A DNA stretch of 63,063 nucleotides, filler included, from Basidiobolus ranarum (Eukaryota): assembly GCA_040143965.1 (NCBI GenBank). It is 17 parts of 17 records of this genome, joined end to end, with 100 filler letters (N's around TTAATTAATTAA, not from the genome) between each part and the next. Parts side by side here need not be neighbours in the genome. Positions count along the whole stretch, not along the records: positions 14,895 to 18,515 come from JASJQH010002376.1; 16 more parts are not named here. One strand, 5' to 3'. This document shows, piece by piece, positions 1 to 63,063 of this stretch. Numbering within the stretch: the first letter of the stretch is position 1; each line of letters opens with the position of its first letter. The notes beneath the pieces were generated by a model, which saw only the letters and a program-made list of their open reading frames with translations, made no database searches and was not told the origin of the DNA. Made by a program: the position numbers and the translations under genes.

Positions 1-759
1 TTAGAAACAGCTTATAATAAACCAAAATTGCCATCCATTACCGGAAATATCTTGTAAATCCCCTGATGACTCATCTGTGACACCATCTCAGAATCAGCTG
101 ATGATATTGATAGGCTATACCTAAAATACCACCCTTATGTGGGAGGTGTTCTTTTTTCTACAATATCCTTCTCATGCCACAACACAAATATTTAAAGAAG
201 CCCTGCTATTATTGTCACAAATTCTTGAGCTATGAAAGCCAGAGGCCTCATATAGAAAATAATCACAAGCACAGTAACCATACAAAGCCACCAGCTGCAA
301 AAAGCCTTATGTATAACAACAGTAATAAGTGACCTAAATCAACTTATTTTTGCCCATTGAGTCCACTGACTGTAGTTTGCCTCAAGGTTTTGGTAACACT
401 GCCAAAAGTCATGATACCATGGAGTTACCACAGTTATATGACCACAATGATGTAGGTCAAAATGCAACTTTGGTCAAGCCAGTAAGTCCAGACAAATTTG
501 AGGACTTGCTGCTAGATGTTGGCCTTGGCTATTCCAGTACCAATAGTAGAATATCAGAAGTGGAACAAATAGTTGGTGGTTTTGTTATTGACTCCTTGTT
601 ATTAGCGAACAGTAGTCCACTTGTAACACCTACTGGAAAGGAAGCAGCTCTGATAATTGAGGAGTGGAGAATTCAATCCATATCTTAGCAATCAGACATT
701 TATTGGATTTCTTAAAAATTTACCACAGTTGATTATTTGATATTTGGCTTACATACTCC

Positions 760-1396
760 CTAGCAGAAATTTTAGGATTTTTATTGTAGGAAAACTGTCA
801 CAATTTTAATCCATTTGAGATTGACCATTTACTTACCATCATAAAATTGTCAAGTCAGATTTGATTTTAATCAATTTTTTCAGTTTCAGGAGTGAAATTC
901 CAAGATCTTGCAAAGTATTTGTATATGATTTGCTTCAATCTCAGTGGTCTCTTTGATATATTCTCCTGAATATTTTTATAGAGTTCTTTGTACCCAAGGT
1001 TTAGCTCATACCCAACACAAGATTGTATAAATATCTCCATCAAAGCCCACCATTGTATTAATGTTGCTGAATCAACCTTCTTCCTGCTATCTGATGGATA
1101 CCCTGCAATATTGTGCCACTCTATATAAAGTTCTTCCCATATATCTGCGCAGTTAACACCAGACCAAATGTCAGGTTGAATGTTCTTCTTCTGAAGCCAC
1201 CTTTGGTATATTTGTACTGCATTTTTCCCTTCATACTTTTGAAAATACTCCTCAAGCACTTTGACTATTATTGTATGTGTTTGCAATGTGACACTATTGA
1301 GGGTGCTTTGTAGTGTTTGTGTGGCTTTTTGCTTGCCTTTACCTTTGGGGCTAATTTCAACACTTTGAAAAGTACCAGTTGAGGTTGGAGAGCCAT
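760..1396 (-). repeat. Multicopy unknown ORF family (…IAGYP.D…VDSATLIQWWALMEI…), interrupted by a copia LTR
   Basis: Closely matches the two copies at 46745-48237. Similarity stops right after GGAGAGCCAT at 1396, where TGTTGAAG (LTR start) begins. Confidence 0.85.
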
Positions 1397-3625
1397 TGTT
1401 GAAGTCAATTGTCTTTATCATATTTGTTATCTCTATCTTTATATACCTAACTACTTCATATATCACCTATCAGTTAGTTAACATTACTTAGTCAAACATC
1501 ACTTAGCTGAAAATTGGAACATATCTTATATATATATGGGAATAATGAGAGAATTAGCAATTCCATATTGGAAATTTAAAACTGGTCCAAATTGCCCCAA
1601 AGATAGCTCATTTTACTCCCCCAGATGTTTTCAATGCAACCACAGTGTAAGTTTTCTGTATTTCCATCAGAATGTATAAATGCTTCATATCTGGACAACA
1701 AATAATTATCTCATGAAGCTATTTGCAACTTCACTTTTCTAAAGTTCCTCCAAACAGCTCCTATTTTTCCAATAGGTTATGAGCCCCATGTTCTAACCTT
1801 TACATCATGACAGATATCACTACTGCCACTTTTATTAACTCTAGTGTTGAAAACTTGATGGAGAAAATTACAATTTCTGTGAGTTCAAGATGCAAATCAT
1901 GCTGGATGACAGGGAGGTTTGGGAGGTAGCCTCTGGAGATAAAAAGTAACCTTCTGACCCTACTTTATTGGAGCTTACAAGAAAAGAGACAAGAGGGCCT
2001 TTGATATCATTTGTCAAAGTTTGAAGGATTCACAACTTGTGAATATTCAATATGAAAAGACTTCCCATCAAGCTTGGACTATATTGGAAGAGTGTTATGA
2101 AGCAAAGAGTCTGGCTAATAGACTCTTTCTCAGACAAAAATTCTTCAAAATAAAGATGGAAAAGTCCGAAAGCATGATTACTCATATTGCAAATGTACAA
2201 TCTTTAGCAAAACAACTGGAAAATATTAGTGCAACTTTACTGGGAGAAGATATCATTATGCCTCTTCTAAGTAGTATACCAGAACAGTATTCAAACTTGG
2301 TTGCAGCTTTGGAAGCAAGATCTGACAAGTAGTTGTTGGAGTTTGTGGTGGCAAGGCTAATGGATCAACACCTCAGAATCAATAATTTGGAAAAAGAATC
2401 TGAGGAAGTGGCTCTTTTTGGAGCTGGAAAATGGAGCTTTGGCAAGAACAAAGGTTACCAAAGAAGGAAACCAGATTTATGCAATGATTGTAACAAACCA
2501 GGACACCAGTTAAAAGATTGCAAATCATGAAATTACAATGAAAATGAGAAGTCGGAACAAGCAAATCAGGTTTCAACCAAAGAGGAAGTTGTAGTTGTTT
2601 CTGCCCTATCAGTGACCTCTGGACAAGCCTGTAGGTTGAGGTATATTGATTCTGGAGCCTCTCAACATTTCTCTAATCAAAAAAACTGGTTTAAGACACT
2701 CAAAATTGACATCAACAAAAAGGTTTATATGGGTGATGACTGGCCACTAGGAGCTCTGGGATTGGGGGAAATTGAAGCGGATCTTGGGGGCATCTCTGGG
2801 GACATGTATTTGAGACTGAAAAATGTGCTCTATGTGTCGGCAATAGCAAAAAATTTGTTATCAGTGAGTAAAGCTACATCTGAGGGATATACCTTTAATT
2901 TTAATCAAGATGGCTGTACAATCTGGGATTGAAAAGGGAGTTACATAGCTTCTGGTACTAAGCAAAATACCTTGTATAAGCTTGATTATATTAGGCCAAT
3001 ATATGCGCAAGTTAATACAGCCACAGCTGAAGAGATAAACAGGTAAATCTGGCATCGGGGATTGGGTTATCTGGGAGCAAAAAATATGAGAAATGTAATT
3101 AAAAACAAGATTGTTTTGGGATATATTTTGGAATTCCACCACATTTGGAGCTATTAGAAGATTGCCTATATGGTAGGCAATGCAGTCAGTCATTTGTGGG
3201 CTCTGGAATGGGCAAAATTGGACATACATTGGGCCTGATACACTCAGATCTGTGTGGCCCAATGAAGACAAAATCCTTAGATGAAAAAAGGTACTTTATG
3301 ACCTTTATTGATGATAAGAAAAAGTATACATGAGTGAACTTTCTAGCCAGTAGGGATGAAGCCTTTAATACCCTCAAGAAATTCAAAGCAATGGTGAAGA
3401 CTGAAACAGGTCTAAAGATTAAGATTATCCATACTGATAATAGAGAGCAAATACCTCAAAACCTTTCTCTAACTTCTGCTCAACACATGTGATAAAACAG
3501 CAGTCTACAGTGCCATTTTCCTCACACGAGAATGGAGTAGCAGAATGTGATAACAGATCAATAATTTAAAATCAAGATCATTGCTTGATGATCTAGATTT
3601 AACAAAACCGTTCTGGGCGTAATTG
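1397..3625 (+). mobile_element. Decayed Ty1/copia LTR retrotransposon, 5' half (LTR, PBS, gag, protease, integrase)
   Basis: LTR 1397-1774 (TGTTGAAG…TTCCAATA), PBS GGTTATGAGCCC at 1775, gag SLANRLFLRQKFFKIKM, zinc knuckle CNDCNKPGHQLKDC, protease IDSGASQH, integrase LIHSDLCGPM; several stops and frameshifts. Confidence 0.95.
1775..1787 (+). promoter_or_regulatory. Primer-binding site of the half-tRNAiMet (Ty5/copia, hemivirus) type
   Basis: GGTTATGAGCCCC directly after the LTR end. It is complementary to the tRNAiMet anticodon arm rather than the 3' CCA end. A second copy lies at 49374-49386 (-). Confidence 0.85.
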
Positions 3626-3725
3626 NNNNNNNNNNNNNNNNNNNNNNNNNNNNNNNNNNNNNNNNNNNNTTAATTAATTAANNNNNNNNNNNNNNNNNNN
3701 NNNNNNNNNNNNNNNNNNNNNNNNN
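3626..3725. other. Artificial contig linker N44-TTAATTAATTAA-N44 (first of 16)
   Basis: Identical 100-bp linker starts at 3626, 7350, 11073, 14795, 18516, 22236, 25953, 29670, 33386, 37101, 40814, 44527, 48238, 51947, 55655 and 59360. Intervening segments never increase in length (3625 to 3604 bp). The 12-mer puts stops in all six frames. Confidence 0.99.
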
Positions 3726-3797
3726 CTGAATAAATTGTCTTCCCAGTAATGAACATAGCATCAGGTTTTGGACTAGATTGGGTGTTCATCATAACAA

Positions 3798-5967
3798 TCA
3801 CTTGTCAAGCTTTTGGAGCGCATTTGAACAAGGGCCGAGGTCTATCCAAACATCTTCACCATTATTGCCAGGGATATTATTTTGACTCCACCACTTGGCC
3901 TGCCAAAGGTGTTCATTATAGACTACCTTCTGAGGACCAGTATAGACGGTAGAAGAATTCCAAGCGGATATACCAGTACATGTTGTATATGAAGGTACAT
4001 TAGGGGTGACTGATGTAGTTGTTGGGGGTGAAGTGGGTAGTGATGAAGCGATGGGGTTGATACTGGAAACTGACGATGATTCAGTGGGAGTGCTTGGTGT
4101 CGAGGAGAGAATGGCTGTACTTGGGATAGTTGTAGCAATGTCACCTGAACATCCACTGATGGCATTCCAATAACCTGAACCAGCAGCTGGTGCTTGCCCT
4201 TGTACCCACCATAAAGATTTCCAGATATATCCCTCATATGCAACAGTGGAGCCACCAGGGTATGATCCAGATGCATCCCAAGCTGGTACAGAGTTACAAG
4301 AGGGAAGTTTCGGTTCGACATTACAGCCACCGTTATTCTTTAGAAACTTGATGTCGGCAAATAAAAATATAATTAAAATCAAAGGTTTTCATAAAATTCC
4401 TTGCAATTTTGTTACCTGCTTGGTTCCTTGTCCGTAGTTCATACCTCCAACTTGATTATTCCACGCTTGAGAAACATCCCAAAACATTATACCACCAAAA
4501 CTACTGAAGTTTCCTCGTGTTTCTTCAGCAATGATTTGCAATTGTGAAAGTGGAACGTAACTACCAAATGCCAATAAGATTAGATAACTGCTTGAAATTA
4601 TGGTTAATGTACACATACCCTGAACCAGCAGCACTGGGTGCAGCAGGAGCACCAATAAAAACTTTGACTTGTGGATTTGGAGAGATGTGAGTGGCCCAAT
4701 AGTCCCAAACACCGTAATTCCAAGCTTGATAGTTATCATAGTATTGCAAGCCGCCTAGTAAAGAAACAGTTTAGCCAGTCAGTTAGCATAGTAGCTAATC
4801 ACCAAATATGCACATACAAGGGTTGTTGTAGAACTGGACAAAGACGAGGTCAAACCATGCATTGTTCAACGTGCTGCTGAGTTGGCCATCTAAGGAACAT
4901 AACATTCAATCATTAATTATTGTTGGTGTATCTATAGAGCTAGTTAATATGTATATCCTACCGGGATAAACACATTGGGGTGCACCAGTAATCAAGTACT
5001 TCTTACTTTTATCTTGAGCATAGTAAGAGCGAAGTTGATTGATAAATGCAACGTATCCGGTGGGACCACCTCCCTCAATATCTAGATCGACACCATCTAG
5101 GACGGTATCACCGAATGGCCTTGTATCTGATTTACCACCAAGGAATAAATTCCTAAAAATATTTTACGTTATTTACCAAGATTATACAACAGACCAAGAA
5201 GTCCAAACAAACCATATTTGCGTAGCAAATTCCTGGGCTTGAGTATCATTCTGGAATCCGTAAGAACCGCCGGCACCGCCAAGTGACAGAATAATGGATT
5301 TTCCTCGAGACTGACAGAATTTGATATCATTACTCACAATAGGACAGTTGAGTAAACCGGTGCTAGGAAAGGTGGCATTATCTTTCAGATTGCATGTCTA
5401 TCAATGAGATTTGTGAGACTACAAGCATATCCATAAAATATTTGAATACGAGTAACTGACATTGGCTAAATTTAGAGCCGGGAGTCCACCTTGTCCAAAG
5501 AATGTGTTCAAAAAGGCTGCAAATTCAGAAGTTAGTGTGGGGCGTAGCTGAAAATACACTCAATGGTTGTTACCCAGTGGGATCACATCCAAAGTATCAT
5601 CTTGACAATAGTATGCGAGATCTCGTTGCCAGCCAGTGGAATTACCCCCGCCACCTCCGTAGCTATTCTGACCCCTGTGAAAAAGTTAGACTCCCCAAAA
5701 TTCAAAAGCGACGGAGCTACAAATTACCAATCTAGAAAGACAGCGAGTTTAGAAAGAGAAAAGTAAAGAATTGCTTGATATCAATAAATACTAACATGCT
5801 ACGAGATTGTCATTGCAGTTAGGCTATGTTGGGCATGGTCAGACAGGTTAGTATTCATCCTTACTTATTCAGATCCTTCACTCTTTACTTACATCGAAGG
5901 CTGTAGAGAATGTGACGTTTATGGAGGTTACCACGAATGCCAATAGTATTTTGATAGCGAACATCAT
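3798..5967 (-). CDS. Secreted GH18 class III (CTS1-like) chitinase with two C-terminal CBM5/12 (ChtBD3) modules and a Ser/Thr/Pro linker; about 11 exons
   Basis: Spliced translation gives signal peptide [14 protein letters not shown]…, YWGQNS, SLGGA, catalytic [27 protein letters not shown], then two AW…Y…V.Y….W…WW modules. Confidence 0.95.
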
Positions 5968-6419
5968 ATTGCGAACACGCAGGATAAATTACGTACTGAG
6001 AGACTACTTTCCAAACTGAACCGTTAGCAAGCAGGTTTAAGTACTTTTCAGAATATGTTCTGTGGTTTATTAAAATCGAAAAATAAGCACTTTGGCCGGT
6101 CGACCTTGGATGATAATTACTTTCATCTAAAATTTGTATGCACCTTGACCTTGAATTTAATAACACTTGTCATGCTATTGAGTCGAATTTAATTATACTT
6201 CATCGAATTTCGATCGACGGCGACTATTTTGGAAGGAATCTTAATTCATCTGATCATCTAAAGTAAATCTGTTGGTGAGCTTCTATTTGACAATCTATTG
6301 TCACTTGGTGGCATATTGAATGAAAATGGCTCAGTTAATAATACATGGAGACCAGACATGCTATTTTGCGCACCAACCTGAGTAGTTGGCGAAAATGTGC
6401 TATTTTTACTTCGGATTAA

Positions 6420-6708
6420 GGTAAATTAATTATTTCATCATGCAGGCAAAAATTAATAGGAAAATTAAAGTTATATTTAGACCTAATCAATCTGCAAAGA
6501 CGTTCTGGTCTTTCCTCATTTGAGCGCAAGTTAAAAAGAATATGTCTAAAGTTCAGAGTAGCAGCCAGGTCACGATTCCAAAGACGAAAGGTAGAATCTT
6601 CAGTAGTTACCTCAGTAGTATTGGTCACGACTATTAAACACGGTTGGTTTTTGCACCCGAGCAGAAATTAGGTTTGAATTTTTTACTTGCATATAAAAAG
6701 CGTTTACC
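6420..6708 (-). mobile_element. Non-autonomous TIR mini-element carrying the 3' end of a Fanzor/TnpB-like nuclease
   Basis: Ends GGTAAA…TTTACC are flanked by TTAA on both sides (6416-6419, 6709-6712), with further imperfect inverted repeats inside. Frame 6667-6416 reads LLGCKNQPCL…RLWNRDLAATLNFRHILFNLR…ERPERLCR (half zinc finger plus RuvC-III-like NRD motif). Confidence 0.75.
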
Positions 6709-7449
6709 TTAAAAGGCCACAATAGGATACTTTTCTCTTTTGTATAGTCTAGGATTTTGGATTATTATTTGTAATTGTTCGAATTACCTTAGTAGCGTCA
6801 ACTTGAATTGTAATATTGGATCGAATCAGCTTGGGTGTGAGGTAACGCTTGTTGGATTGAATGAGTTTTCACCACCATGCTGCTCAGCATATATTGATGC
6901 AGTGTACTCTCCCTCAACTTCAGGTCCCTGATACCTGCTAGCCTGGAAGATGTTCATATTGTTATGTCTAAGAGTATTAGGAGTGAGTACTTATCTCAGT
7001 TTTGGGACACTAGCTACTAGTTCTACTCTTGGTTGAATCTCTGGTTCACAAGGATATCTTTGTTGAGTACAAGGTATACCCCCTTGATTTCGACTTAATT
7101 TGCTGAGTATCTTAGCTATCGTGTTGCAACATGTCTTTCCAAGTCTAGATCTTGCAAAGAGTGCCACACCAAGTGCACACCGATTTTAGGATATCCCCAG
7201 GCTTCCAAGATGCTAATAAATCGATTTTCTTCTATGTCAAGTACTACTGCTATGCGTTGACTCTCTATATCTTGACAGATGGCCATACAATGTTCAAGCA
7301 TGGCTAGGCCCATTTTCAAAGATTTGGATATATTAAAGCTTGCTCTTCGNNNNNNNNNNNNNNNNNNNNNNNNNNNNNNNNNNNNNNNNNNNNTTAATTA
7401 ATTAANNNNNNNNNNNNNNNNNNNNNNNNNNNNNNNNNNNNNNNNNNNN

Positions 7450-7778
7450 CAGCGATCTCTGATACGAACAACAACAGATCCCTTAGGCCCTTGTACCTTG
7501 ACACACTTTCCACACATTGACGCCTGATCAGTGTCTTGGCCAGAACCTTGGCCGAATTGGAAGCGACTAAGAGCTGCAATCATATCGCTCTCGCTGGAGC
7601 TATCCCCTTGCTTCGAGCAAGCATCCTGATCAGGAGTGAAGAAGGTACCATCCCCACTGTAGTCGCGCTTGCTCATGAGAGCTTTGTCATGGACACCAGC
7701 ATAACCTGCGAACTGAGCACCAAGCACAGCTTGGACCGAGAAAAGGCAAAGAGAAAGAGTGGTGATTGATTTGAACAT
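7450..7778 (-). CDS. Secreted RlpA-like double-psi beta-barrel (expansin/loosenin-like) protein, 3' truncated
   Basis: Signal peptide, KR site, SGDGTFF…AC, MIAALS, MCGKCVKVQGPKGSVVVRIRDR. Confidence 0.9.
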
Positions 7779-7818
7779 GGTATGCGGTGTGATGTGGTGA
7801 TTGTAGTAGATGCAAATA

Positions 7819-8354
7819 TCCTGTTTGCTGTACTTTAATCCTCAGTTCCGTAGCTTGACTTTATAGTCATTTGCACCGCTCTGGCCCCAGTCCTCCGAGT
7901 ATCTTAGGCTCCACATTCCGTTTTCGTCACAAATATTGATTCTTACTATATATATCCAGCTTCACTTCGTTCCTTCTTTCTTTGGCCATAAGTATATACA
8001 ATATAGATGCCACTACCATATATAGTCTACTCATAACATCGCTGAAAAATGGCTCTAACATCTCTTCATTGGTATTCATCCAAATATGGTAGCAGGCGAA
8101 ATCTCTTGCTGTGAACCGTCGCTCAGTTAGCATTCCCATCATCAATATCTTTATTTCGCTTGCACAAACTTCTTTGTACTCAACCCCAACGAATTTAGAA
8201 TGGATAGCAAGCTCTCGAATCACTGAATACTCATCAATACTCCGATTATCTAGTTATGTTATGAATCATGGACGTCACCACAATCACTAGCACTAGAACC
8301 ACCGCCAATCGAACCATTTGTAATAGCCGATTCTATTTGGACATGGAAAATCTT
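7819..8354. repeat. Upstream region of the DPBB gene, duplicated in inverted orientation at 10558-11072
   Basis: For example CATTCCGTTTTCGTCACAAATATTGATTCTTACTATATA is the reverse complement of sequence near 10935-10973; colinear similarity runs over about 500 bp. Confidence 0.9.
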
Positions 8355-9546
8355 TCTGTGTTGTACCTTCTATACCTGTAACGGTATCACAGCATTCGTC
8401 TATCTGCACGTTATCGACTTTGAACTCTCCAATGGTGCCTCAGCAAATTGATCATGTGCCAAACTACTTTACTCTATCGCTTAGCTTCTCGTGCTAAATT
8501 TCGGACATCATCCTTCTTGGTTAATAGCGGTGTGCTTAGAATCTATTTGTCATCCTCAAAGAGTGAGTTAACTAAGATATTTACTGGCTCTGTTTAAAGC
8601 AAACACTTAGGGCATCATCCTTCTCGATTAATAGAGGTGTGTTTAGGATCAATTTTCTTAACCCAACGAGTGAATTAACTATGATATTTACTCTGTCCTC
8701 AGCCTGTTTGTTTGAGGCAAACACATGATGATATGTGACTTTCACCAGATTGTGACGATTTGTTATCGCCCCAGTTTGCAATATGGATACTGAAATGGTA
8801 ATGGGGATGGCAAACCAGACTGCCTATACCTCAAAGGACATTCATATTCAACATTTCTACAATTTGAGTAGTGACCTGGGCATTTTTGAATAAAATAGCA
8901 ATTAAGAGAATAATACCGGTTTCATAGCCAATATTCGTTCAAGTCATTTTATTGGGTGACTTGATTTTTCTGATCAGCGAGAGAATGCTACTTTCAAATA
9001 CGGCCGCAAGTATGCCTATTTAGGAAATTTTTGTCGTTAATGCTTGTTCAGTGAATTTCCTATTTCAACTCTAATGATGATTCATACAAATGTACTTCAT
9101 GCTCTTCACGATTAATTGGTTAAGCATCTTTTCTTAAGTTACCGAATTTTATCCCAATTTCTGGAATGATTATTTAGATTCATGATAAATCCTGATCCGT
9201 TCAGTTAAATAGATCCGGATTGCTTCCTCTGTATTTTATTGAATGTTTCCTCGTTCAATACGGTAACGTAGATACAAAAACTTGATGATCATTGCAGTGA
9301 AGAGTAGAGTGACAATCAACAATATCCATTATGTGAATCTTGCGATTGATGTGATTTTTATCACTAGAGTAAATGTTGCTTGATTCAATCTCGGTTTTTA
9401 TTTGGAATGCAATAATAATAATTATACGAAGGTACACATAATGTATAAGTCAACGATCAAATGCAACATTAGCATAAAAAATGTCCACGTTCCGGTCGCT
9501 TAAAGACATCTTCACAGGATTCCAGTCACTCTCTGCCTAACCGACT

Positions 9547-9859
9547 ATGATACTCAAGTCAAGCATTACTCTCTCCCTCAGGTTTTTCCCTGCTCAAGCT
9601 GCGCTTGGTGCGTAATTTGCAAGGTATGATTGCTGCCCTCAGTAAATATCAATTTGGTCAAGATACTGAGGAAACAGCTATGTGTGCCAAGTGCGTGAAA
9701 GCAACAGGTCCCAAAGGCTCAGTTGTTGTTCGCGGCCATGATTTATGGGACTCCGGTCATAGTGGAGATATCGATCTGACGCTCAGAGCATTAAAAAATA
9801 TTCCAAACTTGAGGAGGGTAGAATGAAGGTTGCTTGGAAGCAAGTCAGTAGTTGGATAA
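9547..9859 (+). pseudogene. DPBB/expansin-like paralog pseudogene
   Basis: Similar signal peptide followed by an in-frame TAA, an internal deletion of the GDGTFF/AC region, then MIAALSKYQFGQD…MCAKCVKATGPKGSVVVR…GDIDLT. Confidence 0.85.
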
Positions 9860-12800
9860 ACATATATGGAATGTATGAATGACATTCCAGAACAATTTGA
9901 TTGGATTTTTCAATAAGTTCAGTTTTTGATCAATTAAATGGATTACGACTTAATTTCTCAATCCCTTGATCCATTGGTTAATAGAAGATCGAATTTTCCA
10001 TGAATAGCGATTGAATGCAAATCAATCACATTAATCGCTTTGGTGTTCTAATCACCATATTTAGATTCAATAAGCAATTAAATAGTCTTTATCTAAACCT
10101 CTGTTGATGCGTGAAAACGGTTGTTACGTTATACAGATTCGGTTATTTTATCGTGACACTTCTTACACAGTTCCCGGTCTTCTCTTAATCATTACAATAT
10201 TCAGTTATGTCCTGGTTACTACTCAAATTGTACAAATCTTGAATACCAAAGACCTTTCAGGTATAAGCAGTCTGATTCATCATCACGCTTACCATTTATG
10301 TTGCTGGTCATGCTGGAGCGATATCAAATCGTTGAAATCTACTGAAGAACTGATTCATAGCAAGCACAGTATATCATCCTATATTTCCCACATTCAGAAC
10401 AGCAAAGGCCAGAATCAACGCTATTACATTTCTTTTATACAGAGTGGGATGAGTGGAAAGACTAACAGGTCAATTCCTTTGATTCTAAGATATGGCTATC
10501 GTGTATTGTAGAGGTGTATGATAGTCAAGATCTCACGTAATCTAGGCCCGATAAAGTAAGATTATTCATATCTAAATAGAATAAGCTATTACAAATGGTT
10601 TGGTTGGCGGTGATTCTACGGTTAGTGATAGTTGTATTGTCCGTGATTCGCAATATAACCTGACAACTATATGATCGGAGTAATAATGAGTCCCCAATGA
10701 TTCGAGAGCATGCTATCCATTCCAAATTTGTTGGGGTTGAGTACAAAGCGGCTTGTGCAAGTGAGACAAAGATATCAATGATGAGAGTGTTACCTAAGCA
10801 ACGGTTCGCAGAAATACACATCTCCTGAATATTCATTCTTCAGCGATGTGAGGAGTAGTCTATATATGGTAGTGGTATCTGGATTGGATATATTCATGGC
10901 CTAAGAAAAGAGGAATAGAAGTGAAGCTGGATCTATATAGTAAGAATCAATATTTGTGACGAAAACGGAATGTGGGTTTCGTGGAATCTAAAATGCTCAG
11001 GGAACTGAGAGTGTGTGCAAATTGCTATAAAATTAAGCTACGGAACTGAAGATTAGAGTACAGCAAACAGGANNNNNNNNNNNNNNNNNNNNNNNNNNNN
11101 NNNNNNNNNNNNNNNNTTAATTAATTAANNNNNNNNNNNNNNNNNNNNNNNNNNNNNNNNNNNNNNNNNNNNACAGCCTCTTGGTTTTGAGATGACAGAG
11201 CCTGATTTTTGGCAATATTGCTGTAAGCTCAACAAGCTGTTAAATCACTATACATACGTCATTCGGCACTGATACATTCCATGCTAAAGAATGAGATCCA
11301 CAGCACCAACTACGCTCTTATATGTCAAACTATATGCAGAGAACGGCGTTCAGTTTGACCAACTTTGTACCCATATATCTATCGCAAAAGAAACCCTTAG
11401 AGTAACAAAGAGCCAAGTATTCAAAACAAAATATCTGCGTTATCCGTTATGTAAACAGACAATTCAGAAACTTGAAGTAGTATTTTTATTCAAACTGGAC
11501 GCATATTTATCTTTTCAGTACAAATTTTTTCCCGCAATATTACAGTGAAAGGCATATTGGCAATAATGGTGATATATTGCAGATCCTTAGAATCGCGCAA
11601 TAGGCATTTCTGCTACTACAAGTGAACGCATGGTCCCCTTAGTAACTACAATTCATAAAGAATTATATATTTAGAATTGCGGTTTTTCACCTCTGCGGCA
11701 ATATTAAAATATTTCAGTTGCATTGGAATGTAGATTTGTTTCCAGCGTATGTTTTTGTATGCGAGCAGCTTGGTCATAAAAATCCACTTGTCTCTTTAGT
11801 ACTTGATTATGGTCCAGAATTAATAGACATAAGTTTTGAAATCATTTGAGCTTTCCTTCGATATCGCTAATTTATGCCTCAACAAGTATGACTTTAACAA
11901 CTAGCACCATCCTGAAAGAATTTTAGTGGATAGTAATGATAATAGGGAGACATTTGAGTAGACTGCTGGGAAATTTCAACATAGAACAGATCTGCCTACG
12001 GTCCGCCCCTAAGTATGGCGAAACTGAATAACATCATTTTATGGTAGAGTCGAAAACTACTCTCTATATCTAACGAATTGCCAAACACTTTAAGCTACGA
12101 TGAGTACTTCTCTATCGAAACTATTGAGTAACCGCTGCTTGACACTAGATGAAGCTCAGTTGACCAGTAAGTGGAAGTGGTAAGATACCTAGACTCTCAT
12201 TTAAGTCTGATAAGCACATTATGGTATTGCATCGTGAAGAATATAGCCATCACTTTGCTAAAACATATCTAACCCAAGCCCTTGTGGCCATAATCTAGAT
12301 CCAAACCTATCAAATGTCTCACCGTGCAATTCTGGTTAACATCTTGAGTATTTGAATTCAATTACAAATGTGACTTATAGAAACGATTGGTACCAACATT
12401 GAAAAATAGAACAGGATAATATAGCATCATACCAATATTATTACATTGCACGTAGGCAGATACACTTTATTGGCTATGAAACAACAGATGTTTTCATCGC
12501 TCTACAGAAGAAATAAGCTACACTTCAAAATACTCTTCACGGCAAATATACAGGACTCCAGTAAAAGGTCTAGAAGCCATAACAGTCATGGCTGAATCTT
12601 TATCAAACGAGCACTGCAGAAGTGATTTTTTTTCAAGAATTGCTGTTAGTACATCCTCAAAACTTGCTTGCTACCTCGACTATGTATAATAACATAGTTG
12701 GCATCATTAATGTATGACGACATGAATGATTAATATGAGTGTTACCGCATCACTATTCTCAATACTTTAAGTGAGATAGACTAGTATGGACCACCATCTA

Positions 12801-14084
12801 GTGAGGCACAACCTGAGTTACGAATTCTTGTACTGCCAGGCATATTTGACTCATGTAAATGTTCTTTCAGATGAGCATTAGAATCCACTGCAACTGGAGC
12901 AGCAACTTCCGTTGGAGTGAAGCCTCTCTGGCGTTCCATGAGCAAGAATATGGGACATAAACAACTATGCATATAGTCAAACTGAGCCCTATGGATCACA
13001 AACAATGCGCATCTAGAATACACCAAAGCATAATCAGTATTAGTGTAGCATAGAAGCATCTTTAAATGAGGCACAAACATCAAGTCGCTTGAACAGACAG
13101 GCATTGAGCAATCTAACATTTGGATATCCTTAAAGTACATTGTTATCTCGCTGATTGAATCACTGGCAAGCTGGAGAAAGTTACAGCTCAAATCGCATAC
13201 GCATTGATATTTGAATCTTTAGCCTTTGTTATCCGTGTATCGAAGCGCAGATTATGTAACAAATCAGCCAGCCATGATGTGCGTATTTCTGAGTGAGCAT
13301 CTTTACACTCATTCTTAAACTTCTTGGGGAGATTTTCTTTCCACTGCCCCTATAGTAAGGGATAAGCTACCGGATATCAGCAAGCTTAGATGTTGTTGAT
13401 ATGTACCGGTTTTCTCCATTTGTTGGCTCACGTTACACGAATTTGCAGCAGTGAAAATAGCAACAAGGCTCAATTGTATGATCAAGCTTATCGGTGTAAC
13501 ATAGCAAGCAGTTGGCATGTATTAGAGGATCACGGGGAATTAAGGTTTGTGAATGGTGGTAACAAGGAAACTTAAAAGACTTTTGGGATATTTGTGATAT
13601 GGTCAGGCAATATGCATAATAATGACATTCGGACTCTCTCCCCCATTTGATTGGCTGTAGTTGCGGGGTCTATAAGTTCTAGTCAAGTCGGTATAAAGTG
13701 GTGAGGTTCTTGTATTCAGGGACATTGGAATTTCTTGGATTCCGTGATAAAATTAGCCCCTTTGATTGGTGAAGCTTTTGATTCGTCAATGTGTAGACAA
13801 CGACTTGGATAGAATTATCGATCATCTGGGAATTTTCCCATCATTATCTAGCTTGTGTTATTTGTATCCTAGATCTGGATCGCAACAATCATTGGAAACC
13901 CAAGCTTTTATGCTAGCTCTAAAAGTACCATGCAAATAAGCGGAAATCAGATCCCACGACTACTGATGAAGATCGGGATATAACAAATATCCAACACTAG
14001 ATTAATGGTCTCCTTTTGTTCTCTCTTTTTCCTTACTTTCTTTCTTTACCCTTACCCTTACCTCGTCTTATTTCGACCAACAAG

Positions 14085-14794
14085 ATGAATTACTATTCTG
14101 GGCTTGTGTCGAAACTCATCATCTATCTTATCGTATTCCTCGTTATCGTCTATGCTTTGTGGTTACTGTTCACTGGCAATGGTGAAGCCTTTAACTTTGG
14201 CTTGTTTCTATTAGATACCTCGCCATACATGTGGGCTTTATTGGGAATCTCTCTCTGCATTGGAATGTCAGTCGTGGGTGCAGCTTGGTAAACCATATGA
14301 TTTCTTGATTTTGACAACAAAGCGCATTCCAATATTTTATTGAACCTTCTTTGTTACAGGGGTATTCTCGTCACCGGTGCTTCTATCTTAGGTGGTGCTG
14401 TAAGAACTCCTAGAATTAAAACTAAAAATTTGATCAGGTAAGGCTATAATAGAGGCTATTCCTACCTGATGAATTTACTCAAGCTTTCTTGAACAACCTA
14501 GTATCATTTTCTGTGAAGTAGTTGCCATTTATGGTGTCATTATGGCCATTGTCTTTTCCGCCAAACTTGGAACTACCGATGCTCAAAAAGGGTACTCGGC
14601 TAGCCATTACTATACTGGTAGGATTGTTGCTCTGTATGAACGCCATACATTATATGATAGATGCTAAGGTTGAGCATTTTGATGTAGGTTTCTCTCTTTT
14701 CTGGGCCGGTCTTACTGATGGCTTCTGTAATTTCTTCTGCGGCATTTGCGTCGGAATCACTGGCTATAGAGCTGCTTTGGCTGATGCCCAAGAC
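14085..14794 (+). CDS. VMA16: V-ATPase V0 proteolipid subunit c'' (3' truncated, 4 exons seen)
   Basis: [60 protein letters not shown]…[17 protein letters not shown], with GT-AG introns. Confidence 0.95.
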
Positions 14795-14894
14795 NNNNNN
14801 NNNNNNNNNNNNNNNNNNNNNNNNNNNNNNNNNNNNNNTTAATTAATTAANNNNNNNNNNNNNNNNNNNNNNNNNNNNNNNNNNNNNNNNNNNN

Positions 14895-15100
14895 ACTGCT
14901 TTTATAGCGAACCCAACTGTGTTGGAGAGCGCGTATGTATGATCCCATATGGCCCTGGATCTGAATATAATACTATCATCCCTGCTACCGAAAATATGAT
15001 TAAGAACGGACTTCGCAGTAGTGTGGCGCTTCCCATGAAGCCAGCAAATGGCTACAAGGCTCCGTTTACCATGAATCCTTTCGAGAATATTGACTACTAG
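14895..15100 (+). CDS. 3' end of a secreted Cys-containing protein (upstream tandem copy)
   Basis: CFYSEPNCVGERVCMIPYGPGSEYNTIIPATENMIKNG…ENIDY*; the first 76 nt are identical to 18436-18511. Confidence 0.8.
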
Positions 15101-15829
15101 ATGACATGCTGACTGTATTACATCACTTGCAACAATGATGAGAACGTGTTATTTCCAAAACCATATTAATTACTCAATAAATATAGACTGCTACACCCAC
15201 GTTGTATCTTTCGCTGGTTTGAGTGCTCTCTAAGCTCCATATGATCAGTCTTGCAGAATAGTGACTTTCATATAGCAATTCGAAACTAGTAATCTCAATG
15301 AAAATTCAGGGTATAGAACTTTATCGTGGTTTTGTTTGCCTGTAAAGAGCACATCAACCAGGTGAGTTTTACCAGTGCTTTTAATACATCGAAATAAGCA
15401 GTAAAAAAACAAGTTCATTGACATCAAGTATCAATCAAGTGCAAAACCATCGAGATACCACAATATCAGTTAGGGTTAGCTAAGTGAAATCCGCATTAAG
15501 TAATTGGTAACTGTTTCCGTCTCCATTACTACCGTTGCGATCTGTCTCATTTCCATCGTTGTGGTTTTGTCATATGTTTGGTCTTTATGTGAGTATATAT
15601 CCATCCTTCTTTAGGAATCTGTGAGACGCACCAAATCAACGATTCCTGCGAGATTAGGGCTAGATCGATCGGTTGCAATCTCGGTAAGGCAGAGGGCCAG
15701 GACCAGGAGTCATTTCCTTTTTCAATTGTACTCTTTCAGAAGTAGCAGCTAATTATTCAAGTGTGTATATTTATAAAGTATTCCATTTAAGGGATATTGA
15801 GACCATCTTCAAATGAACTGTAATGTATG

Positions 15830-16350
15830 TGAGATAGAACAGACAACCCATGCTCCTTGTCCTCATCCTGGAATTACTTGTGAATGTCACCAATATCTAT
15901 TAATCTGTCTATGTCTACTAAGAACCAATAGTCGTGATATTCTATATTATCCAAATATTAGGAATACAAGATTGTAGATTTCGATATTCTACTCCCCAAA
16001 TATATACTCTAGACCATATAGATTTTGGATTTACCCGTATTCTAGAATTGAAACATTATCTCCCTAAGGCATCTTAACCTATCCCGATTATTCCATCTAT
16101 TCTGAGAACGGACTATCTTGAGAATATGTATAAGAGAATGTTTAATAGATCTAAAAATGATGATATCCTCAAAGAAGTCAAAAGAATGCTTGCCACAAAA
16201 AGTGGAATGTATCATAATTTAGTTGAAGGTTATAAGGTCAATCACTTTGTTAGATCAGTTATCGTACCTGCTCCTTACCTTAAACCTGACACTATAGACC
16301 TACCTTTAGGCTGTGACATAGGTACCAGCTATAGAAATCTCGAACTTCAG
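15830..16350 (+). pseudogene. Decayed compact multisubunit RNA polymerase (beta'-like) fragment, resembling linear cytoplasmic plasmid (VLE) RNAP
   Basis: In-frame from 16081: IPIIPSILR…LATKSGMYHNLVEGYKVNHFVRSVIVPAPYLKPDTIDLP, which lines up with beta' motifs LPVxPP.R and GK.GR.R.NL.GKRVD.S.RSVI.P.P.L. Intronless; breaks off before NRQP/NADFDGD. Confidence 0.7.
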
Positions 16351-17972
16351 TGTTTAATATCCATCGTATTCCCAACACACATTGCAAGCCAGTACCAGCT
16401 ATTACTTCCTTTATAGATGTGAGACCTTCAACCAAACCAGCGCACCAGGGACAGATATCCAAAGTAGGAAACGTTTGAAAATATCTCCTTCAACGTTATA
16501 TGCAAATTTTCCTCTAAAGAACTACCTGCAGTAGAACTTTGCCCTAGAAATATCCATCAGAAGTGGATGTCCGCTTCAGTAAGAGTAGTATAAATCATTT
16601 CTCACAAATTGGAATGTGTTGATAGTTTCATTGTTTTACCTAAACCCTGAACCCTTGTACCTATACACTAATAACACCATCTATGCTAGGAGGAATATTG
16701 AAAATTGTTAAATAACCACCCAAGCATGTACATCAACTTAACCTCTAGCTCTCATTTCACAAATATCGCATTTCCTAACCCATATTTTCTCGAAGGCTTC
16801 ACTTAGAATATTTTTACTCAAATGTCAGGCACTATGATCATAATGTTTGTCAAAGTAGGTCCTAAACACTCAAACCTAGCACACAAGTTCCTGGGACCTT
16901 CCTACATATATTTTGCTAAAAGTGTAAACACAATTTATAGATTGGAACACTACCACAAAGCATATACTAATCTACTGGTTTCCTTAGCCGCAAGTCTATG
17001 GACTACACCATTGCATTAGGTAAATCGATCTCACTGCTTGTTAGTAAATGGTACGTTGGTTTTATTCTTGATCATGATATTTTACTTAATAGGTTAATCA
17101 TATTCCAAGCACATTTCATTAAAAGCTTGTTGACAAGCGGAAATATATTCTCCTATTTTAGCAACAGGAGCTAAATAGATATAGGCCATGGACAAGACGC
17201 AAGATACATTGGTACTAGAGCGTAATAAGGAGAATGTATTTCAAAGAAAAGCAGCATCGGAAGGATAGAACAAGTCATGGACATCAGTTGTCAGTTCATA
17301 TATGTTTCACTTTCTGTCCCTTTTGGAAAATCTACGAAGTTTGTGTAGTACCCCATTCCACCCTATGGTTGCTTCTATTTACAGAAGAGCATTGCGGCTG
17401 CGGGTACGGGTGCATTTTTTCCGGCTTTGTAGATTTAGCCAGTACAAAAGAATTTTCGCTTCACAAATATGGTTTCCGTGGTTGAGTGCGTGGGCGGGAG
17501 GGTCCTAGAATATTACATTAGCAAACAACTGCTAGTATTGCTAAATTGAGTGAGGTGATAGAATATTCCATTTCCGGGAATAATTCCGCATGCTCCTTGG
17601 AGTCATTAAGATTTTGTTGCTAGTTCAATTACATGGTTAGAAGGCAGCTGAATTACTCTACTTGTCCTCTACAGCCGCTAAGACTTGACCAGTGTATCCA
17701 TAGTGCCAAAAGGAGGTTGCTTGGTTAGAAGGAAGCAGAAAGATGACAAATGCTTGGCTAGAAAGAGGTGAACAGATAACGAAGACTTGGCCAGTGTTTG
17801 GGCTGTTCCAGAATTAGGTGAAAAGACAAGGGCAGAATCTTCCACTGCGATAAGGCATAAACAGCATCAATCAGACAAGCCTTACATGGAGGTCAACAAG
17901 TGCTGGAAGCTCATCTATATAAAATAGATGGTTTACGCATTCCTGTGGATTATTCTAACCCATAAGATTAAG

Positions 17973-18515
17973 ATGCAACTTCGCTTGACCGACCTAGCTG
18001 TTTGGACCGTGCTTGCTACTTCTACCTTAGCTAAGCCCATTGGGATTACTCTTGACCTCTCAGGTAAGATCCCTCCCCTTACTTCCACTCCCATTGAGCA
18101 AAAGTATCCTGTTGATGCTCCTTGCAACAACTCCACTGAGGCACAAAATCTCTATGGTGGCTTTCCTGTTTGTAATCCCGCATGGTTCTCAGGAGTGGTG
18201 GCATCAGAGCTGGATGCCGAGTTTTTGATCTGGACTAGCCCTTCAAATCAAAAAGCCATTGAAGATAACGATGTAAACGAAACCGTCGCCGCAACTGGTA
18301 CAGTTTCTTTAGCTAGTGATGCTAGCGGCATCAGTGGCTACCCTATCATGTATCCAGAGTTTAATCAGTGTGCCAATATTGACCCTGTTGAGAACAATGG
18401 CGGCTTTGCCCTTAACTGGCCTACTGAGGCTATCTACTGCTTTTATAGCGAACCCAACTGTGTTGGAGAGCGCGTATGTATGATCCCATATGGCCCTGGA
18501 TCTGAATATAACACA
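17973..18515 (+). CDS. Secreted protein of unknown function, 3' truncated (downstream tandem copy)
   Basis: TATA-like sequence near 17916, signal peptide MQLRLTDLAVWTVLATSTLA, open intronless frame, C-terminal C-F-Y-x4-C-x-G motif. Confidence 0.8.
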
Positions 18516-21377
18516 NNNNNNNNNNNNNNNNNNNNNNNNNNNNNNNNNNNNNNNNNNNNTTAATTAATTAANNNNNNNNNNNNNNNNNNNNNNNNNNNNN
18601 NNNNNNNNNNNNNNNTTTTGATGTGAGGAGCGGTTTGAATAGCAATGAGTGGTTTGCTGTTTTAATAGTGATACTTTGTTCAATCCTGCATTTGGTTAGT
18701 GATTGGATTGGAGATACTTTGTTCAATCCTGGTATTGATCTTGTTTGTTATTGATTGTGTTAAGACATTTATTAATCAAGTTCAAACTGGATTTATATGT
18801 GTGACTATATTTAGTTTTCTTTGTTTCCAATAAAGTGATTAAAATCCAATTTTCATATATGCATTGACAAAATCTAACAAAGAAATCAATTTTGAAGCAA
18901 CCTGTGACATTTGAAAGTGGCATTGGTTATAAAAGCTACTGGATTCAATGTTGAAAGAACAAGAGATGGCAATTTGGATACAAGTTGTACGGTAGTGTGG
19001 CCAACCATCAGTATGTTTTTGTGGGAAAATGTGTGTAGTATAACTCTGTAAAAAATGACCCTGACCTTCATTGAGGACACTAGGCGTATTTGAGTACAAG
19101 GATGTAGTACCATAGTGACATATTTGAGAGTACTGAGGCATTTTTGTGAAAACCAAGGCATCTTTGGGAGCATTGATATATTTATATATCAGAGCTTTTA
19201 TTTACACAATGTGAGTCACAATGGTGATATTGCGGGATATTTATACTACATATTCTGGTCTAGCCAACCAATATGGACCCATATTTATTCCAAGATTGAT
19301 CCTTTGATGGTGTAGCATACCATAGATTTATCAGCTGTGAAATAATCGGTCATAATCCTTTGTCTAGATGGTAAAGTAACAAAGTTGACACTCATAATAC
19401 ATTGGAATTGCAACCCTTTAGCATATTACCCTAGGATATGCATGTATTATTGATGTGGATATGGCAATACAACATACTGTCACTGGCTTGATCAATCAGG
19501 GATAAAAGTTATGGCTGCCATTCTTGGCTATTTTATTTACAAAATAGCCAAGCTACTTGATATGGTAGCAATTCTATACCAGCATAAGATGGTTCTTAAT
19601 GTAAGGTTCAATTCCTTGCTATGCTTTATCTTTGTGAATGTTTATGCAAATGTGCTAGACTTGCAGCCACTACAATACAGTCACAGGGTGAAGAAATGGC
19701 TCATGGAGTAACTTACTGTAATAAAGACTATGTTGAAATTTAGGCCATATATTGACTGATTAGGTGATATAAACAATTACTCTCAGAGAATGCTGCTCTT
19801 ACCAGGTTTATTACAGTACCCAATTAAAGATCCAAGAAAACAAGAAAGATTAGGGAGAGGATGCTGAATTGCAGAATAAGAATCCTTCACTCCAATTTAG
19901 TGTAAGTGAGGTGGAATGTTTACTAGCCCAATAAAAGCTTCTCTTGGTTCTGAGCTTCCAATTGCTTGGCAATCTCATATGCTACCACCCCACCATAAGA
20001 ATATCCAGCTACAGCGTGGGGATCTTCCAGTTGAGTTTTACAAATAGTTGCAGCATAGATCTTGACTATTTCTTCCATTGATTTCAGTATTAAGTTCTAA
20101 TGAAGATAAACACTATGTGAGCAGTTCAGTTGGGTCATACTCTTGAATTTGTATTTATTACTGGTAAACTTATTACTAAAGCCTTGCTTATATCTAATAT
20201 TAATAGTATTGATAGAGTCTGATGAAATAGCTAGATAAATACAAGTTGAATTAGTGATCATTACTTGACCCCTAAGTTAGATATAAAGACAACAGCTGGA
20301 ACAAATAGACATGACACTATATCTCCATATACAGGCATGTATTCAACCTTCTCTTTGCATCTGTTGTACTTGTTAACCTAACTGGAGGTGTTCCTTTGAA
20401 AGTGCTCCTTTGAATTGTTAATGCCAACACATCAATCCAGTGGGTATGGTCAAGACAAAGTAACGCCTATTGAGCAGCTAGAAATGCCCAAAAGTAACCC
20501 TGAACTCTTCCCCCTACTTTAACAGGTGTTTGCAACTACAACCAGAAAACATGATACTTTATATGAATCTAATGCTCAGGCACAAACAAATTCTAGTGTC
20601 AAATATCAGTCTGGTCCTAGCATTGAAGTTAAAGGTAACAAGGTAAAATCTGTCATGCAATCCTCAGATTCAGGGTCAAATGAGGAGAATAATATCCCAA
20701 CCAAACAGGATGCTATGCCACCAAATTCCAAAGAGGATATGCAAACACAACCCACCAAAGATATAGGGTCAGAAAATTATTCTCCACAGGCTTTGGAAGA
20801 TAATGGTGCAAAAACGATACAAATTTTGCAGAAAAACCTTTACAGTTGGTAAACAATCTAGTTGGATCCCTACCTCAACAAGCTTTGTTAGATCAAACTT
20901 GGCACAAGCAGGCCATGCTCTTGCTAATTCTAAACAACTCAATCAAGTCCAGCATATTGATCAAACCTTGTACCAGCCATCCCAGCCTTTGCAAGAACTG
21001 TAACCGGAAGAGACACCAGAATCTCCAGACTCTGAATGGTCTAAGTATAGTAGTTGTTGTCAAAGACGCTGCAGACATGGTCACTGCTAATGTAAAGCTC
21101 TTGGTCTACTTCTCTTAATGTTCACCTCTAATAACATATTTGATCCGCATTTCTCAATAAAAGTAAGCATTAAAAGGATTGTTTAATCTTTGGTATTCAT
21201 TATATTACTATGCAATAATTCCAACTTCTCACTTAATAAAATCAGTTCACTACCACAATATATGTTTTACACTAACTATGTATTATCTTGGCTATTTTTG
21301 CTTACTACCATGTGTTATTCTAGATACAATATGATTGTATTCAACTTTGCTAGGTAAATACTAGGTTTGGGGGGTAG

Positions 21378-21871
21378 CAGGTTTGCTAGTTTTGAGGCAC
21401 CATAAGCTTTTCATGCACTATACTCTTGAAAACAGTCAAGATTCTCAAAATCCATATTACCAACAAAGGAAGCAGCATTGCTACTAACTACAACAACTTG
21501 AGGAGCGGGAGAAGCAAGAAGGGTGGGATTCAATAATGCAGTCAGAGCAAAGTGACCCAAATTATTTGTACCAAATTGCATTTCAAGTCCATCTTTTGTC
21601 AAAGTGCAAGTGGGAATAACCATGATTCCTGCATTGTAAATGAGGAAATCAACTCTGCAAGAACTTCTTGAGAGAAATCACATATGGAGGCTAAATCAGA
21701 GAGATCAAGTTTTCCAACTCAAAGTTGAGTAAGAGCTTTGTTGGCTTTGCTGGGGTTGCGGCAGGTAAGCCATATTCTAGTGCCAACATGACCAAATTCA
21801 CATGCAGTGCAGAATCCAAGACTACTGTTGGCACCTGTAATAATTACAGTTTTTTCTTTAAGATTGGCCAT
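21378..21871 (-). pseudogene. Short-chain dehydrogenase/reductase (retinol dehydrogenase/WWOX-like) pseudogene
   Basis: VIITGANSSLG, LDLSDL, NAGIM, DGLEMQFGTNNLGHF, VVVSS, YGASKLAN; in-frame stops and a frameshift. Confidence 0.9.
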
Positions 21872-22073
21872 TTTGGTAGGAGTCTACTTCAACATTTTTG
21901 GTGAAAACAGTAAGGATGTGATAGATTGGAAATGAAAGATTAAAATAAGAATGTGCTTATTTGCTTGATTTTTGGACAAAATGTGTATTTGAGCACCAAT
22001 ATCATATCTAAAGTTTGAATACTTAGCCAAATATAGGATTGCGGCTTTTGAAAAGTGTGTTGAAAGTGGTTTG

Positions 22074-22235
22074 TGTTGAAATTAACATTGCCTAAACACC
22101 TATATAGTCATATATAGCATAGTCCTTAGTTATCTTATAACTCACTAAGATATTATCAATTATTCTCAATTGGAATTTACTTAGAATATTTTTACCAACT
22201 TAGAAGTTCTCAGATATATAGATTTTTCAAACTTG
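22074..22235 (+). mobile_element. Partial LTR (family A), cut by the contig end
   Basis: TGTTGAAATT start; reverse complement of the family A copies such as 38850-39177. Confidence 0.85.
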
Positions 22236-22336
22236 NNNNNNNNNNNNNNNNNNNNNNNNNNNNNNNNNNNNNNNNNNNNTTAATTAATTAANNNNNNNNN
22301 NNNNNNNNNNNNNNNNNNNNNNNNNNNNNNNNNNNT

Positions 22337-22722
22337 AGTAAGTGCAAAGAAATCCAAGTAATTGGTGGCACCGAAGTTCAGGATCCAATCTCCAACTATT
22401 CCCACAGTAATGGGTTTAGAATTGATTTCATATCAAGTGGCTGTATTGATACCTTTATCAAAAATTTTCACTACATTGGTAACCGTAACAACACTGAAAA
22501 ACTCTATGTTGCCTGCAGTGGAAATATTTTTGCTTGGAAAAAAGACTACTGGGAAATTAGTGCTTACGTCAATGGTGGAGCCAAGAGTGTACTATCACCC
22601 ACCACCACTCAGACGGGGAAAGCAAACAAGACTACCAGCGCAACACTAGTTGCTACAAGTAGCATCTGCAACCATACTAAATATACCCCCTACTCTATCT
22701 TTCTACTGATACTTACATGTAA
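22337..22722 (+). CDS. 3' part of an M15/Hedgehog-DD-peptidase-like protein with a Ser/Thr tail (frame absent from the ORF track)
   Basis: Open frame SKCKEIQVIGGTEVQDPISNYSHSNGFRIDF…CIDTFIKNFHYIGNR…SGNIFAWKKDYWEISAY…; paralogous to the 23411-23923 ORF. Confidence 0.7.
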
Positions 22723-23249
22723 GGTGATTTGTTTTATTAACATGCTATGATCATAATACGATCTTAATTCAATAAATTTAATTTGCATTTGCTATACTAA
22801 GTTTAATTTCCAAAATATACTACCGAAACATTCCATAAATGTAAACAAATCCCCAATACATGATTTAAAGTGAAACACATATTACATGACTACCTAGTTA
22901 CAGACTATTAATCTCAAGTTCCACTCTTGTTACTCAATCATATGACAATCAACAAACGTGTCGCGTTTAACAAATAAGAGTAAATATTGGTTGCAGTCAG
23001 TATAAAAATAAACATTAGTGTTTGGAAATATAGCCATTTATTAATATGGTCGTAGCGGAGTGAATAGCTCCGAGTATCAAACATATATATTCTGATCCCA
23101 ATTGCTGCCACAAATCGTCTGATTAGGTGCATATTGCTAAAAAAAGTTCAGTAATATATCACTAATTACTGTGATTATGGATATGAACTATCTAGAGTTT
23201 AACAATATGAAAGAAAGGCACATATTAGCTTAAAAGAATTCAGTAACTA

Positions 23250-24126
23250 GAACTTCCGTTTTACATCATTATCGGTATACCCAGCTTTCTTAGCATTTCG
23301 ATAGCTAGTAAGCAGTTTGCAGTCTAGTTGTCCTTCAAGGTTGTTACGGTAGCCACGTATGATTATTCGTTTATACCCTAGTAAGTATATTAGCAAAGCA
23401 CTTGGCATATCTAAATGGATATATCTGAAGTACCTAATTTCTTAACACATTCAAACTGCTTCACGGTTTTTGGTTCGGAAAGATCAAGGGCTTTTTTAAG
23501 TACTGGTTTTGAGGTGGCGGAGGGATTTACAGCTGGTGGTTTGCTCTGAGTTTCAGGTTTCTTGGTGTGGTTATCATCCTTATCATGCTTTGAATTATTA
23601 TGCTTCTCACACCTTACGGAAGTGAGTATTTTCGGTTCTATTTTGGTTACAGTTTGACACGCTTCTACGTGCCAGTGAATTTTTTCCCAATAAAAATAAT
23701 TGCCCTCAGGTGATTTCCAGACATCTGTTTGATAAGGCTCAAATGACTTGAAATATTTAGAAACGCAATCGGAATAACGTATATCCACTGCCCTTCCTGT
23801 TGCATGCGCGGATGTTGGACCATGCGGCTCAATCTCAGTCCCTCCCGTTACAACCAGTTGACAATCCTTACCATTTAGCTCCTTTCGGATAGAGAGTAGC
23901 AGATTGATAGTAGCTTCATCCATGGTATTGAGGCAGGTTTGTCCAATACCATTCTTTTTTTCCCAGTCTACCTCTCGGTCATAACATTGATGTCAATTCC
24001 ATTCTCAATGACCTTCAAACCAATATCGTAATCACTCAAGGGAGACGAGGTGAGAGCCACATTACCACACCAAGAAGCCTGAGCAGAGTGAGCAAGCACC
24101 ACACTGAAAAAGTAAAAGCCTTTCAT
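23250..24126 (-). pseudogene. Secreted M15-like zinc peptidase fused to the N-terminal part of a GH25 (Lys1-like) lysozyme; frameshifted and apparently truncated
   Basis: Signal peptide from ATG 24126, frameshift near 23990, VTGGTE..H…AHATGRAVD (H-x6-D)…HWH. After a linker: ALDLSEPKTVKQFECVKKLG/(intron)/YKRIIIRGYR…G.LD…SYRNAKKAGY. Confidence 0.7.
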
Positions 24127-27100
24127 TCTTTCTGATAAACTTCACCTGAATGAATACTTTTATAGCAAAAATGATGTGGAGAGGCTTGTATATTTTTCTC
24201 ATGATTCTATTTTCAAGTTTTTGGTGATTTGAAGCTAGAAACATCTCTATTTCCCCAACAAAGGCATTGGTCGTATTCAATGTAGCCTCTAGAGGAAAAA
24301 AGTACCACTGGGGTTTGTGATACTTTCCATTATATGCTGCTCTTTGGAATATCTCTGCAAATTCGAATATTAAATCGCCGATTCAAGCTAACAAACCTCC
24401 TGTTCACAACTTGATACTACTGCTAGATCTCAGAAGATGTATAATGTATTCATAATACCGGCATAATAATTGTCCTAATAGTAAGTCATTGCAATACGGT
24501 AATGTTGTATGAAGACAGAGAGAAGCGTAATATAGATTCTGAGACCTAGAGACCTGACCCCTTGTGACTTCAAAAGCAGTACGAAAGGTCATTGTTGAGG
24601 TATACCGCATTTGCTATACAATACAGTGTGATAACAGTTAACAGAAATTAAGGTAGGATCTCAAGCAAGTAAGATGTGAAGCAAGGAAGATTCTACTGTT
24701 AGGAGCTGTTCATTGGTGTTGCTTAAACAGAACAAGTTAATGTTGGAAATTGGTCTTCTTTTAGGCAAATGGTCAGAAATTCGTAGGGCTAAAGATATCA
24801 ATTGTACTTCATCTGTCTAGATTGAGGTAACCTCCCTCCATAAAAATAGCGTATTCAAATGATAACCAGATCGGTGAGGTTGGAAATGCTGGTTAGCATT
24901 CCATGTCACATGGCGAAAAGGTCCATAATATTTGGAAGTAGTTGTCTTATTGTTGTTAACCTCACCATTATATATCTGGAAGTAATGTTTCATAGTAATA
25001 CCATGATCTGTACTAGGTAGAGCTATCCTAATACAAGTCCGAGGTAGGCTTTATATCGTCTAAAAATGTACGCCAGAGGTGAGCTTTATATCGTTTAGTT
25101 CCTAGTCATCTACCAATTAGATTTGAATTATGATCTCATTTTTCTCGATCGTGGTGGGAATATGTTAGAGTTAGAAAGCTGGCTAAACCGGATTATGAGC
25201 TATAAATCTGGAGAGCATAGTGTTCGTACATACACACACATATGTATTTAGTAGATCACTTTAATGGTAAGCCTTAAGCAAGGCGCTTTCTACAGCACCA
25301 GTATACGACAGATTTCGAGATCAAAACTCTTTATATCTGTTAGCCAGTTACATTCAAGATGAATCTGGGTCGGGGTAGTATTCTTGTGGAAACACTTAAT
25401 TAGTAGAATTCTGTTTCAAACAAAATTAGTCCATCACTTTCCATTACAAACTATTTGTATTTTGTTACCGCTATATTCCTGGTTATCAATTCAGTGCAAG
25501 TTCACTTTGATCAATGGATGGGCTTGATATGAGATCTACTCTGTACTGCTTAAATCCTGCCTGTTCTTTGTCTTTAATTCTTGGTGTTGCCAGTTGCCTG
25601 TTTGGGGTGTATTCTCAAAATTTAGCACCAATCTCAGAACTGGTTACGATATAATACTATAAAAAGAGTACTTTCCAACAGTAAAAGTTCAAGTCGGATA
25701 ACCGCCGCAAATAAACAATCATAAATCCATAATCCTGAGATGTATCTAAACTTAACTACTTACCAAGTACTCAACACCGTATTATCAAAGCTGACTGAAA
25801 TGGTGATTGCGTGGTTTGTAGTATTGTTTGCTACTGCCACCGGAAACTACCAAATTGGCCAGTTGGTTCCCAGAGGGGTAATTGACACCTTAGCTGGTGT
25901 TGGTGGCCGACATCGCATATACTACTCCTCGTTAATAAGTGTAGTGTTCATCNNNNNNNNNNNNNNNNNNNNNNNNNNNNNNNNNNNNNNNNNNNNTTAA
26001 TTAATTAANNNNNNNNNNNNNNNNNNNNNNNNNNNNNNNNNNNNNNNNNNNNCATATTACCCCCCCTCAACCAGAGACTAGAGATGTACCTAGAGACACT
26101 GCACACACTCAAACTGGTCACAATCCTTTTCATATTCTGTATATTCCTCAAGTGGGCAGCTTTACCTAATGGTTACTACCTGGCCGCGTACGTTCCTTCC
26201 ACTTTAGATGCTTTGTTTAATGTATAATCAAATATTGAGTCCCTTATTTTCAACTCTTACGTATTTCCTCCTTTTAATGACCCATATTGACACTTTTAAA
26301 GCGGTAGTGCTAACATTGCTAATGAGGGATGTAACCATTTCTGACAATTCTCTCCCAAAGTGAATTGTACTAGGTATGAATTTGTATTGTCGTGCTTATT
26401 TGGTAGCCAAACGGCTATAGATTTTAAACATCTTCACCAATCATCCATTCTCTTCCTTATTTTATATCGCTTGGGCTTGTATAAATAAATTTTGTGTTAA
26501 TACAATCGCGCATACTGCAGTTTGTTTACTTGGTGGAGGAATCTAATGTATCTGTATATATGACTATTTTGCTTAATTGGAGGAGATATTTATCTTCTAC
26601 TATACTGGCAGCAATCTTGGCACGACAAGACTTGTGTAGCCCATTCATGGCTAATCAGCTACTAACATGATTTCAATTGTACTTACATTTAACCTGAAGA
26701 ACTTTAATGGATATAATGCTTTCACAAATCGATCGAATTTTGATTTCAAGCACATTGGCAGACCTATATTTGGGATTTATTTCCTACTTGGGGGAAGTAC
26801 TGATGGCATCAGATTGAAACCCGGTGGAGATGTGGGGAAGCTGTTGCCTAAATTGGTGACTATAATTTATATAATCCTATGGGTTTATCTGACTAAGCAA
26901 TGCATCTCAATAAACTTTAATGAGCGAATAAATCAAACCTATATGTCAACCATATTCAATACAGTACAGTATGATGAACCTGATCTATATGTAATATTTA
27001 AATAAAATGTACTTCCTTATATCAAACAATTTTGATATGTTCAAGTATTGCAATCTCCATGATTGTTGAAATCTTAAGATAGGTGTAGAATTAAAAATGG

Positions 27101-27476
27101 TAAATTTTATGTAGCTGGTACTTAACCTGCGCAGTGGGTGTAGTTTCTAATCATATATATTTATATGCTATGTTTGAAAAGCTAAGTGATCAATCAGTAC
27201 TAAATGGAACCTGGAAAGACTATCAAAATGATCTCCTAGTCTCTACAAAATTTCATGGAAGAAATGCCTACTCCAGTATAAAGCATATTCTAATGTATAT
27301 TTGTGCTCTAGTTAGGCTTTAATCAATGAATGCAAATCTGCTTCAATTTTTGAATCTTTGAAATATCTCCAAGTGAACCACAATAAATATTGAGACTTGG
27401 ATATGCACTTTATTCGATGGCATATGATTACTTTGATGCAATATACCTGTACTGTTGAATTGTATATATTATCATA

Positions 27477-28150
27477 TGTTGAAGTATTTTGGGAGCTGTT
27501 GAAAGTTACTTGAAGAACTAGAAGAATTAATGGTTTGCACTTCATGACTAATTGAATTTAAGTTGACATTTATACTTTTGTCAGGAAGTAAGCAAACCAA
27601 CCTGTAGAGTATACTTGTTAAGGTCCCTGATTTTAAAGTATTTGGGAGCCTGTTGGAGGTGGTTTGGAGAGTTAGAGAAATTGGTGGTTTTCACTTGTTG
27701 ATTTATTGAGTAGAAAGTTGACATTTATAGTTTTGTCAAGATGTAAACAAACTAGCGTGGATAAGGTGTTAAAGAAGGTCCTAGGAACATGTGTGCAAGT
27801 TTTGGGGCTTCTAGCACAAGTTATCAAAATCTATATATCTGAGAACTTCTAAGTTGGTGTCAATATTCCAAGTAAATTCCTCATGAGAATAATAGATAAT
27901 ATCTTAGTTCAATATAAGATAACTAAGTACTAAGCTATATATGACTATATAGGTGCTTAGGGAATGCCAATTTCAACACCTGGAACATGTGAAAGAAGCT
28001 TAGTGTCTCTTGGACAAGTTTGAGAAAATCATATAATCCTTAAACTATCAAGTTGGTAAAATTTTCGAAGTAAATTCCGAGTGAAGATATTGAATGATAA
28101 CCTAGCTTAAGCATCTATATAGTCATATAGGTAGCTACCTAAATTTCACT
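27477..28150 (-). mobile_element. Nested solo LTRs: family A copy (27631-27978) inserted in an older related LTR
   Basis: The outer copy starts TGTTGAAGTA at 27477, is interrupted at 27630 and resumes at 27979. The inner copy is flanked by CCTGA/CCTGG. Confidence 0.85.
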
Positions 28151-29432
28151 GTCATTTTCAGCATTATATTGCCTAATGAAGTAGAATATATTGTTGTCCC
28201 GAGGTTGCATTGTGAAAAGTAAAATTCCCCAAGCTAGAAGGGAATTAAACAGTTATCAACACTGCAAGTATTCAACATTCATCAAACTCTAATGTCAAAC
28301 TTCAAAGAGTGGAAAAATTGACAGTACAAGAACTGTTCTATTCATCATCACTCTTACCAAGACCATGGGGGTACTTCAGAAGTTAACTTATGATCTTGCA
28401 GAGTGAAATTAAAGGCTTAGATGTTGCTGACAAATTCTAACACTGTACCTGAAACATTCCTGGATACTCTATGCAGAGAGTGGCAGGTGACCATTGGCTA
28501 TAACAATTTCAACCAATCATATGTACTTCGCAGCATTACATTATGCTTATTCAACTTACTTGACCCATCATGTGCCGAAGACTCAGTCATCAGGATTTCG
28601 ACAAATGTCATGGAAAACAATAGTATGCAAGCAAATGTGAATGGAATCTCCTTTAATCAGACAATGGAGCGGTTCCTAATTTACTACTAACCTCGTGTCT
28701 TGTTAACCTGCGTTGTAAAGATCCACCTTCATGATATTGGAATTTTCATCATCAGGTCAAATGAGAAGCGAAACATGATAGTTGGTTTAGTTATAAGCTA
28801 GCCAGGCATTGCAGCTGCTTTGGTCTCATGTTTCAACCCATATCTCTTGATAATGTGTGTCCCGATCATAGGAATGGCAGCTCTCAATACAGCGCAGTGC
28901 TTTGCCATATGGACAATGGCAGATTATTGTATGGTCAATGATACAGCTATATGCATCCTTTGCAACAAGCCATCAAATGGAAATACTTCTTACTCTCAAA
29001 AGCTACTGAGTTGGTCTCATGTTTTTGGAATACCTTTCCAAATATGGCTTTACTCTCTTTCAAGAATCCTAAATATGGCACAATACCTTGGCACTATGCT
29101 GATAATATAGCCAATCATGGTACACTCGAATCACTTGCCGCAGTAAAGAGAATGTAACAAATCGTTTTCTCTTATCCATTAACAAAGGGGAAAATTGCCA
29201 TAGCCAGTTTATTAACAAAGATCTCCCATATTGGGTTCGACTTGCTCCACCACACATGAGTCCATGGAATTGTTGGCGATAATCCATTATCACTAGAATT
29301 TATTTTTAAGGATGACAAAAAAGTACATATCGAAGAAGTGGAGGGATGGAATTAAAAGAATATGAAAATATATACACATCTTAAAGTATTACTGCGAACG
29401 AGGAATGTGTAAGAATACAGCTACAATCCCAT

Positions 29433-29669
29433 TTAATTGGCCTCTCCACGGAGTCTGCGAGCAAGTTGAATATCCTTGGGTTGAATGGTAACACGCTTGG
29501 CATGAATGGCGGCCAAGTTGGTATCTTCAAACAATCCAACGAGGTAAGCCTCGGTAGCTTCCTGTAGAGCACCTATGGCGGAGGCTGGGAAACGAAGATC
29601 AGTGTTGTATTCTTGAGCGATTTGACGAGCGAGTCTTTGGAAAGGATGGGGCGGGCTGAGCAACTCAGG
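29433..29669 (-). CDS. Divergent histone H3, C-terminal half (5' truncated)
   Basis: [68 protein letters not shown]. Confidence 0.93.
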
Positions 29670-30676
29670 NNNNNNNNNNNNNNNNNNNNNNNNNNNNNNN
29701 NNNNNNNNNNNNNTTAATTAATTAANNNNNNNNNNNNNNNNNNNNNNNNNNNNNNNNNNNNNNNNNNNNGTAGTACAAGAGTATTATGAGGCAACTCAAC
29801 GGTGTGTAAATGAAATGATTTCATTTGAAAGCTGATTGGATGGCACATATACTCTGCAATACAAACATGGATAGAAGAAAGTTGAGTAGATGTAGACAAA
29901 TAGGTATCCAGAGATTGTGATACGTTGCCTAGTTACTCAGAGACAAGCTTATTTGATTTAAGGTAGGTTGTGCCTAAGGTTGGCTGTCTGTCAGTACGAA
30001 CATTACTGGATTGAGATCGGCTCGTAGGGTTCGATTCGAATGTAGGCAGAGTTCGTGTCTAGACTTTGCACATATACATATATTAGCCTGATTATCAGGT
30101 GTTTGCGCAAACATGGATGCTCTGACCAATGTGGCCTTGGAAACAAATAAATCTCACCGAAACTTGTGGCTCAAACTGTGTGTATGAACTCTAAGCGTAC
30201 TGACAAACCGAGGTTTGCACGATTTGGGAGTATCATTTAAAAGCTGGATTTTAGATTGCCCGTCCTAATAATCTGGATTTATATAAAAGGTAATCTAATT
30301 AAATACATATCTCATTTAGACCCCTGATCTTTCCTGACGATTGATTGGACGATGCACCTCATTTCATATGCTAATAAACGTTTATGATTGGCTTGTACTT
30401 TCAGCGGGGGTTAATTAGGTTTGAACATCACGCACACCGTAGTATTTGGGCTGTGATTGCTGCATACTCTAAAGGTAATTTGATATCTCTTCTTAAATCA
30501 AAACCCTATTGCTTCAAAATGCATATGAATAGTATTAAGAATTCTGTAATTGAAAAGGGAAATTTCCTTAGTCTCACCACATTCTCCCTATCAGAGGGTA
30601 CCCTTGCCAGGTTTTCTCTATTTGTGTCTCATCGTTTTTCAGCTATCCTTTGTTTCTTTCCAGTTCATCTTCAGAC

Positions 30677-32066
30677 ATGCAAACCGCCTTGGAGAGTTCC
30701 TATTTCAACGTTGAAGACGGTTACTTGGAGGGTATTGTCCGTGGCTTCCGTGGTGGTATTCTCAATAGTACTCAGTACCTTAACTTAAGCCAATGCGAGA
30801 ACTTGGAAGGTGCTTTATTGTTTCTCTTTGTACATTCCCCTGCTCTTTATATGACTTTTTCCCTTCTACTATTGCCATTTTAACCGTTGGTTCTTCTCGT
30901 TTTACTGCATGAGTACACGTTGACTAACAGCGGTTTCCTTTGTATTGACTTTAGACTTCAAGCTTCAGTTGGCCTCCACCGATTATGGTAACTTCCTCCA
31001 AAACGAGCCTTCTCCTCTTGCTACCTCCGTTGTTTCCGAGAAGTGTACCGATAAGCTTGTTCAAGAATTTGAGTATGTCCGTACTCAGGCCGTACCTCCT
31101 CTTTCCAAGTTTCTTGACTATTTAACGTATGTCAATTGGTTGCCTACTGTTCTTGTCTTCAAAATCTCACCATATTCTTTTTATGTAGTTATGCTTATAT
31201 GATTGATAACGTTATTTTGTTGATCACTGGTACACTCCATGAACGTGATACCCACGAGCTTCTCGATAGATGCCATCCTTTGGGCGTCTTCGATTCTATG
31301 CCTGCGCTATGTGTGGCCACTAACGTATCCGAACTTTACAACACTGTCATCGTGGATACTCCCTTGGGTTAGTAGAGATAATATATGTTTTAGCTCAAGC
31401 CTACGATATTAATCCACCAATTTTCTAGCACCCTACTTTAAGGAGTGTTTGTCAGCTAATGATCTCAATGAGATGAATATCGAAATCATTAGAAATACTC
31501 TTTACAAGGCCTATCTTGACGATTTCTATTACTACTGCCTTACTCTAGGCCCTACCACCGCCGAAGTTATGGGAGAAATCCTTCAGGTATGTTGAACAAG
31601 TCGCAGAAAGCCCCTACCCTAGTGTGATGACTGACCAGTTTTTTTGTTGCAGTTTGAGGCCGATCGCCGAAGCATCAACATCACCATCAACTCATTTGGT
31701 ACTGAGCTTTCCAAGAGTGACCGTGCCAACTTGTTCCCCACCATTGGTCGTCTCTACCCAGATGGTAGTGCTAAGCTTGCACGTGCTGACGATATCGAAC
31801 AAGTCAAGGGTGCCTGTGAAGTTTTCTCTGAATATCGACCATTCTTTGATAATTCATTACAAGGACAGTCGAAAACATTGGAAGACAAGTTCTTCGAGTA
31901 TGAGGTTCACCTAAACAAACTCGCATTCTTCCAACAATTCCATTACGGAGTGTTCTATGCTTGGTTAAAATTGAAGGAGCAAGAGATCCGTAACATCGTT
32001 TGGATCGCAGAATGCATTCAACAACAGCAAAAAGAAAGAATCAATAACTACATCCCCATCTTTTAA
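30677..32066 (+). CDS. VMA6: V-ATPase V0 subunit d (complete, 5 exons)
   Basis: [91 protein letters not shown]. Confidence 0.97.
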
Positions 32067-33259
32067 CCAAGTAGTGATCCACTTCCTAAACATAAAGGAA
32101 GTTGACTTCGTTTTTGTTAGTTAATCTATTCTTTCCCATCAATAAGGTCATTCACTTTCAGGGGAGAAGGTCGGAAGTGATTTGACTGAAACTTATTTTC
32201 CAATTATTAATTCGCTCACTACGAGCTTATGGAGAAATTCTAATTGTCCTAAGATACCTACACTCTTTTACCTTTTCTTTACAAATTCTCACCAAACACT
32301 TTTCTCCTAAAAACAAACATATAAAGATTCAATTGTTACGAGATATTCGTTCCATCGTTCATCCCAATAGCCCATACGCCACTGTAAACTGAAGTGATCA
32401 TCCTTGGAATGCCCCCCCCCACTCAGGTGGATCTGTTTCCCAATGAAAATACAGACAATTCCTGTATTCTTTGCAGGGAACTTTGCCTTAATATTCCAGT
32501 GGTTTAGCCACCAATTGTGTATCAAGATATAGTTCTTTGTACCACACACTGTTTCTTAAGGAATATCTAATACTCATAAAATAGTTTCTAGATTGTGTCA
32601 GGGTGTGGGAATCCTAGGTCAGATAGATTTATCGATTGTTCTAAACAATCTAGTCGAAGTTAATATGGAAAAGAAGGCTGCCCATTGATTTCATGGGTAT
32701 AACATGGTCAGATTCTTGAATCTTTACTCGTCATTAGTCAAGTGATTATAATTACTACTTTGAAATTCATTCTTGATAATAGTGATCATTTATTAATCCA
32801 ATATCTGCATCTCGAGCATCATTGTCTATAATTAAGTACTTGGTGTTTCAATAGTAGTGGGATATCGATGCTGCAGAGTTGGCCTTGTCTAGGAAGTGTA
32901 AACTAGTTGGAAGAGCAGTGTGAGTTTTTTACCTTGTACTATGGACTTTTGAACTCATCTAGCTTACTTCTGAGATGTATGATTGTGATATGATATGGCT
33001 TTCCATGGTAGGATTTTTTTGTAACAAATACCAATACGAGTGAAACTGAATTTTACCTTCATTACTAGAGTAAGCTAGATATTAGTTACAGTAATTGTGT
33101 AACCAAAAGAGTAAGTCTTTTATGTAAAAGATAAGGTTATGCTTGTTCAAGCCTAACACACCTTACTTCATATCTCTAGAGCAAAACTACTATCTAACAT
33201 GCATTTACTAAATTTACTGGCAAAGTGTAAATCTTAGAAATACAAATCTTGCTGCTTAT

Positions 33260-33385
33260 TGTTAAAGTATTTGAGAGCCTGTTGGAAGTGGTTTAGAGAA
33301 TTAGAGGAATTGGTGGTTTTCACTTATTGATTTATTGAGTAGAAAGTTGACATTTATAGTTTTGTCAAGATGTAAACAAACTAAC
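33260..33385 (-). mobile_element. Partial LTR (family A), cut by the contig end
   Basis: Matches the first ~125 nt of the 27631 and 38850 copies. Confidence 0.85.
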
Positions 33386-33485
33386 NNNNNNNNNNNNNNN
33401 NNNNNNNNNNNNNNNNNNNNNNNNNNNNNTTAATTAATTAANNNNNNNNNNNNNNNNNNNNNNNNNNNNNNNNNNNNNNNNNNNN

Positions 33486-33664
33486 TAAGTGATATTTGAC
33501 TAAATAATGTTGACTAACTAATATGTGATATATGAAATAGTTAGGTGTATAAAGATAGGGATAACATATATGATAAAGACAATAAACTTCAACAATCACA
33601 AGTAGTAATTGTTAGTTGAAAACCGGGATGAAAGTTCCTCCAAACAGCCTATATTTTCCCAATA
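33486..33664. mobile_element. Fragments of the contig-1 LTR family
   Basis: 33486-33594 is the reverse complement of about 1397-1505, and 33631-33664 matches 1741-1774. Confidence 0.8.
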
Positions 33665-36600
33665 CATTTGGTATGTGGAGCTTTTGGGTAAATTTATGTG
33701 GACCAGCCAGATGTGTTTGGTATCCTGGAAAACTCTAAGAAAGTATGCTCACACATGAAGGCACTGCTTGACTGAATATAATCTCCTAGAGCTAGGAATG
33801 GAAAATTACAAGCTTTATGCAAAGTATTGGAGTTCAAAAAGAGTAATGTGGACTATAGTATATGCTTCAGACCAGATATGTCATGCACTGAATTATTAGC
33901 CTTGTGTTCATGATCTCATTACACCAAACAATGACCTAAGTCTTGTATTCATATCATATAATTGCTTGTGAACTAACAACATAAGTAACATGGTTAAGAA
34001 ATCTCATAGCAGATCTTAGCTGCTCTCAAGATTTATCACCTACAATATTTCAAGATAATCAAAATTATACAAAATTGCCTTGAATTCATATACCTCATAT
34101 TCTATGCAAGTCAATCAATACTTGATACTGTTACAATAGAGAGACTGTAACTAAGATCAGATTGCCTTTACTTTTTGTTGAACAAATATCACAATGCTTG
34201 ATATGATGACCAAGTAATCAGTTAGGCTGAAATTTGAGAAATTTGAATCTTGTGAGAGATTAGCTTATTAACATATTTGGTGGAGGGGACTAGCATAGCT
34301 AAACATCTGTAGAGTCATGTTTAGTATAATATCTGGTTATTCCATATATCAATAGAATATAACTTACAATTCTGATTCAGAATTTACTTAGAATACTTTT
34401 ACTGGCTCATTAGTCCTCAGATTGATAGATTTTTGAAATGTGTTATATAGGCTCCATACTTGGCACACTCATTTCTGGCATGTTCCTTAAAATGTTGGAT
34501 GTACTTGTTTACTTACCCTTTGCAAATCTATAAATAATAGTTTTCCATTTGAAATATCAGTTACTGAAATGACTCATCCTTTAGTTCTCCAACTGACTCA
34601 TAATAACTCCTACAGTGCTTCAATTTCTGTCTTTCCACCCAAATTATCATGGTTCTTCCTCAAGTTTCTGCTAGGCATCTCTTGAGCTTGCATCAAATTT
34701 GTTTATTTAATATCATTCTCAAAATCATTTTGAAGCATGTAGCATTCTAGGTTTCTGCATTATCCTTAGTTTCCTACAAATGCTTCTTTAACTCCAACAG
34801 TTGCATGAAAATACCTTACTATGAATTCTTAGTACAAGATAGATACACCAAATATTTCATCCCCTGGGATGCTTCACTTTTATATATAATCTGTCTACTT
34901 GAGCAATCATGAGATTGTAACATCAACAAGCCTATGATTATATGATTCTATATTATAATAGCAAAGAAATATATATCTTAGGCTGCAAAGATCAACTGAG
35001 AGCTTCCAAGTTAGTAAGAATATTCTAAGTAAATTCTTCTAGATGATAGTGGGAGATATCTTGGGGAAATATGGAATCAATATATACTAGGCTATATAAG
35101 AAGATATAGGCATTTAGAATATCTTTTCCTCAACATTATCAATACAGAATGTAGGGCTATAGATATGAAGCATTCAGATTTCTGATATATGTTTCCTAAC
35201 TAAAGTTTACAAAGATGTTGAATGAAGATTAATTATCCAATAATACATAATTGTTGTCCCATATAGATTTCATCACCTTCAATGCAAAAAATTGAGCTTG
35301 GAAGAGCAGATCATGGGAAATGATGAACATACTTGAAGCTTAAAAACAGAGAGCTTCTGTCAAGGCAAAAAGGATATGAAATAAAAGTAGATAATTCTAT
35401 ACAATATGCAAACCAATCCTGGAAGAACCAGTTTTTATATGTCAAATGGCATTCCTTTATAGGTCAGATGGTGCAAAGTATGGCTATACTATGATTTGGG
35501 TATTTAAAACATGATTTGAACCTAGTTTTCAGCAAAGGGGGAAGAGGTAGTTATATCAAAAATATTAGTATATTTTTGAATAGTTTGATAGAGATATTGG
35601 ATACTAATTACAGAGAAGGTACAAAAGTGGGGGGACTACTGCAAACGCAACTAGGTAATGACTACTAGCCAATCAGCCATTATATGTGGCCTATAAGCTT
35701 TCCACTTTAAACTGCAGTTAAGTTTGGCAAATCTGAATATTTATTATGCAGAGTGGCATTTGAAGCAAATAAGAAATAACCAGAATCCGTGGTTGAAATA
35801 TTCACATAAATATTTTCTGATGATGAGTAATCGAGTCATGAGTCATTGGGGAATCTATCAAACGAGTTTCGCTAAGTGAGGATAAGAAAGGTTCGATAAA
35901 ATATGGATCTATTGATTGGTAACCAAGAGTACAGATTTAACTGTAAATCCCATGCAATAAAACTTTACCTGCCAGTCAGTCGGATGAAGCAAGCAATACT
36001 GGCACTCACCCCTGCTAATGATAGTGATCCATATTGATCCTCCACCATAAAATGATCACATGGATAATGTCCATGTGAAAGTTAGACAGAGCTAGGTTCA
36101 CGATCAGAATGATCGTTGTTGATATTGCCAACTAAGGAATGATGACTCGTTGCCAAGATGAGTAAATGTACTCCAGAGTCAGCCAGCCCCCATCACTAAT
36201 AAGAGGTTAATTCTACCGGCAGAATGGGATCCATCACTCTTAACGCATGGAAATTCCAATATGCCACCCTTGGGCATATTGAACAATGGAATCCATGGAT
36301 GGACCGGACCATAAAGCGTATCAATGCAACACATAGGGACGTGTTTAATGTATCAGTGATTTCACACATTCCACTGACACGGATCAGGTAAGCCCATTCA
36401 TAGATGGAATATTGAGGCACCCTCATCATCACATTTACTCTCGTGACCACCGGAATTTCTGGCTGTGTTTCGAATGAAGTGTGGATGTACGAAGATACGC
36501 ATTTACCTCGTAAATCAATCTCGCTTCCCATTTATGATGAAATACTTGTGAGAGTGATTTGATTTGGTAGGTATCACTTTGCCCACTGGTGGCGTTGGAA

Positions 36601-38849
36601 GTCTATTTTGGAGCATGTGGTGATGGGATAGGATAGGATAGAATACGTGAGCGTTACTTGCTGTTATCTCCACTGGTGATGTCTGGGGAGTGTACTACCA
36701 TGGATCCAGTTGATGGGTATTTTTTCTATTAAGTAGAGTACCACAAGGACCCCAGTCCAACACTCACGCATCTATGCTACACCATTTCCACTAAGCATCG
36801 GATGTTGACTATTTGAGAGTGTGAGTTGGGAGAAAATGGGCCCGGTATTTTATTTAGGGAATATATAGCTAGCTACATTCAAAGTGCAATAAACGATGAT
36901 TTTTGGGGATAAGTGCAGATAAACAATTTTTTAGCAATCCAATTAAGGTCTATTAGGCCTTAGAGTCTTGCATAACAGTCATAATAGCATACTGAGCGTT
37001 GGCTTAATTTTGGTGTTTAGGCATTTTTACCTCTTCCTTTCATTATGTAGAATGGTGATAATAGGTATGGATCATCATCAGCCTTGAAATGACTGGGGAA
37101 NNNNNNNNNNNNNNNNNNNNNNNNNNNNNNNNNNNNNNNNNNNNTTAATTAATTAANNNNNNNNNNNNNNNNNNNNNNNNNNNNNNNNNNNNNNNNNNNN
37201 TTTTCCATCAGCAGAAGAGTGAGATTTCGATCGAATTGTGCAAAGATAGGATGGGACGACCATTTCCAGAACTCATCCGGAACAGAATCGGTAAGTGTTC
37301 AGGAATAGAGCATGAGGTTTCATTGGTAAGATCCGCAATTGGTTCCGAGTAAATCGCCCAAAGAGATTCAAGATTCATGGATATCAATGGCGTTATATAT
37401 ATGCACAATAAGCTTGGCAGTGTTCAAAAAAAGGGAGTACACGTTGATCAATGAACTAAAATCGATCCATTCATATTTTCCAGAACTACCAAGCCCAGAA
37501 ATACTGGTATTTTATGGTTGATACTCAAGAATTGGAAGTAACCTTTCACGGCATGCCTTGTTGGATCAATATTACCTCATGTTCTTGGGCGCACTTGCCT
37601 TTCCTAGCCATTTCTATATTACTTTTGTTTCTGATTATTACAATTGTTGTTTCTTACTGTAATCGCTAACCCAAAATACGTAGGGAGTGGGAGGTGGGGA
37701 GGTGATCTGATGGTTAAATTGTGTATCCTTTTGTCACTGATAGATAGTAGATTCATGGTCATGGTCTAGACTTTGCACCTCATTGGCTTTCTACCTGTTA
37801 GAGAGTATGCTATGTATGGTAGGTTCACTTGATTGTTTGAGAAGAATTGGCCATTATCTTACCCTATTGTTCCTATAACGGGCTGCTACAGATGAAGAAC
37901 TCTGTGCGGTTCTCAGATAGCAGGTTTAGTATATGATATCCTTGAAATGCTTGTAATACTGTATTTGGGACTCATTACTGAGTCAACGATTGTGCTTGTA
38001 AGGGAGACAGGTTAGAAGTGATTTGAAAGGTTAGATTGCCTAGAGCTCTCATCCATTGTATTTCAGGAGAAGTGGAAGCGGAAGCGATACCGAAAAACTT
38101 GGTCATTCTTTGCGCCATAGAATTTGAAACCTAGCAGATTACCTAATGCATTTGCAAGTTGTAATTTATTTTGGATCATCTATCAGTTACTTATCTCAGT
38201 TTAGCTTCTCCCAAACATTCTCATGACACCACTTCTGGGGCGACAGCAGCAAAGCTGGAAACGGTTCAACTATGAGATGACTCTTCAACTGTTGTCCTGA
38301 TTCGTACTTCGATTGGTCACATTGAAGATAGGGTAGGATAGGAACTCTTCATTGTATGTTATACACAATACTAGCATCGAGCTTGTTACAAGATCATCCC
38401 ATTATTACTAATATGATCAACTAATTAAAGCGCTATAACTCACGCTCCATTTAATTAAGGATGATCGTACCGTACCTGATACATCTACTAAGAGTTACTT
38501 TTCCCCACTGAGATATTTATAGTTGTATGTCTGTGGAAAGATGAGATAGCAATGCATATCTACGCTTTTTGCGCTTCTTACTTACTCTTGAACACAATTT
38601 ACCATCAAAGGTGCCTCAAATTCTTATTCGAGGTTTACATAGTAGATTCTAACTTGCTCTCACTTCTTGATTTCATGATCTACAATGATACCCCACATTA
38701 GCTCATATATTGGAAAATTGGAGTAGTTGAGATTATATTACAAGAATTTCTTAAAAGCAACACAGAGCTACCTCTTGATCTACATGTATCAATCACTTGT
38801 TGACTTTAGACTAAAATTAAAAGTAGTTAATACTCCTGATACTTCCAAA

Positions 38850-39177
38850 TGTTGAAGTATTTTAGGAGTTTGTTGGAAGTGGTTTGGAGAACTAGAAGAA
38901 TGGGTGGTTTTCACTTATTGATTTATTGAGTAAAAAATTGGCATTTATAGCTTTGTCAAGAGGTGAGCAAATAAACGAGTAGAATGTGTTAAGGATAGTC
39001 CCAGGAACATCTGTGCAAAGTTTGGGGCTTCAAGGACAAGTTGGAAATTTATATATCTGAGAACTTCTAAGTAAATTCCGATTTCGCATAGTTCGTGATA
39101 TCTTAGTTCAATATGGAATAGCTAAATACTAAGCTATATATGGCTATATAGACGCTTAAGCTATGTAAATTTCAACA
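38850..39177 (-). mobile_element. Solo LTR (family A) with a perfect 5-bp TSD
   Basis: TGTTGAA…TTCAACA termini; CCAAA on both sides (38845-38849, 39178-39182). Confidence 0.95.
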
Positions 39178-39899
39178 CCAAAAACACACAATGGGCTTTG
39201 AAAAGTAATATAGTAGAACACTAATTGCTAAAAGCTTTCAAGTATTTTTACACTTTTATCATGAGTGCAAGTTAGAGTTCCCACAAGCTGTTTATCTACT
39301 ACTACTTGTGAGCTTTGAAAAAATTGCAATTTGTAGTTGATTACTCATAGTTAGACAGTGTGTCTAAAAACACCCAACAAGTTAATGGTAGTAGTGGTGT
39401 ATTACACAATAATTGCATTATAAGTAATTGGGTGAAAAGTTACAATGTACTAGCTCTCCCTAGTCTCCAGAAGACAACTTTAAAATGATAGTTGTTGATT
39501 GGATGCTGGACATTGGAGTTGCAAGGAGATATGGGCAATAATAATATGACAGCAAGATCATATATATAATAACCCTCGGTTATTAAACAAGAAATAAAGC
39601 AGAGATACATATTTATGCTGTGTAATATAGCTTATGAAAAGAGATCGACTTGTTCATAATTTCTCATATGACTGCATGCCATAAATGTACCGTTTTCTCA
39701 AAAGACTCAGGTGGACAACTTCATTGAAATGACCAAATTCGGAGATTTTGGGAAATGACTAATAATTAGTCTTCTATGCGAAATGTCGACGATGACTCAT
39801 TCCCATTCATAAAGATATATTTAAGCAAGTCAAGCATTCGTTGTAAAGAAGAATACTTGCTTTCTAAAAGCTTTCTATCTACGTATCTTTACATTCAAT

Positions 39900-40813
39900 A
39901 TGACCGCTGGAAAAGTCTCCTCTGCTAATATTGACTGGGCCAGCTTGGGTTTCAGTTTTATTCAAACCAATGGTCATCTTAAATACACTTGGAAAGATGG
40001 TAAGTGGGACGAAGGAGAATTCGTCTCAGAACCTTGGGTCAACATGCATATTGCTTCCAGTGGTCTGAACTATGGTCAAGAGGTACTATATTTTTTTACT
40101 ACCAGATATCTACTCTCGACATTAACCCTTAATTAACTTTTAGTGCTTTGAAGGCCTAAAGGCTTGGCAGTGTAAGGATGGGAAGGTAATACCAATCTCA
40201 CAGCTCTTTTCTTAAAGAAGTTATTAACTCATTTATGTACAGGTTCGTCTCTTCCGCCCTTACAACAATGCGGATCGCTTGAGGTACTCCGCCTCTAAGG
40301 CTTGTATGGTCGCGCCTCCACGCGATCTGTTTGTGGACGCTGTATCACGTATTGTTAAAGCAAACCTAGAGTATGTTCCCCCATATGGCTCAGGTGGCTC
40401 TTTGTACATTCGACCATTGCTTTTGGGCAATGGACCCATGCTGAATCTAGTACCATCCGAAGAATATACCTTCATTGTTTATGCTGTACCAGTGGGTAAC
40501 TTCTATAAGGACGGAATCAAAACTACTAATGCGATCATCATTGACGATTTTGATAGAGGGTTGTGCCACTTGGAAGTATCGCTATGATTGGTGTGAATAC
40601 TGATTTGATTTGATTCAACAATATAGCCGCTCCCCTCGGTACCGGGTCCGTTAAACTTGGTGGAAACTATGCCCCTTGTTTGCCCTCCACACAAGCCGCC
40701 CATGAAGCTGGTTATACAATGGCACTGTTCCTGGATGCTGCTACACGTACCTATATTGAGGAATTTTCATCTTGTAACTTCATAGGTGTCATCAATGGAG
40801 AGACTATTGATGA
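39900..40813 (+). CDS. ilvE: Branched-chain amino acid aminotransferase (IlvE/TOXF-like, PLP fold IV), 3' truncated
   Basis: IDWASLGF, LNYGQE/CFEGLKA, RLFRP, VPPYGSGGSLYIRP, GTGSVKLGGNY (PLP lysine), LFLDAATRTYIEE. Confidence 0.93.
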
Positions 40814-40913
40814 NNNNNNNNNNNNNNNNNNNNNNNNNNNNNNNNNNNNNNNNNNNNTTAATTAATTAANNNNNNNNNNNNNNNNNNNNNNNNNNNNNNN
40901 NNNNNNNNNNNNN

Positions 40914-43900
40914 GGCATCTTTGGGAGCTGTAAAACATCCGACAGGCTTCTATAAGGGTGCCCCTATTAGGGAATTAATGATCTGCAATTATTGCAAGAA
41001 ACCAGGCCATTTAATCAAAGATTGCTGAAAAAGGATTTTTGCCAAAAAGCTAAAATCAGAACAAGCAAATCAAGTAAGCACTGACAGAGATCATATGTTT
41101 ATATGCACTGGGTGCAATTGTTAAGGGCACAGTTGTACCCAATATAGACCAAAATTCAGCTTCACCATCTACAAAATTAGATGGCATACTCTATGTCCCA
41201 AATATAACCAAGATTCTACCCTCAGTAAGCCAAGCAACATCTCAAGGACTAAATCTTGTGTTCAGTAAGGTTGGAGGCACTATCACAAATTGGAATAATA
41301 TCAAATTAGCTACTTGTATCAAAACTCAAAACTTATACAAGATAGAAATCAACAAATTGCATTCTGAGCATGCAAGCTTAGCCAAAATTGATCAAATAAG
41401 CTGTCAACCATGGCATGGAAGATTAGGCCACATTGTAGAACAAAAATTGCCTAAATAATCCAAAATCAGCTTGTTTCAGGCTTAGAAATTGAAAATATGA
41501 CTAAATTGGATCTATGTGAAGGTTGCATATATGGAAAACATCACAGACAGCCATTTTCAAGCTCTAGAGGGATCAAATCTACTCAGAATTTTGCCCTGAT
41601 TTAATCTGTCCTATGTGGGCTCATGAAAAATGGGTCACTGGGTAGGAAAAGGTACTTTTTGACCTTTATTGCTGACAAAACAAGTTATACTTGGGTATTC
41701 ATTCTCAAATCAAAATCTGAAGCCTTAGCTACATTCAAGCACTACTAAGCAATGTTTGAGAAAGTATCAGCACAATAATCATGGATACCATGGAGTGATT
41801 ATGATCAAGAATACTGCACCAGACACTTTGCCAGTTTTTGTGGAAAACTTGGAATTAAGCAACAAACCATTGTTCCTGATACTCCACACCAAAGTGGTGT
41901 TGAATAATGTGCTAGTAGGACTATAGTTGGGATGGCAAGATCAATGTTACAGGATCAGAAGTTAAATTACCAGTAATGGGCTGAATCTGTCACCAAAGTG
42001 GTGTTGAATAATTTGCTAATAGGACCATAGTGGAGATGGCAAGATCAATATTACATGATCAAAAGTTAGATTACCAATATTGGGCTGAATCTGTCTCCAC
42101 TGCAGTCTATATCAAAAACAGATGCCCAACGTGATTGCTGCAAAGTTCACTCCATTTGAAGCTCTATATGAATCAAAACTAAATGAGGATCATCTCAGGA
42201 TCTTTTGTTACACAGCATGCTGCATGATTCCAGCTCATAAATGCTCTAAATTGGAACCAAAAGTGGAAAATGCATATTTCTTGCTGACTGTTATTGATCT
42301 AAGGCCTATTGACAGTTTGACACCAATAGTCACAAGTTAATTAATTGCAGAAATCTGATTTTTGATGAAAAAGTAAATCTTTCACCTTAAATCATGGTTC
42401 TTAATCCAGAAAATGCAATCAGCACTATTCAGGAAGTGTCTGACAAGATTCCAGCTGTATCAGAGTCCAATTTAACCTCAAACTACACCCTTATTGCATT
42501 GGGGGATGATGGAGGACCCAAAAGATCATCCAGAAGGAGGAATGAGCTAGGGAACTAGTGAAACAATTCCAATGATGATGTATATGCTTATGCAGCATTC
42601 TGTGACAAGCCACAGACTCTGACTCAAGCTTTGGAGTGTAAATTATAAACATTATAGGAAAAGTAATTTCCGAGGAGTTTACTTCACTTCAGGACAATGA
42701 AACATGGGTTTTAAGTCCTCTTCCATCAGCAAGAAAGCCAGTAGGCTGCAAATGCATTTATAAAGTCAAAAACTGAGTTGATGGAACCATAGAAAGATAC
42801 AAAGAAAGATTAGTTTCAAAAGGTTTTTTCCAGGCTCCAGGAGTTGATTTAAGTCAAACCTTTGCTTCAGTAGCTAAGTTTAGCTCCATTAGATCAATCC
42901 TTAAACTCTCAGCCATCCACAACCAAAATTTACATCAAAAGGATATAACAACAGCCATTCTGAATGGAAATCAAGAAGAAGAGATCTATATGTTGCAACC
43001 AGGTTGATTTGGTAACCCAAAACATCCTGTTATGGTCTATAAACTGCAAAATTTGCTATATAGCCTCAAGCAAGCATGCATGGCATGGTCCAACAAGATA
43101 GATATCTATTTAGAGTCACTGGATTTTCAAAAATTCATAGCAGATCACAGCATTTACATCAAAATAACCAGAAACAAGATTCTCGTGTTGGCACTACATA
43201 TGTATGACTTGCCCATAGCCACAAATGATCTAGAAGCACTTGATCAGATGAATACCAGCTTAACAAACCAATTTTAGACTACTAATATGGGTCAATTAAC
43301 TTATACCCTTGGAATTTAGAAGAAGAGACAAACATCAATTAGAAATTCATGCTGAATCAGTCTAGATACATCATAGACATTTAAAAATGCCTCAACATGG
43401 TGAATAGCAAGCCTGTATCAACACAAAGGGATCCCAATGTTAAATTAATCAAAATTTCATCTAATTTGGCCCAAAAGGACTCAAATCAAAGTGAGAAGTT
43501 CCCTTATTACTGCAGGATGGGTAGTTTAATATATACAATGGCTGAAACATATCCAGAAATTGCTGTGGCAATAGAAATGTCAGTCAATATATAAAAATCC
43601 AGGATCTGAGTACAAAAGGGCAGTGAAACAAATACTCAGTTATTTGAATGAAACTGTAGATCTAATTCTGGAATATTCTGGCACTCCTGATGCACAAAAT
43701 TTTGGAGGCTACATTGATTCATACTTGGGAAGAAACCTTGGTGATAGAAGATAAACAACTTGGTACACTTTTCTCTATGGTAATGGAGCCATAACTTGAA
43801 GTATTAAGTAGCAACCAACCACAGCACTTTTCACAACTGAAGCAGGGTATATGGCTCCCTCTGCAACTTCACAAGAAGCTATGTGGTTAAGCCAATTATT

Positions 43901-44110
43901 TGCTGACTTTGGATACATGCAAAAATGTGCTATTACTATATTTGAAGATAATCAATGTTGTATCTCATTGGCTAAAAATCCTACATTTCAAGCCACAACA
44001 AAACACATAGATACTAGGTATTATTTTGTTAGAGAAGCAATAGTGAGTGATATAATTGAACTTGTCTATAGCCCTGCTGAAGAAAAGATTCCTGACATCT
44101 AAACCAAGTC
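40914..44110 (+). mobile_element. Decayed Ty1/copia gag-pol (knuckle, integrase, RT, RNase H)
   Basis: WHGRLGH, LCEGCIYGK, KCSKLEPK, LYSLKQA, MYDL (YVDD remnant), IFEDNQCCISLAKNP..TKHIDTRYYFVRE; many stops. Confidence 0.95.
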
Positions 44111-44117
44111 TGTAGTT

Positions 44118-44480
44118 TGATAAAAGTGTTTTGGGGATTTGGAAGTGTTTTGGACAAGATTTGGATTTGTGAATTGGACACTTAAGTTTTATTGAATTGA
44201 ATATGTCCTATTTATAGTTTACAATGATATAGGACTATTGGACGTGCTTAGATCATAACAAACATGCCTGTTAAGCATGGGTGAAAATTTGAGGTGATTT
44301 GGAGAAGTTTTGAGCAAATAGTGAAAATTGGTAAAAGTGATCTAATTGATATTTCTATCAATTAGAGCAATAGACACACATCTTTGAATATCAAAATTGA
44401 GTGCTAAATAATCAGAATATGTATAAACTAACTACTAAATAAAGAGTTGCTATTTACCTAATTTCAACATTCCCACTCAA
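44118..44480 (-). mobile_element. 3' LTR (family B) with polypurine tract
   Basis: The minus strand reads GAGTGGGAA-TGTTGAAATT…TTTTATCA; similar to 48779-49140. Confidence 0.85.
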
Positions 44481-45575
44481 CTAATTATTTTGTATTTCTC
44501 TTAAACCTGACTTATATGTTAATAATNNNNNNNNNNNNNNNNNNNNNNNNNNNNNNNNNNNNNNNNNNNNTTAATTAATTAANNNNNNNNNNNNNNNNNN
44601 NNNNNNNNNNNNNNNNNNNNNNNNNNACAAAGAGCCAAGTATAATCATGAATTTCCATTTTATCGTGAAGATACTGATGCTGTATACCCAAGTGAACTTT
44701 GGTTGTACACTTCAATTAACAGCAAGTCTGGTGAGTTATATAGGCTGATCACGTCTAGTTACTACTATTGCCTTTCTGGCTATCTGGGATGCGTGGGATA
44801 GATATCTAAGCCTATTGGTTACTTATTGCGGATGTGGAAGGCTTTGTTCCACGTGTCACCTCGTGCTTATGTTTAGATGTGGCTGGACCGTTTATTTTTT
44901 TTAAGGTTGCGAATCATCGCAAGAAAGTTACACACAGAATTACAAATTCCTAATTATTGGCTTGCGATAAGATTTTAGTGGCGTCGACAAAGTAGTGTTA
45001 TAAGTGTATCTGGTATAAGCCTTGAAATTCAATAATAATGATAGCTTTTTGTAAATCGCGGCTGGATGCTATATACTTAGTATTTAATTGAAATATTGCA
45101 GTAGCCATTATCGAGCAACAGATGAGGTGACTTTTTCTGATATTTATCAAATTCTTTTATGATCAATTGAGTTTGTTGTGAGACGGTTACATATTTCCTC
45201 ACATATTGTATAGTAGATTTCACTCCGTTGGATAGTGCTGTATATAGAACATTTGAAGTATTAATCTATCATTTTGTGCTGCTTAATTTGGCTGTACCAC
45301 TCTCACTCTGTTTCGAGCAGTACTTTTTTTTTTGAGGCAAAGTTACAGTAATCTTTGCAAAGTTGAACCATTGCATAAGTAAGAATTACCAAGAGAAGCT
45401 AGGTACTATTTCTAGTACATAGCTGATTGTGAGCATTACAGGCGGTATGAAACAGAGTGTACAGCTAGGTGACTTGCTTATAATGCACACAATGAGTATA
45501 TTGGATTCTGGAATATTGCAAATACAAAGGCGATTCATCCAGGAATTTGTTAATACCCAATAGAATGGAGACTAC

Positions 45576-45921
45576 AGTTGAAGTATTCTCTGAGCCTGTT
45601 GGAAGTGGTTTGGAGAAGTAGAGTAGTTGGTTTTCTCTTATTTATTGATTGAGTAGAAAGTTGATATTTATAACTTTGTCAAGATATAAGCAAGCTAACA
45701 TGTAAAATGTGTTAAAGAAGGTTGCAGAAGCATGTGTGCAAAGTTTGGGGCTTCGAACACAAGTTTGAAAAATCTCTATATTTGATAACTTCAAAGTTAG
45801 TGTCAATATTCTAAGTCAATTCCTCATAAGAATAATGGGTCATAACTTAGTGAAAAATAAGATTACTAAATACTAAGCTACATATGACTCTAAAGGCATT
45901 TTGGCAATGCTAATTTCAACA
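45576..45921 (-). mobile_element. Solo LTR (family A) with a perfect 5-bp TSD
   Basis: ACTAC on both sides (45571-45575, 45922-45926); ends AGTTGAAG…TTCAACA. Confidence 0.93.
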
Positions 45922-46744
45922 ACTACAGTGAACCTCAAATTATCAATATGGTTATTTGTACCTAGTCCCTATAAGAAACTCAAGTTAAAGTACCAGAGAA
46001 AAAACAGCAAAAATTTTACTTGAGCTCAATTGGCCATTAGAATCTCATCAGAATATGTGAGGAAAATTGATTTGCAGCTCTTCTAATCTATCATCCAACT
46101 TGATTACAATTTATTGACAGTTAAAAATCTTTGAAAAGTCTTTTCATATATTCCACAATGATCATTGCAATTACAATAAAATACTTTGGTTTTATTCAAT
46201 ATTTTCTGATACAATATAGCCACCCATCTATAGAAAATTGTGCTACCTTGTGAAGAGTAACATCTCCCATGTTACACATTATTACAAACTGACAAGGATC
46301 CACTGTTCAATCAGCATTATTCATTTGATAATTTTGGTCCAAAATGGATTAAATCCCATATTGCAGTGACATTTATCAATCTATTCCTCCTAAAAGTCTG
46401 CTTCCTTAACTGAACTTGGTACAAGTTTCACTGGTTTCTGTAAGCAAGTGCAACAAGCTGGTTCTACTTGCAGACTTACTTTCTTATTGATATACTCCTC
46501 AATAGCTTGTGGGTACTTGCTATTGTTCATGAAACAGAGGGCATTGATGGTTGCTCTTAGTTTATCTCTGGTCACACAGATTTTAATGGCAGTAATATTT
46601 ATATCACACTTTCCAAAAGCTGTAGTTTAAGCTGCTAGCCAATGAATCTGACTTTAGTCTGGTGGGGTTCAGTCTCTTTTTTGGATTGAGGCATTAGGTA
46701 TGATTTCATTAGATATCTAGTTGGAGTATGTAGGCTTGATTAGC

Positions 46745-48237
46745 TACAATCTCAGAGAACTATGGATCAATGCATGTGCAAAAAACATAATGCAAATTTT
46801 ACATGTTTATCACTTTAAGATTAATTTGTCACCTTTAAAATCCCTATTTTCTTTGATATATTCTCCTGAATAATTTTATAGAGTTCTTCATACCCAAGAT
46901 TTAGCTCATATCCAACATGAGTTTGTATCAATATCTCCATTAAAGCCCACCATTGTATTCATGTTGCTGAATCAACATTCTTCCAGCTATCTGGTGGATA
47001 CTCTGCAATATTGTGCCACTATGTATTAAATTTTTCCTGGATATCTGCATGGTCAACACCAGACTGAATGTCAAGTTGAATGTTCTTCTCTGAAGTCACT
47101 TTCCATATACTTGCACTGCATTTTTCACATCATTCTTTTGAAAATACATCTCAGGCACTTTTATTAGTTTTATACATCCTGGTAGTGTGATACTATTGAG
47201 GATGCTTTGCAGTGTTTGTGTGGCTTTTTGCTTGCCTTGGAGTTTGGGGCTAATTTCAGCACTTTGAAAAGTACCAGTTGAGGTTGGAGAGCCATGAGAT
47301 TTATTTGCTGGTGTTTTGGCTTGTTGAGAGCTGCCTGGTGTTGGATAAACTTGCAAACTTAACACTCTTCTGACTGGTGAACCTGGTTCCATGGCAAAAT
47401 TGAACCTTCTTGCCAGTATATCTGCCCTGATAGAAATTTGAGGATTGCTATTGTAGGAAAACCGTCACAATTTTAATCCATTTGGGATTGACTGTTTACT
47501 TACCATCATAAAATTGTCAAGTTAGACTTGATTTTAATCTATTTTTTCAGTTTTAGGAGTGAAATTTCAAGATCTCGCAAAATAGTTGTGCATCATTGGC
47601 TAAAATCTCAGAGAACTATGGATCAACACATGTGCAAAAAACATAACTCAAATTTTACACAATTACCACTTGAATGCTAATTTGTCACCTTTGAAATCCC
47701 TAGTCTCTTTGATATATTCTTCTGAATAATTTTATAGAGTTCTTCATACCCAAGGTTTAGCTCATACCCAACACAAGTTTGTGTCAATATCTCCATCAAA
47801 GCCCACCATTGTATTAACGTTGCTGAATCAACATTCTTCCAGCTATCTGGCGGATACCCTGCAATATTGTGCCACTCTGTATTAAGTTCTTCCCAGATAT
47901 CTGCATGGTCAACACCAGACTGAATGTCAAGTTGAATATTCTTCTTCTGAAGCCATTTTCTGCATACTTGCACTGCGTTTTTCCCTTGATACTTTTGAAA
48001 AACTCCTCAAGCACTTTGACTATTTTGGTACATCCTTGTAGTATGATACTACTGAGGGTGCTTTGTGGTGTTTGTGTGGCTTTTTGCTTGCCTTTATCTT
48101 TGGGACTAATTTCAACACTTTGAAAAGTACCAGTTGAGGTTGGAGAGCCATGAGTTTTATTTGCTGGTGTTTTGGCTTGTTGAGAGGTGCCAGGTGTTGG
48201 ATAAACTTCCGAATTTAGCACTCTTCCAACTGGTGTA
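46745..48237 (-). repeat. Two tandem decayed copies (period about 856 bp) of the unknown ORF family also seen at 760-1396
   Basis: AATCTCAGAGAACTATGGATCAA at 46748 and 47604; GSPTSTGTFQS.EISPK recurs in ORFs 47096, 47814 and 867. Confidence 0.9.
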
Positions 48238-48337
48238 NNNNNNNNNNNNNNNNNNNNNNNNNNNNNNNNNNNNNNNNNNNNTTAATTAATTAANNNNNNN
48301 NNNNNNNNNNNNNNNNNNNNNNNNNNNNNNNNNNNNN

Positions 48338-51300
48338 CCTCAGAATTGTGCCTTTATTCATTCTGCCCTGGTGAGATCATAAAATCAGGTCTCACCAGGT
48401 GGCAAAAGGTACTTGATGATTGTTATTGATGACAAAACAAGATATACTTTAGTACTCTTTCTCAAATCAAAATTTGAAGCCTTAGATACATTCAAGCACT
48501 ACAAAATAATAGTAGAGAAGGAATCAGCGGTAGTTGAAGAATATGAAAGTTGTATTTTAGTAGTTAAAACCCTGTATTTCATGATAGAACAAAACATCTA
48601 GATATTTGGCATTGTTTGCTAGAGGAGCAATAGAGAATGGTATGAATGAAGTGGTCTATTGCCATACTGCAGAAATAATTGCTGATGTTGTAACCAAAGC
48701 TTTAGCTAAAGTACAATTTGAATTGTTAAGACATAAGTTAGGTTTAAGGGAAATACAAAAATATTAGTTCAGTGGGCATGTTGAAATTGGGTATGTAGCA
48801 ACTTACTATTTAGTACTTAGTATATTCATATGCTGATTATTTAGCACTCAATTCTGAAGTTCATAAATATGCATTTATTGTTCTAATTCATAGATTGATA
48901 CAAATATCAATCAGATCAGTTTTATCAATTTTCACTATTTCTCAACACTTTTCCAAATCACCTAAATTTTTACCCACACTTCACAGATATGTTTGTTATG
49001 ATCTAAGCACATCCAATATTCCTGTTCTATAGTATGCTATAAATTGCACATATGCAATTCAACAAAACGGAAGAGTATAATTCACTGATCCAAATCTTGT
49101 GCAAGACATGTCTAAATCTCCAGAGTACTTTTATCACACACAGCCTTGCTGAGCACAACACTTAGTCATTAAGCTGTTGCTTGGCTTGCGGAGAGTTAAT
49201 ACTAGGCTCCTTTTGGCTCAAATTCTTTTCCTGTAACAAATCCCCAAAGGTCCTTGTCTTGTAGCAACATCAACATCTTGAACTCCCAAAGGTGAAAGTC
49301 TTCACCATCAAACTTCTCTCTGGATGTAAACACTGCTCATAGTACTGGTAAACATTCCTTCAACAGCTAGCTAGGGGCTCATAACCTGATCAAAGTGTCT
49401 TGGGGGAGTTTGCAATGTTTCAGCCAATATTGGGATTTGTGAATCAAGCACTTGAGTTGTATTAAATTAAATTTTTTCTATTTAAAGTTTACTATGTGAT
49501 ACATCTATTGGCCATGTTTACATCAGCACAAACATGCCTGTAAGGGATGACTGAGAATTTTGGGCAATTTCAAAAAGTTTTAGAGAATAGTGAAAATTGA
49601 TAAAAGTGATCAAATTGATTTTTTATCAATTAGAGCAATTAACAAACATTTTTTAATAATAGAGTTGAGTGGCAAAAAATGGTAATATGAATAGATTCAC
49701 TATAAATAATCAGTTGGCTTCTAACTTATTTTGTCACTCAAAACAGCTCAGGAAGTGTATGACCAAATTCTAGCTATGAGAGACCACCTTAACCAAGCTT
49801 CCAGCCACATGTAAACCAGAGGAAGATTCATAACCTAAAAGATCATCAACATTGAGAAATAAGTGAGGGAGTTAGTGGAACAGATGCAAAGATGATGTCT
49901 GTATTTAGGCCATATTCTGTGACAAGGCACAGACTTTATTTCAAGCAATGGAGTATCCACATTAAAAAAAGCAATGTCTGACAAGTTTTCTTTACTTAGC
50001 AATTGTAAATTATGGATTTGAAGTTCACTACTGTCAGAAAGAAAGCCAATAGGTTGCAAATGGACTTACCAAGTCCAAAACATAGCTGATGGAGCCATAG
50101 AAAGGTATAAATCAAGATTACTTGCAAAAGGTTGTTCACAGACTCCAGGAGTTGATTTTGATGCAACTTTTGCTCCAGCAGCTAAGTTTAGCTCCAAAGG
50201 TTCAATTCTGGCACTCTCCGCTATACTATACCTTGACTTATATCAAATGGATGTAGAAACAGCCTGTTTGAATGGAAATCTAGAAGAGATCATTTTGGAG
50301 CAACAGGATGGATTTGTTAATCTAAAACACCCTGATATGGTCAGTAAACTGCAAGAATTGATATTTGTACTCAAGCAAGCACCTAGGGCAGGGTACAACA
50401 AAATATTACCAACTTGGAATCACTGGAATTCCAGTTGAAACAAGACATATAGTAACTCATTATTTAGTAGTTTGTTTATTCATATTTCTTTCATTAGCTC
50501 TGTTTGAGCTTTTTTAGCTACTCACAACCTTGATTGATGTCAAATGGATGTAAGATCAGCCTTTTTGAATGTAAATCTATGACAAGAAATTCATATAGAG
50601 CAACCAGATTGAGATGTTGATCTAAAACACCCTGATACAATCTGTGATCTGTAAAATTGATATAGGGACTCAACCAAGGACCATGTGCATGGTACAATAA
50701 GATAGATACCTATTTGGTATCATTGGAATTCCACAAAAGCACAGCATATCACTATGTTTACATCAAAACAACTAGAAATAGGCTTATTATCTTGGCACTA
50801 CATGTGTATGACATGATCATAGCCACAAATACTGTAGAAGGACATGATCAGACAAAAAATTGCTGATCAAACCAATTTCAGAGGACTAATATGGGTGAAT
50901 CAAGTTATATCTATGGAATCCAAATCACAAGAGATAAATGCAGTCAGAAAATGAAGCTGAAGCATTCTATATACTTTCTACACATCCTAAAATGTTTTGA
51001 CATGATAACAGACAGCCAGTATCAGCACCAATGGATCACCATGTGAATTAATCAAAATATCATCCAATTTGGCCCACAATGTCTCAAATCAATGCCAGGA
51101 GTTCCCTTAGCATTCCATGTTGGATAGTTTAATGTATACAATGGGTGAAATGTGTCCAGACATTGCTGTGGTACTGGCAGCTGATAGCCAAGATCTTACA
51201 ATTCCAGGATCTGCATATATAACTGCAGCAAAACAAATATTCAGATATCTGAGAGGAAATGTATACCTAGTTCAGGAAAACTCTAACACTCCTGATGCGC

Positions 51301-51825
51301 AACATTTTACAGGCTACAGTGATGCAGACTTGGGAAAAAACCTTGATGATAGGAGATCAGCCACCAGGTACACTTTTCTCTATGATAATAGAGCCATAAC
51401 TTGGAATGGTAAGAAGCACTAACTGTAGCACCTTCCTCTGCAGAAGCAGAGTATATGGCTGCCTCTGCTCATACACAAAAAGCTAAGTGACTCAGGAAGC
51501 TGCTTACCCACTTACGATACATGCAAAAAGATGCTGTTACTATATTTGAACATCATTTATGTTGCACTTCATTAGCTAAAAGCCCTACATTGCATTCCAG
51601 AACAAAACACACCCAGACTAGGCATCATTTTGTTAGAGAACCAAGAGAGGGCACTATGCTTGTACTGGTCTATTGCCCTACTGAAGACAAGATTGCTGAC
51701 TTCTTAATGAAAGCTCAATTTTAACTATTAAGGTATTAGTCATGTTAGCAGAAATAAGAAATAGTAAGTTATATGGAAATGCAAAGATGGGTAAATAGCA
51801 ACTCATTACTTATTAGTTATTATTC
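48338..51825 (+). mobile_element. Nest of Ty1/copia fragments: integrase piece, RNase H end with 3' LTR (48779-~49140), RT/RNase H (~49990-51724)
   Basis: IDDKTRYT, IADVVTKAL, PPT-like AGTGGGCA-TGTTGAAATT, QMDVETACLNG, GYSDADLG, RTKHTQTRHHFVRE. Confidence 0.9.
49150..49735 (-). mobile_element. Copia 5' LTR, PBS and gag start, in opposite orientation
   Basis: Minus strand: …TTTGATCA-GGTTATGAGCCCC, then EKFDGEDFHLWEFKMLMLLQDKDLWGFVTG. Confidence 0.88.
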
Positions 51826-51851
51826 TGTTGAAATAATTTAGGGAGAAATAT

Positions 51852-51924
51852 TGGTCTGGCCAGGAATTGAACCTGGGACCTCCTTCACTCTAGCAAGGTG
51901 CTCTAACCACTGAGCTACCAGTCC
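51852..51924 (-). tRNA. tRNA-like sequence (pseudo-tRNA, AGA at the anticodon position, no long variable arm)
   Basis: GGACTGG-TAGCTCAGTGGTTAGAGC-A-CCTTG-CTAGAGT-GAAGG-AGGTC-CCAGGTTCAATTCCTGG-CCAGACC-A: cloverleaf with A and B boxes and single mismatches in the acceptor and anticodon stems. Confidence 0.75.
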
Positions 51925-52046
51925 TTGTATGCTATGCCTATATTGCNNNNNNNNNNNNNNNNNNNNNNNNNNNNNNNNNNNNNNNNNNNNTTAATTAATT
52001 AANNNNNNNNNNNNNNNNNNNNNNNNNNNNNNNNNNNNNNNNNNNN

Positions 52047-52797
52047 GTTAGATTTGTTTTTAATCAATGCTTTTGGTCTCAGGAGTGAAATTTTATGATC
52101 TCACAAAATAGAGAATTGCCGCAGTATTCTTGTCAATCAAACTCTTCATATGCTCAATATCAATCTCCCAAGAACGCTCAGGGTTCAAATTATAATAACG
52201 GCATTCGATCTTTTTAGGACCAGCGAGAGTTTCGTAGACTGAAAATCCAGGGCGCGGCAATAGGATATTCTGCCCCTCGTCTGCTATGGCGGCGATAGTT
52301 AATTCTAGAGCACCAGATGCACCACTTGTGATAATAACGTCGTTGGAAGTAAGAGGGGATGTTTTGGTGGCATACTTGCGAGCTATAGCGTCTCGGGCAA
52401 CCTCCAGGCCTATGTATGACAGAAATTCGATAAGTTCTATATACCTGACCAAAAGTACTTGGAGTAAACCATACCGGTGGAAGGGGCGTAACCATTTGCG
52501 GTATGAGAACGGAACTTTGAGATCACTGCCTCAATGCAGGATTCGTCAATTCTGAAATTCCCAAAGACAGTTGGGTCGCCTAAAAGGAAAATAGGCGAAA
52601 AGGTCATGAAAGGAAGTACACATGTAACACAAAAAAGGTTCCCACATACCAAGAGCAAGGCTTATGACTGCTTTCTGAGGATGAGGGGAAACTTTAAGGT
52701 TATCAACGATACGACGAATTGGGTTAACGGCACGTTGTGAGGCTTTGGAAGCAGCAATATTCCACTCCCCCTTACGTGTACTAGAATTCATTGCCAT
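52047..52797 (-). CDS. TAT: Tyrosine aminotransferase (class I PLP), 3' truncated
   Basis: NPIRRIVD, ISLALG/DPTVFGN, NGYAPST/GLEVARDAIA, DVIITSGASGALE, NILLPRPGFSVY, YNLNPERSWEID. Confidence 0.93.
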
Positions 52798-54519
52798 TTC
52801 TGAGAGATGTCAGGTCGCAAACCTCCAATGGTGGCTACAGACCTATTTATCAAGAAACCCGCCACCATTTGAACTTCTCACTAGGTTGATCAACGCTGGA
52901 AAATATCGCAGACCTGATGATTACGATTATATCAGCCTAGCTATGCCGATGATTAGGATTGATTTCCAGACATTTGTGCTTCAACTGAATATGAAAGATA
53001 CAGCTGTTACAGGCAGTAGCTCGCAAGGATTCAAGAGTGCAGAGCAGATGGGAATTGTTTCACAGGGATCTCACACAAAAGGGCCGATGGAGCAACCTTT
53101 TCTCAACCGTGATGTACTCTAATTGGCCCATGTTTCTCTACACCTCAAATCACTTTGTATTACCATTAACAGAACCTACTTCCCCTGGACAGATATATGT
53201 AAATGTACTGACTCCGAAACATCCCTAAACGGTAAAACGAGTTGACTGCACTCAGCCGAATGCACATCTCAATCGAGCTCAGCTCCCTTTAATTCCAACT
53301 TTAAATGCTGTATAAATCACCTTTTGCAGTCTTAAGGGTTACATCATCGGGATCAGTGGCATGAATGCCATGTTAGATATCAGTGAGCAGATTTGCAGGG
53401 GGCATATGAGCATATGGGGGCAATCTGAGCACCAGTTGATAGATAACTGGAGTACTCGGAATTACATTTGTGTTCCAGAATACACAATTGATGTATCTAC
53501 TACAATTCTAGGGTTGTATATATGCACTCAAGTACTGATATTATCACCATTTGAATGGCAATGTAACGGATCAGATATCATAGAGCTTGCTATAGTTGGC
53601 CCGACTAAGAGTTACCTCTCAATTACCTTACGTAATGTATGACGGAAAGAGAAACTATCTTTGCGTTTGCTTCTAGACCTGAGTTGAGATTATTCATACC
53701 AGCCATAACCACGAGCTATCTGGCTAAGTGAGCTCAGAATTTGGATTCATGTACCTTTCAGAGTATACAGCTAGGTTCATCTCATAAAACTTCTTACCGC
53801 CACAACCACTGAAGCAATAGTAGAAAGAGAGGATATTGGTCCAATGGAAACCATCGGTCATTACGGCACCAACAGAATGTTCGACTTGAGCCACATACCA
53901 TAGCATTAGGTTGACCGTTTCCATCATTCGAATAATTCACCATCCTAATGTGCTTAAGGAAATTATTACTAGACTCGCCAAGTCCACATTTCTCTGACAG
54001 ATATCATAAGCTTAAGGATAGATTCTGGTGGAAATTCAAATCTAAACGAATGAGCCCATCAATATTGCAATTAACCTTGTGTCTTATTTCTCTGATTGAA
54101 ATCATGTAGTTGATTGACCTATTTGTCTGTTTATGCGAAGTTGGGGCTCGATAAGGTGGATGCAACTTTTATTACGCAAGTGATTCCTTAGTGAAAACGT
54201 CAACAAGCACTAAATCCTCAAAATTATACGAGGATATCCATATTTTGTCGCTTCGTATATTCACTTTTATTCAGAGTCTAGGGATGACAGTAACATCTAT
54301 AGCCGAAGCTTACAGGATTGAATTGTACTGTTTGTTTCCATACCAAAATCCAACCATAACAGAATAAAAATATATAAGATAGATCAGTTAAGATCCGGTA
54401 AAATGGAATTTTAGCATGATATATATTCCATATGAAATAGACGATTTAGTTAACAAAAAAAACTCATAAAAACCGACCGTTTCAATTTAAGCAACTTTAA
54501 TTCATATCTTTTTAGCAAC

Positions 54520-55237
54520 ATGGAGGAAGAAGCACGTAAGCGTAAAGAACGTTTGCAAGCGCTCAGAGCAGCGAAACAGAACGGTGACAAGGCAGAGAAT
54601 AACAATAAGTAGGTTATATAAATTATTTTCAAGCCTGATCTGTCTGGTATTTTTTTCCCCAAATATGGACTATGCATACCCTCTTTTCACGCGTTAATCC
54701 CGAAAACCATTTATTCTTTTGATACGAATCAACTTAGGCCTACACTACGGTTTAGAAACTATGAACCTATCAACGATGAATTACAATCTTCAGTTACCCC
54801 TCTGGAACGAGAAAAAATAGAGACTATTGAGAAAGAGGTGGATGGATTAACCGAAGCAGTTTTGGAGGAAGAGCAAAAGAAAATGAAAGAAGATTTGGTA
54901 TTCGAATTATTCGTTAATCTTTCACTCTGTTTTGTGGTTTCTTAGATAGATTATTTAGGACTTGACTAACTTGGCTCCCAAAAAACCAAATTGGGATCTT
55001 AAACGCGATGTAGAGAAACAATTAAATCGTTTAGAGAAGAAGACAAAAGCCAGTATCGCTGAGCTTATCAGTGAGTCTTCTATACTTTTCTCTACTAGTA
55101 ATCCATTTTTGTTCTTACTTTGCTTCACTCTAGGAATGCGGTTACAGGGGGATCAGACTTCCGATTTAGTTGGTGCAGTCAATGCCGTTAATGAGAAGCA
55201 GCAGAATAAGCCAGACTCTGATGATGAAGACATATAA
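54520..55237 (+). CDS. cwf18: Spliceosome-associated protein Cwf18/CCDC12 (4 exons)
   Basis: MEEEARKRKERLQALR, LRFRNYEP, DLTNLAPKKPNWDLKRDVEKQLNRLEKKT. Confidence 0.93.
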
Positions 55238-55542
55238 TCTATTCATGATGGAATATTGAATGGGCATTTCTTCGAGCATCGTGATAGATTCACTTCAAAC
55301 AGTAATAAATCACCTGTGTGTATACCATGGGTCGTAACGCCAGTATTATTCAGGATTACAAATGGAATAGGATTATTTTCTTGAAAATGTGTGTAGAGAG
55401 ACCTTGGTTTTGGGCTAGGGTTTATTATCCATGTGTAGGGTATATTTACAATCAAATAAGTTGGAAATGCTGTCTTGGCTTTAATGTGCTAAATATATCT
55501 ATCTTGAGGCATTCCTTTGCACCTTATTATTTTTCTACTACC

Positions 55543-55653
55543 CTACTGAATTGAGCTTGGTTGGTCCGGTTTTGCTTGTGCGATTGCTGTATCGCTAATC
55601 CGTTTAGAGATGTCGCCGGCCGCGGCCTCGACAGGCACTTGAGTGTTGAGCAC
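55543..55653 (-). CDS. Probable 3' end of an unidentified gene
   Basis: GC-rich open frame VLNTQVPVEAAAGDISKRISDTAIAQAKPDQPSSIQ* running in from the contig edge. Confidence 0.4.
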   Translation of the reverse strand: MLNTQVPVEAAAGDISKRISDTAIAQAKPDQPSSIQ

Positions 55654-55754
55654 ANNNNNNNNNNNNNNNNNNNNNNNNNNNNNNNNNNNNNNNNNNNNTT
55701 AATTAATTAANNNNNNNNNNNNNNNNNNNNNNNNNNNNNNNNNNNNNNNNNNNN

Positions 55755-55983
55755 GTCCAATGAGAGTACCGAAAGCTGTAGCACCTTTGAGTGGACCTTC
55801 GTATTGTTTAGGAATTTTGTTATTGTTGTTACTATAATACACATATCCCATCATTGGTACAGCCAAGTTAATGATAAATATATCGTAGGCATCAGTGAAA
55901 AAGCCAATACCGGCCACGATAATGGCACGGAGATGCCAGCCCGTAAGTTTTGGTTCTTCGAGGGAATGTAGCTCACCAGGCAT
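55755..55983 (-). CDS. PHO84: MFS inorganic phosphate:H+ symporter, N-terminal part
   Basis: WHLRAIIVAGIGFFTDAYDIFIINLAVPMMGYVYY…LKGATAFGTLIG. Confidence 0.92.
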
Positions 55984-56805
55984 CTCTTAAATTTTTCTTG
56001 TAAGCTGTATTCCATACCGAAGGCAGCTATGCTCTCTTTTAAAGCTCTTCAAGTTTGATCGGGGTAGCTCATTTTCTCTCAAGAATACTAGCCAATCATA
56101 TGATGGTTCTTTCCACGTTGGCTTCAAAAAGAGATGTCAGTGGAAGGGGACGCTACTAGAGACAGTACTATGTTCTACATCTAAATTTGAGCGACTGTTA
56201 CCCAAACTACAGGAATTGCTTGTGGACCTAAGATTATCTTATCACCCAATAAATCATCGGTATTTTTGCATGCTCGACAACTGCTGAGAACTACATAACA
56301 TACTGTGTAACTAACAATTGTTAACCAGTCATTTTTGACACGCTTAAAAGTTTCCTTTTGAGACTAATATTAGCAATACGGTAAAATCAAATCAGGTCTT
56401 GAATATTGAGTTTGGAGAGTCATGCTTACAAATTCCCTTTTGAAGTACAATCTCGAAGAAATACGCAACTAGGGTCGCAGCCATCTGGTAACAATCAATC
56501 GAAGTGTTCTAATCGTATAGACTGTTGCGTGGAATTCAATGACTCGTTTGATCATTCTAATTGCATGCGTAAGTGCGCAAAATACTATAATATATAAAAC
56601 TATAGCCTTACAAACTGATTTTACTTAAATTAACTATCATTTAATCACCATCCATATCACTATCCATATCACTATCTGTATTGTTGAACAACCCGAATCT
56701 TGCCATAGAAAGTATTGTATCGATCTCGATCAATATCAAATAGCCTGGAATGCATTTTTATTCGAAATGATCAATAATGAGTGCCAATAATGGGTACCAA
56801 TATAC

Positions 56806-57521
56806 TTATTGGGATTTAACTTTAGCAGAGTAGGATACCATCAGATTCTTGTAGTCAGGAATGTACTTGGCAAAGAGCGAGCCAAGACTACCATCAGCAA
56901 AATTTCTCCAATCGCGGGCCAATTCACACACAGGTGAGAAAAGTTCATTGGTTGAACGCCAGCCTGGACCATTCGAGCTAAAGTAAGATCACGAACCTCT
57001 TGATTGAATGTTCCAGAGGCGTCAAACACTTCGTAACCCTCTTGCACCGCTGAAAGAGCTGGGAATGCTACACAAACATCCGTACCAATTCCTGCCATCA
57101 CTATTTGCTTTCTACTGGTTTCTTTGATGGCTTGAACCACTTCGGCATTATCCCAAGCATTAATTTCTTCTTTACGAGGGACATAAGTAGCATTTTTTTG
57201 AAGACTCTTGGCTTCAGGTAGTAGTAGCCCATTGGGTCCATCTTCGACACTAGAGGTAAGTACAACTGGAATGTCTAGTAATGCCGAAGCCTCAGCTAAT
57301 CCCAGAGCATTAGCCTTGAATTCATCTGATTGCCAGTCGTCAACGAGAGAAAAGAGACCAGCCTGGAGATCAAGAAGTAAAAATACTGTATCGTTGACAT
57401 TCAAACGCTTGTAGAGATCCTTGTTGGCTCCATCTTTTGATACAGACGATCCGAATTTCAGAGGAGAAGCTGCGGCGGAGAAGGCTAGAAGTGCTACTTG
57501 GAATACAGTTAAGAATTTCAT
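56806..57521 (-). pseudogene. ycaC: YcaC-like isochorismatase-family hydrolase with signal peptide; one frameshift
   Basis: YKRL…LLLDLQAGL, LTSSVEDGPNG, PR..EINAWDN, TDVCVAFPALSA, DASGTF. The conserved tail CELARDWRN…IPDYKNLMVSY lies in another frame after the T4 run at 56939-56942. Confidence 0.88.
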
Positions 57522-58199
57522 GGTGGAGATTCTGAGTTTCAATGGAACTATCGGCGGCCATTAAATAGATTTCTTCTCCTGTGCGCTAACAAGACGATTC
57601 CTCTTGGAGAAACCCACAGCTATAGATCAAATCTCTTCTAGGCAGTTTCTCTCGGAGAAATCAAACATTATCAATGTATTCCTCTTGGATTAATCTACTA
57701 CTATAAATAAGTTCTCTTCTAGTACTTAGCATTCCTTGGTGTTGGGACAGCGTTTACCCAAGTGACGGCAACTAGTTAACATTATTCAAGTAAAAATAAA
57801 AGCACATGAATATTGACACACCATATACTTCTGAAGCTTAGTTCCAACTTTCTTACCGAATATTTATTTGTAGAGTATTTCTTGTAAAATATATTTGAAT
57901 TTAAATAAAATTCAAGTAATTCTCATGATTTTATGCTTACAAATTGCCACTAACATAGTAACACCTGGCAAAGTAGCAATAGGCTTAGCTGTAGCTATTA
58001 GAATAGTTTCTCTACATCACTTGAGTCATAGGTCAGATCTCTGACCTTTAGAAAATTTGAGAAAGCCCAATTCTTCCTATATACATGTAAGTTGTATATA
58101 TAGCGTGAGCAGAGTGTGTAAAACCAATACTCTGATGAAGAAGCCTCTTGCCACATGATATCCCTATCTATAAATCAATACCATTTGTCTGCAATTTTT

Positions 58200-58495
58200 T
58201 AAGAGGGGTAGAGCCGGGGACAAAGGGGCCAAATACCCTCCCCATCGAGTATTGGCACCCTTTCGGGGGTGCCCAGGGAGGAATTAAGAAGCGAACGTCC
58301 CCCCAGCTTCGGTTTATTTAGGGGGCCCCGCTCAGGCCCCCTCGCATCGTCGAAGGTCGATCCCTGATTCAGTACTGACCAAGGCGACCGAAAATATTGG
58401 CCCGGTGGCCCCCCGCTACCACCTCAACCACCACCCCCCCGCCTCCACCGTCAAACCGCTAACCAAACAGTGGAATCAGGCAAGGGGGTGGGATT
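58200..58495. other. GC-rich island of clustered hairpins
   Basis: GGCACCCT-TTCG-GGGGTGCC (58254-58273), GGGGGCC-n7-GGCCCCC (58321-58341), GGTCG…CGACC; sharp compositional contrast with the flanks. Confidence 0.7.
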
Positions 58496-59495
58496 TAACA
58501 CAGCTTTTTTATTGAAGTGACTATTTGTGCACATCTGATACATTCAGTAGCTTAACCTGACTGTGCAGTAAAGTTACTCCAACTTTTCTTCAAGTATCTT
58601 ACTTTCCTAGTGATATAAATATTTCCAATGGAGTTCTATTTTGCCATTTTGTCATCAAGAACCCCATTTAAAATAGTTCCAATAATTGCCGATTGAGCGC
58701 TCTATAATTTGTGGAAACTAATCTACTACAAACATTATGCATGATGAAGATACTTACAAGTGATAAAATGCGTTCTTTGATTAGTATAAGATCGAGTTAA
58801 TATAAAGATTATAGCAGTTGAAGCTGGATAATTAGAGTTCGAACATAATTACAAGGCCTCCATCAAAATTTATACCTCTATGCTACCGAGGTGTGACTTT
58901 TTCTCTCTTTATCCACTCTCTATTGGTAAAGAAGGCAAAGTGGGACTACGATTATAAGGGCAATGATAATTGCATATCGGCGTATGGTTGAACCTATTAA
59001 CCTGCTTCCTTCGTAACAAGTCTCAACAACCCATTGTTCACGTGCATATAGGCTTATTTGGCAGTCACCGAAAGAAGTCTAAGAGTTTACTCAGTTGTTG
59101 TAATAGTGATTTGAAGTAGCACAAATCTGATCGTATCGATAACACATATGACACAACTTGTTTGTTGTAACGATGTCTTGAATCTTGTACAAGAAAAGAT
59201 CATGAGTTCACGGTATTCATACTAGACTAGCTTTGTTGATTAATACTCACAACATATTCGGTTTGAACGGGTATACTTATTAGAGGAATCAGCGAACAAG
59301 ACTACTACTATAAGACTGATCAGGGATACTTCATGATACACTATGATACTTAAAATAACNNNNNNNNNNNNNNNNNNNNNNNNNNNNNNNNNNNNNNNNN
59401 NNNTTAATTAATTAANNNNNNNNNNNNNNNNNNNNNNNNNNNNNNNNNNNNNNNNNNNNATATGATTACTAATGAGAATTTCTGGAAAGTTCCAG

Positions 59496-60184
59496 AGAAT
59501 TCTATTGGTGGGGATCTGGGGTTATGATATCATAATCTGGCCCAGTCTACGTACTCGTGGTTTAAATATTACTAACAATGGACACACTCTTCAAGTCAAC
59601 GTTCCGAGTCACACCAACTTAACTATGGTTCGTGATGGTGTTACTTTTCGTTTAGGTCAGTTTCACATCCATACTCCCTCTGAGCATCACATCTATGGCA
59701 AGTATTTCGACATGGAAATTCACTTTGTTATGAATAATGCCCAACTTAACAAGAATCATGTGGTTGGTGTCGTTTTCGAAGCCACCAATAAGAACAACAA
59801 ATTCATATATCAACTTAGTAACAATGTAAGTCTCTCCATTTTTCAAGACAGGTTTCTCTGCTAATAAGATCTTGACAATAGAGAAACGTCCCTACTGTGA
59901 CTGGGCAGTCAGTAGTTGTTGGTAGTTTAGACTTCCAAAGTCTCTTTAAAGAAGTTGGATATGTCAATGAGTATTGGGCATATGAAGGAAGTTTAACTAC
60001 CCCTCCTTGTACGGTAAATACCTCACCCGATTAAACAAATCACCATATCGCTTTGCCATTAATAAGATACTTTACGTAGGAGGGCGTCCGTTGGGCTGTT
60101 GCTAGCAAAGTTGCCCAAATAAGTTGGAGACAGCTTAATGTTTTTCGACAAGTGATCAAATTTAATGCACGTTTTGTCCAATAG
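59496..60184 (+). CDS. Alpha-class carbonic anhydrase, 5' truncated (3 exons seen)
   Basis: NNGHTLQV, QFHIHTPSEH, MEIHFV, YEGSLTTPPCT/EGVRW, NARFVQ*. Confidence 0.95.
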
Positions 60185-60850
60185 ACGTTATCAATTATTT
60201 GCTTCTACAGAGGTATTAATATCTCAAATCGGATACCTTAGTCATATGACTCATTGATGAATAAACATCCCAAATGCTATCATTCATCTGAATGTTCGCT
60301 TCCATTGATATTCTTTGTTCCGTGAGTTTCGGTGAGTTGGGCTACTGTAACTAACCCTGGTGATGATTAGCAAGCCACCAATGAGAACAAAGTCACTTAG
60401 GACTAATCGGGAGAGATCACCTCATAGTTGGATGCCACCTAAGGATATGGCTATCACATAGAAAAATAGGAATACAATGGATAGCTATAGTTTGGTAATC
60501 CTATACTACTTAGGTTGTAGAAGATTTCGTAGAAACAGTAAGCCACATCCAAATTTCCATTTCAAACCAACCAAATGTATCTACCAGTGATGTGTTTTAA
60601 CGTTAACCTGTTTTGAAACATGTAGTTTAGCTTAACAACTGATCATGTGGTTTTCTTGAAAGTGATTCATACTCAGTTGCTGTCTTAATGGAAGTCCGTT
60701 CAACATAAGTATGAGATTTCTGCGGATCAGAAAAGAAAACAAAGTCCGGAGCGCAATCCAGGAGACAATGTGTGACTAATGCAAAAGAAAGTAACCTGAC
60801 CTAGTGATAAACTTGACTATAAAAGACTTGCTCTATTTGAGATTAACAAG

Positions 60851-61200
60851 TTTTAAAGTATTTTGGTGTTTGTTGAAAGTGGCTTGGAGAACTAGAAAGA
60901 ATTGATGGTTTTCACTTATTAATTTATTGCGTAGAAAATTGACATTTATAGTTTTATCAGGAGATAAGCAAGAAAATGTCCAGAATGTGTTAAGGAAGGT
61001 TCCATGAACATGTGTGCAAAGTTTGGGGCTTCTAGGACAAGCTTGACAAATCTACATATCTGAGAGCTTCTTAGTTGGCAAAAATATTCCAAGTAAATTC
61101 CGATTGAGAATAGTGAGGTGATATCTTAGTGAAATATTGAATAACTGAATACTAAGCTATATATGACTATATAGGTGTTGAGGCTATGTTAGTATCAACA
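60851..61200 (-). mobile_element. Solo LTR (family A), diverged
   Basis: Colinear with 38850-39177; ends TCAACA; no clear TSD. Confidence 0.88.
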
Positions 61201-63063
61201 AGTAAATCAAATCAGTAGCATACTCTCTGGAACTCTCTACAGATTTTCAATGTTTTCCATATATCCTTCCTAAAGTCTTGCTACAGAAAAGCCATCCCTA
61301 ACTGAGCCCCTGAGGCATTCGGAGCAATTGAAATTGAGGAACATACTGAATATAGAGATAGCAGAATCCCAGACTCCAGAATCTATCTACGTAAGCTGCT
61401 GGACTTTGTACGTTGGATAGGTTATTTGCTGATCACAACCTCATGGCTTTGTTTGGTGCTTACACTACATACTACATATTCTGTATTTCATGACAATAAT
61501 AAGCAATCTCAAATATTTCTCCTAAGCTCCTAACTCAAGAATTGCATTGCCACAATCATGATTTTCTTACCCTTTGCCTAGATGAACCCAGCATGCCACA
61601 ACATTGGATATATGTACCGTACATGTAATGCACGTGGATTGTAGCAAATCTTGCAATGACTACTAAGTCTTGTATATGGTCACTCGGGCCTAATGGCTGG
61701 ATATCTTTACAAACATAAGGGTAATCTGTTGACCTATTAAAACCAGACTCAAAAATATGTTTGTGATTCCTTTTACTTAGAAGTACAAACTGAAGAAATG
61801 TTTCAGCAATACATAGGTTGCAAGATTCCATTGTCAAGGTAGACATTTTTATGCTAACTTGAGATACTCTTTAAATGTAACCTTTTATTTCAAGCATTTT
61901 TATTTGCTTTCACTGGATACCTGAAAGAGTACTTGGTTAGATCAAGCATCTGGACTTCCCGAAGGTGTAAAGGATAGCATTAAATGGGATTTGCGACATG
62001 TAAGGAAGCAACACTTTTCTGTTCAAATCCAATATTGTACCAACTTTGTAGTTCACATATATTAAAAACTCATAACTATTGTTCCAGAGGTATAATTAAA
62101 GATGTAGAATCATTTTACTTATACTATTTATCCCAATAGCAAAGCAACTCTAGGAACTTCTCTTTAAAAGAACATCCAAAATTTGGAAGACCTAGAAAAC
62201 ACAAATTATGCGATTAGAAAATGCAAGAAGTAATGCAGTGGAAGCTTTTTTAATCCTACATGTCCTAATATTCTAAGTCTGGAATAAGGTTGAGGCTAAG
62301 TGTAGTTGAAATAGCCATTAACTATCGGTGAATGTACAGTTCTGAAGATAGGGACTCCTTTCTGAAGCGCATCATAACTATTGTAGCATCTCTTTGATAC
62401 ATCTTAAACCTGAAATAAGCCCTGCTGTATTTTCATTCGCGCAGCTACGTGCCTCAAATAACGAACATCAGCCAATTTGGCCATAACCATCGAAAATGAC
62501 AGATATTGATTCGCATTACTGTAGATCAGCCTCGCAGTCGGAAAACCCCTAATCCTAGGATCCACCTTTCCACCAATAGTTACTATTAACACCATACGGC
62601 TAAACTTATTAAGCCAATATTTTAAATACTGCATGTCTTGAATGGCCTCCAACTCAGTAGGCTGGTCTGTAGTTGCAGGATTAAATATAAATATACACTG
62701 GCATGAAACCACCATATCTATGGTGAATATTATTGGATCTGCAGCGCTTCTACCATTCCAAATCTGCACACCCTGACACTAGATTTTACAACGGATTTTT
62801 ACTTCGAATGTTTAGTTACAAGCCGTGTGATTATTACGTAGAGATATACTGAATATGTACTTAAAGAGAGTGCTTACAAATATTTAAATTATATCCTAAA
62901 GACATAAATACACATATATGTACGGTATGTATATTCGCTGATACAATGAAAGAAACCTAATTCGATTACAACTCGGCAAGCTGATTTTGTGTTACAGCCC
63001 TTTGGATCGCATTATCGCTCGATTTCTGTTCCAGTGGCATGAATATGATTTTAGTGCCACTAC

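Follow-up and report, generated by a model that had tools for sequence, protein, structure and literature searches.

A probable 5′-truncated Fanzor1 pseudogene fragment with a decayed intron in Basidiobolus ranarum

In the window, by which we mean the whole 63-kb stretch of Basidiobolus ranarum DNA that was analysed, the minus strand from 6416 to about 6765 is best explained as a non-functional pseudogene fragment of approximately 350 bp, truncated at its 5′ end, that derives from a PpFz1-type Fanzor1 gene and includes an intron. We put the probability of this reading at about 0.88. The region is homologous to Fanzor1, the homology is colinear across what had been taken for a transposon end, and the region contains an intron and several lesions. 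The surviving pieces are the last 18 or so codons of the penultimate exon, an intron of about 51 nt that probably can no longer be spliced, and the last exon, with a C-terminal tail, the RuvC-III motif and half of a zinc finger. About 90–110 of approximately 648 residues have been retained, and the first zinc-finger pair is gone. Because the WED, REC, RuvC-I and RuvC-II regions are missing, the fragment cannot code for a nuclease. We infer that the fragment has no present activity and that it is what remains, after decay on the spot, of an element that was once complete, the ends of which have probably been lost or have become unrecognisable.

An earlier note on this DNA had interpreted the interval from 6420 to 6708 differently, namely as a 289-bp deletion derivative of a transposon with terminal inverted repeats (TIRs) and a TTAA or TA duplication, in which a retained omega-RNA scaffold could supply a guide in trans. 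Because the supposed transposon end is an old exon–intron junction, we regard the locus as ordinary genomic debris and not as a self-contained guide cassette.

The locus and the origin of its peptide

The TTAA, GGTAAA and TTTACC ends on which the transposon interpretation was built, as well as two internal pairs of similar sequence, are all present in the window (TTAA at 6416–6419, GGTAAA at 6420–6425, TTTACC at 6703–6708 and TTAA at 6709–6712). Taken as a 10-nt pair, TTAAGGTAAA (6416–6425) and TTTACCTTAA (6703–6712) are 100% complementary and enclose 289 bp. No second copy of this 289-bp unit was found when the 63-kb window was searched. The quoted peptide was recovered from the minus-strand frame at 6416–6667, which runs from stop to stop and has 83 codons (83 aa), and the string that had been put forward as a guide is the reverse complement of 6400–6419. 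The last exon is still an uninterrupted 83-codon frame, which would be unexpected in a very old relic and counts against a pseudogene. Runs of N occur at regular spacing in the window, the nearest to the fragment being at 7350–7393.

The earlier note had proposed comparing this peptide with Fanzor profiles. A phmmer search of the PDB gave a Fanzor1 match, namely to PpFz1 of Parasitella parasitica (9cf0_P) with an E-value of 9.8e-6. This match pairs query positions 2–58 with residues 1204–1253 of an MBP-fused chain of 1259 residues. A weaker match (E 1.4) was seen with the chain end of the Spizellomyces Fanzor1 (SpuFz1, 8gkh_P). Pfam was silent, with 0 families at E ≤ 10 for the 83-aa peptide. 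The better-scoring WD40 rows in the PDB table are repeated matches to a 14-residue 'KLWNR' stretch, none of which passes singly.

A scan of 1.84 billion representative proteins gave 48 matches at E ≤ 1e-3 and 3 at E ≤ 1e-10, the best of which (P0001) is 66% identical. Two long matches, P0018 (742 aa) and P0014 (636 aa), have a C-terminal end in which CHGLLxCxNxxC is followed by WNRDLAAVLNFRHIL and then by RPERFRR. We aligned the window peptide with 29 of the 48 matches, picked for shortness, and found that the near-invariant positions W30, N31, R32, D33, A36, L38, N39, F40, I43 and P54 are kept in the window peptide. The only near match named by its source was a hypothetical protein of 74 aa from Rhizopus microsporus, which is 75% identical over 36 aa; a search for longer homologues yielded 4 candidates, none of which scored. 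Because many short predicted proteins match only this C-terminal piece, we suggest that relics of this kind are common. The WNRD...LNFRHIL motif can flag such Fanzor relics where Pfam gives none.

The significant similarity to a characterised Fanzor1 confirms, at the level of sequence, the predicted Fanzor1 origin. The proposal that the coding content came from a Fanzor1 C terminus has held up; what is present is the WNRD motif of RuvC-III together with the latter half of the zinc finger. As outlined by Bao and Jurka (2013; PMC3627910), the catalytic set of Fanzor1 and TnpB-like proteins is D ... [TS][TS]xx-C4 zinc finger ... RD. Of a functional Fanzor1 set, the window has just CKNQPC, which is the second cysteine pair, and the RD of WNRD.

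The fragment sits in a spacer that has an expansin-like gene on one side and a GH18 chitinase gene on the other. The former, a gene for an expansin-like secreted protein at 7398–7841, has a weak EXPB1_D1 match and is co-oriented with the fragment. The chitinase (E 1.9e-6) is on the minus strand, the same strand as the fragment. This co-orientation had been pointed out before and stands. The accompanying distance of about 450 bp does not; chitinase coding sequence is first recognisable near 5685, and a candidate ATG occurs near 5797, which places the gene about 620–730 bp from 6419.

Intact relatives and homology across the supposed end

A metagenome scan conducted with the family alignment returned 13 loci. 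Two of these, L001 and L002, are near-identical and contain an intact PpFz1-like Fanzor1 gene. In L002, this gene consists of a 561-codon frame at 2356–4041, 59 nt at 4038–4096 and a 91-codon frame that runs to a stop at 4359–4361. Exon 1 of L002 matches PpFz1 (PDB 9cf0) with an E-value of 5.6e-136 and SpuFz1 with an E-value of 2.6e-41, and the response from Pfam was a sub-threshold match to Cas12f1-like_TNB alone (14.1 bits compared with a cut-off of 26.3). The 59 nt form an intron, GTAAGT...CAG, which, if retained, brings a TAA into frame at the donor. Removal of these 59 nt yields ...YPVVDRHGLLRCKNQQC..., which is the arrangement conserved in the family (HGLLRCKNQQC). A more distant locus, L004, with 52% amino acid identity to the window peptide (residues 5–48), has a GT...AG intron of 64 nt at 396–459 with a CTGAC box and a T-tract, and this intron splits the same arginine codon. 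An intron in this codon is therefore common to L001/L002 and L004. In L003 and L006–L010, the same codon is read through and the intron is absent. The flanks of L002 form an inverted repeat of 135 nt that is 89% complementary, and its outer end (4580) lies about 220 bp from the stop at 4359–4361. There was no evident target-site duplication at the ends of this repeat.

We compared the window with these intact genes. By blastn, window positions 6759–6487 align with L002 3976–4266 at 75% DNA identity over 294 columns (E 1.4e-53), and L001 gives a comparable alignment with the same interval (E 5.8e-52). The alignments with L001 and L002 both cross 6703–6712 without a break. Outside the proposed unit, tblastn showed a second, colinear match in which 6762–6718 reads IQNPRLYKREKYPIV compared with VQNPRPYQREKYPIA in P0005. 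The identities for this stretch are 73% with P0005 (residues 202–216), 67% with P0001 and 73% with residues 540–554 of the L002 protein. A similar result was obtained with a profile of 14 members of the family, for which E was computed with Z=1. The last-exon peptide matches this profile at hmm positions 221–283 (74.9 bits), and the upstream stretch matches at positions 207–225 (E 2.4e-4), colinear with and just ahead of the first match. Past 6708, exon sequence at 6709–6762 is identical to L002 at 46 of 54 positions (85%), with 10 gap columns. The feature at 6703–6712 that had been read as the end of a 289-bp unit with TIRs and a TTAA or TA duplication is thus an exon–intron junction with exon homology beyond it.

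The coding strand at 6703–6712 reads TTAAG|GTAAAC, that is, an exon end followed by an intron's 5′ splice site. What is left of the penultimate Fanzor1 exon at its end (6708–6762, minus strand) contains IQNPRLYKREKYPIV, a 10-bp deletion and an in-frame TAA, and it finishes in the conserved TTAAG. It is followed by a decayed spliceosomal intron of 51 nt (6657–6707, minus strand), as seen in a MAFFT alignment with L001 and L002, and then by the last Fanzor1 exon (6416–6656, minus strand), which has CKNQPC, the RuvC-III motif RLWNRDLAATLNFRHIL and RPERLCR. The stretch at 6668–6708, supposedly the left end kept by a deletion derivative, turned out to be intron.

Both splice sites have changed relative to L001/L002. 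The donor is GTAAAC in the window compared with GTAAGT, the acceptor is CGG compared with CAG, and the window intron is 8 nt shorter than that of L002. The 10-bp deletion is just upstream of the exon end, and the upstream frame then meets the in-frame TAA. Elsewhere the two lineages remain similar, with identity between the window and L002 at 43 of 51 intron positions (about 86%), at 85 of 103 positions in the RuvC-III region (6487–6589) and at 29 of 36 synonymous third positions; the window peptide is 66% identical to the corresponding part of L002. We considered the idea that the intron is unusually conserved, which would hint at a functional RNA, and rejected it when the 43 of 51 was set against the synonymous third positions.

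Similarity to L002 stops on both sides of this region. Upstream of approximately 6763, the best local score with L002 was 23, a value that 112 of 200 shuffles also attained; when the extension was anchored, 354 of 500 shuffles equalled it. When the whole L002 protein was used in tblastn on the 63-kb window, two colinear pieces alone were returned (residues 540–554 and 559–616 of 648). A remnant reaching to about 7024–7110 was also considered on account of a weak but recurring RTSS*CP match at 7024–7004 (–2.1 bits) and of likenesses noticed by eye. We rejected it, as both the shuffles and the tblastn with L002 speak against it.

On the other side, the last exon aligns with L002 without indels down to 6487. 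From there the tail of the exon (6419–6486, minus strand), which precedes the stop TAA at 6416–6418, is without a robust homologue and its identity to L002 falls to 21 of 66. Comparison of window 6300–6486 with L002 4267–4815, an interval that covers the 3′ tail, the noncoding region and the inverted repeat, gave a score of 22 that was equalled by 157 of 500 shuffles, and none of the 13 metagenome loci matches 6300–6486. There is weak protein similarity between the tail and other members of the family to about 6467–6455 (P0041 to residue 67; P0006 to 6455). Because the tail is unlike L002 and weakly like P0041 and P0006, subfamilies with different 3′ modules seem to exist. The window and L002 lineages are close (29 of 36 and 43 of 51, as above), so the sudden ends of the similarity look like breakpoints or differences in module content and not like drift. 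As to the 3′ extent of the fragment, the last 68 bp of the frame and the DNA beyond it are unlike L002, which counts against the pseudogene.

The fragment thus shows that this genome once had a Fanzor lineage of the PpFz1 type, and that this lineage had an intron inside its zinc-finger region.

The palindrome and alternative readings

The palindrome is a product of chance. On the coding strand, its left arm (6416–6425) is the last codons and the stop of the open frame, and its right arm (6703–6712) joins the exon end TTAAG to the five bases with which the intron begins. At the right arm, L001 and L002 have TTAAGGTAAG; they carry a G at the position of the tenth matching base, so that the tenth match in the window results from the splice-donor mutation. 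In the 63-kb window there are 19 start positions of perfect 10-mers with an inverted copy 200–410 bp away. The internal inverted similarity that had been taken for a repeat is likewise at chance level. For 6420–6500 against the reverse complement of 6628–6708, the best local score was 18; 287 of 1000 dinucleotide shuffles did as well, as did 44 of 588 control pairs of equal spacing elsewhere in the window. A search of 5950–7340 for an enclosing inverted repeat returned two weak pairs only, neither of which sensibly flanks the fragment; one has an arm in the frame of the neighbouring gene, and the other has an arm in the last exon of the fragment. A practical lesson from this is that a splice donor, AAG|GTAAGT, by an AT-rich gene end can pass for a transposon end with a TTAA duplication.

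Given these results, the TIR-transposon derivative is very improbable. It is favoured by its perfect 10-nt complementary ends, by the Fanzor-derived content between them and by an end-to-end pairing in the predicted fold of the whole 313-nt RNA, for which z was –2.02 and 3 of 100 shuffles were as good. That the 313-nt RNA folds somewhat better than its shuffles also counts against a simple pseudogene. There is, in addition, the report of stand-alone guide-RNA copies for the Chlamydomonas Fanzor (PMC10530073). Against this, exon homology continues past 6708, the proposed end is the splice donor common to L001/L002 and L004, the inverted similarity is no better than chance and only one copy of the unit occurs in the 63-kb window. 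The corresponding part of the intact L002 does not show the end-to-end pairing (z 0.22), and the putative scaffold at 6400–6520 folds no better than shuffles (z –0.16; 73 of 200 as good). Rfam, applied to 6000–7300, gave only three matches, all to snoRNA models at E 2.2–8.9 and far below the gathering scores. Published Fanzor guide RNAs are described as lying in a 3′ noncoding region that adjoins the right end of the transposon (PMC10530073) and as extending beyond the ORF by more than the omega-RNAs of TnpB (Jiang et al.); the omega-RNA of PpFz1 is given as 75 nt, with 5′-ATN as the TAM (Xu et al., 2024; PMC11423790). Because the stop codon at 6416–6418 is inside the supposed duplication, the proposed unit has no 3′ noncoding region abutting its right end and thus no room for such a guide RNA. 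With no such region, no homology to the 3′ region of L002 and a fold at 6400–6520 that is no better than that of shuffles, the omega-RNA cassette envisaged by the earlier note is not supported. A related idea, that a transcript of the still-open last exon and its 3′ flank could fold with its ends paired (z about –2) and load into a Fanzor1 encoded elsewhere, is still less probable. If it were true, the orphan guide would be directed to sequence by 6419 and would target the DNA adjoining this position, upstream of the chitinase gene.

It is also unlikely, if less so, that the fragment retains, downstream of the stop codon at about 6200–6419, the true right end of its parent, perhaps with a former guide-RNA gene; this end would be too diverged to match L002 or would belong to another subfamily. 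The 3′ tail of the frame, with its weak likeness to the tails of P0041 and P0006, is consistent with this, and at the synonymous identity observed, the abrupt end of the similarity at 6487 suggests a breakpoint or a switch of module. On the other hand, 6300–6486 and L002 4267–4815 are dissimilar, the 13 metagenome loci offer no match and an inverted-repeat partner was not found in 5950–7340; even if the right end were there, the nuclease gene would be destroyed. Of the readings weighed here, we give the least credence to co-option of the 83-codon last exon, whether to make a small protein or within a neighbour's transcript. Such a role could be supported by the fact that 83 codons have stayed open in DNA with a G+C content of 37% (the value for the window) in the same orientation as both neighbouring genes. 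However, the frame is without any ATG, a stop codon precedes it and the upstream acceptor site is destroyed. What remains would also be only half a zinc finger and one catalytic helix, a combination for which we know of no independent fold. The truncated Fanzor1 pseudogene is thus the reading that we prefer. It is of little importance in itself, and such fragments were already expected in mucoralean genomes, the family having been catalogued in 2013.

Comparison with known systems

MITEs have TA (Tc1/mariner-type) or TTAA (piggyBac-type) duplications. The proposed unit is like a MITE in its size of 289 bp, in being AT-rich and in having a short perfect terminal palindrome by TTAA. It is unlike a MITE in that its ends are no more alike than chance allows and its boundaries match no break in homology to the parent gene; the homology crosses 6703–6712, where unrelated host DNA would be expected in the flank, and there is one copy in the window.

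[quoted passage not shown] Compared by description, the window fragment and these elements share the same protein family; on the side of resemblance there are also the near match from Rhizopus microsporus and the 135-nt inverted repeat that flanks L002. By contrast with them, the fragment is without detectable inverted ends of the MuDR kind, and the proposed TTAA or TA duplication would misfit a superfamily for which 9-bp duplications are described (PMC3627910). For Chlamydomonas reinhardtii, 20 extra conserved stand-alone fRNA copies are reported (PMC10530073), and these are a precedent for guide-RNA modules that occur apart from a nuclease gene. As described there, the C. reinhardtii modules occur in many conserved copies that come from the 3′ UTR and have small-RNA data behind them, whereas the window sequence is a single copy in the window for which no conserved structure was found, consists of coding exon and intron and is not adjacent to a right end.

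A further comparison is with PpFz1 (PDB 9cf0–9cf3; PMC11423790), whose type of Fanzor1 RNA-guided nuclease is found in Mucorales. Unlike PpFz1, the window fragment is interrupted by an intron that is now dead, by a 10-bp deletion and by a stop, and it amounts to approximately 90–110 of 648 residues. Like PpFz1, to the last approximately 50 residues of which the window peptide aligns, it still has the WNRD motif of RuvC-III and the second pair of the zinc finger.

Apparently intact Fanzor1 gene of the metagenome relative L002 and its flanks

Metagenome locus L002, which like the near-identical L001 aligns to the window fragment at the DNA level, contains at 1721–4580 an apparently intact Fanzor1 gene of the type of PpFz1 (Parasitella parasitica Fanzor1, PDB 9cf0) bracketed by inverted repeats. 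The gene itself occupies 2356–4361 and has one intron of 59 nt. The repeats, at 1721–1855 and 4446–4580, are 135 nt each and 89% complementary, and no target-site duplication was seen at their outer ends. L001 and L002 diverge at approximately L002 4577. In L001, positions 767–1211 are homologous in inverted orientation to the left flank of L002 (1412–1855), and this homology covers at least 445 bp and reaches the end of the L001 contig. Within it falls a minus-strand frame (L002 1487–1729) with a weak match to zf-RVT (E 0.0065). There are two readings: the repeats on either side of the Fanzor gene extend much further and include part of a retroelement, or two pieces of retroelement in inverted orientation enclose the gene.

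Approximately 800 bp to the left of the flanking repeat is an open frame (L002 1–906) that weakly resembles tyrosine recombinases (Phage_integrase, E 6.4e-4, under the curated cut-off) and may represent a neighbouring element of the Crypton or DIRS kind.

Probable expansin-type frame beside the window fragment

On the minus strand of the window, at 7398–7841 and 7116–7397, a frame beginning MFKSITTLSLCLFSVQAVLG, which is broken up by masked N runs at 7350–7393 and 7406–7449, weakly matches EXPB1-like domain 1 (E 0.0017, under the cut-off). Its product is probably a secreted protein of the expansin or double-psi-barrel type.

Protein matches and the zinc-finger intron

Most of the 48 representative proteins matching the 83-residue window peptide are short predicted proteins (52–225 aa) restricted to the WNRD...RPERF end, which suggests that relics of the Fanzor1 C-terminus, or last exons that were wrongly called, are common in public fungal assemblies. 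One predicted protein, P0008 (1338 aa), matches peptide residues 29–63 eight times via a repeated FIANRDLFAQSDFYFFHDSLRS unit; it appears to be the translation of a tandem repeat rather than a Fanzor.

In the zinc-finger region, an intron splitting the arginine codon of HGLL-R-C is common to the window, L001/L002 and metagenome locus L004 (396–459). Loci L003 and L006–L010 are without this intron and the codon is read through. The intron looks like a lineage-specific gain within the family.

Follow-up and report, generated by a model that had tools for sequence, protein, structure and literature searches.

A short stretch in the genome of the fungus Basidiobolus ranarum is a dead piece of a linear-plasmid RNA polymerase gene. 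In our preferred reading, to which we assign a probability of roughly 0.7, part of the polymerase gene of a VLE was captured into chromosomal DNA, a placement that we infer, and then decayed there. The gene concerned is the one known as pGKL2 ORF6, K2ORF6 or YKP6, a housekeeping gene of the helper plasmid whose product joins a beta-like (Rpb2-like) half to a cut-down beta'-like (Rpb1-like) half. To our knowledge, killer-plasmid-like elements were known before 2025-26 from budding yeasts only, and the host in the present case is Basidiobolus (Zoopagomycota), which is a zoopagomycete rather than a yeast.

All positions given here refer to the window, that is, the whole 63,063-base stretch of DNA that was analysed. 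It consists of small unplaced contigs joined in a chain, 17 pieces ordered by decreasing length from 3625 down to 3604 bp and parted by 16 linkers, each of the form N44-TTAATTAATTAA-N44 (for example 3626-3725, 7350-7449 and 59360-59459). As the pieces are separate contigs, those that adjoin in the window need not adjoin in the genome, and only the fifth piece provides the true context of the polymerase fragment. The GC content of piece 5 (0.395) is typical among the 17 pieces, and the correlation of its trinucleotide composition with that of the rest (0.970) lies inside the range of 0.943-0.983 spanned by all pieces. The fragment itself has a GC content of 0.34-0.36, which equals that of the local non-coding DNA, and the DNA on either side of it is non-plasmid, with a host-like composition. 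Neither a tRNA scan nor a tandem-repeat scan of piece 5 returned anything, and Pfam searches with 16 ORFs of this piece other than the fragment frames gave two rows at chance level alone (E values of 0.15 and 0.043).

That the trinucleotide make-up and GC content of piece 5 fall within the limits set by the other 16 pieces argues against its having come from another organism in the sample, such as a yeast or other fungus with VLE relics. So does the finding that both of the pieces tested (two of the 17, neither of them piece 5) are Basidiobolus. We regard this origin as unlikely, even with the observations that it could call upon. Piece 5 has no repeat in common with the other 16 pieces and is without any of the repeat families that other pieces share, no ORF of piece 5 could be linked to a Basidiobolus protein, and the assignment of VLEs to hosts is reported to have been misled earlier by mixed-species samples (PMC13348850).

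The other pieces hold several genes and repeats of their own. The sole tRNA gene in the window is a tRNA-Ser (AGA) gene in piece 14 (51852-51924, minus strand). Piece 16 carries a complete ORF (56844-57521, minus strand) for an isochorismatase/YcaC-type hydrolase with a putative signal peptide, by reading, at its N-terminus. The best named matches of this protein are from Basidiobolus meristosporus (70% identity) and B. ranarum (65-89%), followed by YcaC-type hydrolases of bacteria (cyanobacteria and proteobacteria, 52-60%), and on the strength of these matches it looks like a member of a Basidiobolus gene family with a bacterial origin. Piece 3 contains a partial ORF (7452-7778, minus strand) for an RlpA-like double-psi beta-barrel secreted protein, which belongs to a conserved multi-copy family; its 90%-identity cluster includes four B. 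meristosporus proteins, encoded on one 74-kb contig, and two B. ranarum proteins. In piece 2, an ORF at 3798-4388 (minus strand) has two Trp-rich repeats, putative chitin-binding modules of bacterial type by reading only, with a Ser/Thr/Pro-rich linker between them. Pieces 1 and 13 match each other at 86-90% over approximately 450 bp and have an ORF in common (e.g. 867-1466 and 47814-48281), between pieces 12 and 14 the similarity extends over approximately 3 kb at 72-81%, and a repeat of 120-350 bp occurs in seven pieces (6, 8, 9, 10, 11, 13 and 17).

An initial annotation of this DNA, made from the sequence alone, had drawn attention to polymerase-like peptides at 15830-16350. The peptides are present as quoted and the coordinates proved right, with the homologous stretch running on the plus strand from 15816 to 16350 (at most 15801-16365) and comprising approximately 550 bases, or some 180 codons, over three frames. 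The series (P)IPIIPSILR, 28 residues and then TKSGMYHNLVEGYKVNHFVRSVIVPAPYLKPDTIDLP lies in one stop-to-stop frame of 112 residues (16078-16416, plus strand), and the Cys/His-rich piece that had also been quoted lies upstream in a different frame, at 15801-15977. The three parts into which the fragment is divided by its frameshifts are given in Table 1, together with the other features of piece 5. They were aligned with P0024, a full-length relative, by tblastn and with a profile of the polymerase family (38 proteins, 1006 positions) that was scored on all 3340 six-frame ORFs of the window.

Table 1. Piece 5, its polymerase fragment and the features at its ends, in positions of the window.
Feature	Position	Strand	Remarks
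Piece 5 of 17	14895..18515	.	3621 bp contig carrying the polymerase fragment
Left copy of 79-nt direct repeat	14895..14973	+	99% identical to 18436-18514; spacing 3541 bp
Fragment part 1 (first frame): Cys/His-rich, zinc-ribbon-like end of the beta/Rpb2-like half	15816..15956	+	tblastn P0024 684-731, 58% identity; profile 664-706, E 1.1e-5
Fragment part 2 (second frame, after frameshift): short linker with in-frame TAG	15944..15988	+	tblastn P0024 741-755, 10/15 identical; profile 717-740, E 4.6
Fragment part 3 (third frame, after second frameshift): start of the beta'-like half	15988..16350	+	tblastn P0024 757-877, 64% identity; profile 743-832, E 3.9e-33
Neighbouring gene, apart from the fossil: front of ORF with signal-peptide-like start	17970..18515	+	In-frame continuation 14897-15097 if the ends are joined
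Right copy of 79-nt direct repeat	18436..18514	+	Single difference AAT vs AAC, both Asn

Part 1 overlaps the segment that Pfam assigns to Rpb2_7 in P0024 (650-700) and in P0002 (693-775), and the YH..VEG....RSVI stretch of part 3 corresponds to positions 1-34 of the Pfam Rpb1_2 profile, as it does in P0008. Part 2 is not significant alone; it is colinear with the parts on either side of it. Taken together, the three parts run colinearly across the junction at which the beta half is fused to the beta' half (P0024 residues 684-877, profile positions 664-832 of 1006) and represent approximately 17-18% of the gene. The proposal that the peptides match conserved blocks of beta'/Rpb1 therefore needs to be divided. 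It stands for the frame with IPIIPSILR and fails for the Cys/His-rich piece, which is the beta/Rpb2-like end and falls inside the Rpb2_7 match of the relatives.

Within its approximately 180 codons the fragment has suffered two frameshifts and two in-frame stops, and both of its ends are cut off. One of the stops is a TAA at 16075-16077 in part 3, which ends just short of the NRQPSL block. Decay is also visible at individual residues, as the invariant His of the EGH block has been replaced by Tyr, the Cys that follows NH has become Phe, and nothing can be recognised of the invariant NRQP block. Introns or an alternative genetic code were considered as explanations for the breaks and were rejected, the frame changes abutting free of gaps and the stops being different codons (TAG and TAA). 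Outside the fragment, the rest of the gene was found nowhere in the window by tblastn with 18 relatives or with the profile on the six-frame ORFs, where every other score had an E value above 4. The catalytic blocks GDK..RHGQKG and GGLRFGxMERD of the beta half and NADFDGDE of the beta' half occur in no frame of the window by motif scan, tblastn or profile. Since the upstream beta part and the downstream NADFDGD block are missing, the fragment cannot make a polymerase. It is non-functional, and it has no function today.

Direct comparison with domain and structure collections says little of the family to which the fragment belongs. Pfam searches with its three frames found no family (at E<=10 for the 112-residue frame). 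The same frame matched 49 chains of the PDB at non-significant E values of 0.09-1.9, nearly all of them beta', Rpb1 or RPA1 chains, and the matches always cover the same block, around residues 319-370 of E. coli beta'. The segment IPIIPSILR...YKRMFNR aligns with the DLNDLYRRVINRN block of bacterial beta' only in a negative-scoring HMMER segment. As judged from these alignments, the likeness of the fragment to cellular enzymes is weak, if real in kind. In the absence of a Pfam family and with PDB matches below significance, the assignment rests on intermediate relatives.

Such relatives were readily recovered. A phmmer search with the 112-residue frame against 1.84 billion representative sequences returned 18 proteins with E<=1e-3, of which the top match had an E value of 6e-35 and 69% identity. 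Twelve of these (P0001-P0004 and P0006-P0013, E values of 6e-35 to 4e-5) form one polymerase family, and two more, P0015 (8e-5) and P0017 (3e-4), resemble on reading the large subunits of cellular Pol I. The remaining matches, P0005, P0014, P0016 and P0018, are repeat proteins that match in 4-13 stretches and were set aside as spurious. When all 18 proteins were compared with the window by tblastn, alignments were found between 15819 and 16365 only, with an E value of 1e-43 for P0001. P0024, which is not one of the 18, aligned by tblastn at 2e-57. The closest full-length relatives were recovered by a word-indexed search and are P0024 (1047 aa, 68%), P0025 (1013 aa, 66%) and P0026 (1015 aa, 59%).

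The relatives are single chains of 920-1124 residues in which Pfam recognises Rpb2_3, Rpb2_6, Rpb2_7 and then Rpb1_2. Rpb2_6 and Rpb1_2 occur within one chain in all nine proteins of one Pfam scan and in seven of the eight of another, the exception being P0013, a C-terminal fragment of 300 residues with Rpb1_2 only. The identity of this family was obtained from a search with P0012, which found 326 proteins at E<=1e-5. Among the best 120 of the 326, which are those considered here, the first 26 (E<=1e-198, 935-1124 aa) constitute the family, and two of them, P0002 and P0007, are also matches of the fragment. Its named members are the 'RNA polymerase' proteins of Saccharomycopsis crataegensis and S. 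selenospora and the proteins Q04387 of Lachancea kluyveri, Q2P9T0 of Millerozyma acaciae and Q9HFH5 of Pichia etchellsii. Cluster look-ups also brought in Ambrosiozyma monospora (P0008), as well as two halves of an S. crataegensis gene on a 14,065-bp contig. With the 27th match the E value falls to 1e-20, and this protein is an Rpb2 of cellular type with the full cellular Rpb2 domain set. The nearest relatives of the fragment likewise reside on contigs of plasmid size, of 14,382 and 15,271 bp in the P0025 cluster and of 16,746 bp in the P0026 cluster.

These results support the compact fused polymerase of VLE type that the initial annotation had proposed, in that the relatives are single-chain beta-beta' proteins whose family includes the named polymerases of yeast linear plasmids. 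The tighter spacing of the conserved blocks that it had noted relative to cellular enzymes was also found, with 19 residues between block starts as opposed to 61 in B. subtilis beta', a comparison that is qualitative because the alignment is weak. The fragment thus derives from a fused beta-beta' polymerase of the pGKL2 ORF6 / K2ORF6 / YKP6 type, its membership running through five other named yeast plasmid polymerases; no protein bearing the name of K. lactis pGKL2 ORF6 was among the matches.

Several observations would fit a giant virus (Nucleocytoviricota), a phage or a cellular Rpb1/beta' gene as the source in place of a linear plasmid. The polymerases of VLEs are themselves thought to be viral (poxvirus-like) in origin (PMC6211774), fungal genomes are reported to contain pseudogenes from giant viruses (PMC13348850), and the weak structural matches include beta' and RPA1 chains at E values of 0.14-1.9. 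The organization of the fragment nevertheless makes such a source highly improbable. An Rpb2-type end and an Rpb1-type start are joined in one colinear stretch, and because the fragment spans the fusion junction, no gene from a cell, a giant virus or a phage could have been its source. A separate Rpb1 is found in none of the 12 family matches, and the sole matches of cellular type, P0015 and P0017, have E values of 8e-5 and 3e-4 against 6e-35 for the best. The outcome that had been named in advance as refuting a plasmid origin, best matches to ordinary Pol I, II or III or to giant-virus subunits, was not what we observed, and a gap in E value from 1e-198 to 1e-20 separates the family from cellular Rpb2.

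Searches of viral and environmental sequences agree with this conclusion. The frame found nothing at E<=1 by tblastn in 50,697 phage records, in which P0024 had partial matches only, at no more than 28% identity. Patterns from the family alignment A1 recovered 80 loci when viral contigs were scanned. Many of these carry the label GVMAG, and the giant-virus loci match the Rpb2 part only, at 24-37% identity; the same contigs scanned with P0025 gave nothing. When metagenome contigs were scanned with alignment A1, no plasmid contig was found, and the 80 loci obtained, at 25-32% identity and mostly on large contigs, are read from their identity, matched range and contig sizes, rather than by inspection, as cellular RNA polymerase operons. 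By phmmer, the P0012 search, the PDB matches and the phage tblastn, the fragment is nearer to the named plasmid polymerase family than to cellular, giant-virus or phage subunits.

The position of the fragment within the family was examined with a tree of 39 rows and 180 columns, composed of the fragment (with X at the breaks) and 38 family proteins and leaving out six non-family matches and redundant cluster members. The tree falls into two halves of 25 and 14 rows, each with support of 99/99. All six named Saccharomycotina sequences are in the 25-row half, and the fragment is in the 14-row half, where it forms a clade of four rows (97/97) with P0024, P0001 and P0047, inside a clade of six rows (100/99) that also includes P0025 and P0026. 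Its terminal branch measures 0.61, compared with 0.21 for its sister P0024. Over the fragment, identity is 62% to P0024, 57% to P0001 and 51-52% to P0025, P0026 and P0047. The named yeast proteins reach 30-39% over the same stretch. A phylogeny had been suggested as a check on the initial annotation, and this tree of family members places the fragment in a clade apart from the six named yeast sequences. The lack of named yeasts in this clade is a further argument against the derivation of piece 5 from another organism in the sample.

The ends of piece 5 bear on its physical form. They are copies of a 79-nt direct repeat, so that a tandem unit or a circle is possible, and a frame of 237 codons crosses the ends when these are joined. 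The ORF concerned, which looks like that of a secreted protein, matched no Pfam family, its best score in a protein atlas (0.88) is below the meaningful level, and AlphaFold run without an alignment returned an unusable model with a mean pLDDT of 30. Exact look-up of three versions of the ORF in a protein collection gave no match. The simplest reading is that a secreted-protein gene is present in two tandem copies and that the polymerase relic occupies the spacer between them; possibly, piece 5 is instead a small circle of 3541 bp.

If the second arrangement applied, piece 5 might not be nuclear at all and could represent a decaying or rearranged extrachromosomal element that is still in the fungus, for instance a multi-copy molecule derived from a VLE, a small circle or a tandem amplicon. 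The direct repeat of the contig ends, with its 3541-bp period, is compatible with this view, and there are reported parallels in free VLEs, since the VLE contigs of Coemansia also hold pseudogenes (9 of 45 DNA polymerase genes in one isolate) and small secreted-protein genes are found on VLE contigs elsewhere (PMC13348850). The content of piece 5 makes this an improbable account, however. It carries no more than 17% of the polymerase gene, inverted repeats number zero pairs, and no plasmid DNA polymerase or further plasmid gene was detected in the piece by Pfam on 19 ORFs or by the family profile. The secreted-protein ORF has a host-like GC content of 0.47 (other coding ORFs of the window have 0.41-0.445), and the one synonymous base by which the end copies differ fits two tandem copies of a gene better than a circle.

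We return to capture as the preferred origin of the relic. By analogy with the yeast NUPAVs, the fragment is most likely a captured piece of plasmid, and on the same analogy the 3.6-kb unplaced contig would be located in the nucleus. A piece of plasmid DNA would have entered chromosomal DNA by capture, probably through end-joining at a break, the route proposed for the yeast NUPAVs, and would then have undergone neutral decay while flanked by two copies of a host gene for a secreted protein. The relic would now be inert and would record that the lineage of Basidiobolus had carried, or encountered, a VLE of helper type. Its level of decay and its host-like base composition suggest that the event was old, or that the donor was less AT-rich than the yeast plasmids. 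If the locus also occurs in sister species, it would provide a minimum age for the association of the plasmid with Basidiobolus.

Among the known systems that the fragment resembles is the polymerase of the yeast VLEs (K2ORF6p/YKP6), which is described as a unique beta-beta' fusion without most of the clamp (PMC6211774). The fusion order Rpb2_3, Rpb2_6, Rpb2_7, Rpb1_2 is common to both, the fragment being colinear with it over profile positions 664-832, and in both the YH..VEGHR.NH..RSVI block follows the zinc-ribbon-like end of the beta half at a short distance. The fragment differs in being a broken piece of 180 codons that shares 30-39% identity with the named yeast proteins and falls in the other half of the tree (99/99), and it is not on a linear plasmid. 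Unlike a free VLE, piece 5 ends in direct repeats, has no terminal inverted repeats, and contains no family B DNA polymerase or further YKP genes that we could find.

Yeast nuclei are reported to capture genes from VLEs, and the resulting sequences are termed NUPAVs (PMC4431711). The fragment resembles them as a degenerate piece of a VLE gene among host-like DNA that is without plasmid context, with a presumed history of capture followed by decay. It differs in that the Basidiobolus host is not a yeast, in that the chromosomal nature of its flanks is something we infer, and in base composition. Yeast VLEs and young NUPAVs are described as extremely AT-rich, with over 75% A/T (PMC4431711), which the fragment, with a GC content of 0.34-0.36, does not reach. 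Nuclear clusters of killer-toxin genes derived from VLEs have been described from Pezizomycotina and a few Agaricomycotina (Heneghan et al. 2025, as cited in PMC13348850). They too represent plasmid-derived DNA in filamentous fungi that have no known free plasmid; the fragment differs from them as the relic of a housekeeping gene, and no gene of a toxin cluster was recognised with it.

The initial annotation had described the VLEs as a group known mainly from yeasts. A restriction to yeasts no longer applies, as free elements were reported in 2026 from Zoopagomycota (Coemansia) and Mucoromycota (Cunninghamella, Umbelopsis and Podila), with a possible further case in the chytrid Kappamyces (Heneghan, Salzberg and Wolfe 2026, PMC13348850). 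According to that account, all non-Dikarya assemblies were searched, several of the non-Dikarya VLEs carry YKP6, and VLEs are proposed to have originated in the ancestor of terrestrial fungi. The name Basidiobolus occurs zero times in its main text, a scope that leaves aside supplementary Table S2 (DNA polymerase hits per Zoopagomycota assembly). Literature searches returned nothing for Basidiobolus with linear plasmids and, as judged from titles and the starts of abstracts, nothing relevant for Basidiobolus with VLEs. As far as these searches show, the fragment is the first trace of a VLE in Basidiobolus.

With the non-Dikarya VLEs (PMC13348850) the link is one of host, Coemansia belonging with Basidiobolus in the phylum Zoopagomycota. 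These elements carry YKP6, and the plasmid-sized contigs of the nearest relatives of the fragment fit the reported helper elements of 14-16 kb. Such contigs are in public data, and the fragment points to them as sequences whose hosts merit identification. We would give even odds to a wider proposal in three parts: that Basidiobolus, apart from the Kickxellaceae with free VLEs, carried or in some isolates still carries a linear plasmid of helper type that belongs to the non-yeast clade; that the fragment is the first captured relic of a VLE housekeeping gene described outside Dikarya; and that the 14-17 kb contigs encoding P0024-P0026 are living relatives of the donor. The VLEs reported from other non-Dikarya fungi are free, high in copy number and mostly intact, whereas the fragment is short, dead and surrounded by host-like DNA. 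The relic would add an independent lineage of Zoopagomycota through evidence of a different kind, in the form of a genomic fossil instead of a free plasmid, and it represents a housekeeping gene rather than toxin cargo.
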